The notes beneath the pieces are model-generated. The model did no database searches, was not told where the DNA came from, and worked only from the letters and a program-made list of their open reading frames with translations. Shown here in pieces: positions 1 through 64,000 of a DNA stretch of 64,000 bases (its first letter is position 1; each line of letters begins with the position of its first letter). The position numbers and the translations under genes were made by a program. This DNA is from Girardia tigrina (Eukaryota): contig MQRK01237436.1 of NCBI GenBank assembly GCA_001938485.1, positions 11,485-75,484 of the forward strand. Reading direction: 5' to 3'.

Positions 1-46
<46 letters not shown>
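1..46. repeat. (TA)n microsatellite; others at about 22888-22924, 27285-27311, 29869-29898, 32168-32198, 35116-35221, 50435-50582, 52127-52159, 54994-55030 and 55483-55578
   Basis: Directly visible dinucleotide runs; several flank N gaps. Confidence 0.95.
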
Positions 47-51
<5 letters not shown>

Positions 52-1369
52 TATTTTATAGTCACCCGTCTGAATATGACCGCATTATGAAAGGTTCTTC
101 AGACGGTACTTATACTAAGCTATACAATTAATATATATATAATAAATATATTATCTTTATAAATATATAAGTTATACTTTTGGAATTTTTTTCTATAGTC
201 TACGTTTACCTCTACAATACCCTTTCATGTAAATATTTATTTATCTACCATCGAAATATATTTAGCGTTAGTGAAAGAACTACATATTTCTTTCGATCTA
301 GAAATTATCTCTATAATTAATTTTATTTCTTTATTTAATAAATATAATTATATATGTTTTTAAGCTAAATAGAGGAAAATTAATACATTGAAATAATATT
401 AAAAACTAATTGCAACTATTGTTGTTTTTGCATTTATAATTGTCATATTTTATCCATTTACACAATCACAATTAAAATGATTAATTTACAAATTTTTTTA
501 TTAACGATAATTAAATGCTTTTATTTAAATGTTACAAATGATTACCCTTACACTCATCCTAATAAAAACCAAATTAAAAGAAATTTAAGAATCTTGGGTG
601 TTTTTATTTTCATTTATAAACATTTTATCTATAAAAATAATTATTGTTAAAGTATTTGTGCATACAAATTTTACATATAATACGTTTTACAATTACGGCA
701 TCGTGGGTTGATAATAAAATCAAATTATCAGTCATTTTATACTATAAATAAATTTATAAATACTTTTTTTAATTCTTTTATATATAAATCAAATATGAAA
801 TTTGAACATGGTTTTAAAAGCCATATTTTTAATGCCTCAATAGTAATGTTTACCTATAGATCCCATCTTATTTACTCTCATCACTTACCTTTTATCCAAT
901 TTCAATTAGAGTAATTTCTACTACAGTTCTTCTAAAACATTTAGCATCTCAATACCACTTCTATAATATCCGTACCACAATTTATCAATACGTTAAAATA
1001 AATGCATATTGTTCTTTATTTATAAAAAATTTAAAAATAATAAAAATATATGGTTCCGATTCTTAGAGTGAAGATTCTGGGGCTGATCGGTATTACTGGT
1101 GTGAAGCATAGTGAGCTCGCCCGAAATGTGACAAAGCATTAAGTGATGTAATTTTGCGAAGCCGTACCGCAGATATTGTAAAGATATTTCAAAGGACTAA
1201 TTTTCTATTCCTCAGAAGAAGTTTGATTCATATTATGATATGTTGTATTGTTATTCAATGGTTACTAATCATGAAGTTGCATAATGCGTGATAATTATCA
1301 ATTATATATTATAATTTATCAATGAAAATTTGTAATTTATAATAAAAAAATAATAAAAAATTTTAAATC

Positions 1370-2320
1370 CAACAGATATTTTTTTCGTAAATACATTATT
1401 ATTGTTATGTGTGATTAAAAATTTCAAAATATTTTCAAAGTTTAATAGCAGATTTATAGATGATATGTTTTTTACCTTTGAAAAGCTTCTTTTAATTGAT
1501 CCTGAAGAAGAATGATATTTCTGGAAATAACATATTGGCTTAGAGATATGTAATGTTTAGTTTAACTCCTGATATTGTAAATATCCTTTCATAAACTGTT
1601 CGTTTGTCGTTAGTGTATAAATTACATAAATCTTCTAGAAACTGTAAATAATTCTTATTTTAATATGAAATTGAAATAAAATATGTATTTCTTTCTGAAT
1701 TCTCGACCAATATTATTAGATTTTCCTAATCCTTCTTGATCTGAAGTGAATCACAACTTAATGAATCTTTTGCTTTTGTTAAAATCAAATCATCCGCTTT
1801 AAATTCTCTTGCGATTAATCTTATTTTAAGCAAATTATTAACATAATAGATCTCGTAATCATTTATGATGTTGTAAGTAAATATCACAAAAAAGTAACTT
1901 TCTTCTTTCTTCTTTTTCATCGCAGCTGGTTTTAAACGATAAATTAAATTAGTAAAAGAATCGAATTTAGATTGAATTCTTTCAGTACGATTGTGAAATA
2001 AATACGACATACATGTAACAAGAATGTTTTCCATGGCTATCATATATGAAACAGCATCAGAAAAAAATAAACATTTTCTTTATTGTTTGAAAGTTTCTTA
2101 AAAGATCATTACCAAGCTGGATACAAGCATATTAAAATGGCATCATAAATATGACAATCTGGCAAATATGAATTCAGTGTTCTGTAATCATTCCTACTGC
2201 GGTATTAAGTACTTGTTTTTCTGATATTTCAGATTCATCTGTTATTAGAAAGATATTTTTTAATTTCTTCTCCTATACTTTGTTTAATGGATTGTAATGC
2301 TGACTCAGATGATTATGGTT
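1370..2320 (-). pseudogene. Degenerate hAT-type (CGGBP1-like) DDE transposase remnant
   Basis: Frameshifted translation gives IFLITDESE...VLNTAVG...FSDAVSYMIAM..ILVTCMSYLFHNRTERIQSKF. This follows the IxxDETTD / SDAAPYM / HVTCLAHxLHRxAE pattern of CGGBP-like hAT transposases. No TIRs recognised. Confidence 0.6.
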
Positions 2321-2963
2321 ACCTAAATACTCAAAAAGGGATTTTAAAACAGGATTATTTACTTTATATTCAATTGAGTATGTTCAGTTATTTTAAATCA
2401 AAATTTAAATTGATAAATTAGATTTATGGATTCATTTAAAAATATTTGAACACGTTAGAAAATATGGGTTACAAATTTATATTTAATATATTTAATGTTA
2501 GTTAATTTGTTTGTTGGTTGGTCGGTCACGCTATGATCAAAATGCAAAATGGAGGAGGAACCAAGAAAATCCACTTAAGGACGTAATAAATCTGAATAAG
2601 CTACATCAAGACGCTTCTGTCGGTGCCGTGCAATCACCGAAAGACGACAAAATCGACCGAAAACCATGCAGGTACACCAACTGTTAAATCAAGTCCGATT
2701 TCGAATAATGTCGATTTGGATGACAAGGAATTTCATGAGAATTTTTAATGAAAATACTAATAAAATGTTAATTCAATTGAAAAATGACGATTTCTATCAC
2801 TAATTTACTAATTATAATGCTAAAAATCAATTTAGTATAAATTTGCAAATTTTCTTTATTAATAATAATAATATTTCATTTTTAAAGTATTAGAGTTGGG
2901 GTTAGGGTTCGAATGAGTAGTCAGTGATAGGATTTAGGTTAGGGTTTAAGTTAATTTTTTAAC

Positions 2964-3177
2964 TGTTAGAACACAAGAATAATTTATGAAGATTCATTTA
3001 TATCAAAATTCAAAATTGTATACAACACTCAATTATTAAAACAACACACTATAAATTAATTTAATATTTAATTAAATTAATTTCGAAAGACTTCAGAAAA
3101 TTCTAGAACCGATAGTTAATATTGATTTTAATAGATTATAGTATTAAGATAAATTATAATAAAGATAATTCCTCACA
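2964..3177 (-). repeat. 3' LTR of the Gypsy element
   Basis: Near-identical to 7353-7566 (about 7 substitutions counted by eye). Minus-strand PPT GAGGGGGGA at 3178-3186 abuts it. Confidence 0.97.
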
Positions 3178-3243
3178 TCCCCCCTCGTTTGAAAAGTTTT
3201 AACCATTCCACATTTCTTCTAATTCTTCTACCGTCTTCACTTT

Positions 3244-6200
3244 TCAGTTCGTAACTACGATTATGGACCTTATTAATAGTTTTAAACGGTCCTTCATATC
3301 GGTATGCTTGTTTGGATATGTTTGTTGCTTTACTAGAACTTCATCATCAACTTCACAGTTTCGGTTGCCTCTATGAGTGGTGCTATAAGTGACTTTATCT
3401 TGATTTATACGTGCTTTCTCAATGAGATCTTTTTTTTCTTGTTTATTACTTGCGTTACACCACTGCCGATTTATTTTGAATCCAAAAATTATTTCAGCTG
3501 GGATTATCTGTATTGCTTTATGAGTTGTGGCATTCAAACTAAACTCAATTTCCGGTAGTAAATCAACCCAATTTTTTGTCGTTCTTTAACTAATGTTGCA
3601 TTCATAAAGTCCCTTATGGTTCGGAATTGTCTTTCCACCATTCCGTTAGTGTTATGGTGGTAAGGACTTGAAAACTGTAATTTTATATTATACTTCTATG
3701 CCATTAATTTCATCAAGTTAGATTCAAAACTTTTATCACAATCGACGTGGATTATTCTTGGTGCACCAAATTTCAGTATCCAGTTGTTTACTGTTTCTTT
3801 TACTGTAGTTTCTTCGTCTTGTTTTATCACTGCATTGAGACTGATATATCGGCTAAATTGGTCTATGATTGCCAAGACATATCGTTTTCCGTATTTATTT
3901 GGTTTCATAGGGCCACAAAAGTCTACATATATCTCTTCAAAAGGATTCATACCTTGTTGTACCATGATCGTTTTTTTTGTTCTATCTGTAAATACCTTTT
4001 GTTTTTGACAAGGTTCGCAGGTACATATGACGTATCTTATATTCTCAGATAACCCATCCATATCATATTTATCTTTTATATAATCTGTAACCTTTTGTAT
4101 CCCTGCATGACATAATATGTTATGTATCTCTGTGATAAGTTCGATAGTTTTAGATTTTGGTATCCATATCTTTTTATCTTTTGTCACCACCACGTTGTCC
4201 TGTAAGTGAAACTGGTCTTGCTTACTTGATTTGATTTGTTTTTTTATACTATCTATTTCTCCATTATTATTCTGCCACCTCTGTCCATCTATCTCTAACT
4301 CTAGTGCTAATATTTTGGTCTTCATTTTTCCAGTTTTGGCATCAGGATGTTGTAGTTGGCAGTGATTACATGTTCCACATTTGTTCCGGGATAGACCATC
4401 TGCATTAGAATGAAGTTCTCCCTTGCGATATTCCAATTTCATATCCAGGCTACTTAAAAAATTTAACCAAGTCTGAAATTAGGATGTAATTGGTTTTTTT
4501 GTCATTAACATATACGTTATGGCCTTATGATCAGTGCGTAGTGTAAACTGTTTTCCATATAAGTAGTGTTTGAAATGTTGCGTAAATTAAAGTATTAATT
4601 TGCTTATAGTTCTTTTCTAGTGATACAATACCTTATCTCATGTTTATTCATGGCATGGGATCCGTATGCTATAACCTTTTCATTTCCATTATCATTCAAC
4701 TGGGAAAGGACTGCTCCAATGGCATTAAAACTCGCGTCTGTGTCCAAAATGAATGGTTTTGTAAAATCTGGGTATGTCAGTATCGGTGACTTACACAGTA
4801 ATTCTTTTAACTGATTGAAAGATTTTTCGTACTCATCGTTCCAGTATAACTTATTCTTATTGCTACCACACAGTGTTTTTAGATTTCGAGATATTTTCGA
4901 ATAATCCTTAATAAATTTCCGATAGTAATTGCATAGTCCTAAGAAACTTCTAAGTTTTTTTATACGATTTGGTCTTTCGAAGTTTTTTATGACCTCGACT
5001 TTCTCTGGGTCTGTCATCACTCCTTTTTCATTGATGATATGTCCTAAAAATTTAATTTCTTTTTGTATTAGTTTGAATTTTTCTGGTTTAACTTTTAGTC
5101 CAGCAGCTCTAATCTTTCCAAATATTTTATTTAACCTAGTTACGTGATCTGTCATTTTTTTTGAGAAAATCAGTATATCATCCAGGTAGACTAGGGCCTC
5201 CTTCCAATTCATATCTCCAACCACTACATTCATAAGTCTTTGGAACATTGCAGGGGCTGCTACTATTCCAATCGACATGCGATTAAAACAGTATTGACAT
5301 TTCTAGTTGAGAACGCAGTTTTTATCTTTGAACTTTCTTCCAATTGCACCTGGTAATACGCGTTCCCTAAATCTATCGTGCTAAAGTATTTTGAACCATT
5401 CAATGTGTCAATCATCTCTTCAATATTGGGCATGGGGTATGCTGGCCGTTCGGTAATTTTATTTAATTGTCTGAAATCTAGACACAATCTTATTTCCTCT
5501 TTTTCCTTCTTCCATACGCATACCATGGGTGTGTTCTATGGTGAACTACATTTTTTTATGATATTATTGTCTTCAAGGTTTTTTATGAAATCATCTATCT
5601 TCTTTTCCAGATTGGCCGGCTGTTTACATGGTTTCATTAATATAGGTTCCCCAAACGTTTTTATATTATGTTTTAACAAATTTGTGCACCCTATATCCCA
5701 TTTATTCGCCATAAATATCTCTTTATTTTGCTTTATTATTTCATATAGGGGTGATTTAATATCTATCTTCATTATTTCTATAGCATTTTTACATCTGTCA
5801 TTATTCGAATAAGTTTTTCCGAAGTTTGTACCTAGACTACATATTTCCTTACTATTACATAAATCAAAATTATTATTTTCATCAGATCGAGTATCCTTAT
5901 CTCTAGTCAGAAAAATTTTAAATGCGTTCATAAAATCCATACCACATATTATTTTAGTAAACAACTTTTCCGCAATATAAAACTTTACCCGCTTTTTTGT
6001 TCCCTCTATTTCTAAATCTAAAGATGTCAATCCCATAACTTTCAGTGGACTATCATTTGCACATACGATATTGTTAAAATCATTATATTCTATTTAAATA
6101 TTTAAGCTCGTTATTATACTTCTATCAATGACATTGATTCTGGGCCCTGTATCTAACAAACAATTGAAATATTTATCATTAATTTTCACAACTATACTTG

Positions 6201-6384
6201 GCCTACCATTCATTTTATCAAAAACTATCTTAAACTTGAGAGAGCGTGAGAAATGTTTCATATTATTATTTACATTTACAACTGATATAGTAGATATATT
6301 AAAATATTTAAAAGAATCATTTATACAATTACAATTCTTTTCATTACAAATAAAAGGTTCTAGAACTTTCTTACCTCTTAGCAT
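3244..6384 (-). pseudogene. pol: Gypsy pol (protease, RT, RNase H, integrase) broken by stops and frameshifts
   Basis: Protease LLDTG (6094-6384); RT RLCLDFRQLN and YLDD (4604-5526); RNase H LDTDAS; integrase HHCC (HNILCHAG...CEPC) and D,D core residues (3696-4442). Confidence 0.95.
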
Positions 6385-6435
6385 ATAGCTCCCATCACCT
6401 CTCGTCTTGACGGAGCATGCTCGTTTGGGGATTGT

Positions 6436-7353
6436 TCATATTCTGATGTCTCCACGGTTTTCACATCGTCTTCCATTTCGTTGAACTCCATCGCTGTTAC
6501 CGCTGAACCTTCTGTCGCGTTCACGGGGTTGTATTTGTCTTTTCTGAAAACATTGATAACTAAAATGTCCCCGTTTCTTACAACCGGAGCAAGTGATATT
6601 TGGGCATTCCTGTCTGAGGTTGCCATGTTCTTTACACGCATAACATTTCACTTGTCGATTGGGGCAATTTCTCATAATATGACCTTCTCTTTGGCACGAC
6701 CAGCAGATTAGGTTTTTTTGATATACTCCCTTTCCTGGAATTCGTCTCTGCATGCTGTTCCATCGTTCGTTCCTCACTGACGCTGGAAAATCTTGCTTCT
6801 GTTTAACAATTGTCGCATATGTGTGTCTTCTCTGAATCGTTGAAATGTCTTGGGCTTCTTCCTTCTCGATAATATCCATTTTATTGATAATATCTTTAAT
6901 TTGATCGACTTCCACTGCGTTTCTGAGAGCTAATTCCCTTTTAATAGCATTTTTTTGTACAATGTACCAAAAGTATGAATTAAGTTCTGTTTCATTCCAC
7001 TTGTGCTTCATCAACTTCTTAACCATTAATTCAATTTTATCAAAATATACCTTTGCACAATCCGATCCTTTTTCATAATTGTATAAGGATATAAAATCTT
7101 GTATTAGAGATGACGGTCTTGTGAACGCTTTTCTTAATCTTTCTTCAAATTCTGTTATCTTCGGGTCCACTGATTCGTATATTGCGATTAAATCTTTGGT
7201 GATGAATGCTTTGACCAAAATTCCTTGCAGGTGTTGGTCCGTGCCTGATACTTTAAAAAATCTCTTGCATTCTTTAATAAAATCTTCTAAATCTGAATCC
7301 GCTGCATACGTTGCTGGAACCAAATTTTGTAAATAATTAGGCGTGGTCGTCAT
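6436..7353 (-). CDS. gag: Gypsy Gag with three CCHC-type zinc knuckles
   Basis: Long open frame containing CWSCQREGHIMRNC, CYACKEHGNLRQEC (H replaced by N) and CSGCKKRGHFSYQC. The first ATG is at 7353-7351. Confidence 0.88.
   Translation of the reverse strand: MTTTPNYLQNLVPATYAADSDLEDFIKECKRFFKVSGTDQHLQGILVKAFITKDLIAIYESVDPKITEFEERLRKAFTRPSSLIQDFISLYNYEKGSDCAKVYFDKIELMVKKLMKHKWNETELNSYFWYIVQKNAIKRELALRNAVEVDQIKDIINKMDIIEKEEAQDISTIQRRHTYATIVKQKQDFPASVRNERWNSMQRRIPGKGVYQKNLICWSCQREGHIMRNCPNRQVKCYACKEHGNLRQECPNITCSGCKKRGHFSYQCFQKRQIQPRERDRRFSGNSDGVQRNGRRCENRGDIRI
7342..7352 (-). promoter_or_regulatory. Primer-binding site, tRNA-Arg-like with one mismatch
   Basis: TGACGACCACG directly follows the 5' LTR. 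TGGCGACCACG is complementary to the 3' end of typical animal tRNA-Arg(TCG). Confidence 0.65.
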
Positions 7354-7566
7354 GTTAGAACACAAGAATAATTTATGAAGATTTATTTATATCAAAATTC
7401 AAAATTGTGTACAACACTCAATTATTAAAAAAACACACTATAAATTAATTTAATATTTAATTAAATTAATTTTGAGAGACTTCTGAAAATTCTAGAACCG
7501 ATAGTTAATATTGATTTTAATAGATTATAGTATTAAGATAAATTATAATAAAGACAATTCCTCACA
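7353..7566 (-). repeat. 5' LTR of the Gypsy element
   Basis: Direct repeat of 2964-3177 with TG...CA ends. Confidence 0.97.
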
Positions 7567-8022
7567 TTAACAATTAACGCTCAATCATTATCTTTTAAAA
7601 ACACTAATTAGTTAAAATGTTTGAAAAATTTTAAATGTTCACTACTATAAAATTTGACGGCAAAGAAAATGGATAAAGAGTTACTCAAAGAACGTTGGAA
7701 AAGAGTTAATAAAGACAACTTTGATATAGAGAGTGTTCGAAAGAATTAGGATTCAACGAACTGAAGAGATTCAACAACTAAAAAAGAAAAAAAACAAGAG
7801 AAGAAGAAATTTCATCTATAAAATGGAACTCCAAAGTGCTTAATTTTAATAATATAAGGTTTTCTAAAATTATTTTTTTCTGTTATTTTCGTTCACAATC
7901 CGTTCTGATGTGCAAAAAATTACTAAATATTATTTATTCTAGAATATTAAAATTTAAATATTTTCAAATTTTAAAAAAATTATGACTAAAAGAGAAACAT
8001 TCAAACATGAAGATTTAGCTTT

Positions 8023-8052
8023 CCCGTCTCACATGACGACTTTGTTTTCTAG
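8023..8052 (+). mobile_element. Possible Helitron 3' terminus
   Basis: Short hairpin CGTC-tcacat-GACG about 10 nt before CTAG|T; no 5' end identified. Confidence 0.3.
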
Positions 8053-9095
8053 TAATTAATATATTCTTTTTTTCATTTGAATTTAGATTAATAGATTCGA
8101 CTTTATTATTCATCAAATTTTGTTAATAAATTTTATTTAAAAAATTTTTTTCTAACTTGTTCTTAATACCTTCAGTTACCGAATCTGTACAACATTATGT
8201 AAATGATAACTTTCAAAGTCTATGTATTATATTACAAAATACTTTTAAATACAAAATTAATTTAAAAACTTCAATGATAAGATGTATGCAATTTTCTGTA
8301 ATTCTTATATAAAAATATGTAAATATATTTTTATAGTCTGAGCTATAATTGCTAATAAAAAAGAAGAAGGATAAACAATAATTTTTAAAAAGCATTGCAA
8401 AAAATTAAATTGTAATTTGAACGTTTTTTGAATATTTTTATTCCGTTTAATAAATAAAATATCAGTAATTTTAAAACATTTTTTTCATTTTTGAAACAAA
8501 TTAATTACGTATATGTTTGTTAATTTAAAATATTAAATAAAATAAATAAAATATTTTCTAACATTATCAAAAATCAAATAATTTACATACACAATAATTA
8601 TATAATATAATGTATAATTGATATTTATTTAAAAATAAATCAAATATAATTATTTAATTAAAATTCTTAATAAGGAATTTTTAAAAATAATTATAAATAT
8701 AAAATATCTTAATGACTAATGCTATTAAATTTTTTTATTGTTTACAAAATATTATGAGGGATTTCACGGATTTTCAGACATAATCAAAAGAATTATGTTG
8801 ATTTATTTATTAATACGTTTGTTTATATATTTGTAACAACATAAGTCACATACATATGATAACATATACTAAATATAAATATAGCTATCTATGTACGTCT
8901 CTATTTTTACTTTAACCAAATAATTCACAAACGGAATCCAATAAATCAAAAAAAAGATAGTTGAACCTAAGACAGTTTTTTGGATGTTTAAAATCAACAT
9001 TGTTTCATCATCTTCTGAATCAACTACAAGATTTCATGGTAAGTTAAAACTACATATATACATCTGCAGAAATGGAGAAAGTATCGAAGAATATA

Positions 9096-10382
9096 TTGGG
9101 TGTACAACTAATTAATTTCGTATTTTTTGTTAAAAAAACCATTCATTTAAGTATAAAAGTGAAAAATATTTTATTCAAAATATTGTCCATCGGAAGCGGC
9201 AACTTTTTCCCATCTGTCAGGCAATTTATGGATTCCATCCCAAAAAAACTTCAAATCTTTTGCGCCGAAAAAGTCATCAAGCCATTTTTTAATACCTTCA
9301 ACATTGGTGAACCGCATTCCTGAAAGGTGATTCTGCATCGACCGAAACAAGTGCTAATCAGAAGGAGCTATATCTGGGCTATAAGGCGGGTGAGGTAGAA
9401 TTTCCCATCCAGCATTTTCCAAATAATTTTTGACCGGTACTGCAACATGTGGCCGAGCATTGTCATGATGGAAAATCAATTTCTCGTGTCTGGTCGCCCA
9501 TTCTGGCTGTTTTTCGGCTATTGCTTGCTTCAAACGTATCAATTGTTGCCTGTATAGCTCTCCCGTGATCGTCTGGCCCGATTTTAACAGCTCATAGTCC
9601 AGCACACCATTCTGATCCCACCAAATACAGAGCATTACCTTCAAACCATGAATAATCGGCTTTGGTGTCGATTTGGCTGGTTGGCCTGGCTTCACATATG
9701 ATCTTTTACGCTTTGGGTTGTCGTAATGAATCCACTTTTCATCGCTAGTGACAATACGATGTAAAAACGGTTTCTTTTTGTGTCGATTAAGCAGCATTTC
9801 AGACATGCAAAATCGTCTCTCAACGTCTCTCGGCTTCAATTCGTGTGGCACCCAATTGTTTCTGAATGTATTCGGCTGCTTTTAAACGTTTAGAAATGGC
9901 TTGTTGAGTGACTTCCAATGTTTTTCCAAGTTCTTCTTGAGTTTGACATGGATCTTGATCGAGTAATGCCTCCANNNNNNNNNNNNNNNNNNNNNNNNNN
10001 NNNNNNNNNNNNNNNNNNNNNNNNNNNNNNNNNNNNNNNNNNNNNNNNNNNNNNNNNNNNNNNNNNNNNNNNNNNNNNNNNNNNNNNNNNNNNNNNNNNN
10101 NNNNNNNNNNNNNNNNNNNNNNNNNNNNNNNNNNNNNNNNNNNNNNNNNNNNNAGCAAACCTCCTCGCAAATGCTGTTTTGTTGGAACGTAATTTGACAT
10201 TTTGACTGTAATAAAAAAATTTGTGTGTTTACTAAAATTCAATAAAATTGACTATTGACTACATAAATAGATGTGAGGTTAGTAACAAATTCGAAATGAA
10301 GTAACAAATATGAAATGAGGTAACAAATACGAATATAAGGTTATTTCGTAACAAATACGAAATTAATTAGTTGTACACCTAA
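9096..10382 (-). mobile_element. Mariner DNA transposon (mauritiana/Mos1-like), frameshifted
   Basis: About 30-bp TIRs TT(G/A)GGTGTACAACTAATTAATTTCGTATTT with TA TSD. Motifs PHEL, DEKWIHYDNP, HDNARPH and HPPYSPDIAPSD; C-terminus ...DGQYFE*. Contains an N gap. Confidence 0.95.
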
Positions 10383-10399
10383 TAAAACATCCAATCTAC

Positions 10400-10515
10400 A
10401 AACTTTGTTTATACATCCATCCACTTTTTTACCTTTCCTCAATTCTCCATGATCTTGAAAAGGATTAGAGTTGATGATAATTCTCTCCAATATATGTTGC
10501 AATACATACTTTACA
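10400..10515 (-). mobile_element. Degenerate Penelope-like GIY-YIG fragment, apparently interrupted by the mariner
   Basis: Minus-strand CKVCIATYIGE at 10483-10515 matches the CxxCxATYIGET motif in the other PLE copies. Confidence 0.4.
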
Positions 10516-11532
10516 AAATAAAAATTGATATATATATAAATATTTTTGATATAATTGATACCTATATAAATATATAAAAAATAATTAAATTTTTTAAACG
10601 AAATTAATTTTAAAATGTTATTTAAAATTTTTTAAAAGTATATTCACAAAAAGTTATTTTATGAAATTTGTTTGAAATGAAAACAAACTTAAATTTTTTT
10701 TAGGATTTACAGATAGTTACTTGCAACTTTATAAAAATTTAAAAATAAAGGATTTGATCTTGAATTTTATTTCCTTTTTTTGGAATTAAAATAAGATATT
10801 TACTTTTTTGACAAGAAAGAAAGTTTTATTAATTCACTTTTTTGCACTTTAAATTCAATTTTATTTTCATTCAAAAATTTATTAAGAAAATTTTTTAATT
10901 GTTGTTTAATCTCATTTAGATTGAATGTTTCAAAAACATTTCCTTTGCCCTACTTTATCTTTTTTCACAACCTTTTTAAGACCAAATTCTTTGGTAAATT
11001 TCTAAACATTTTAAAATAGTTAATTGAGAGGCACAAATCAATGTTTTAATGATATTTCTTTACCAGATTTTTTCAATTAATGAGCTGAAAGTTTTACTGA
11101 GTTTAAAAAACTGAAGTGTTTCCAAATACTCTAATAACTAAGTTTAATGTTATTGTATAAATAAGCTACTATATGATTACGGCTTTTAAGTTCACTCTAA
11201 ATCATGAAAATACCTTTGATATATCCAAAGTGAGTTTTAATATTTTATTTACAAATCTATATTCTATTTTTTTCATGATTTCAGTATAAAATATGAAGAT
11301 GTTGCAGCCTAAATATTAAAAAACTTTATGAATCTGATTAATAAATATGATTAAAGCGTTAATCTATGCCCCTTAAATAATTATTTTTAAAATGTTTTGA
11401 AGAAAGATAAAGAAAGGCGAAGCAAGTTTTATGAAAACATACTGTATTGTAAAACTTAAGGTTTTTTTGAATTATTTGTTTAGTAATTCAAAGTTGATGA
11501 GTAATGGTAGTTTAATTTTTCTGAATTTATGT

Positions 11533-13575
11533 ATTACTATTCCCTAATCCGTATTTTGATATGAGGATTTAACTTTTCTATGTGGGCCACCCATCTCTTT
11601 CAATGGTATTGAGCCTAAGGCTCTTTAGAGGGTCCACCCCCTCTAAAGTTCTTTAGGGTCCCCATTATAGGCCTTCTACGAGGTCAGGGGCTTTCCGCCT
11701 CTGAGCAGTCGGCTTTCCAGTGACGAATGACCAACCATGGAACTTGGTACCATGGCCATACACACATTTAGCTGTTACGGTGGACACGTAACAACCACGA
11801 AATGGACACTGAAATTTTCTTTTTCCTTCATTTCGGGTAATCGGTAGTCTCTGTGTGTTTCTCCAGCGTCTTGTTCTTTCTGGGTTCAGAAACTGAGGGT
11901 TTGATTGGATTGTTGTCGACTCTTCCTCTTCCTCTCTTGCTAAGTTGTCGTCTCCCTGAGTGTTGGATTACTCTGGTTCTTCTCGGGGATTCTTCTGTAA
12001 GGGGATCTTCATCCATCCGGCGCACTTGTATTCTTTTGGGCAGTAAAGACACTTGTATACTTTTTTTCTTTTCTCGTTGCTAGGCTGTCTTCTGTCTCTG
12101 TTTTCTCGGTATTGACTCTGCTGTTCAATTCTTTGATCTTCGCGAATCGACAGTAGCAGTCTTCCAACGGGCAGCTGTCTTCTTTGAGTCGTGGGAGAAT
12201 TAGACGCATCGTGTTCTCATCTTCTCTCCACTTTCTTTAGCCTGATGACTTTCTCTATTGTTTCTTTTGTTGTTAGTAGCCTCTCCTACTGAATATCTCT
12301 ACATAAATCATTAATGCTATACTGGCCTTCAAAGAGCCAGTACATGTCCACCTTGAGACATTCATCCAGATGTTGCTTCCGCCATCCGCTTGTCTTGTTC
12401 CCTCCGATAAGTTCGCATTCGTAGATTTGCTGTACCTCTCCTGGACATTCATTCATCTCGATCTTCACATTGTGAATAATTCTTCTTCTTGATAGTATAT
12501 CCATTAGATTTGGTAGTCCAATGGATAACTCGTCCAATTTAATCCTCTCGGCCTTCGATATTCCCAGCGTTCTTCTAGTACATAAATTTTGAAATTTTTT
12601 AAGCTTCTTTGCGTGCTCTACGTTTGTCCTCCAGTTTTCACTGCTGTAGTATACCACAGAGAATACACAACTTGTGATGATGTTCTTTTTGTTTCGAGGG
12701 ACAACTTGGTGTTCTTCAATACTGGTCTGATCGTTCTCAGCTTTATCGTTCCTTTCTTGATTCTGGCTTTGATATCTACTTCTGATCCTTCTCCCTTCTC
12801 GATGATCGAACCAAGGTAGCAGAACTCGTCCACCCATTCTACACCGGCACTCAGTTCGTTCCCTGTCGTTACATATCTGGCTCCATTGAGATTAAGGATC
12901 TTTGTCTTCCCAATTTTGATCTTCAGCCCCATTCTCAGAAACACAATATTTAGGAACGTTAGGTTTTTCTTTCCGTAATCCTCATCTAGTAAACACAAGT
13001 CGTCAGTATATGTCATGTTGTTTACAGTTAGTGTTTATCCGCCTTTACATTTGACCTTCACGCCTCCACTTAGTCCTTCTTGGATAGCAGTTTTGATTGC
13101 GCAGTCGAATACTAGGTTGAATAGTAAGGTACCGATTACGGAACCCTTGGCGGACTCCTTTCTCCATTGTGAAAATACTCTTACCAACACTTCCTGTAAA
13201 TCCTTCATGAAAATCCATTATCATGCTTAATATGCACCTAATAGTAGCTTAATATGCAACCCTATACTCTCATTATTTAAAGGCAGCCCCAGAGAACTTT
13301 CCTGGGCACGTTGTCGAATGCCTTTTCAAGGTCGATAAATATTGCATACACGTTGATATTGTTGCATCTTGTCTGTTCTTGCATATTTCTGATGATGCCA
13401 ATCGCATGTGCTGTTCCTCTTTTGGGCCTGAACCCAGTATCCTCTCAAGGTGTGTCATTAATCTAATTGCAATGATTTGCGCCATTATCATACCTCCTAC
13501 ATCGAGTAGAAAGATTCCTCTGTAATTGTTCAAATTCTTCTTTGAACCTTTCCCTTTATATAGTGTCGTGATCAG
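11533..13575 (-). mobile_element. 5'-truncated RTE-like LINE: RT, C-terminal Cys motif and GC-rich 3' UTR
   Basis: LYKGKG..NYRGIFLL, YLSTLKRHST (frameshifted DLEKAFD), YTDDL, FCYLGS and CPLEDC motif, with multiple frameshifts. Confidence 0.85.
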
Positions 13576-13732
13576 TAACCAAAACATGCTTGTTTTACAA
13601 ATAAAAATTAGTAATTCACACAATAAGTATTAAGCAAATTTTAATATTAATCAATTTTGCTTTTCATTTCTTTTTTTCTTTCATTTTTAAAATAAAAAAA
13701 TCTTTTGTTAAACACAATTTTGATTGAAATTA

Positions 13733-15004
13733 TACTAAGCGAATAATTTTTTCGCTAAATTGTATTTTTTAGATAGATTTTTTAGAAATTCCTACTAGAT
13801 AATAATTAGTATATTATTTTCTTCATATAACTATTACAGTTAAATTACCATAATATACTTTTTCAAAAAGCCGATCAATAAAAATTATTAAGACTTTGTA
13901 TTACAGTATACATTTACAAAACGAATATTTTTTTCGCCACAATATCAAAAGTCAACGAGAAATGTTTATATTCCTATGTTTTTATTTTGTTATATAAACC
14001 ACCTTTGCTCTGAAGAACTTTGCAGAGTCTCTTACGAATTTGTGTGTATAATTCCTGGAGAATTTCTCGTTTAGAATCGCACAATTTTAATATTACCGTA
14101 TTTATTTTCAAAATCAAATCCTTATTTTTCCTAAATTGTGGGCCATCATGAACTTTATTTGAGATCATCCGCCAGACGTCCTCTACAATATTTAGATCTG
14201 GACTTTTTGATGGCCAATCTAATACACGGATATTGGATAAATTCATAAAGCTTTTAACTGATTTTGCTTTATGTACTGAGCAGTTATCTTCTTGAAATGT
14301 AAAATTCATGACACTTTTCAAACCATGACCTTATATGGCTTACTCGATTTTGCATATGCTTTTTTGTGAGTACTATTTCCCTCCTTGCTTTTTTGTATTT
14401 ATAACCTTCTTTTCTCAAATATTTCTGTACCGTTCTCACATTTGCATTTATCTCACATTCTTTCATTATTTTCGAACTAGTGACTCTTTCTCCCTTATTG
14501 AGTGAAAACGATATTTGACGTTTTATTCTAAATTGAAGCTTTTTTGTTATTTTAGGTTTCGGTCCTCGTTCTTTTTAAGGTTTTTAATGTGTAAGAACAT
14601 AAACTCTTAGCAGAATTCAAAGATATGTTCATTTTTTGACCAATTTCTTTATATGTCAAGCCTTTAATCCTAAGCTCGATTGCCTCATCCNNNNNNNNNN
14701 NNNNNNNNNNNNNNNNNNNNNNNNNNNNNNNNNNNNNNNNNNNNNNNNNNNNNNNNNNNNNNNNNNNNNNNNNNNNNNNNNNNNNNNNNNNNNNNNNNNN
14801 NNNNNNNNNNNNNNNNNNNNNNNNNNNNNNNNNNNNNNNNNNNNNNNNNNNNNNNNNNNNNNNNNNNNNNNNNNNNNNNNNNNNNNNNNNNATATTATTT
14901 ATTTATATTTCAATAGGTAATTATCACCTAATTATATGAATCGTATTAATAAGTCCAATGTAAATTGAAAAATACAATTTAGCGAAAAAATTATTCGCTT
15001 AGTA
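13733..15004 (-). mobile_element. Tc1-like DNA transposon with internal deletion
   Basis: About 37-bp TIRs TACTAAGCGAATAATTTTTTCGCTAAATTGTATTTTT with TA flanks. FQEDNCSVH and WPSKSPDLNIVEDVW are present; the segment with the first catalytic Asp is missing. Confidence 0.9.
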
Positions 15005-15546
15005 TATTATGACTTGTTTTTAATTTTGAGAATAAGAAAATGTTTCATCGATTTATTCAAAAAATGAGCTAACCGACAAATTCCGCTTCGGTAATTTTCA
15101 ACAAAATCGATTTAGAAGAGTTCGTTCCGAAATTATTGGATTGGTTCCATCGAAATACGAGTGGTGGTGATTTTTCGAACGACGATCAATCGTTGTTAAA
15201 CGACAGTAAATCTAATTCACTGATTATCGTAACCGATGAATTGAAATTAAATAACGACACATTTCTCAGGCAATTGAAAATCAAACCGATTCATTGGATT
15301 GAAGAATTTTGGCAAATCATTGTCGATAAATATCACTAGTCTCTCCTTAAAGATAATTATGTTGGTGCCAAGATTACTTGAGGGTCTGATGGCGGCCCCT
15401 TCAGCGTTTTTTATACGCCATCAAAATACGGTAAGATTTGTGAGTCGGCGAGCGGTTCTCCCTTTGCTGCATTCCAATATCCGGCCACCCAAGAGGGGAC
15501 ACGCGACAAACAGGTCCCACTACCGAAGCATCGATCCGCCGACATT

Positions 15547-16120
15547 ACATAAAGGATTACAATTTTGCTGTTTTCCATGCCTCCGAAAAGTCTGCTCTTC
15601 CCTCCAAAATTTGCTCAAAACATTGCTGGATCTTGATATTTAACTGTTGGCCGCCACACTTGTATAACTTTATGATGATACCATTGTTCCCATCAGCTGT
15701 GCCGTTCTTGAGTTGATTTATTGCGGTACCCACCTCTTTCACGTCCGGTAAGTTGTCAATATCCAAGATATGTCTCTGATCTGCAATCACGACATAGTGA
15801 TCAACTCTTTCCCTGTTTTTGAATAGATTCGAGAAGTGCTCTGATAACACTTCGTCTACCAAACTACTATGTACTGTGCAGAGAGTTGATTCTTTTGTTT
15901 CGCTATTGCAAAGCGCTCTAAGTTCCGTGTATAGTTCAGAGGTTTTCCCTATGCACTCTCTATTCAGCACGCCTTCAATCTCCTGTCCGATGATCTCTAT
16001 CCTTTCTCTCTTTCATCCTCTCAGTTGTCGAAATGTATTCAGTTGTGCAGCTTTCTATTTGGCATACTTTTGTTCGCATCTACTCTGGATGATCTCCTTC
16101 CTTCCTTTCTATATACAATT
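15547..16120 (-). mobile_element. Second RTE-like LINE ORF2 fragment (pre-RT region)
   Basis: EHFSNLF...EVGTAINQLKNGTADGNNGI..LYKCGG...WKTAK is typical of the region just upstream of the LINE RT domain. Confidence 0.75.
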
Positions 16121-19100
16121 TTAAACTTCGTTTTTACTTTTCTATGTACAAGTTTTAACACCCGTGACAATTAAATTTGTACAGAAGATTAGGTGTAATT
16201 TTATTTTTGATTTTTGATTTAACTGCTAGGAACTATCTTACTTAAGATTTGACAAACACTATTTACATTAACATTAATTTAACATTTTTGATTTTTTGAT
16301 ATTTATTATTTATTTGGATTCTTTTTATTTTTAGTTTCTAAATCCTTCTGGAAAGGAAATTTTTATTATTTCAACGCGATCCCCTTGATCCTTCTTATTA
16401 GTATCGCGAGTATGTACTCTGTGCAACATTAGTATACATTTAGTCTCTATTTTCATCATTATGTACACTATTAGGTACACTAATTAGGTACACATTGCAT
16501 TAGAATTTCAAGTATGTCACATGAACTCGTAAAAAATGTGGAAGGAATTGAAACTTGGAGAACAACCTTTTGATCAGTTAAGATTGAGACATGAGCAACG
16601 ATGAATTAAATATGCTTTATTAAATAATTTGCAAATAAAATCATTTCATATTTCGAAAGTTCTAAACTGGGATTTTCATTCAATTCCTTTAATAAAGACT
16701 TCATTTTCATATAAAATATGTTCAGAATGCATAATTGATTGATTTTTTGTTTGAATTATTTCGATTGTTTAAACAATAAATTAGAGTCTTCTATTATTGG
16801 CATCATTTTAAGAGTCAATAAAGCCAAGAAAAACAATGAGTATTTGACGGAAAGTATCCAATGGGAGTCATATTACCATAACTATTATATTAATTGTCTA
16901 TTTGTTTTTCACAAAATTTTCAATGGTTTCCTATTTTTCCGTTGAGAATTTTATACTTAAAATTATGATGAATAAAAAACAATATAATTTTTTTGGGCAA
17001 CCGTTCATTTGAAAAGTTAAAATATCTGTGTTTCTTTATAATTATTTATATTGTAGAAAGAAATCTGAATTTTAACAACATCGCTTTATTTAAAACATAA
17101 GACATATTTTATATTATTTATTTCTACTTTATATTTTTCTCTTTATATTTATATTTGTATTTCATTTCCAGAATCAATTAACAACATCACAATTTGAATG
17201 TAAAAATTTATTAACAACACAAACAGAATCTTCACAAGAATTTTCTGAGAGCATCTTTCTTTGATTAATATAGTTTTTTGTTAATATATTCAAATCCAAA
17301 AAAACAATGAATGGGAAATTTTTTAATATTAACTTTTAACTTCTCATAATTTTATTGGATAAAAAGATATTACGTAATTTTTAAATAAACATTAACTTTT
17401 TAAATTTAATAAGTTAAAATCGTTTACTAAAATTGTTATTAAAATGCATAATTATAAAACTTTAATTAATTAGTATTTAAAATTAATATCATTAGATTCA
17501 AATAATCAATCAATAAACATATCAATCCCATCTGAATAGGAGAGTCACAAATCAAAACAGCATACAAACAACAAACTTACAACATTCCAAATTATCCCTC
17601 ACACGAATTATAACTTAAAATTTGAGAATTGAATTTCATGAATATGTTACTTAATAATTTAATTATAAAGAAATCGAAAATTATTTTTTCTAAATAATAA
17701 AATACAATTTATATTAGAGTTACATGTTTTCAAAAAAAAATAATATATAATTAAATTTATTGAAATATATTATAATTAAAAATATATCTCTTGATATAAA
17801 AATGTACATAATAACATTAAAATGATATAAAATATAATTGTAATAGTCCACTAGCAAAATTAATATTTTTTTTTACTTTCCACCTTACGACATACCTATC
17901 ATTTTATATGTACTTCTCTATGGCCTACCACTCATGTGATTTATTTCTATTTTATGATTGTTTTTAATTTGTGCAGTAGAGCGTCGATTTATTTTTGTTG
18001 TATGACTCGCGTAATGTTTACTTATCTCATGTACATTTACTTATTTATTTTATTTTTTTGACTTATTTTATTTTTATTTATTTTTTTAAATAAGAAGAAG
18101 AAGGAAAAAAAAGAAGAAGAAACAATGTAAAGAAGTCAAGAAATAAGAGAATTCACAATAAAGAAGTCATAAACAAAGAAATTATAGGATAATCATAATT
18201 TTGTATGATTATTAAAATTTAAAATTGAATTTTAAATAGTACAAATAATAATACTTGGAAACGAGTTGTTTTTAGTGATCGGATTCTGCATAGTTTTTTG
18301 ACGGTTTTTGACGAGCGGTATTTTGATTGTCGGGCGCGAATTGTTTATTATTTTGACTCTCTAATACGAGGCCGAATCATTTATTGTTTTGACTTCCAAA
18401 TCCGAAATTTGACAATTGCGAGTTTATCATCACAACGACAGTTATATTATTTTAATTTTCTATGTATAATTTTTTATTCAACACAAAACGAAAGATGTGG
18501 ACAGTTTTATTCTTTTGTAACGGTATCATATCATTATTCAAATTCACTGAAATTTTTTAAAATAAACGTTTCAATAGGATAATAGAATTACAATGTGGAA
18601 AATGTAATTGTTCAGTGTTAATTATTGTGGAAAAGCAAGTTGATAAAGTTTATATGAATTTGAATAATTATTCAATTGACTTTTCCTCTATATATCAATA
18701 AATAAAAACTTAAATATCAGTATAATAAATATTTAAAACACTGAAATATTATGAATAAAATAATTTAAAACTTTATAGGAATATTACATAAAACTGTATT
18801 TAGAACAAACACCGAACAAAAAAATAAATTATTTGAATGTCAATTCTTTAGTTAATACTTGGATTACAATTAACGATAATATTCTATTATGTACATTCTT
18901 CTGGATATTCTTCTATATCTAGTTTCTATATTAATTTTTTTTAATAAATGATGTCTTCGGTAATAATACTATTTGTAAAATACTCGTAGAATATCAAAAT
19001 TTGGAACTTCAGTGTTTGATTTTGTTAATTCGCTAAGACAGTAAGAAATTTTATTAACTGTTTGGTTGGTATATAAATTTTAATTGTGATTTATTTAAAC

Positions 19101-20085
19101 TGATTAAATTCAATTTTAAAATTTTCATTTATGAAATCATAATCATATGTTTTTATTTGCTTTTTTTGTTATTGCTTTTTTCTTCTCTTTCCTTTCAATT
19201 CTCTATCTTTACCAGTCTTTCTAATGTCTCAGATAATTTATTGTTATTTGGATAAAAATAAAATGACAATAATATAATAATAACAACAATCCCGAAATAA
19301 TAAAAAATTTAACAATGACACTCATTCACAAATGAATATAAAAGAAAAATATAAAAATTACTGTGCGTAAATAAATTTAATTTACCACATCGACATAAGT
19401 ATAAGCAAGGTAATAATATAAAAAAAGGAAAAGAATATAATACAGACTCACAATACACCAAATAATTCAACTTAATGTAATAAATAATAAAGTATTAATA
19501 AAGGTTTAAAATAAAATATAACTAGAATTGCTTTTTCATTCTTTGATGACAATAATTAACAAATTAACATCAATATTTTAAATATAAAGCTATAAGCAAT
19601 GTCAATCATGGGGTTATTATTTTATAGTTATTTTATTAATTTGTTTATTTAAAAAATTTCTAAATTAAGTACCAGAATTTGACTTAAAAATTTTACTTTT
19701 TGTTTTGTGAGCTATCTGAGATATTGTCATTTATAAGATGCTGGATGACGATGAGAACGTTTGTTTAATGCTTTTTAGAAAAACTTTTTATTATATCATG
19801 ATCCTTGTTAGGTTCGATATCAAATGTTGAAGTCATAACACCAAAATGTTATTAAAATAACACAATATCATATTTTTCAAACAATATTTCGAGGAACAAT
19901 TTTTCATTTGCACCAACTATTTATACATGAACAACGATGAAATATAAATACAAATACTTAATTTATTATTTTTTTTTAATTTGGGAATTTCCAAAATTAC
20001 ATTTACACCATTGATTTTATTATTTTTATAAAAATCTTAAACCAAAGGTTTCCTAAAAAAATTAAAAAATGATGGCAAATTATGT

Positions 20086-21379
20086 TTAAAAACAAAAACA
20101 CGCCATTTGTTAAATTTATTTTTTACGACAATTAATTTCGACGGTATAACCGTCATCGTCAGGTCTCAAAAAAGGAATGAATTTTAAATCTGCTTATATA
20201 GGCAAGTAGTGATTATGTCATCAATTGATTATTATGTCATCTAAACACGCTTAATAGGGTTTTCGAGAGACCCGTTTGCACATTAATCTTAGGATCTAAA
20301 GATCTGATATAAATTGCTTCACAGGCCACTCTCTCCCAATAGTTTTTAAAACGAGAACACAGAATTTTAAAATCATTTATGTTTATGCTTTCATTCAACT
20401 TACAACCCTTTCTGTGTTCTGCAATATTACTCCCACTTACATTCCGACCATGTCCTTGGATTCTCTTACAAAGATGACGGAACGTCTCTCCAATGTATGT
20501 GGCATTACACCCATTAAATGTAAATTTATATACGAGATCCGAACATAATCCAAATGGGGTTGGAGATTTATTACAAAACACATTTTGGATTTTTTTATTG
20601 TGATTTTTTTGATTATGATATTATTTTTAAATTAAAGGCATTATTTACGCATTTTAAAATTGAACGTTTAAATTGACCAAATCCCTCTGAATATGGAATG
20701 CTTAAAACATATTTTAAAGTTGTTGAGTCTTCTTTATCATTTATAATCAGTTTATTAATTATTTTATCAATTGTTTCTTTGGTCAATTTCTCAACAATTG
20801 ATTTTGAGTAACCATTTTTATTCAATAGTTTTGTTAACTGATTAATGCTATCACAACTTTTTGTATAAGTTGATGATAATGACAAAGATCGAAAAATTAG
20901 TCCTCTAATCATATTATATTCGTATCGAGATTCACAAAAACTGCTTGGCGTTGTATATAACCCAGTATCAGTTTTCTTTCTGTGAATCTCAGTCTCATAA
21001 ACATCTCTTTTCCTTTCAATCAGTAAATCTAGGAAAGATAATTTACCATTATTCTCTGTTTCTGTTGTAAACTTAATATTTGGATGCAAAGAATTTAAGT
21101 ATCCTAAAAATGGATCTATATCAATTTGATTATCGAAAATAAGAAAAACGTCATCAACATAGCGTTTATACGCTAGAGGTTTTTGATAAGGAAAAAAATC
21201 GATCTTATTTTTAATACTTTACAAAAATATTGAAGCCAGTGTTAGAGCTAAAGGAGAACCCATTGCTACACCATCAACCTGTTTATACCACTCATTATTA
21301 AAAAGAAAATGAATATTATACCGTCGAAATTAATTGTCGTAAAAAATAAATTTAACAAATGACGTGTTTTTGTTTTTAA
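20086..21379 (-). mobile_element. 5'-truncated Penelope-like element (RT C-half + GIY-YIG) with inverted terminal segment
   Basis: [31 protein letters not shown] and LVYKFT..CNATYIGET. A 64-bp inverted repeat joins 20086-20149 and 21316-21379. Confidence 0.93.
20127..20165 (-). ncRNA. Minimal type I hammerhead ribozyme in the PLE 3' pLTR
   Basis: GAC CTGACGA T GACGG TTATA CCGTC GAAA TTAA TT GTC: intact core, 5-bp stem II, palindromic loop III. Confidence 0.85.
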
Positions 21380-22881
21380 TTAAAAAGTATATTCTTTAAA
21401 TATTTTGAAAGTTCTTTTAGAGATTTTACATTCTAAAATTTATGTGAGCTCCCCAAAATAAATGCAAAGAGTTTAGTATGAAAATCCTTCCACTTTTATC
21501 TTATATCCCAGAAGATTCGCATTGACTTTCCTCTTAGCAACACTTTCCTGACATGAGCACTTTAATAATATTAATAATACTTCAATAATTTATTATAATT
21601 TAATGTACACATTTAATTTCGTTTTTGTATTGAAAACAAATAATTCTAATGATGGATTACAAAATTAATCAACTTTTGTTTCAGTTTGACGGTAACAAAA
21701 ATAAAGAATGGGAAAAAAGTAAAGGATACAATTAATTAATTATTACTTTTCAAGAAACGTTCTAGTAAAATTTATAGACATAAACAAAATAATTTTATGA
21801 TAAATAAGTAAAGATATTTTATTTCTGTACTATTACGTTACATTTAATAGAATTTTATAGAATACGGGAGTTCGCCGTTCATATGTCTCATTTCCGGTTT
21901 CCTGTCGCAACTTTTGTTGAAGAATTATTTTACTTGAATGTAATTTAAAGGGTAGCTCCAAATGAAGGATAAAATAATTATATGATCAACATTTTCAATT
22001 TTACAGAAATTGAAACTGTCGAAAAATTAAAAAAGAATTCATACATATATTTGAAAAAAATTCTAAAAATTCTAAAATTAAATTAATATATGTATACGTT
22101 TTCAAAAGAGAAAAAAAAGAGAAGAAAAATTAAATATATTTTTATATAAATAAATTGTTTTTACTTTTACTAATTTATATTAAATAAAAAAAAACTATGA
22201 GCAAAAATATGAAGAATAAATAGAAACAAACGAAGGTGACGTTAATTTAATCGAAACCTTTCAAAAATTAAAGAAAAAACAATTTATTATTCCATTCTAT
22301 TTTTAATTTTTATTTATTTTATTTATTAATTCAAAAAAGAAGAGAAAATCATTAACTTAGAAATCGAAAGTATTTTCTTTTGTTGAAAAATAATGCTTTT
22401 TTACTTTAAATATCAAATATTGATTAATTAAAAATTATTTTCTTGTTATTTTGAAATTACATAAAGAATATAATATCTATAAATAACTGATATTTATTAT
22501 AATAATGATGATAATAATATAAATTTAAACTGGTTTAATACAATATTTTCATTACTTTATTTTCTTATGGCAAATGAATACATAATTATTATAGAATAAA
22601 GTGAACTTAATTATAAAATATCGTTCGGTGAATTTCCTTAGATAAATATGTAATCTAAGTATAATAAATAACATTTTTTAAAATATAATTATATTGAAAT
22701 ATAATATTTAATACGGGCTAAAAATGTTTGGTAGAATTCAAATAATTAACAGTATTGTTTCAGAATTTATATTATAATATATAATTTCCTCTTTCCATGC
22801 TCAGACGATTTAAATCTACATTTTCATGTAATATTTATTGAATGATAATCGCTGAAATTGTTATTGTTACTTCATGATATA

Positions 22882-22927
<46 letters not shown>

Positions 22928-22989
22928 TAAATGAAATAAAAAAATCAATAAAGTAATAATTAAAAAATCAAATAAATCTTAATAAACAT

Positions 22990-24283
22990 GAGAATTGTTC
23001 ATTTTGAACAAATAAATATAAACGATAGCACATCGTGTAACTTAACTGATTCTACAATCGTTTGCAGTGTTTAAGTTGTGTTTTTTATGCTACACATTTG
23101 AATTTATATGTTAAATATTGAAATTTTCATTAATGACTTATTTTTTGAAATTTTAGATAAATTAAATGTCAAGAGTATTTAGTGAATTTGAGCGTGGAAT
23201 TATTGTTGCGCTTAAAAATGCAGGAAGTACATGGAATCAAATAAAGGTCAAACCATTTACAAGATATAATAGAAATATTTCAAAACGTGGAATGCAAAAA
23301 ATATGGGCGAAGTATTTAAAAATAGGAAAAGTGAAAGATCAGCCACGAGGAGGCAGACGTCATAAACTAAGCGCCAGATCAGAAAGAGTGATTAAGCACA
23401 TAAGTCGTTTACACAATGATATTTCCACGTTAAATATTACAAGGATATTTAATTCTTCTTCCTCAATAGCCATAAGTAAGTCGACAGTCGAAAGGATTTT
23501 ACAGAAATATGGAATACGGGCATTCGAAGCTGTAAAGAAATCTTTCCTTACCGCTAAACAGAGACAAAGAAGAATGCAGTGGGCTTAATTATATCAAAAT
23601 TTGGATAAATAAACTTGGTATTCTGTTATATTTAGCGATGAATGCATTTTCCAATGTTATAATCATCGTGGTAGACGTTGGATCAGACGAACTAGAAATG
23701 AAATATTCAAACTCAGAAACATCCATGAAACCATGAGCCACGGAGTCAAAGTTCATGCCTGGGGGTGCTTTTCGGCAAACGGGGTAGGTCTTCTTAGAAA
23801 AGTAGAAGGTTCAATGAATGCTCAAATGTACCAGAAAACTATAATACATGACATTATTGGAAAGTGCTTGGTATTTCCAAAACAACAATTAATTTTTCAG
23901 CAAGATCTTGGACCACCACACCGTGCACTGTCGACATTTAATTTCTTAAAAAAGAAGGAAGTCGACCTTTTACCATGGGCAGGTAATTCACCAGACGTAA
24001 ATCATATCGAAAATGTATGGGAACGTTTAAAAAAGGAAATTACAGACGATAAGGTGCACATCGTCAGAACAGCTGTGGGTGGCTCTTCAAAAAATATTGT
24101 ACGAACTATCAAAAGACTATTGTAAAAGTCTTGTTGAATCTATGCCTAGGCAATTAAAAATGATAAAGGACATGAAAGGACATTCAACTAAGTATTGAAA
24201 GTTCACGTAATAAATGTTTTGTTAAAAATTTGATCTTTTTTCTCAAAAAATATGGTGGGAGAACAGACTTATGAATCATACTA
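22990..24283 (+). mobile_element. Tc1-like transposon with stop-interrupted transposase (23166 to about 24197)
   Basis: HTH N-terminus with GRRHKLS, then FSDE, VHAWGCFS, FQQD and WAGNSPDVNHIENVW. The left TIR was not found, so the boundaries are approximate. Confidence 0.9.
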
Positions 24284-25411
24284 TAATTATACCTAAAAAT
24301 AGAATTATAATAATATTAACAAATCAAAATTGCCTTTATACAGATACATTTTCACTGTTTAAAACCACGTATTACTGTTTAAGGCGTTTAAGACTGTTTA
24401 AGAGGTTGAGTATCCTATCATAGCATTTAGCGAAATCCCATAATAATACTTAATACAAAAATGTTGGTAGTTAACTTAACTTTATCTCTTAAAATGATAG
24501 CTAAAATTTGTTATTGTACGAAATTTTTAAAACTATTCTATTTTATTGTGTTCTTTTGTAGCGATTACAATACATTTGTCGTTGCACTGATTTTGAGTTA
24601 ATAATGTTTTCCTAAAGCAATAATCCATAAATTATGTTTAGCATTATTTTAAAATTTATTTTGTTAATTTAGTTTAAACATTTATAAAATTTTAATTTAT
24701 CCATAATGATTTTATTCTAGATGTGGATCATCTTTCTTCTTTCTTGTATATATTTATTATTTGTTAGATCTTCCCTAATAACTTCGAGGTAATGTCAAGA
24801 TAATAATGTCAGATTAATAATGTCAGGAGAAGCATAACAGTAACCAAAATATCAACTTAACAATATTAAAGAAAATGTATGAAAATTTGACTTTATTTGC
24901 GTAAACAAATTCCAAAAACGAAAAATTTTTCGAAAAAGCTGGCTGAAACGGTTTTTTCTTGAATTAAGATCGAATAAAAAAATTGAATTTTTAACATTTG
25001 GTTGTTTTAATAATGATAATTTTAAAATAATAATAATTCGAGACATTAAAGTTGTGCAGTTGTAACCTTTTCTAGCTAGTAACTCTGTCAGTACTATAAT
25101 CCTGTCGAGAAAAAGCCGTGTCAATATACTGACGGATCGAAAAAGAGACCATGTAATTTTTTTTGTGATTCATTAATTCAAATACGTTGCTCAACTATAA
25201 TAAAGAAATGTATTTTAGATCAAAGCAACTTTTTCGTATCTGACGTGTTTTCAGTTAATACTTTTACTTCACTTAAAAACACGTATGTTGGTGTGAGACC
25301 GGGCGCAGCGCGGTGGCGGCATCCCGGGGTTGGGAAATCAGTGTTTCTGGGACGAGGGGGGAAAGAAGAACTTATCTCACCATTTTTCACATTCGCTTCA
25401 AGTTGAAATAT

Positions 25412-25717
25412 TTAATGTTTCAAGGCAACGTTTAATTTGATCAATTCATCGTTTGTTTTCATCAATCCCATCAAACTATCTGACATGGATAACTGTTGAG
25501 CATTCACTTTTTCGAATTCTTCATAATTGTATTTGATGGATTCAAATTCAGCTATTTGTGATTCTTTTAACTGCAAATAATTGAGTTTTTCCTTTAAATG
25601 TCGTCTTTCTTCTGTCAAGATCGAGTTTTTATCCTTGAAATCTTTCTAAAAATCTAAATATTGATTTTGTTTATCGTTAAAATCGGCCTTGGAAGGGCTC
25701 TCCTCTTTATTAGACAT
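25412..25717 (-). pseudogene. Coiled-coil-rich coding-like fragment of unknown origin
   Basis: About 100 codons of heptad-rich sequence (MSNKEESP...LIKLNVALKH) with one internal stop. Confidence 0.3.
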
Positions 25718-26430
25718 GGAACAACGATAATTGCAAATATTGAAACTCATCGTTAAAACATTTATTGATTACCATTGAAATTTGACTTTTTTCAATTTAA
25801 ATTAAAAACATAGATTAACTTCGATAAAATTTGTATTTTTCGCGTAATTACAATTTTTTAGTCGCGCCAACAATTTTTACATTTTTTTATTTCATTCAAA
25901 CAATTTGAACAAAAGCATGATCACGTACATAAAAAAATCATTTCTAGAACCACGTTGTACGTTGTGGTATTTTATTTTAACTATTTCATTTTTAAATGCC
26001 ATTTTGGTAACATTCTTTATCATAATTTTTTGATAGTTTTTATTTATTTTTTATCTACTTTTTTATTTATTTTTGTGCCATTTTGCATCTTCTGATTTAT
26101 AATTTTTTTTCTTTTTTTTATTTACTTATTGAAATTTTAATAATTGATAAATTAAAATTATACCAAAACTACAATTATCCGTCAATTATTGGAAAAATGA
26201 TGTAAATCTCAAACAATAAATCCCAAATCATGTTTGAATATAAAAATGTCAAACAATCATTTGGTCAATATTTAAATCGCCACTGTCAACATAAAATAAA
26301 ACAGAACTTCTATCGAAATAAGAAATTTAAAAATTTTAAATTTGTTGAAAATATTTAATTAGTTATTACGCAAGATGTTTGCATAATCATCAATTTGCTA
26401 TATATAAGACAGCGAAATTGTTGTTTATTC

Positions 26431-26468
26431 GGCCTGAAGATGGTGGAAAATCCACCGAAATATATTGC
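26431..26468 (+). ncRNA. Minimal hammerhead ribozyme at a very degraded PLE 3' end
   Basis: GGC CTGAAGA T GGTGG AAAAT CCACC GAAA TATA TT GC followed by AATAAA; intact core and perfect stem II. Confidence 0.8.
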
Positions 26469-26535
26469 AATAAAATTTGATTCTATCGAAAATTTGCATT
26501 TTCAAACCTCGAGTTTATTTACGAAAAGAACACTG

Positions 26536-27150
26536 TTATTTGAATAACAAAATTGAATAAGTTCGTCTGAAATGATTAGTTCTTCTTCTCGATATGCGCC
26601 ATGTACCAAATACCGATTTTTTCATTATCGTCGGAAACGTTGTCACCGAGGCACTGATGAACTTTACTGACCCATCATAGACTGTTAACCTTTCTTTCAT
26701 CAAGGCTGTCAGTAACTGTTTTTTTTTTGTTTTTTTTTCTGAATTTGAAAGTAAATTTCCCGAATTGATATTCATCGAATTTTTTAAAGATCCTCTTCGT
26801 TTTGTATCGCCCCTAAACAAAGAGTTGACACGATTTTTTGAATCAAAAAGAGATGTTATGTTTTGGAATTTTGGGTTAAACTTTTTAACAGAATTCACGA
26901 TGGTGTTGGTAGATTTCTGCTTGAAAGTATTTTCTGTAGAGACTGGTAAAATAGATCCACTATTCGAATTACTCGGACTATTTTATCGGCTTATAGAATT
27001 CTCAAAAATTTCAGAAGAACTTTCTTTAACAACTGAATTTTCTCGAACAATTACGTCTCTTTCTATGTCATTCAGCTTTTCCATTTCCACCGTCTTTGAT
27101 TTACAATTTGACTCCACTTCACACTTTTGGGAATAGTTATTAGTCAATGA
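26536..27150 (-). pseudogene. S/N/K-rich coding-like fragment of unknown origin
   Basis: About 200-codon frame with one internal stop; no recognisable domain. Confidence 0.3.
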
Positions 27151-27283
27151 GCATAGCGCGTTTGAGATTTTCCTTTTATTATATTGTTATATAGTTTACT
27201 TAGATTAAAATTTATTTTTGATATTTTTATTTACTTTTTTATTTTTATTTGTTAAAAGTGCTCATTAAAAAATCCATTTCAGT

Positions 27284-27317
<34 letters not shown>

Positions 27318-28631
27318 ACTTGGTTGTCTCGGGGCCCGAAATATTGAGGTGGTAGATAAAATGAGTTCTTGGTAAATAGGACCTGCTTATGTCAAAAAAT
27401 ATAGATTTATTTATAAATATTAGTAATATGTCATTACAATAATAAACATGAAATATTTAATAATCTCTTTTGTAACATAAAATTTCAAGTAAAATATATT
27501 TCATTTTAATATTAACTTAAGAAATAAAAACATTAATTTATAAGTCACAAGATATTAAAAAATTAATAAATATATATGTGTATTATTATATTAGATTATA
27601 TTATATTTTAGTCGGAAATATTTGAACAAAATTTAAAAAAAATCATCTGCAACACCGGACTATTAAACTGATTTTTATTGCAATTGTCACGTTAGACTCA
27701 ACAATTGAATTTTATAGAAATATTGTTTTAATCAATTGATCTCATTTTTATTTCATTAATTAATATTTCAGTAATTTAATTATTTATTTTACATCTTTTT
27801 TGTGTGAAAATTTAATTAATATCTTTATGAATAGGTATAAATCTGACAGGCATATCATTTTATCTTTGTAAGATTTCCTATTAATTGAAAAGTCTCAATA
27901 TAATCAACTGCGACATTTAAGTTAGGTAAAATAGATAAAAGGATTCTAATAATGAAAATTTCAGGTACAGAATTTATAATGTTTCCCATGAGAAATAAGG
28001 GAAATTTTTCTTTTCAAACAAATAATTAATAAAGAAAAACAAAACATAAAAACCTCATTTTTCTACAATTTGTTTTATATTTCAATATTTTCCTTTGCTT
28101 TTTCATAAACCACAAAAATTAATTCTAATATAACATATTTAAAGTCAGTGATTTCTTTTTCTAAAAGAAAAAAGATTTCGATAATTATTTTTAAAAAATA
28201 ATAATCTTTTTTTACAATCGATTAATTTTATTAGTAAAAAGTAAATAAAATTAGTAAAAAAAATAAAATATAACTATAATAATAATAAAATAAAAATTTT
28301 TATTAAAAAGAAAATGCCTTAGGTAATAAAATAAAAATAATTACATTATATTTCAATTAATAAAGTATCCTTTTCGGAAGAATTTGTCAGACAACAGGTA
28401 ATTATTTTTGTCAGTTACAGGGAATTTATTTTGCATTATTTTGGTGAATAATTTGTTTTAAAAGCAATAAACTTATTTTCATGATCTAAAATGACAAATT
28501 ATTTTTTAGAGATTCTTCAACTCTAACAGAGAAGGACAATCAAAATGACTTTTAGTAGTAATTAGAAAATGTTTCAAATATATTATAAATAATTTATTTA
28601 TTATGAATTATTTATTACTTTTACTAATACA

Positions 28632-28740
28632 CTATTATTATTATTATTTGTTCGATGGGGTACCAAGGTTTCCCGAAAAACTAACTGGTGGTAGCAGAGA
28701 CGTAGTTGAGCTCTGCAGTTTCTTGATCCTGCTGGGTCAA
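28632..28740 (-). mobile_element. Possible short 3' end of a non-LTR retroelement with (TAA)n tail
   Basis: GC-richer block of about 90 bp ending on the minus strand in AAT AAT AAT AAT AAT. Confidence 0.3.
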
Positions 28741-29867
28741 TTTTAAATTATTATTCAGACAAATCATAACTTTTTAATGATCAAATTTAAAATGAGTAAG
28801 AAAGAAATTTAATTAAAATTTAATTGATCAGATTCAACACAATGGGATAATTTTTCAAACACTAAAAATAAAATTCCTTTTCAAAAATATATTTTCAAAA
28901 TCATTCGACAGTAAATTTAGTTTGTTCTTATTATTTTGATTGGTCCATCAATCAGAGCGAGCCATTTTGACTCACTCATCTCCTTTTAATAATTATTTAA
29001 TATATTAATTATTTAATTTTATTATATAAATATATTTTTATATATTTTCAAGCGAAGCCCGAACAATACAGTGATATGAAAATTCATAAAAATAAAAGCT
29101 TTTGAAACGATAAAGATTTCATTGTTGGTAAGATGGAGATGGATAGGAATAAAAATATTCAAATATAAATACATTAGTTTTCAATATAAAACATTATTAT
29201 TATTTCCTAGGTCAATACTGTTGAACAAAACAAAAATGTCAAAATAAATTTTAAAAATAGTAAAAAAAATCAACGAAATTTAAATAAGAAACTTTTAATT
29301 ATATTGCATCAAAAAGATAAATTATTTTATCATTACAGACATAGAAAGTAGGTTCCGTATGATCATTGGGCAATTATAAAATCAATTATCTTTAATTTGG
29401 ATTATTATTATTATTATTGTAATTATTGCACAATAAATATATTTTTTTCTTAATATATTTATTATATTATAATATAATATGACTTCTCACATAATACAAA
29501 ATTGTTCTTTTTCCTTTTGAGACAAAAGTGATTAGAAATGTTCGTATATTTTTTAGTGTTTTCTTTTATTTAATTGATTTCTTATTTTTAATCTTCAGCG
29601 GAAATTTGAAAGATAATAATTATATTTGTAAATAAATTTTCAGAAATATTAAAGTTATTAAAATATTTGCTCTTATTTTTCACATTCTTGTGAAATTTAG
29701 TCTTCATCAGACATATCAGAGTTTGAGAAGTGTTAGAGAGTACTGTTTAAAATATTTATTTTTCCAAAAAACTTGAAATCATAAATTTCAAAAATGCAAT
29801 TAGAAAACTGGATTTATAATAGCTTTTGTTATTTCTAGCATTAATGTATAAAGAAACCTTGTGTCAC

Positions 29868-29900
<33 letters not shown>

Positions 29901-29901
<1 letters not shown>

Positions 29902-31368
29902 AGTAAAACCTCCTTATATTGAACACCGCTGTACATATTATATATAAAACAACTCTATAGTACTCCCTATGTTGAACACCTCTGTAATCTGAACATTGAA
30001 CATAATGTGAAGTGAGGTCCTTTGGTTATTTACACTATTTGTAATTCTATATATTGAACAGTAAAAAGCTCCGTTTCTTTAAACACGTTAATTTACTGTA
30101 ATTGTTTATGTTAATTTTAAAAAGTTTTAATTGCATTAAACTATAAAATGTTTTTTTTAATTAATTTTAATTATTGATTAAAAATTATAGTATTTTTTAT
30201 TTGTGTTTTTATTTCAGCAAAATGAAAAGAAAAAAAATAACAGAGGAATTATCAATAAATAAAAAAATAGATCTGATAGAATAATAATTAGAAATGTCGC
30301 AACAAAATTTAACTTCTCAATTGGTACATTTGTCAATTTTAAGATGAGAAAAGATGAATATTTAAAATTAAATGAACAAAAGTTACATGAAGAAAGAAAA
30401 AGAAAGCAACAACAATCAGAATATGACGAAATTAATAACCTAACGGGGAAATGGTTTATAAAAGCAAGATCTAACAACATATAATATCAGGACCATATAT
30501 ACAAGAGGCATCTTTAGAGTTTGCAAAGAAAATAAATATGTGAAAAACTTTTAGGCCTCAAATGGTTGGTTAGAAAAGTTTATTAAATCACATAATGTCT
30601 CATTTAAAGCCTTAAGTGGGGAGTCATGTTCAGCAAATTTTAATGACGCTACAATTTTTATTGATTATTTTACAAAAATCTTCAAGAATTACTCTCCAAG
30701 AGATATTGTTAACGTAGATGAAACGGCACTGTATTATAAGGCCATGTCAGATAAATCAAAAGGTTGAGAAACAAAAAGAAAACAAAGGAACTAAAGTTAG
30801 AAAAAAAAGAGTTATTTTATTACTTTTCGTTAATGCTACAGGCGAAATACTTAATCCTCTTGTAATTGGAAAAAAATCCAAGATGTTTAACAAATGTCTC
30901 CCTAAGTAAATTAAACGTTGAATAAAACGTTACATGAAATAAAACTGCATGGATGACTTCAAAAATATTTGAGTATTGATTACAGAATATAAACAAAATA
31001 TTTAAATTTGAAAATAGAAAAATACTTTTAATACTAGATAACTGTCCATCATATCCGAATTTAAATCTTTCTAATGTAAAATTACAGTTTCATCATCCGA
31101 ATACGTCATCACTTATTCAACCACTTGATCAATGAATCATTAAAAAATTTAAAACTAAATATAGGAAGCGGCTGATAAAGAATATTATTTCCAATATAAA
31201 TTTAGGAAATGTGAATTATATTTCACAAATAACGATTCTCGATGTGTTTATTTGGATAAAACAATGTTGGGAGGAAGTAACATCCAGCACAATCGTAAAT
31301 TGTTTTAGTCACGCTGGTTTTTTATTTAATCAAGTTGATATAGAAGATAAAATTGATGATAACAATTT
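29901..31368 (+). mobile_element. pogo/Tigger (CENP-B-like) transposon, degenerate and 3' truncated
   Basis: CAGTAAAACCTC terminus with repeated TTGAACA subterminal motifs. Motifs ASNGWLEKF, SGE, NVDETALYY, AWMTS, ILLILDNCPS and IQPLDQ. Confidence 0.9.
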
Positions 31369-32164
31369 CTAAAAAATTATCTATATGGTTTTTATTTTCA
31401 AAAATCTAGATATCATCAACATATCTAGTGTAAAATAAAGGTATGTTTCCTTCAAAAAATTGAATGTTTTCTCCACATTTTAGAGAAATATTGAAGCGAT
31501 TAAAGGTGCTAATGGAGACCCCATTGTCATTCCATCAACTTACATGTACCATTCATTATTAAAAATAAATGGAACATTTTTTGTACTAATTTCTAAAAGT
31601 GCCTTCATTGCTTTACTACTCATTGAAGCCACTTTATTTTCTACTAATTCATCCCATAATTTAGTACATAAATCAATCGTTTCATTTAAAGGTACGTTAG
31701 TGAATAAGCTAACTATGTCAAATGAAACCATGACCTCCTCATTAGTTTTGATTTTATAATTTAAGATATTGTTCACAAACTCAAAACTATCTTTACATTC
31801 TAGGGGATTATTAATTAATGACTTCAATCATCTTTCCAAAGTTTTAGCAACATTATATTGTGCTGTATTTATCATTGAAAGAACTGGACGCATTGGGATT
31901 CCATCTTTATGAATTTTGGGTAACCCATTTAATTTTGCTGATTGAGCCCCTTGGCTCAAAAATTCCTTTTTAAATGTTGGATTTAAATCTTTACTCGTAA
32001 TTAAGGAGTTTACTAAATCATTTAATTATTTTTTGTTTTTAAAGTGATTGGAATACTGTTTTTATTCAATTTAATTTTGGAAAACTTGTCAGTTTTTTAT
32101 CAACTGGAGCATTTTATCAATGTATTCAGATTTATTTTTCAGATATATACTCCTTTACCTTTGT

Positions 32165-32165
<1 letters not shown>
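31369..32165 (-). mobile_element. Penelope-like RT fragment
   Basis: GLPKIHK..PMRPVLS, MVSFDIVSLFTNVPL, DGMTMGSPLAP and RYVDDI. Confidence 0.9.
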
Positions 32166-32201
<36 letters not shown>

Positions 32202-35191
32202 GCTTTAAATAGGTATAATCATAAGTAAATGAAAAAGATATAATATAACTTAAAATAAAATTTCAAAACATTGAATGGCCAGATAATGAGATACAATCTC
32301 TTATGGCTAAAGTATTATTGATCTAGTTATTATTGGAATTTCTTATTAATAATTTATATATATTTCCAAATACATACGCATAATAAATTACTATTTTTTT
32401 AATATTTCATGCATCTTTGTCTATTTTGATTATTTGATAATAATATTTAATGTTATTCTCCTAATTCAATATATTCATTGGACATATAAAAAAGAAAAAT
32501 AGAACGTAATATTTATGAAATGAGACAGGAAATTTATTTTTATTATATTTTAAATTTATTCTTAGTGAATGAGTTTTGAGTAAAACAATGATAATGTAGG
32601 TAATTTAAAAAAATAATTACATTCTTATAAAAACTTTATAACTTTTCTTACTACAATTTTCGCTATTTGTTTAGGGAAAAGAATGATGAAAAGTTGAGGG
32701 AAAACAAATGTTTCTCTTTAATAACAAATAATGTTGTTAGATTCTCAAATATTCTTATTTATCCGGTGATAATAATAAACATTTGTGTTCTGTTTTGCAT
32801 AAATAATGTTTTTATTGATTAAATATAAAATTTTAAAATACTTTAACTAATAAAAATAACTAAAATAAGTAATTAAAAAAATTATTACCAATATTTTATG
32901 CTTAAATATCATTTAGATAAATAAATACCATCAAATTCGAGAAAATAAAATAATAATATTAAATGAATATTTAGAAGATATATGTAAAAATTATTTTTGA
33001 TATTTTAAATCTTTTTTTGTCACAGTAACTATAAAAACTTGTATTTTTTTCCTAATATGATTTTTTTATTTATATTTTTTATATATAAATCTATTATTTA
33101 TTTGGCGCAAATTTCTAATAAAAATATTTGAAAATTAAAAGTCATTAAAACAAGATATTTAAAAATTCATTTTAATTTGCAATTAAATTTTAATTATATA
33201 ATCTCCATTTTTACCTGATCATTCATACAAAATTAAAATAAAATAACGTACCGCAATAAATTATACAAGTAAAATTTTCATTTTAAATAATGATTTTTTA
33301 AAAGATAAATTTTTATTTGAAATTTTCTTTTTCGGTAATCATTAATTGCATTAATAAGTTTTATTTAAATATTTTAAAGCAATATTTTGAAATATTTTAA
33401 AAAATTATTTTTTATTGAAAAAATACAAATAAATGCTTAGAAAATAATTTTTAATTTATTCAAAGTTTTTTCGTCTAAAATTGATGAATTATTAATGAAG
33501 AGACAAAAATATGACAAATTAAAGTTAAAAATTAAAATTTTTACATTTAAAGTGTCTATAAAATATAATAAAATATAATCGTAATATTATTTAATATCAA
33601 ACAAAAAATTATATGTATAAATAATTTTTGAAAAAACTTTTGTATTATATAAATAACAAAAAATAAAACTGGAAAAAAAGCAGAACAGAAAGTGAAATGT
33701 TAAACAAAAAATACAAAAATAAAACATTCACGTCGACATTTTGAATGACAATAATATCTTATTTAGCAATCATTATTTTTGTTTTTAGTACAAAGTCTTG
33801 TAAAATGTTCAAAAAAGAGATAATGAGTAAATATTCTTGTTTATTTGGTGCAGTCCGCGTGTTTCCTTATATTCTTTTTCTTTTGACCTTCTCGTTTTTG
33901 TAACACTTGAACGAATCGCATTTTCATTGTTCACGGAGAGCTGAGACTGTGATAGAGGAAGGCTTATAATTTCAAGCATATCCAGGGTTGCAATGGCTTC
34001 TTGTCCTTCATCGCTAGTGTTCGTTCTTACGCTTTTTTTTCTCGCGAATGAATAGAATGACCTGTGGTAGCAGAGTCATTGTGAATATACTGTAAATTAA
34101 GCTTGGCCCATTTTATATTTATCATTTATATATTTCTTCTTTGATTTATTTTTTTTGATTTTCTCTGAATAAGACAAAAGGATTTCTATATCAAAAAATA
34201 CTTAGCTACTTTTTTATAATTTTACAAAAAATAGCAATAATTTGGATCAAAAAAATCATATCGTCAGCAAAACATAAATCAAAGTTCCCTCTAAATAATC
34301 TTAAAGTTTCAAAAAAGTCGTAAAATTATAAAATAATCGTTTTCGTATAAAATAATAGACTAATTTAATAATTATTGGGAGAGAATGACCTGTGAAGCAC
34401 TGGATGTTCGGAAAACGTGCATCCACATTAATTTTGGGACGTCAGATTGTCGAGCACATGGAAAGATACGCAAATAGAGACGAAGGCATAATTTCTATTG
34501 CTATTAATCCCACTTTTTGATCGAATAACACGAATCTGATTAAATAATTACAAATCGAATGAATAGCATCAAGGCAATTTTTATCATCCTGATTATAATG
34601 ACCGAAGATGAGCTTCAGAAAAATGTTATTTATTGTCAATTAAATCGAATTGTCGTTTTTAAATTCACTTACGATATTTGAAACTTTTGTTGGATTTAAT
34701 TTAAACGTTTTATCATAAGGTTTGTCAAACTGTCGATTGATGAAAACCAATTTGTTAATTTTGGTGAAGGTAATTTTTTCATCTCATTGGATTTATCGAT
34801 ATAACGAAATTGAATTGAAAGTCTAGTAAATTTGAATACAAAACAATTTATTTTTATAGAAATTTATTTACACATATTTTTGAAATCGCAATTGACATTT
34901 CTCGCACACTTTTTTTTAAAGAATTTGTGATTAAATTTCATCCCAAAAACCTTTACATACAAACACACTTTACTCACACAATTAACACACACACACACCA
35001 TCATTGATTGGTCGATTCAAACAAACAAAGGAAAACTGAATCCCAATGAAAAAATTGTCCAATCCACAAAAGCACCATCACGAAACCAGATGAAAGTGAT
35101 GGTATTTATTTAATTAATATATATATATATATATATATATANNNNNNNNNNNNNNNNNNNNNNNNNNNNNNNNNNNNNNNNNNNNNNNNNN

Positions 35192-35224
<33 letters not shown>

Positions 35225-36129
35225 ACTTTTAATTTAAATACTTTATTTAATTTTATTTTACTATATTTAATTTAACTTTATTTAATTAATTATTTTTATT
35301 AATTATATTTTTTATATAATTTATTTACGAATTTTCCTAAACTGGCAAAATGTTTGGTCAAAAAATAAATTTTCCGCTCCAAGTTCTATAATCAGATCTT
35401 TATATCATATGATTGCTGTGCAAAGTAATCTCTCGAGAAACTTTTTGAAGCCGTTTATATGACGCAATTATTCATTGATTACCTATACACTGCTTGTCTA
35501 TATAAACAGATTTAAAATTCGTAATTTCCTTATGACCTAATTATGATGGTATACTGTAAAAATTAGTTGTCTGTAATGATAAAAAATATTGTTTTTAATG
35601 TCGTCTTTAAAAGTAATTTTAATTTTTCTTTTTTTTTAAATACAATTATATAAATATTTTTTTGTATTTAAAATTTTTCTTATATTTATATATGCATATA
35701 TCTTTATGTTCAAAAATCAACAAACTTAAAATTTTGACAATTGGGAAAAACAAATTTTGTAAAACAATTTCAACATGATTGATATTTGAGCAATGCGAGA
35801 ATATATTCAATGTATTTGAAATATAAACATCGAAAACATGTTCTTTCAGTCTTGGAATCTTGGCCGTTGCTAATTTAAATTTGCAAAAAAATGAAATTAC
35901 GTATTTCTTCACGGTTTTTTGAAATTTTAACTTGTTCCTAAAATCTATAACATTTTATATAAAAAGACTTTAAATTACAAATACTATTTCAGAATGCTCC
36001 TTAGAATGTTTATTATAAATCTTTTCTTAAAAGATAATGGAACCAGTGCAATGACCAGATTGGCTTTTGATAATGGTTGTAAGAAAGAAATTGAAGTAAC
36101 CTTATTTATAATAATATGCATAAATATAC

Positions 36130-36560
36130 ACTATTAAAAGTAAAGGTATGATGCATCATACATTAAAGAGACTGCCTTTAATCTCTATAAACGAATTCAA
36201 AAACAAGGTTGAAGAGATATTAAGAGCACTATTGCAGAACATAAGAAGTAAATGTAAATGTGATGTTAATATTCATAATATCAAGGTTTTGTAAACATTT
36301 TGATAGTTATTTCGAGAGAAAGTCATTTGAATCATTGTTATTTAGGTCATGTTGTCCTAAGAATTAATGTTCAATCGGCAGTCTCAACCAGCTTATTGAG
36401 AATTTTTGATTAGCTTGATTTCATGCAATCGATTACATAACCATCATTTTTGTATTTATATACAGGTGAATTAAATTATTTACTCAGTGACCTGAAGATG
36501 ACGGTAGATCTATCGAAATATATTGTCAATAAATATTTTCTTTAATGGATGAATTTTGTT
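36130..36560 (+). mobile_element. Degenerate Penelope-like 3' end (GIY-YIG + pLTR)
   Basis: YDASYIKETAFNLYKRIQ and a C-terminus resembling the PLE at 20237; followed by a hammerhead. Confidence 0.75.
36488..36528 (+). ncRNA. Minimal hammerhead ribozyme with slightly degenerate stem II
   Basis: TGAC CTGAAGA TGACGGTAGATCTATC GAAA TATA TT GTCA. Confidence 0.75.
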
Positions 36561-38899
36561 TTAATTAAAAATAGCTTATCGATAGCATAAATTAATTGAT
36601 TGTTTATGTTAAAATATTTTAATTATATTAAATACATGATAAATAATTTTATTATAAATATCAATATTGATGGTACAACAATAAATATATTATTATAATA
36701 CAATTATGATACAATTATAATAAAAGTGGTGTGTTTCTACTTTTCATAGATGGAAAAGAAAAATTAAAAAGAAAATTAAATGAGAAAATTTAGTTGAATA
36801 TTAATAAATTGGAAGTTTTTGAAATTGAGTTTTTTACTTTTTAAAGCAGTTTTAAAAACAAACTGAATAGAAAAATTTTTCTTTTTAAGAACTCTATTTA
36901 GCATCATTTTAAAAGACAGTAGGAAAGTATAAATTTCCCAAAATTAAAGCTTTTTTTATGGTTTATAAGATCTATTATATGAGTTTGTTAAATGTCAACT
37001 TGTTATTATTTTCTTTAAACCATGACGAATGTTGGCTAAAGTAAAAAGGTAAACATGTAAACTAAAAATATGTAAAATGTCAACTATTCTACAGAAACAT
37101 AGGTAAGTTGTATATGTTTCAAACCATGATTATTTTTGAAATATGTACCTTAGAGGTTAATAACTTAATAATCCCTTTTCCAAAAAATATTATCAAAAAA
37201 GATGTTCTATATTTTCTTTCAGATTACAGAATGTTTGAGAGAATATTTTCGTAAAATTATATATTTGTACAAATTAGTTGAAATAGAATTACAATGATTT
37301 TCTTTATATATAGAGTCTCTGAAGATTAAAGAAAAGTTTTTTCCGAGATTCAAATTTGAAAGGATCAATTGCACAATTGGAAGGCCAATTATTTTTTGTG
37401 ATGAATTTAGGGGAGTCAATATTTTGTCCGAAATGCTTTATTTTAATAAAAAAATATAAAACAGTGAATGAAAAAGAAAAAAGATTTTTATATTTTCCGG
37501 ACACACTGTATTTCATTTATTTTTTTTTAAATTTTATGTGTAATTGTGGTTTTTTGAAGAAAAAGGGAAACATGTTCTCTTATAATATTTTCCGAAATAT
37601 TAAAAAGTAAAATAATATACAAAATTATGTTAGAAAGTTGTTCTTCAGATGTATTAAAGAAAAAAAGAACTATTAAACTGATGAGTCGAGACGCATTATT
37701 TAGAGGAAGATTAGTAATTTATTAATTGTTTTTCTCGATCCAGGAAATGAAGTTTTGAGTCATATTTTAATTCATAAAAGTGATTATTAATCCTTTTTTT
37801 TATAAAATCACTTATAAGTTTAGTGGTAGAGAGAAAACGTCTTTTCAAGGTCGAACAACACTAAACAATATTAAATAAATGTATTATTCTCATTTGATAT
37901 AATTTATTTGTTCTTTTTCAATGATATAAAAATCGTTTATCTGAAAGTCTGGAAGATTTTTAACAAAATTGATACCATAATTATCATATTTTTAAAATAA
38001 AATATAGTTTTTCTTTAATTTTATTTTGTTATATGTATTTTATATACAGATAAAAAAGTTATATAATAATAATAAATTTATATATAAAAAATATTTTCTA
38101 GATAGTTTATATATTTTATTGATTGAACCTTAATCTTCAAAATGTATTAAATAAAATTTATTTTTTATTTAAAAAAAATAATTTTATTACAATTCCCTAA
38201 ACGCTGTTTGGTTGATAAATATTTTCCTCTGGCCATAAATTAATTTAAAGATATAAAACAAAATAGAATTAATAAATTATTCTTAGGGATAATATTTTAA
38301 ATATAAATTTTGAAAAATAAATGAAGAAAATATAAATTTTCAAATGATTATAATATTAGACTGAAAAAGCAAAACATTTGATTTTGTTAATCGATATTTA
38401 AAAAACTTTTAATAATATAAAAATCTATATATTTTGTTCAATATTTTTAAATAAATAAAATATTTAAAATACATAATAATAATAATAGTTATATAATGAA
38501 TTTTTTGTTAAAGAAACAATATTTTTCTTTCCATCAATTTAGTTTCTCTTTAAATCTTTTTTTTATTTTCAATATTGTATCAATTTTTGTCATTTTCAGG
38601 AAATTAAATGTTTTAATTTGACACAGAAAGATCATTAAATATTCTTAATATTGAGTTTTAAAATAAAAAAGTAATTAATAAATAAAATTGAAAAGTAATT
38701 TTAAAAAGATTGTGTTAGTGAAATAATTTATTTGATTTATTAAAATAATATATTTATATTTATTCATTGGAAAGGGGTTAAGAGAACACTCTTTTTAAAA
38801 TAATATAATTATAATTACTGTGCTTTTTGATCAAATTTAATTTTCACATCTATAAACAAATTTTTATTTTTATAGCAACATTTATACAGATTTATAATA

Positions 38900-39100
38900 T
38901 GTTGGTGTATTTCGAGCCAGCGATACAGTTTTTGTTTGAAACATTTATCAATGTAAAGATGTCCGTTCTGACTTCAAAACATTTTTATCATCTCAAAAAC
39001 ATCTCTTTCAAAAATAACACAATGTGGTTCAAGGTTTATTGATCCTAAATTCAACATTCAAACGACATTCGTATATCAATCGATTTTCTGCTGGATTTAG
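38900..39100 (-). pseudogene. Possible MULE transposase relic
   Basis: NLEPHCVIFERDVFEMIKMF...CFKQKLYRWL loosely follows the MULE DFExA...CxFHxxQ pattern, but key residues are missing. Confidence 0.25.
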
Positions 39101-42100
39101 GAAATGTTTTAGGGAATGGAAAGGAGAACTCATTTGAAAATAGGGGAGGTAATTAGAAAGAACTTTTGATTAATACATTAACTGTGTTTCCTAACATCTT
39201 TCCAATACTTCATTAATTTTTTTTTATTTTTTTAATATTTTTCTATGTTATCTCTGAGAAAGATGATATTGATCTAATGAAAACCTCTCTAGAGAAATGT
39301 GCGGTAATTTTTAAAAAAACTTTTAAAATTTTAAAATTAATTACATTTCAATAAAGATTCACTTGATATTACTTTTTTTACGCATTCTTTTTGATTTATG
39401 TAATATTATTTCACTTTTTGTAAAAAAAATGCTTTCATCGTTTATGCAAGTTACTTCAATATGAAGAGAAGTACGACTGATAAGACATTTAAAAATAAAC
39501 ATTTATGAAGAACAAAAGTTAGACTGATTATGGAAACAAAGCCCCGTCGGGGTAAATATATAATGATGACCAGGTAAAAATTATAAATCAAGAGTCATAT
39601 AGGCCCCTGTTACATAAATTAAATTACCAAACAACAAAACTTGAGATAACAACGGGTTGTTTGTATCTAAATAGATAATTTAATAGAGATATGATTTTAA
39701 TAACTGTTGATATTTATAAATTACGAAATTAGATTATGTTTCAATATCCCGTGGTCGTGGTAGCATTAACTGACAAATTTTGAACATTTTTTTTAACAAA
39801 AAGGTCTTTACATGTACTATGTCCAAAGTTGTTTGTTATCATATGTTTTTTTTTCATTTTCTTTGAAGGTCGAAAAGAAGTACCGCAGTATTTATGACAA
39901 ATTAATTCATATTTTAGGGACTATAAATCATCTAGTAATAGTCAGCCATCATTTTGGACTCTGCTATTCTTTGAAATTGTGGCGGGTAAAATCTTTCATA
40001 TTGTTTATCTGTAATTGATTTCATCTCGGATATTAAAAAGTAAATGCCATCATTTCATCGCCATAACTTGAAACGTAGTAGCTCTTACTCTGTAAGCCGT
40101 TGTGTTTGTTCCAGCTGCTAAAACTTCATATTATTTTAGTATGGTTTCAATAAGATAGAAATCGTCTTTGGTTAACTTTTGACAAAACTTTTGAGTTGAT
40201 CTTGATTGATGGTTTTAAATATGTGTTCCACATAATCCGGTCTTTAATCGGCTTCCGTATGACTACTGATTTTGATACTTCATCATTGCTATCACAATCG
40301 ATATTTAAATCATTCGATGGAACAGGAGACACTTCTCTTCATTGATATAGTATTAACAGTACTGCTGGAAGTTAATCAGGGTTATGAATAAAATGAGCTA
40401 CATTCTTACTGTGATCGTGCACATTCGTCTAATAAAGTAATTATCGGCCACATGATTCTTCTGCTCATGCCTAGGCGTATGAGTTGAAATTATGACTTAT
40501 TTCAGTTTTCCTGAGGACCATTGAGAGAGGCCAGAAAAGCATTTCTGTCAGACCTATTCGGGCGAAACTTATTTTGGTCTCTCATTTTTGTTTTAAAGTA
40601 TTTAAAAAATGGAATGAAATTTTGGAAATGATGAACCTTAAAATATATATTTTCACAAACATATCAACATTTATTGAAATTGTTGACCCATTTAATTTTT
40701 AATAATTGAGTAATAATATTTTAAAATAACTTACAAAAAAATTATATTATGAATTTCAGTATAAATTAGATGTAAATAAAGTAAACAACATTTGATTGTT
40801 ATTTTTATTTTTTACAATTTATTTTTTAGTTCAACGTGTAAGCATCGAACTAGGTTTTAAAATATAAAAAATATAATTATCATTTTTTTCAGTTTATCAA
40901 AAATCTGAGAGAAAAGCAAGAAAATGACTCTCATTTTCGTGCTTAAGATCAAAAAAGTTAAAGACTTCTTGGTCTAAATTTAATTATCGGGTAATGTTAA
41001 TAACAAAACTATGAACATCAAGTTCACACATGTTCTTTTATATAGTTAACAATAAAAAAATTTAAAAAAATTAACTATTATTTATAAATATCTTCATTAC
41101 AAAATATACTCTAAATTCGATACAAATAAACTAAAAAAATAATTAAATGATTCGTTTTCTTCCAAGAAAAATTTATTAAGAACATTTGTTTGTTTATTTG
41201 ATAATATTTATCTTTACTTGTCAATTGTTAACTATTCGGCAAGCAATGTTTCTGTTTTAGATCGAGTGATAATTGTATAAATTATTATTTGTTTTATTTA
41301 TATTATTATACAGAAAACTTTTAAACGGTTGTAAAACGTCATAAAAAGGCGTCAAATAATAATTAGTATTTTTTTATTTTTAAATGGTCATATATATATA
41401 TATATATANNNNNNNNNNNNNNNNNNNNNNNNNNNNNNNNNNNNNNNNNNNNNNNNNNTCGCATATTATAAACAACAATAATTACTCAGATTTACCTTTT
41501 CTTGTTTAGTTTATGCGGAAATTTTCTATTTTTTTATTCACACAATTTATTTCTATAAAATTTTAAAATAAAATATTTTTATAGAGAAAAACTATTTTCC
41601 TGTTTTTTTAAAAGAGATTTCTCTATGTACAAAAACAGTTTCTTTCAAAATATTTGAATTAAAAAAAATAACAATAAAATTTTTTTACAGATTGTTTAAG
41701 AAGATATTTTAAACAAAAGCAAAAGATTTGTTTTATTTTTTTTATTACCTCAGATCTAATCGGTGTTTTTTTTTCCAATTTTCTTACTTAATAAAATCAA
41801 AATAATTTGATCAATTAAATAAATACTATTTTACTAATAAAATAATTACATGTTTAATAAATTTTTTGCAGACAATTAAAATAATAAATAAATTAAATAT
41901 ATGAGAAATAATGTGATCATTAAAACATTGCTAACTAATGAGAAAAATTTAATAAAGAATTTATATATAAAAAATCATTAAATTAAAAATGTCATTAATT
42001 ATTAAAATATAAAGAGAAATATTAAAAATAATATTATATAAAAACCTTTAAAAGATTTTTCTATGTTTATTGTTTTTATTATTATTATTATTATATAATT

Positions 42101-43744
42101 ATTTATCATTTGTCACAAAAACCAATTAATAATTTTTATTTATTTATTTATATTATTTTTTCAAATTGTATTAAAAGGAACCCTAACATTTAATTAAAAT
42201 ATAATTTTTTTCACGTCAAAAAATATAAGAAAAACAGATAAATCGGAAGAAAAAGATAAACAAATGATTAAGTAATAAAAAAACTAACCTCAAAAAATTC
42301 TAATAATCCATTTGTGATAAATGTATAATATTTTGTATAATCATTCTACATTTTTTTCATATTTCACCAATCAGAATTGAGAATTAATATTTAAACAAGA
42401 CAACCTCATAATTTTCGTCAAACAGGCAAAATTGAATAATTGTTTGATTTTTTTTCCAAAAAGTATAAAAGTATAAATTTTTAAAAGAAGAAAAATAGAT
42501 TGTTTTTAATTATTTAGAAATTAATATATATTTTATTATATCAATAAAATAATATATTGCTTTTTCGACAATAGTAATAAAAAAATAATAAAATAAATAA
42601 ATAAAACATTTGTGATTGGGAAAAATAAAACCTTTAAATTAATTAATATTTAATTTACATTGTTTTTATTTTTGTGAAAGATCAAGTCAAATTGGAGGAT
42701 CTGGAAGTTGTTTGGTTAAAATAAAAGCCGATATTCAAATTAAAAATAATTTGAAAACGATTTCCAAATATTTGTTTGTTTTGATTGTATACTCACAGTT
42801 GATATATTTTTATAACTTGAGTAAAGGAATATTTTAACTTATATTCTTACTCAAAGTTTTCTTTTTCATATGCATTTATGTTTATTTTGCATTGTAAGAG
42901 GATGTACGGATAATAGTCCTAAACTTCTTTTAACTGTGTACAGTATTTAGGTGAAAGAAGATTTAGATTTTGTTGGCACATATATAACGTCATTAGACTC
43001 GACCAGAAATAATTACTTTATAATATATTTTTATATTTTTAGTATTTAAATAAATTGCTTTATTTGATTATTTCATCAGAACTTATCTAGAAACGTTTAA
43101 TTATAAAGCGTTATAAAGTTTTTGCTTTTGAAGAAAATTAGCAGCAAAGAAATTTTCGCACAACTTCTGGATGTTTAGAAGATACCATTTGAAACTAGAT
43201 TCGGGATTTTGAAATTGGACGCACTAGTATTATTGATTTGTTTAATGGGAAGAGAAATTGAATACATTTTCCTATTCCATCAACTTTATAAAATAATCAA
43301 ATATAAAGAGATGAGGAGTATTTATTAATCAGAACAATAAACATCCGGGTGTTATAGTGAATTGTTAAATCATTCGGTTATAAAAAAATAGATTGAGAAT
43401 CGGATTTTCCAAAACAACAATAATCTCTACCTACGTAAATATCTTATATATTATACTTTATACTTCATCCTCTGACGAGTCTTAATCAGAGGTGAATTAG
43501 TTGACCTCATCGTTGAGTTGCTCATGTCTGTATGAGTATGAATTGAGCAACTCATTTTGGACTACTGATAGACTTTGTCTACTTATGCTTCTATTAGGAA
43601 CTCTTCTATATTCTAACCTTTGTCCATATTTTTGTGGTGTCTATTGGTTTTAATTGTATTCGCTTCAGTTTTGTCCGAGGATTCCTAGACATTTTTCATC
43701 TCTATGACATGTCCATTGTGCCTAAAAATATTTGACAATTAATA

Positions 43745-44951
43745 TTAGGTGTACAAGTATGAAATGCGGATTAAATTTTGAAAAGAAATACGTTAAAAAC
43801 AAAAGAACGATAAAAAAAACTTTATTCAAAATATGCTCCATTACTAATGATACATTTGTCNNNNNNNNNNNNNNNNNNNNNNNNNNNNNNNNNNNNNNNN
43901 NNNNNNNNNNNNNNNNNNNNNNNNNNNNNNNNNNNNNNNNNNNNNNNNNNNNNNNNNNNNNNNNNNNNNNNNNNNNNNNNNNNNNNNNNNNNNNNNNNNN
44001 NNNNNNNNNNNNNNNNNNNNNNNNNNNNNNNNNNNNNNNNNNNNNNNNNNNNNNNNNNNNNNNNNNNNNNNNNNNNNNNNNNNNNNNNNNNNNNNNNNNN
44101 NNNNNNNNNNNNNNNNNNNNNNNNNNNNNNNNNNNNNNNNNNNNNNNNNNNNNNNNNNNNNNNNNNNNNNNNNNNNNNNNNNNNNNNNNNNNNNNNNNNN
44201 NNNNNNNNNNNNNNNNNNNNNNNNNNNNNNNNNNNNNNNNNNNNNNNNNNNNNNNNNNNNNNNNNNNNNNNNNNNNNNNNNNNNNNNNNNNNNNNNNNNN
44301 NNNNNNNNNNNNNNNNNNNNNNNNNNNNNNNNNNNNNNNNNNNNNNNNNNNNNNNNNNNNNNNNNNNNNNNNNNNNNNNNNNNNNNNNNNNNNNNNNNNN
44401 NNNNNNNNNNNNNNNNNNNNNNNNNNNNNNNNNNNNNNNNNNNNNNNNNNNNNNNNNNNNNNNNNNNNNNNNNNNNNNNNNNNNNNNNNNNNNNNNNNNN
44501 NNNNNNNNNNNNNNNNNNNNNNNNNNNNNNNNNNNNNNNNNNNNNNNNNNNNNNNNNNNNNNNNNNNNNNNNNNNNNNNNNNNNNNNNNNNNNNNNNNNN
44601 NNNNNNNNNNNNNNNNNNNNNNNNNNNNNNNNNNNNNNNNNNNNNNNNNNNNNNNNNNNNNNNNNNNNNNNNNNNNNNNNNNNNNNNNNNNNNNNNNNNN
44701 NNNNNNNNNNNNNNNNNNNNNNNNNNNNNNNNNNNNNNNNNNNNNNNNNNNNNNNNNNNNNNNNNNNNNNNNNNNNNNNNNNNNNNNNNNNNNNNNNNNN
44801 NNNNNNNNNNNNNNNNNNTCAATTTATGAGTTACGTATGAGACACTACATAATTACTCAATATTATGACATCATTGCCTAACCATTGACCTACTTTTTGC
44901 ATTGTGCACAATCCGTTTTCTGAAATCCGCATTTCATGCTTGTACACCTAA
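43745..44951 (-). mobile_element. Mariner transposon (mauritiana-like TIRs) with interior mostly N gap
   Basis: 28-bp TIRs TTAGGTGTACAAG(T/C)ATGAAATGCGGATT and TA TSD; C-terminal DKCIISNGAYFE* lies next to the gap. Confidence 0.92.
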
Positions 44952-45047
44952 TATTAAGCATGCAATATGTTGCGGTCGAAAAATAATAGAATAATACATC
45001 ACACATGCAATATAAAAAGGAAAAAGAAAACAGAGAGTATTAATACA

Positions 45048-45690
45048 TTTATTAAATCGAAAAATAAATCCATGGATCGCTTTGGGTTTATCGTGTCAAA
45101 GGGGGGCAGCATTGTGTCGCAGCTAAAAAACGATAAATGAAGAAAATTAGACAAGAGAATCGAAAACTTACTCGATAGGCAGGACCAAATGAGATGATAA
45201 GCTTTTGGGACCAAACTGTAGAACCCCGAAAGCCTTGGGAGGAGGTGGCCGCTCTAAAAGATAAAATAATTAATTAGAAAAGACCCAAATTGAATTAAGG
45301 TACCTCATGGGCGACCCGTTGTCTTTTAGGGGTCATCCGATACCCCACGTGTAGCTTATAATGAGACCGGTCCCTGGGTGTGGTCCGCGAAGCCATGACA
45401 TCTTCCTGAAGAGGGTTATACCCCTGCAAAGAAATACAAATTAAATAAAGCCAGACAAAGGCTAATTAATAAACAAAGACAGTAAATAAAACTTACGATG
45501 ATTCAGGCCATGAATAAAGCACGGTGTCACACGATGAACAGTCATCGGTGACAAAGAGGCCTTGTGATTAACGGTCATTGTCAGACACACGGCCTAGCAA
45601 CACCAGCCCTGGCGAATCCTAGTTCGAGATTGGTGGCATCAACCAACCAGATACAGCCACGGAAAATATGTCGCAACAAACGCAACATTG
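45048..45690 (-). other. Predicted four-exon spliced antisense transcript (small ORF or lncRNA) within the LTR-like region
   Basis: Introns 45496-45424, 45303-45254 and 45171-45123 with canonical GT...AG. Spliced ORF from ATG 45396 to TAA 45088 (69 aa); AATAAA at 45053-45048. Confidence 0.6.
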
Positions 45691-47527
45691 AGTGTTATAA
45701 ATATAACACTCACTCGGACCAGTTTCACAACTTGCTATCACAATTTTACAGCAAAATTTTTAACACAATTTTACAGTACCTTTTTCACACTATTATTTTC
45801 ACTCTTGACGATTCAACTTGCAAAATCCGACGAGGAACCCAGCACGAAGAGAACGACGAATAAGAACAACCACAAAACCCGAAACGATATACGGCTTCGA
45901 AATAGTATTCGACGCCAGGACGATACATACGAAAAGGACCGATCGACCGAGGCATTCAACGGCTTGTGAAACTTTCGCCGATTGTAAATTTTATTTTTTT
46001 TATTATGTTGAGTTTTTGTGGATTTTAGTTTGTCTTTTATCACCAATAAACGTATTAAACGCTACTATTATTATTTATTTTTTTTGTATTTGATTTTCTC
46101 CATTTATTTATTATTAGCACTACTAATTGAATTTGTTTAGAGAATTTGCTTAATGATTAAGTTTTATAGTAAATACTTGTTTACCGTTTCCGAGTAAGGT
46201 AACCCGTCGTCGCCGCCTTCTGATATACCCCGAGAGGATTTGCGCTCGAATGCGCGATGGAAAAATTTCGGCGGCCACGCCGACCCGATAATTGTTGACA
46301 TTGCATCGGTGCCCCTCGAAGTGTTCCTTCGAGAGAGTTGCGCCAGGTTGAACGTCGAAAAAACAGAAGCGAGAACGTGCCCGCGCAAGTCGCATGATTG
46401 TTTTTAAGATATTTATTGAATATAGTTTTCCGTAATATTAGTTTATTATTAATTCATTTTAGTGTTTTGTTCTACTTGATTTTTTGTGACTCATAAGCAG
46501 TTAAGTATATTGAATTTCGCGGAGCGCTAAACTAAATGAAATGGGTGAATATTTATCAAAAGTATAGCGAGAGTGCTGATTAAGAGTTTTTATAGACAAT
46601 TCGGTATTTTATTAAGAATAAAGTCTAATGAATATTAAGAAATTGATGGAAGGATTGTATTATCTATGAAATTGTATATATATATATATTGAATTGAATT
46701 TTACGATCAAATTATTATTGTGGGAATCTTATAAACGACTTGCTCCGACAAAATTTCTTAAGCGCATTTTGGGTAAGGGAAATATTTATATTTCGAGCAG
46801 ATTTAATTTTACGAAATTTAGCGATTAGGAGTAATGTTCAAGAGCAATAATTTAATCAAGTTTTATGAAATAACAATTCTGTAACTTAGTTTTTATGAAG
46901 TGAAATAATTTAGTCCGTCAGGAACGTTTTGATCGAAATTACAGTTATTGAGATATGAGTCCATGAAAACTAAACAATTTAAATCGGTAAGAGTAGTTAG
47001 AAAATAAAATAATAAAATCGAGTGATGAAATTTACAGAATTTATTTAGTGCTGTTGTTGATGGTCCACTTGAAGGCACCTTTTAAGAATTAAGACGGTTA
47101 ACGATTATATTTGTGGTTTAGCAGATTTTCCTAGTTAAGGCAAGGACAATTTTAATATAAGCCCATAATTAAATTAGGGATAAAACCTCGAGAGACAAGC
47201 GAACGTAATCTATTTGATAGAATTTGTTAGTACAGATAAATGCGAGTTGCTCATCGTAGAAATTAAGGTATCAATTTTTAGCTAGAAAGGAAAATCATCC
47301 CCGAACGACACGCCGCTAGGTGGGGGGCCCATAGCCCATCCCGTCTTTATTCGAACCCGCAGGCCCTTCAGACTCGGCACTGCTAGGCAGATGTCGGGCG
47401 AGAAGAGGCGTCCGACCCTCTAACGTAAAAATGATATATAGACATTCGTAGTTGAGAGTAGATTCAGACTGGGTTGTGACTGACCCTTAATAGTCACTGG
47501 GGGCTCTGAGCACGCAAAATTGTTACA
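45113..47527 (+). mobile_element. Probable large (~2.4 kb) 3' LTR of a giant LTR retrotransposon
   Basis: PPT-like AAAGGGGGG (45098-45106) shortly before TGTG; TATAAA at 45697 with Inr-like CAGTTT at about 45720; AATAAA at about 46045; CpG-rich downstream part; ends ...TGTTACA. No second copy in the window. Confidence 0.55.
45689..45712. promoter_or_regulatory. Palindromic TATA element, candidate bidirectional core promoter
   Basis: TGAGTGTTATA-AA-TATAACACTCA, a perfect 11-bp inverted repeat. Confidence 0.5.
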
Positions 47528-49989
47528 AACAAATGGGTCGTGACAAATAGCACTGATTCCAATCCTCTTCAGGGGAATCCCCAGACTTGTCATAATACTG
47601 ATACTTCTCTTTTGTCATGTCCCGGTACATCAGATCTAGGAAGCATGGTTCATTACAGGTTTATTCAGTATTGCTCGTTGACAGACGTTTGTCAAGGACA
47701 TGAAGTAATCCAGGTTCTAAGTATTGATGTAAGCCATGTGTTCTTGAGCGTCGTGAAAATATAGTGTTCCGCCTTGGTTCCATGATTTATAGGTCTACCG
47801 AGTCTTGAGACGGAACATATGTCGACACAACATTTATATGCATTTGACAATCTAGATTTTGTAATATCTCTTCCGTTCAAAAGTACAAGACAGCATTATG
47901 CAGGTACTTTTTAAACTCGACACTATAAGAACAGTCCGTCAAGACGTGCACCAGTCTCCTTATTATGTTTATATCTTCTGCATTGCCTCACTATTTTACA
48001 AATACGATTTCAATGGTTGACGGGCCAATGGTTGAGAAAGTACCATTTCCTATCATTCGATCCCCTTCCGTGAACCGCATTCTGAAAAATAACCGTGGAT
48101 ATTAGACTTCATGTGAATTTCCCGTCACTGCTCTCTTTAGGCGCCGAAGAATTCTTGTAATGATTACTTCATTTTTAATAGTAATAAATGTTCAAAATCA
48201 TATTTTAATAAGTTTCTACAATTTATAAGCTTTTATGGACGAAAAATTATGAATTAGTCCTAAAAAAAAATTATTTGTTAGTCCTCAAAATCAACCATAA
48301 TATGAAATATAAAAAATATTTCATCAAATTTGAAGCTACCACACTTTGTATTGCTTTTACTGATTGTTCTTTAACCAAATATTTTACTAAAATCACGAAA
48401 TTTCTGCTCAACAGTCTCAAGAAATTTTTTTTCTCAAAATAGAAATGATAAAAGATAGTATAATGCTTCGTACACATTTTTATCAACTAAAAAGAAAGAA
48501 GAATTAAAAGAAAAAAATAAACTAAATGCTAATTTTTAAAATACAGTAGAAAAGGAAAAATAAATAAATTTAAACCGTATATCAAGGCAATACTTGAGTA
48601 TTTAGGTTTAGGTTTGCTTTGCTTTAGACTTAGGGTTAGGATTAGAATTAAAAACAAATTTTAGAATCAAAAATAATATTTTATTATATATTAGTATGAT
48701 GATTAGACTTACATTCTAAAGATATTAAAAAAATAAACTGAAAAATATGAAATTAACAAATTAATGAAGTTTTATTAGAAACTTTATTTGAAATTTCGTC
48801 AGAAAATATGATAATTGGCACTTGAGAAATTCTCACAGCTCCTTCTTAATGACTTCACTTCGAATAATTTAAATAACAAACAATGGCTTCATTGGTAAAA
48901 GAGGCTTTTAAAGACTATCTGAAAATTCAAGTAAATTAAAGTTATATTCAAATAAAAGAGGCTCTACAATTGTTGCTTGAAGAAAACGAATTTTCTAAAG
49001 AAAAAAAATTTAAAATTTTTTTTTGAAATTGCATAAAATTGAACATAAAAATTATGAGAAAAAAATAATATTTGAGTGACAATTGCGTTTATTGATTTTA
49101 GAAAAATAAATAAATATTTTTACATTTTTAAAATATTATTTATATAATATATTTTAATTATTATTTTATTTATTTATATAAATATTTATTATATTAATAT
49201 AAATTATATTTTGCAATATCTATAAATGGAAATATTTAAATATTTAATCATTTAACTTAAAACTTATTTTCATTTTAATGGAAGTAAAAATAAATTTTGA
49301 CAAAATTAATTAATCAATATTTTTTTTGCTTTTTTGGAAATTAGAATTTTTCAAGAAACGGAATTACAAAATTTTTATATATCAAAGAACCATTAACTTT
49401 TCTTGTTCAAAAGAGGAAATTATCCGTAAATATTTTTGTCTGTCTTCATTGTACTCAAAATGTTTCTCTAATCTTAGTTTTAAGCAGAATTTACAATTAT
49501 TTAATTCAACGTAATCCAAAAATCAAAACGCAAAAGCTATTTGAAGATTTTATCTTATTCATCTAACCTTTAAGCCAGTCAAAATCTAAAGTGGGTGTCT
49601 CACAATGGCTCATTTCTTTCTAGTTTTTATAAAATATTCTACTATTACCGCCGAACAACGCTATGTTATTTTCTTTTGTCCAGTCGCTTAAAAAACTACT
49701 AAGAGGAAGGTGCTTAAATATCGCTAAAATGATTAAGCAGAAATTAATGATTTCCAAAACTTTATAGTTTTTAGAACACACATAAAACATTCAATTATTT
49801 ATTGTAAAATAATCTATTTTTATTTATGCACTGATTTTTTATTTTTATTATTGTCGTTATCGTTGATTGACTTGCCATAAGTTTATGACCACCTGTAAAT
49901 TTTAAGAAAGTAATGCTTCCATATCATATAATTGAGAAATACAACTTGATATAATGGAATATTAGTATTTGGTAGCGTATGTCAACCAT

Positions 49990-50110
49990 TTTATCACTAA
50001 GCAGTCTCTCATTCATAGATGCGATTTATTTTCTGAAAATATCTGGTTCTTTGGCCATGGCAGCCCATTCTGCGAGTAAAGCTTGTTCAACTTTAACTTG
50101 CGTCTATGGT
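49990..50110 (-). mobile_element. Small Tc1 transposase C-terminal fragment
   Basis: VEQALLAEWAAM...IASMNERL resembles the Tc1 LxxxxxEW...LIxSMxxR ending. Confidence 0.35.
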
Positions 50111-50429
50111 CAGATGAGTTTTTTTTAGAACCAGTACGCTTGAGGAACAATTCTTATTTTACTGCCACCAAGCGTTTGGTCCCAAACAACCATGGTAAAT
50201 GGATATAAATGTAAACAAATAAATATAATAAATATCAAATTTTATAAATAATAATTTAAAAAATCGATAAAAAGTAAAATTTTAAATTTAAAGAAAAATT
50301 ATTAAAATAGCAACAAACTAATTAAATAAACGTATTAGTTCCCACCAACTTCCAAAAATAAATTTACCAAAATTAAATCGTCTATAAGAACGGATCTAAA
50401 AGGAAATTTCGACATCTACTTACAGAAAA

Positions 50430-50506
<77 letters not shown>

Positions 50507-51124
50507 NNNNNNNNNNNNNNNNNNNNNNNNNNNNNNNNNNNNNNNNNNNNNNNNNNATATATATATATATATATATATATATTCTAACAAAGAGTAAAAG
50601 AGAAATTTTATTTCAAGCAATGTTTAATAACATAAAAGAGTAAAGTTAAATCAACCTCCTTGTGATCAATTTTGTTGTATGATAAATATCAAGCCATCTT
50701 ATCGTTGGATGTAATTTAATGTACATTATTACAATTAACCATCCGAAACTTTTTTGTTGTTTTTATCTTTCATATATTTCTACATCAAAACATTATGTCG
50801 ATATTTATTTTATTATATGTATTCAACAATTGTTAATTAATACGCACTATTCTGAATTGATTTTCGTATAACCTGTTTATTAATATCTGGATCTTTGGAA
50901 ACCGTCCATCCACATTAAACTTTTTCCGAAACGTTTTATTATAACAAAACGGGAAATAACAATATTTCTTCAAAATCTGCATTTTATGCAACAAACAGTC
51001 ACCTTGTCTTCCGATAAAGACATTCGTCGAATTCTCTGTAATATCGTTATACGTAAAATTACTCCAATTTGAATTGCAACTTTTTAACGAACTCAAATGC
51101 GAGTTTTCATTGTTTTCAAATCGA

Positions 51125-52032
51125 CTTGCGTACTTCGACAGTGCCAATACTGGTTTTCTAAATTTCGTTCTGAAAAATTCCATCTGAAAGATGCACCACG
51201 CTCCGGTCGACCAGTTGAAGTTGATGGCGACAAAATAACAGCACTGATCAAATCTAATCCACGTATGACGACAAGAGAAGTTGCAGAGACTCTGGAAATA
51301 TCAAAATCAAGTGTTGGAAGTCATTTAAAAAAACTTGGATTCGTCAGTAAACTTGATATGTGGTAACCACATGAACTGAAAGAATTTCATTTGGTGAAAC
51401 GTATAGACATTTTTGATTCCCTTTTGAAACGAGTACAAAGTGATCCATTTTTGAACCGCTTGATTACGAGTGACGAAAAATAGATTGTTTACAACAATGT
51501 GGAACGCCGACGATCATGGACAAAACGTGGTGAGCCTCCCAAAACAATCCCAAAAGCAGAAATTCACCAAAAGAAGATTATACTTTTCATCTGATGGGAT
51601 TTTAAAGGAATTGTGTTTTTTGAACTCCTTCCGAGGAATGAAACAATCAATTCAGACAGATATTGTGGTCAGCTGGAGAAATTGGCTCATTCAATTCAAC
51701 AGGAACGTGCTGAATTGGCAAATCGAAAAGGAGTTGTAATTCAGCATGATAACGCTAGACCGCATACAAGTTTGACCACTCGCCAGAAACTCTTATCACT
51801 GGGTTGGGAGGTTTTTCCACACCCACCGGATTCTCCAGACTTGGCCCCATCGGATTTTCACTTATTTAGATCACTGAAGAATTCCTTAAACAGAAAAACA
51901 TTCACCAGTGATAATGACATCAAATCGTTCCTCGACGGCTTTTTTGCTGACAAAGGCAAAGGTTTTTATGAATCAGGAATAATGAAGCTACCGGAAAGGT
52001 GGAAGAAAGTGATTGAAAATAATGGACAGTAT
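51125..52032 (+). mobile_element. Mariner transposon (cecropia/Hsmar1-like), 5' truncated with stops; 3' end in gap
   Basis: WFSKFR...PRSGRP, W*PHEL, TSDEK, HDNARPH, HPPDSPDLAPSDFHLFRSL and ERWKKVIENNGQY. Confidence 0.92.
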
Positions 52033-52123
52033 NNNNNNNNNNNNNNNNNNNNNNNNNNNNNNNNNNNNNNNNNNNNNNNNNNNNNNNNNNNNNNNNNNNN
52101 NNNNNNNNNNNNNNNNNNNNNNC

Positions 52124-52162
<39 letters not shown>

Positions 52163-54199
52163 TCTATGGATTTTAGAAATCTATTTTTCAAGTCTTTTTA
52201 CTGAATCATTTCTCTCTGAACTTTGCTCACTTACTCATCTTCAATGACGATAAATGAAAATGTTAAAATCTGATCAAAAAAACTGTTTAAGGTCTTTTAA
52301 TTGGATCAAAACGGTCCAATTAGAGTTCCAGAACAATAGTAACATAAAAAGTTGTAGCTTATAAGTAATTTATATTACTCAAAAAATAATTTGAAAAATA
52401 AAGAAAGTCCAGTAAACAAATTTAAAGTCGAACTAATATATCAAAATTTTTTTATATCAATGCTTTATGATGGTAGAACTCTGCTGGGCCAACAGAATTT
52501 TGTAATCTTTTATTGTGTTTATTTTGAAAATATTTTTTATAAAATTTCTATAAATTACACAAAAAATCAGTAACATACATTATTAGATTGAAACCAAATT
52601 TTCCCTTGAAATGATTCGAATGCTGAACTATCATCTTCACACGAGAATAAAATATTCGTGAAAACATCAACGACAGAAAATACGACTAAACAATATGCAA
52701 TTTCCAAGTCATTCAACGCGTTTAGTACTGCTGAAGGAACGTAATTAGAGCTAAAATTGATAGAGAACGAGAAACGGTCTTCGTAAGTACAATAATTATT
52801 AATAGGACAAGAAATGCTTTTTAAATGGCGTTGATTATTGAAAAATTTGATTTATCTGACAGTGTTATTTCAGCGCCTAATATCAATCGAGTGGATCCTA
52901 TTACGGTTTCAGATTTGGCGCTTGGAATGTATGTATATTTTATGTATATTGAAATTATAATTTTTATTTTTATAAATGTAATAATGAAAAAGCGTAAATA
53001 CATTGGCGCGTCGTAGGGGATCCTATTTAATAAAATGCGCTTTTACTGGGCTACAAAACAATGATCAATAAACATTTAAATTTATTAAACAAAAATGAAT
53101 GGTCAAAATCTTTTATTGACAACTTGACGAGTCAGACATTAGATAAAATATTAAATGAGTCAACTAAAATTAATAGTAATTCTGACAATATGACCACAGT
53201 ATATAACATTCAAAGAAGACCAAAAAAACCTGTCTGAATCGAGGTATATTTGATCAGTTATTATTTTGAGAATTTTAAAACTTTCAAATCGTCGATTTTG
53301 AAAAATATCATTTCAATGACGATAAATTTAAAAAATATTTTGCAGCAATATAAAATTTTGGATATGTTTAACAATAAGTCAAATCTTCGTTTACTTTCAG
53401 ATCTTGTTTATAAATATATTTCTAATGAGTGAATTGTCACATAAATTGAAGAGGCTTCCGGGAAACGGATCAAGGAGCAAAGTCGATTGGATAATGGATG
53501 CAATATTGTTTAACATTAATTAAATTGTAATGAGAATATAGGTAAAATTAACTTCAACATTGTGCGTAATATATTTAAAGATTATTGTGTAAGGCTTTAT
53601 AAATAAGATCAATGGATCCAAAATTTAATATACAGCCTTGACATTCAACAAAACTGTTTTGTATTTTTAAATACAGTAAGGGATAAATTAAGACTCACCA
53701 CAATTAAATTTTACGTTTTTTACAGAAACTTTTGCTTAAATGATAGACTATTCGAACATAATTAAAATAATAATTTGATAAGTTTATATTTTGTAAATTA
53801 ACAATTAAAATTAAGTTTAATATTTTTAAAAAAGAAAAGCATTTAATTAAATTTAATACCACTTAAATTAAAGTCATTTTTAATAATTTGATGGCATTTT
53901 TATAATTTTGTGTTTTTATTTAGAAATGATTTAAATTATTCTTTTTAAATAATATTTTAAAAAATTAAATATTTTAAAAGATTTAGAAAAATTGTTTGAA
54001 AAATCATGATTAAAAACAGAAATAACGAAACCAATTAAAGCAATGTCAAACGATGAAAGATCTTCTGAGAGCTGTAATGGCTCTAAATGTGATTATAATA
54101 AAAATTTAAATGAGAATTGTCTCAATGTTCTTAATACACTCATTTTGAAGCTTTTGTTGAATAAATTTACCTGGCATTGTATTTTTTATCAAATCATTT

Positions 54200-54960
54200 A
54201 AATAATTTTTATTGTTCGAGATTAAAAATAATGGGTACAATAAAAATTATTTAAATAATTTGATAAAAAAATACTATTGACTCAATTCGCGAAAAATCTA
54301 ATAATAAAAATGAAAACATTATAAATAATGATAGTAGTAATGTAATAAAAAACAAATAATTTAAAATTACCAATTTTGACATGTGTGATTTGAAGAAAGG
54401 CTAAATGAAAAAGGTTCCTTCGGGTTTTAATTTGAGGCCGATCTTTATAACTAATAAACTATCGAGATATTTCTCAAATAAATCAAAAACTCCATCGGGT
54501 GTCCAAGCTAATCTAGTATATCAATTTAAATGTCACAAGTGTGAATCCTTGTACATTGGAGAAACAAATCGTCATCTCCGCACTAGAATAGCTGAACACA
54601 CCCAATTGAGTAGGAATAGCTGGATTCTAGATCACATTAAAAAATGCAGAAATAGAGATAAAGTTAACTATGAAACTGAATTTACATTTTTGAAGAAAAA
54701 TTTGGAAACATATCACGAGAGGATAGTCACTGAGGCATTATTAATAAAGCATTTAAAACCATGCTTAAATGTTCAAAGTGAATTATCCAATCATATTAAA
54801 ATCTTTTAATATTAATTAAAAAAAAATTTATTGCATAATAGTCAATGTGCCATGTAAATGACTTGTAATTTGAAATTTAATTCACAACTGATGATGCCGT
54901 AATGGCAAAACATGTTTTGACAAATAAAAAACTTTCAAAATAGCGTTTGTTCTTCATTTC
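54200..54960 (+). mobile_element. Penelope-like 3' fragment with intact GIY-YIG frame (54405-54809)
   Basis: NNGY RT tail, LVYQFKCHKCESLYIGETNRHL and EALLIKHLKPCLNVQ. Confidence 0.9.
54885..54919 (+). ncRNA. Minimal hammerhead ribozyme with G12>A change (probably inactive)
   Basis: CAA CTGATGA T GCC GTAAT GGC AAAA CATG TT TTG. Confidence 0.7.
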
Positions 54961-54992
54961 CTTTACAAATAAATTGCTATTAAATATAAATG

Positions 54993-55033
<41 letters not shown>

Positions 55034-55284
55034 TGGAAAATGAGAGCGAATGAACTAAATAAATTAATAAACACAATATAATCTAGAAAAATTATTGTTT
55101 AGAATGATCAACATAAGGTTGTTTCAGGATTGTTGGTATTAGTGGTATGAAATAAATAGATTGTTTTCCGGAGTCCCAAATCAGTAATAAATATATTTCT
55201 GTACCACTAAAAATGTGTCAACTGAAATCATCAACATGAGATTTGCTGAACAAATGTTGATTCCATGTTTAGATCGCTAATAAA

Positions 55285-55409
55285 CATTCATCGGGTGAAA
55301 CTCACTATGCGAGTTGTTTAGGTGTCGGTAGTTTGATGGAAATTCGTCGGCGTGAGTCCTATGTGAGAAGAATTTCCAGTACCGACTAAACCTGAAAACC
55401 CGGTAAATG
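55285..55409. ncRNA. Unidentified highly base-paired element (three-way junction candidate)
   Basis: Nested complementary pairs ATCGGGT/ACCCGGT, AGGT/ACCT, GTCGGTA/TACCGAC and TGGAAATTC/GAATTTCCA, plus side hairpin AACTC...GAGTT. Confidence 0.4.
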
Positions 55410-55478
55410 ATTAGTGTTAGGGTTTCCTCCAATTGACACAAATATTAAATAATCAATTTTTAAAAATTGATTAATTAT

Positions 55479-55512
<34 letters not shown>

Positions 55513-55547
55513 TAATATATATATTTATACAAATAAAAAATGTGGAT

Positions 55548-55582
<35 letters not shown>

Positions 55583-58500
55583 GAATTTTATTTTCAAGTT
55601 TCAAAATTTTAAGGAATTTTTAAGTAGATAAAATCTATTTAATTAAAAAAATATTTTGCTTCTATTTATTTGTTTGATGTTTTCCATTATAAAACAAACT
55701 AAAATTATTTAATGATTTCGAAAACAAAATTCAGTATAATGTGACATTTTTATATCAAACCTGCTACAAAATAAGGATGAATTTAAAAGAGATTAATTTA
55801 AAGATAATTTCATTTATCAATTATTTAAATCATCTTTCAAAGAAATTTATTTATAAAAATTTTTAAATATTACCATTTTAAAAATAAATATTTCATTTTC
55901 ATTTTAATTATCAAGGATTTCTAATTGAATAAATTTTTGGAATATTTGTGTAAAACGAACAACCTTTGAAAACAGAGTTGAGAATAAAGCGAATATATGT
56001 TAAAGTTAATGAAACAAGTACTGTTTAGTGGGATCTATATAAAACATTTATATTATTTTTTTATAATAAAAGATATTTATCACTGTTAAGTCATTAAGAT
56101 TTATTACTAAATTCTGAAAAGATTGCCGTATAAATCAATAAATTAATCCTAAAGAGTCTGATTTCTAAAAAAAATGTTTAAATCGAATATTTTCCTATCA
56201 TTATTTTTATCGTTTTCTTTCGATATTCAATTTACAAGCATCATAAACCTAATTTTTGAAGGTTTGGTTATTTATAAATATATAATTACTTTTCCAGTTC
56301 TACTTTCTTTTCTTTCGTTTTTTACATTTTATATACATTATTTACATTCACATAATTACTTTAAATTATTTTTAATTTAATTATTGCGCTAATTAATTTT
56401 AGTGCGACCAAAATAAATGTTTCTAATTTATTTTTGACTATTATATTTTGATTTAATTTACTTTTAAAATTTACGATTGTGCGTGCTAATAGAAAACCCC
56501 TTCTAATCAACAAAATTGATAATAGTTTAATATTGGAATTAAATTCAATTTGATGATTCTAACAAAATTGAAAATAAAATCTTTTTATAAGAATAGTAGA
56601 ATAAATAATAGATATAAAAATAGTAGAAAGGCATTTAGAATTATTCAATGAATTTTTTGAGTAGAAACAAAACGTTTAATTAATATTTCGATTGTGGAAA
56701 AATTAATTATTTTGAATAATGATTCACAGTACTGCTGCTCATAGTGTGAATGAAAACCTTTCTGTAAAACAGAAAACTCCTTTGAAACTTAATGGTTCTA
56801 TTTTTAAAATGTAACCAGTGATCAAGAATCTTTCTCGATCGACCCGATTGTCTCTGTTGGACGCCTGTTAGAAGGTCCTGAGAAACTAATAGTACATTTG
56901 TACTACTACATTAGAATGATTTAACTCAACTAATTTCATCACAGCACTTCTCGGCCAAATTTTGTCCTATGTTTTGTCCTATTAATGATAGTTCTATATC
57001 GGTTTGTAATTAGACTGTTATTTATAATAACTGTATTTGGGTATTACATAAAGTGGATGAAAGAGTAAAGTTTTTTTTAACTTGAAATCAGTTCCTTCGA
57101 TATAATTAGAAATAATGTATTAGAAAGTTTATTAGTTAACAAATATACCATTAAATAACTAGTATGGGTTTTAAATATAATTTTTATTCAAAACGAATGT
57201 TCTTGTTAACACATTAACGATTAGGATAGCAATAATTAAGTTTTAGAACAACCATGAAATTAACACGGATACCGAGAATATTAATGAATGTAATTGAATA
57301 ATACGACCAAATAATTGCCAGACCTCAGATTGATATTATGAGAATGTAACTTGATGGTAAATAAATATGATTGAGAATTTGAAAGGTATTGTAAATTTAC
57401 TAGGAATACTGATAATGGTAATTGTAAGGAAAAATTTATTGTAGGTCAATAGGAATAGAAATTTCGGAATCAAAATAACAGCTATAGCACTTTTAATAGT
57501 CTTTCTTGAAATTTTCGATCTTTTTCTTTTTGTGGGTTCTTAGTTTTTGCTTTCTTTTCTTAATCCTTAAAACATTTAATTTTTCAACTGAATTATAATT
57601 TCTCTGTTTTTTTTAAAATTTTTTAAAGCCTAATATTATAAATATTACATTATATAATATAATATAAAATATTAAATTGGATTTGGATTTTCTAATATCG
57701 ATTTATTAAAATTCTATATTTTAAATATGTAATTTGATTCTATAAAATAAATTTGTTTTAATATTCCTTTTAGCATACTATTCAAAATAAAACGTTGTAT
57801 ACATGCTGGATTGTGTCAAAAGGAATTTTGGGCGTCTGATTGAGACTTGGAGTTCAGAAGACGTTAATTTAATGACTCTCGACGTTTATTTGCGTTATCC
57901 GAGTTTCGAATTTTTAATCGGTAAATATTTTTTGATTATATTTTTATTTTTATTTCGAATGATTATCGGTGGTATGTTATGCCTTGATCATATTTTTGAA
58001 GTTGGAGTTCCATTGGAGGTTCCCACATGCAAAAAAGAAGAGGAAGACATAAAATCAGATATACAATTTATTGACCAAAAAAGATAAGTTTTAGACGTCT
58101 TCTCGACAGTTTACTCTCTATTGAAAAAATTGTCTAAGTTGGTTTTGAATTTGAATTACTTGAATTATTTCCGATGGACGATTTAAACAAAATGTTTTTC
58201 GTCTTTTTTTTATTTACATATTTCTAATTTCAAGTTTGCAAATTCTTGAGTCGACTGATCCCGATATTCTTTATGAAAGAAAACCTCTGGTAATTTTAAT
58301 TTTGGAATTAATAAATAAATTTGCGACAACAAAAAATAAAAGAAATTCAAATTACATTTAAATAATATTTAAATTTGTGAAAATTTGTACGTGGTTCGAT
58401 TTTTTGTTGGGAATGGTCACTACAATTCGGTATCTCGTTTGATGTACGAGATACGATCACTCTTGTCGATTCTTGTGAAGTTGGTTGTAAAGTTTTGTCG

Positions 58501-59874
58501 ATAAATAAATATTGATATAATGCGATAGCTTAGTAATTACTTTCTGGATGTTAGTGTAGATAATGAAAGCGATAAACTGATATAATTATCTAATAATTAT
58601 ATGTATATGTTATAAGTAATATATAAATTAATTTCGATTTTGCTAATAACGAAAAGGAAAAGAAAAAGATGTTATATAGACCAAATTAACTAATTGTATT
58701 TTCCAGTCTGTCGTTTTTGAAGGAACAGAGTCAGTTACTTGAGACTGTTTTGTTTGCACTTTTGCTCTCATTAATGTGAATGAACTTTGGCTATGAAAAC
58801 AGTTCTATTTTTACGGGAACAGTTATAAGTTTGGCGAATACATCAATTGATGTCGATGAAATATTAATATGAATCCTTTGGAAAACGTTTTGATTTTATT
58901 CATTATCGATTAGCAGATTCAGCTGGGTGTTTGTTTTGCAAAGAGGTACATCTCAATGGGTTCGAAACCTCTCTTCCCTCCCTTTCAATTGTTCTTTTCT
59001 CTGACAATCGAATAATATATAATAAAATCAATATTTCGCATATATTATTAAATAATTTATCTTATATAGTTATTTCAGTAGAAAGATTTTCAAAAATTAC
59101 ACAAGTAATTATTACTTCATTTTATTATAAATTTAATATTATAAATATTATAAATATTATTATTATTTTTTATTAATTATCTTTTCATTACTTATATTAA
59201 AACAGATAAAAAGGTATCTCAACAAAATTTATTAATATTTTGTTAAATTATTTACTTGTTGTACGAGAAATGTTTAATATATCTTCAATGAAGGTTCATT
59301 TTTCAAGTTACAACAATTACTATAATTTTCTTTGAAATATTAATATCTTAAATTAAAATGTAAATATTTATTTGATCCATTTAATATATCTTTGAAATGT
59401 TTAGATAAATTAAAGTAGATTTTGATTTAATAATTAATTTTGATTCTAAGAATTATCTTTTCCTGTTCAAAAAAGTAAAAAACGTAGTTATTTCTATGAT
59501 GTTGCATTTTTATTTTCGTAATGTAGGAGCCCGGAAAATTTAACATCTAATAAAATAATAAATATTTTCCAATAATAATTTGACATTTATGACTCTCATC
59601 ATTATAAAGGCTTAATATTTTAGATTTTTATATAATAATAATAATATAATTTTTTAAAATATAAGTACGATATCTTAAACTTTACGATATATAATATCAT
59701 ATTGTAAATTTAAAATGTTGCAAATAGATTTTCATAATATAAATGTTATTTATAAACTTTAATTATACTTCAGTTAAAGTACAAAGCAAAGTTTACTAAT
59801 TTTTAATTTGTTTATTAATTATTTTTAGCGAAGATAACATAATTTTTTATTAGCACTGTAAGAGAGTGTTGTTA

Positions 59875-60387
59875 TTTTTTTAATTTTCCGATATAGGAAT
59901 TTTAGTTTACTAAAAAATTTGAATTTTAATCGAAATTGAAATAAATATTGTAAAGAAAATTTGAAAAAAAGAAAATAAAAAAATGAAAATTTGTTTAAAT
60001 TACAAATTTAACCAGTTTTAGTTAATAAATTTTACAAGTCTTAATTTTTTTTGATTTAGAATGGATGATAATTCCCAGCCTAACATGGTGGAAGCGCTAG
60101 CGGATTCAATTGCGAACTGACTGATTCCCGACATTTTCCACATTTGAGAAGACCTAGAGAAATTTATTTCTCGTTGCTGAAGATATTTTTTTAATTTTTA
60201 GAAATAGGAATTTTGGTTTTCTGAAAATTTCGAATTATAATGGAAATTAAAAAAATATTGTAAAATAAAATTTAAAAAAATGAAACTTTGTTTAAATAAC
60301 AAATTTAATCTTTTGTAGGATTGAATAAATTTTGAAAGTCTTAATTTCTTTTTGATTTAAAATGGAAGTTAATTTCAAACCTGACAA
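59875..60387 (+). repeat. Imperfect direct duplication (~200-bp unit, ~310-bp period) flanking a gag-like N-terminal relic
   Basis: 59875-60085 aligns by eye with 60185-60387. The spacer 60061-60190 reads MDDNSQP...LIPDIFH.EDLEKFISRC.RYF. Confidence 0.7.
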
Positions 60388-61399
60388 GCACATTTTACAT
60401 CTTTCGTAAAATAATAAATCTCTAGAGACAATCAATCTGATTGTATAATGAGAATAGAAAAGTATATGAATTGTTTTTTTCTTCAAATTTATTCTTTTCT
60501 GTTGAAGAAATACTTATCAATCTTAATCAAGATTTTTAAAGTTTCGAGGTTCATATTTTTCGAATCATCTAAAGGATCTTTACTTGTAAGAAAAGTTTAA
60601 GATTGAAAAACTAATTTTTGTTTTAAATTAATAAGTGATACAAATTTTCTATAGATGTAGTTTCCTCTAATATTTTTTCCTAATCATTTTTAGATGCATT
60701 CAAGCATAAATTCACATAATCAGTTTTATTGTCAATTTTATGAGTCTAAATGCCAATCTATTCTAAATACTTTAAAATCGATTCTTTTAAATCGAAATCG
60801 ATGCCTCATAAATTGCACTTTCCTTTCAATTATAAAATAAATTTCTAAGAAACAAATCATTAACTCCTCAAAATGTAGTTTACCCCAATAAAATATTTTA
60901 AATTATTTCAAATTTATTTGTACTTCATTATGTAAACATAATTTTATTAAATTATAAAACAAGAACACCTCTTCAATTAGATTAGAATAAAATTGGTCAT
61001 TAATATAACAGACAACACTTAAACAGCTTAGCGTTGAACAGAACAAGGGTTTTCATGTCGAGTCAGCTACTTTTTGTAATGTTTATTTATACTTTCTTTT
61101 TATATTCATGGACACTAAAATTATATATCTACAGTTGCAGAAGTACCTTGTGAAAGGGTAGTTCTGGTGGTGAGGAAATTAAAATTTTATTAACTAATAA
61201 CTATATTATATAATATATAAAATTAAAAAATATAGATAGGTCAATACCGGCTGTATTGGTCGATCCATCCCCAATTTTATTTTCTTTTCCTTTTTAGAAT
61301 TTAAAGAATAAAAATTCATATACTTTATTTAAAAACAGTTTATTAATCAAGACACAAAAAAATTTACAGTGGCTTGACATCCTCGACTTAAAGCAGATT

Positions 61400-61658
61400 T
61401 TACCAAAGATGCTTCCAAATCTACAATCAAAATGTGTCCGGATATTCAGTATTTAAAGTAATATTGACAGATCATATAGAGACTAGCTATTTCTTCAGAT
61501 AGTGATATTTTTATATTTCCTTTTCAAGATGGTAGCTATAGTGCTCGTGGAAGACCATACTTCATAGCCAATTTACCGTTGCATAAGTGCATATTTTCCG
61601 CAGAATTAATCAAATCAATCTTCTTGTTGATCGAAACAGTAAATCGTTGAGATGACAT
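61400..61658 (-). mobile_element. pogo/Tigger transposase N-terminal (HTH) fragment
   Basis: MSSQRFTVSINKKIDLI...LAMKYGLP, then after a frameshift STIATILKRK, then DLEASL. Confidence 0.6.
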
Positions 61659-61759
61659 TTTTGGTACTAAAATGCAGAAGAAGTTAAAACTGTAAATTGA
61701 AAAAATAATTTATTAATTTTTAAGTTAAAGATTCAATACAAACTCTATTTTTATAGACA

Positions 61760-61910
61760 GCTCCTCTTCTATTGTTCAAAGTGACAATGGGAAAGAGTTT
61801 AAAAACTCTCACTTAAAAGCCCTATATGACGACTGGAATGCTCTTTCGGTTTTTGGAAGAGCTCGTCATCCACAATTGCAAGAGCAGATTGAACGGGCAA
61901 ATCAAACTCG
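61760..61910 (+). mobile_element. Retroviral-type integrase core fragment (SCAND3/KRABA2/Ginger-like)
   Basis: IVQSDNGKEFKN...W...GRARHPQLQEQIERANQT. Confidence 0.75.
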
Positions 61911-61939
61911 AATTAATTAGTAAAGACCCTTAAGATTTA

Positions 61940-62148
61940 GTACCGAGTCATTATTATCGGACTGTTTAAACCGAACTCTGAAATTTCCAGAAAGTGTAAT
62001 GATTTGGGGTTGTATGACAAGAAAAGGACTTGACAGTCTTCACTTTATATAGGGCGCGATGAACTCTACAAAGTATACCGAGATATTAAGGGAAAGTCTC
62101 ATCCCATCTATTTAGCAATATTTTGACAATGGAGATTTCATTTCCCAG
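61940..62148 (+). mobile_element. Tc1 transposase DDE fragment
   Basis: CLNRTLKFPESVMIWGCMTRKG...GAMNSTKYTEILRESLIPS...DFI. Confidence 0.8.
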
Positions 62149-62974
62149 TAATTTTGAAATCGATTACACAGAATTGAAAATTATTTTCTTCGATTTTCTT
62201 TTTACATTTTAAATTGTGTTCAGCAAAATTGCTCTCATTATCCAACCGACTATGCTCTTTGATCCGTTTGCAGAGATGACGAGATGTCTCCCCAATGTAT
62301 GTAGTGCTACACCCATTCCTAGTATATTTATAAACAAGATCGGAGCACAAACCGTGAAGAATGGGGGATTTAGTGCTGAACGTATTACGAATTTTATATG
62401 ATTGTGAAATAATTTTTAGATTCATGGTATTTGGAAATAGACTTTTCAAAATTGATGATCTTAAATGTTTAAATCCCTCTGAATAAGGAATCGATAAGAT
62501 ATATGTTGATTCAATTGGTGTATAATTTGTATTAGTGGAAATGGTATGATGAATCGTATTATTAAGATTTTTATTATAGGCTGTGTCGTAAAAAAACGGC
62601 GTTTTTTAAATACGTTTATTAATATAAACACTATAGATAATCCCCTCCTTTCTCTGGAATAGATCATAGGCCAAAACACATATTTTCAACAGCGACTTTC
62701 ATCTTCTCTCCATGAAATGTCGACAAATGTTGTCGAAGAAATTCCTCCTATTCTTCTTTTGTTTCATATTGTATTTTCTATGCGCTTCCAAACGTGGGAA
62801 AACGCCGTTTTTTACGACACAGCCTATATTACTATTTTTAGAATCATTTATTATTTTATCTAAAGTGTGTTGAGTTAATTTTTCGATAAATGATTTCGAC
62901 CATCCATTCTTATTTAATAAACTTATTTAATAAAATGATTTTCAATTCTGTGTAATCGATTTAAAAAATACTGG
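62145..62974 (-). mobile_element. Penelope-like fragment (RT tail + GIY-YIG) with inverted terminal segment, interrupted by a MITE
   Basis: LCSDLVYKYT..CSTTYIGETSRHLCKRI, similar to the copy at 20237. A 43-bp inverted repeat joins 62145-62187 and 62932-62974. Confidence 0.88.
62577..62826. mobile_element. MITE / non-autonomous DNA transposon (~250 bp)
   Basis: TIRs TAGGCTGTGTCGTAAAAAA(A)CGGCGTTTT and AAAACGCCGTTTTTTACGACACAGCCTA. Confidence 0.88.
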
Positions 62975-64000
62975 ATGAGAGGAACGTGTAAATAAAGACT
63001 AAATAAAAGTTCATATTTCAGAAATAAAATTTCAGATTTCATAAGTAAAAGGTTTGATTTTATAAAATAAATATTATAAGTTTTTAATTTACACATGACA
63101 TTTAGTTATTTTTAATTATGAATTTTTATTTAATTTATGATTTTTAATTTGTACTAAGATTTAAAAATTTTTGATTAATTATAATTACATATTTATTTTA
63201 TGTATTATTTAAATTTATATACAAGATACAAATTTAAATATTGTAAATATTGAAATACCAAAAATGAATGCCTAAAATTAAAATTATAATTCAAAACACT
63301 TAATAAAATTAATAATTTAATACAATTATTAATAAAATGAATTTAATAAAATTAATAGTTTATATTATAAAGATAACTATAATTTATATTTATAATTTAT
63401 CAATGGTTTATAATTTACTTATTATTTATAATTTATCAATTTTAATTTACTGATGGTTCTTTAATAGTTTATCTTTGCAACTAATAAGGCTTATTGAATT
63501 ATCATTGTCAATTATGCTTTAATTTCCGTGTGTAAATAATCTTTGTTTTTACTCTTCCTTTGAGCCTTTTTATAAAGGATGTCAAATGTTTGATCCGTTT
63601 CTTCACAATTTGTTTAATTTTGCGGATAGCATCATTAATTGCATTTTTGCTTAAAGATGTAATTTTCATCAATTTTATCTTTGACTTCACTTTGTATTTT
63701 ACAATGTCTATTGATTTGACTGAAAATTTCAAAAATCCCTACAGTCTTAAATTTTCTTCTATTATTTCCTTCAGACATATTTGTAAGTTAATTTATCTTA
63801 AATTAATCAAATAAAACAACATGTATGAATTCCATATATAAGGACTGAGTGCGAAAAATATTACTAACTTCAAAACCACATTTTTGATTGAAAAAATACC
63901 TACTGTTTTGAAAAATGTGTTTATTTCAAAGTAATTTTAGTAAGCTAAGAAAGATTATATATTTTTTTAATAAATTATGTGAGCTTTTCCGGAATACATG

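Follow-up and report, generated by a model that had tools for sequence, protein, structure and literature searches.

Why retrotransposons keep antisense RNAs that carry several introns and code for no protein has been a question since TART and HeT-A. A locus of Girardia tigrina raises it again. In the 64-kb stretch of DNA analysed here (64,000 nucleotides, referred to as the window), a sequence-only reading had described three consecutive short introns on the minus strand, spliced into an open frame of 69 codons and placed antisense within the U3 of a putative giant LTR. The locus asks what this unit belongs to, whether its introns are maintained and used, whether it codes for a protein, and what splicing on this strand might do for the element.

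The antisense unit lies in a solo LTR

The introns are found in a solo LTR of 2,578 bp (44968-47545, plus strand) with TG...CA ends. All 30 left-edge matches in the genome place its left edge at 44968 (one of them begins TC), and 26 right-edge matches place its right edge at 47545. Dispersed copies with TG...CA ends sit between unrelated flanks, and 4-bp target-site duplications were seen by eye in all four copies of which both ends were compared; in the window, the four letters at 44964-44967 recur identically at 47546-47549. The region is a repeat in the 1.43-Gb genome, with 857 first-look candidates, of which 40 were scored. The 30 loci taken from the scored candidates form the copy set of family A, the window LTR's own family. 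The unit is LTR-borne rather than a single-copy host gene. Tandem or nested partial copies of the same family occur at loci L007, L015, L019, L021 and L028.

The strand of the element follows from its internal flanks. A PBS, which we take to be of the tRNA-Pro type, stands directly to the right of 47545 in 4 of the 26 right-edge matches, and a purine-ending internal flank is common to 2 of the 30 left-edge matches. With the PBS to the right and the purine-ending sequence to the left, the plus strand is the sense strand, as the internal domains of another copy also indicate, and the introns are antisense to the element, in its U3, as first proposed. The LTR 3' end (47290-47545, the end of R and U5) is the portion that is 70-88% identical to sister families.

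The boundaries drawn in the sequence-only reading need correction. It had taken the purine run at 45099-45112 for the PPT at the LTR edge; this run is an internal stretch of the LTR, and an edge or PPT at 45099-45113 is ruled out by the copies, 30 of 30 of which start at 44968, 145 nt beyond the run. The last antisense exon, supposed to cross the edge and the PPT, lies wholly inside the LTR. The final exon and poly(A) signal had been thought to occur only in the 3' LTR, but solo and 5' LTRs carry both. Since exon 4 and AATAAA are inside the LTR, every LTR copy holds the whole antisense unit.

Architecture of the unit

On the minus strand, the unit starts with exon 1 (45680-45497), whose putative 5' end is placed from the position of the TATA box described below. 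It continues with intron 1 (45496-45424, 73 nt), exon 2 (45423-45304, 120 nt), intron 2 (45303-45254, 50 nt, with a weak donor), exon 3 (45253-45172, 82 nt), intron 3 (45171-45123, 49 nt) and the last exon (45122-45030), which has a putative 3' end. The three introns have the positions, sizes and GT...AG ends originally given, and the alternation of AT-rich introns (22-27% GC) with GC-rich exons (55% in exon 2, 52% in exon 3) is as described. In their ends and pyrimidine tract they conform to U2-type spliceosomal introns. Removal of all three leaves the 69-codon frame open in the window copy (45396-45088). Downstream of it, the poly(A) signal AATAAA is present at 45053-45048, followed by TGTA and U/GU-rich sequence; it is kept in all 28 copies with data, 2 of the 30 being without that stretch.

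How often such introns arise by chance was gauged with a crude intron rule applied to 1000 dinucleotide shuffles and 1000 shuffles keeping the AT/GC blocks. The rule recovers two of the three introns. At least two intron-like matches appeared in 2 of the 1000 dinucleotide shuffles and in 52 of the 1000 block-keeping ones, so the motif scan alone is modest evidence. The latter figure favours a reading in which the intron-like blocks are kept for A-rich elements acting on the sense strand or at the DNA level, or are a captured host relic, and splicing is incidental; palindromes and hairpins of the LTR could likewise act as DNA or on the sense RNA. We consider this reading very improbable, on grounds given by the copies and the contigs below.

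Conservation of the splice sites among copies and families

The main evidence for the introns is splice-site conservation rather than the motif scan. In the 30 family A copies, 180 of 180 splice dinucleotides are kept, so that no copy departs from GT or AG at any of the 12 positions. Judged by the per-base invariant share, the chance of all 12 being invariant is about 5e-4, a value that is not a strict P value, the copies being related.

Sister LTRs were found by a PBS search (194 matches). They share only the last 255 nt with the window LTR, or nothing by blastn. Each of the 7 loci viewed, out of 11 scanned, has one to four short AT-rich GT-AG segments on the antisense strand in the 5' part of its LTR; of the remaining four scanned loci, two are of the window's own family type and two have gaps or no clear cluster. 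The loose intron rules also match sense strands and flanks, and their matches are leads only. For families B, C and D, 20 loci each were taken from 41-45 matches, after which the locus of the query itself and two copies identical to others were removed.

Compared to the reference copy, which for family A is the window copy, splice letters in family A differ at 0 of 348 positions versus 1090 of 10423 in exons (0.105). The corresponding counts are 5 of 272 versus 0.142 in family B (18 copies, 4 introns), 16 of 222 versus 0.191 in family C (20 copies, 3 introns), where in most of the differing cases the GT or AG is intact but displaced by 1-2 nt, and 0 of 76 versus 0.061 in family D (20 copies, 1 intron). 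Because the copies are related, counts within a family are not independent events. Intron interiors also vary less than exons (0.054 versus 0.105 in A, 0.085 versus 0.142 in B, 0.136 versus 0.191 in C and 0.032 versus 0.061 in D). Base composition may contribute to this, as the AT-rich tail is also fairly invariant: of the A/T sites, 51 of 86 do not vary in the tail, compared with 90 of 129 in the introns and 38 of 109 in exons 2-4.

Relatedness of the units extends to the exons. Both B and C have a homologue of the exon between introns 1 and 2, with an ungapped identity of 47-54% (shuffle maximum 0.41) and neighbouring introns that differ in length from those of the window; intron 1 has a homologous intron in both families. 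This exon measures 120 nt in all 20 C copies and all but one of the 30 A copies, and 115-152 nt in B.

A further 19 copies of family A, 70-93% identical and some of them partial or duplicates of earlier loci, form a diverged set in which most changes stay within the splice consensus. Position +4 of the intron 3 donor takes all four bases while the GT stays, and the intron 1 acceptor stays YAG. The exceptions are a subfamily in which the AG of the otherwise conserved intron 2 has become AA, the loss of a donor and the deletion of an acceptor at intron 1, in one case each, and chimeric copies whose 5' end is a different one beyond exon 3. In the chimeric LTRs (L072, L073, L074, L114 and L121), exon 1 to intron 2 is shared and the 5' end of U3 past 45230 is unrelated; one chimeric variant has an extra T-rich intron-like stretch.

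Reverse-strand introns are shared by at least four LTR families, and their splice sites are very probably under selection, as judged from the copies. Intron number and length change between families while GT and AG stay. This pattern, together with variation that follows the splice consensus, argues against splicing being incidental.

The same conservation bears on the possibility that the antisense RNA acts in trans as a brake, pairing with the U3 end of the genomic RNA or feeding antisense piRNAs, and so limits copy number. Complementarity between the antisense RNA and the 3' end of the sense genomic RNA is complete. In planarians, most transposon piRNAs are antisense, and Burro is repressed by PIWI (PMC8532177), while the HeT-A antisense RNA is under rasiRNA control and has been discussed as a rasiRNA source (PMC2615633). 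However, pairing needs no introns, yet conservation sits in the splice signals, and a self-silencing part would have to persist in four amplifying families. We regard a trans brake as unlikely.

Spliced joints in assembled contigs

The RNA evidence consists of unstranded assembled contigs of six out of eleven listed runs (X1, X2, X3, X4, X6 and X7), of which X1 was taken as RNA by guess. With the window LTR as reference, one X1 contig skips intron 1 exactly and another nearly so, and one contig skips intron 3 exactly; the intron 1 and intron 3 joints are the only 2 of the 13 listed joints with splice-type ends. The ends of seven other X1 joints are not of the splice type, and we interpret these joints as divergent stretches. 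When a second copy served as reference, intron 3 was again skipped with GT..AG ends by one X1 contig (1 of the 5 joints listed). The intron joints are represented by one contig each, have a shorter side of 24-30 letters at a likeness cut-off of 82-85, and are marked 'between: not known'. No intron joint was found in the contigs of X2, X3, X4, X6 and X7, several of which cross the introns unspliced, and skipping of intron 2 was seen in the contigs of none of the six runs. Splicing at all three introns, as the sequence-only reading supposed, is therefore likely for introns 1 and 3 in X1, and was not seen for intron 2 or in the other five runs.

An intron-less genomic form could mimic such joints. 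None was found at intron 1, where GT comes after the end motif of exon 1 in 113 matches and G with another letter in 0, or at intron 3, where a single match lacks the AG and does not correspond to the spliced form. Since the intron ends are exact and an intron-less genomic form was not found, the joined forms are likely derived from RNA, on thin evidence from one sample.

That most contigs are unspliced and five of the six runs are without a joint would suit incidental splicing; however, unspliced cover is expected because sense genomic RNA runs through the 3' LTR. Depth steps at 45718 and 47266 were left aside, as the depth sums contigs of several families.

Coding potential of the spliced frame

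The sequence-only reading had allowed for a micropeptide. In this reading the 69-codon frame, or its homologue, would encode a fast-evolving antisense accessory protein like HBZ or the plant aORFs. Several features speak for it. The length of exon 2 is nearly constant in A and C. The frame has one stop across the 30 A copies, and none of 75 shared variants is nonsense versus about 2.6 expected; an ATG followed by at least 65 codons is found in 21 of 30 copies. In family C, none of the 20 copies of the 120-nt exon, which has no indel, closes the homologous frame with a stop, and this openness is left unexplained by a non-coding reading.

Selection on the protein was, however, not detected. The pN/pS of the frame is 1.10 over exons 2-4 of the 30 family A copies, and 21 of the 75 shared variants are synonymous versus 30% expected (p=0.67). 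Tests for a synonymous excess in any frame on either strand reach p<0.05 in 0 of 30 cases in family A; in B and C, 2 of 30 tests reach p=0.04, both in frames that are closed in most copies. Start and length are not kept either: the ATG is kept in 24 of 30 copies and lost in 6, the window stop is kept in 16 of 30, and the ATG with exactly 69 codons occurs in 7 of 30. All 18 family B copies have a stop in the homologous frame, and the diverged A copies share a one-base shift in exon 3, which is one base longer in these subfamilies. In B and C, the exons in which the longest ORF begins and ends vary among copies, and the starts in C differ. The frame further requires removal of intron 2, whose retention would leave 33 codons, and the 40-codon peptide of exon 2 has no Pfam match and no usable Atlas match. 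A micropeptide under selection is accordingly not upheld, and we judge a micropeptide of any kind improbable.

Other frames were considered and rejected. The +1 frame, which looks conserved by eye, and the +2 frame, with a pairwise pN/pS of 0.46-0.56 over exons 2-4, both have stops in most copies and, with each variant counted once, no synonymous excess. Selenocysteine or read-through at a shared TGA was dropped for the same reason. The sense ORFs at 45552-45863 and 45598-45969 have no Pfam match, and the reverse frames give no signal.

An RNA without a shared ORF could also be a by-product. The promoter would fire backward, and the introns and early poly(A) signal would route the RNA to export and NMD, avoiding dsRNA and piRNAs. 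The poly(A) signal inside the LTR in every copy with data fits this, as does the small part of the summed depth that spliced contigs make up, although contig depth is no measure of RNA level. NMD has been proposed for the HeT-A and TART antisense RNAs (PMC2615633). On the other hand, the 21 of 30 A frames with at least 65 codons run from the ATG into the last exon if all introns are spliced, and a frame that reaches the last exon gives a layout that escapes NMD. Disposal by splicing is, in our estimate, quite unlikely.

Taken as a whole, the locus is very probably a spliced non-coding antisense unit under selection for splicing.

RNA structure

In 9 of 11 segments, conservation of the predicted fold is stronger on the antisense than on the sense strand, with few two-sided changes. 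Exons 2-4 of family A have fold z values near or above 0 and are not more stable than shuffles. Searches against Rfam gave one match in 6 LTR-bearing loci, one of which is a close copy of the window LTR, at E 0.47 and below the gathering score. As to structured RNA, only single hairpins stand in these comparisons of predicted folds, such as the one in exon 1 (45552-45526, minus strand), which has a longer stem in family B. In the last antisense exon of L157, L155 and L163, a 10-bp hairpin shows two-sided changes by eye between family D and L163, and the last-exon fold of family D has a z of about -3.

A putative divergent promoter

Next to exon 1, a 22-bp palindrome (45690-45711) holds a TATA box of the sense strand (45696-45703). 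The box is followed by a conserved spacer of about 25 nt and then by sequence that differs between subfamilies, and a 22-mer overlapping the palindrome has 191 exact matches in the genome. In six sister LTRs, a TATA-like box was recognised by eye immediately ahead of the first antisense donor, at a distance of 417-872 nt from the start of the LTR. The palindrome is likely the shared core of a divergent promoter. From the TATA box and conserved spacer, the sense start would fall near 45727, giving a U3 of about 760 bp (44968-45726) and a long R. The antisense unit would then fill U3 and point away from the TATA box.

A weak poly(A)-like loose end lies near 47419 in the X1 contigs. If this end and the proposed start hold, R (45727-47435) is about 1.7 kb, unusually long and highly variable between subfamilies. 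The A/T skew flips near 45970, and the stretches at 45980-46190 and 46400-46500 are T-rich on the sense strand and intron-like by eye; a strict intron scan found no sense-strand intron in either.

The carrier is a Burro-like Gypsy element

The internal sequence identifies the carrier as a large Burro-like, env-bearing Ty3/Gypsy (Metaviridae) element, as read from its domains. To the left of one 3' LTR copy, itself without a 5' LTR, are about 13.3 kb of same-strand, stop-broken ORF pieces, in agreement with the large element first suspected. Pfam domains follow the order PR-RT-RH-IN on separate pieces. A 969-aa piece combines a Monjiviricetes_fusion match (E 1e-58) with an aspartyl protease, the fusion (env) domain standing ahead of the protease. 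A dUTPase-like match between PR and RT and a ubiquitin/SUMO-like match upstream of env have E values of 0.002 and 4e-4, below the Pfam cut-off. Another copy has a capsid and zinc-knuckle match about 7 kb behind its PBS, across an assembly gap. At L061:5810-7942, protease and RNase H matches lie merely 2.5-4.6 kb behind the PBS, unlike the layout of the other copy; this is probably a nested or deleted element.

Burro and GYPSM1 are giant Gypsy elements of dugesiid planarians (PMC6431247). Like the carrier, they have a fusion (env) domain of mononegavirus type that precedes the protease in one frame; they also have a ubiquitin-like stretch and a dUTPase between protease and RT (PMC6431247), to which the two matches below the cut-off would correspond in place. 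Their cargo of BCL2, BIR, ankyrin and MATH domains was found in none of the 17 scanned pieces of the carrier, which are broken and cover the element in part. A giant element of the Burro type would exceed 30 kb in total and encode one polyprotein of about 5,000 aa; the carrier is seen over about 13.3 kb of ORF pieces. The available portion of the Burro/GYPSM1 account is silent on LTR anatomy and antisense introns (PMC6431247).

Comparison with known antisense RNAs

TART antisense RNAs have several short introns, mostly of 53-104 nt, and their function is unresolved (PMC1636488). Like the LTR unit, they are multi-intron and without a long ORF, with some introns in terminal direct repeats, and, as in the LTR families, intron size and spacing are similar across subfamilies with very diverse UTRs (PMC1636488). 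However, TART is a non-LTR telomeric element whose antisense RNA extends over kilobases (PMC1636488), whereas the LTR unit is below 0.7 kb, has its own poly(A) signal, sits within U3 of an LTR element whose copies are dispersed, and occurs in solo LTRs too. The HeT-A antisense RNA is also non-coding and multi-intron, and starts about 190 nt upstream of the sense start at a two-way promoter, an arrangement for which the start of the LTR unit is a prediction; unlike the LTR unit, HeT-A is a non-LTR element, its splicing is variable and partly cryptic, and its RNA reads into the neighbouring element (PMC2615633). The role of antisense splicing in HeT-A and TART has been called elusive (PMC2615633). 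The LTR unit works like these RNAs but is not a member of their group, since it is carried by an element with LTRs.

Retroviral LTRs are two-way promoters for antisense RNAs such as HTLV-1 HBZ, HIV-1 ASP/Ast and those of the MLV 5' LTR, and the HBZ RNA is spliced (PMC10186651); BLV AS1/AS2 belong to the same group. Transcription of these RNAs continues beyond the LTR into the provirus or the host DNA, and HBZ and ASP code for proteins (PMC10186651), whereas here everything lies within one LTR. The plant aORFs of Grande, RIRE2 and Retand and the micropia antisense RNA resemble the LTR unit in having their own promoter and occurring in most copies of a Gypsy family. In contrast, the aORFs occupy the internal region and encode conserved proteins, with introns not described in the available text (PMC7264820), while the LTR unit is in U3 and very probably non-coding.

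Our literature search found no multi-intron antisense unit within an LTR, and the available portions of PMC8532177, PMC11410931 and PMC4558846 make no mention of one; the original Burro description (Grohme 2018) may treat LTR transcripts. Multi-intron non-coding antisense RNAs are already known from TART and HeT-A, and what is new relative to these is a compact multi-intron antisense unit self-contained in an LTR.

A possible role in cis

Reverse transcription of spliced RNA removes sense-strand introns from a retroelement but copies antisense introns intact. The antisense strand is therefore the only one on which an LTR can keep promoter-proximal introns. Under the mechanism we propose, a divergent promoter would serve both the sense and the antisense RNA, and a short non-coding RNA would start beside the sense TATA box and run away from it. 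Recruitment of the spliceosome or U1 next to the promoter would raise sense initiation or mark the locus as gene-like. The antisense RNA would thus be kept for the act of splicing, not for its sequence or a protein.

Splicing-dependent activation in cis has precedents in spliced enhancer lncRNAs (PMC8803168) and in Blustr (PMC6884709). As in the LTR unit, selection in these falls on splice signals over exon sequence, and AT-rich introns alternate with GC-rich exons; their effect on a neighbouring promoter in cis is for the LTR unit a proposal only, and they are single-copy mammalian host loci while the LTR unit is mobile and multi-copy (PMC8803168, PMC6884709). By this analogy, it is quite possible that antisense splicing aids the sense promoter in cis, although the precedents are mammalian. 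The wider proposal that Burro-type elements keep introns by placing them antisense in U3, and splice a divergent ncRNA to switch on or shield their own promoter, is a more doubtful one. If it is true, each LTR, with hundreds of solo LTRs among them, would act as a portable enhancer built on a spliced lncRNA, and TART and HeT-A, whose antisense introns lack an explanation, would have reached the same solution by convergence.

This compact unit, complete within each LTR, is found in at least four LTR families and more than 100 copies with natural splice-site variants. With so many variant copies and an RNAi-amenable host, activation in cis, feeding of piRNAs and disposal by NMD would be separable from expression data. 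In genome annotation, a solo LTR of this kind can be mistaken for a small host gene with several exons.

Other features of the window

The rest of the window appears to be transposon debris. Among the 27 window ORFs scanned against Pfam, no host gene was found, only transposon domains. A small Gypsy element on the minus strand (2964-7567) has 215-bp LTRs that are 97% identical, and its zinc knuckle, RT, RNase H and integrase domains are spread over different ORF pieces. Pieces of Mariner/Tc1 transposase are present at 9357-9881, 13977-14330, 23166-24122 and 51595-52032. A GIY-YIG endonuclease match (E 2e-5) at 54405-54806 is, at a guess, of Penelope-like origin. Around a 958-base gap, 34-bp inverted repeats (97%) about 1.2 kb apart (43739-43772 and 44924-44957) are likely the ends of a DNA transposon, 10 bp to the left of the solo LTR.
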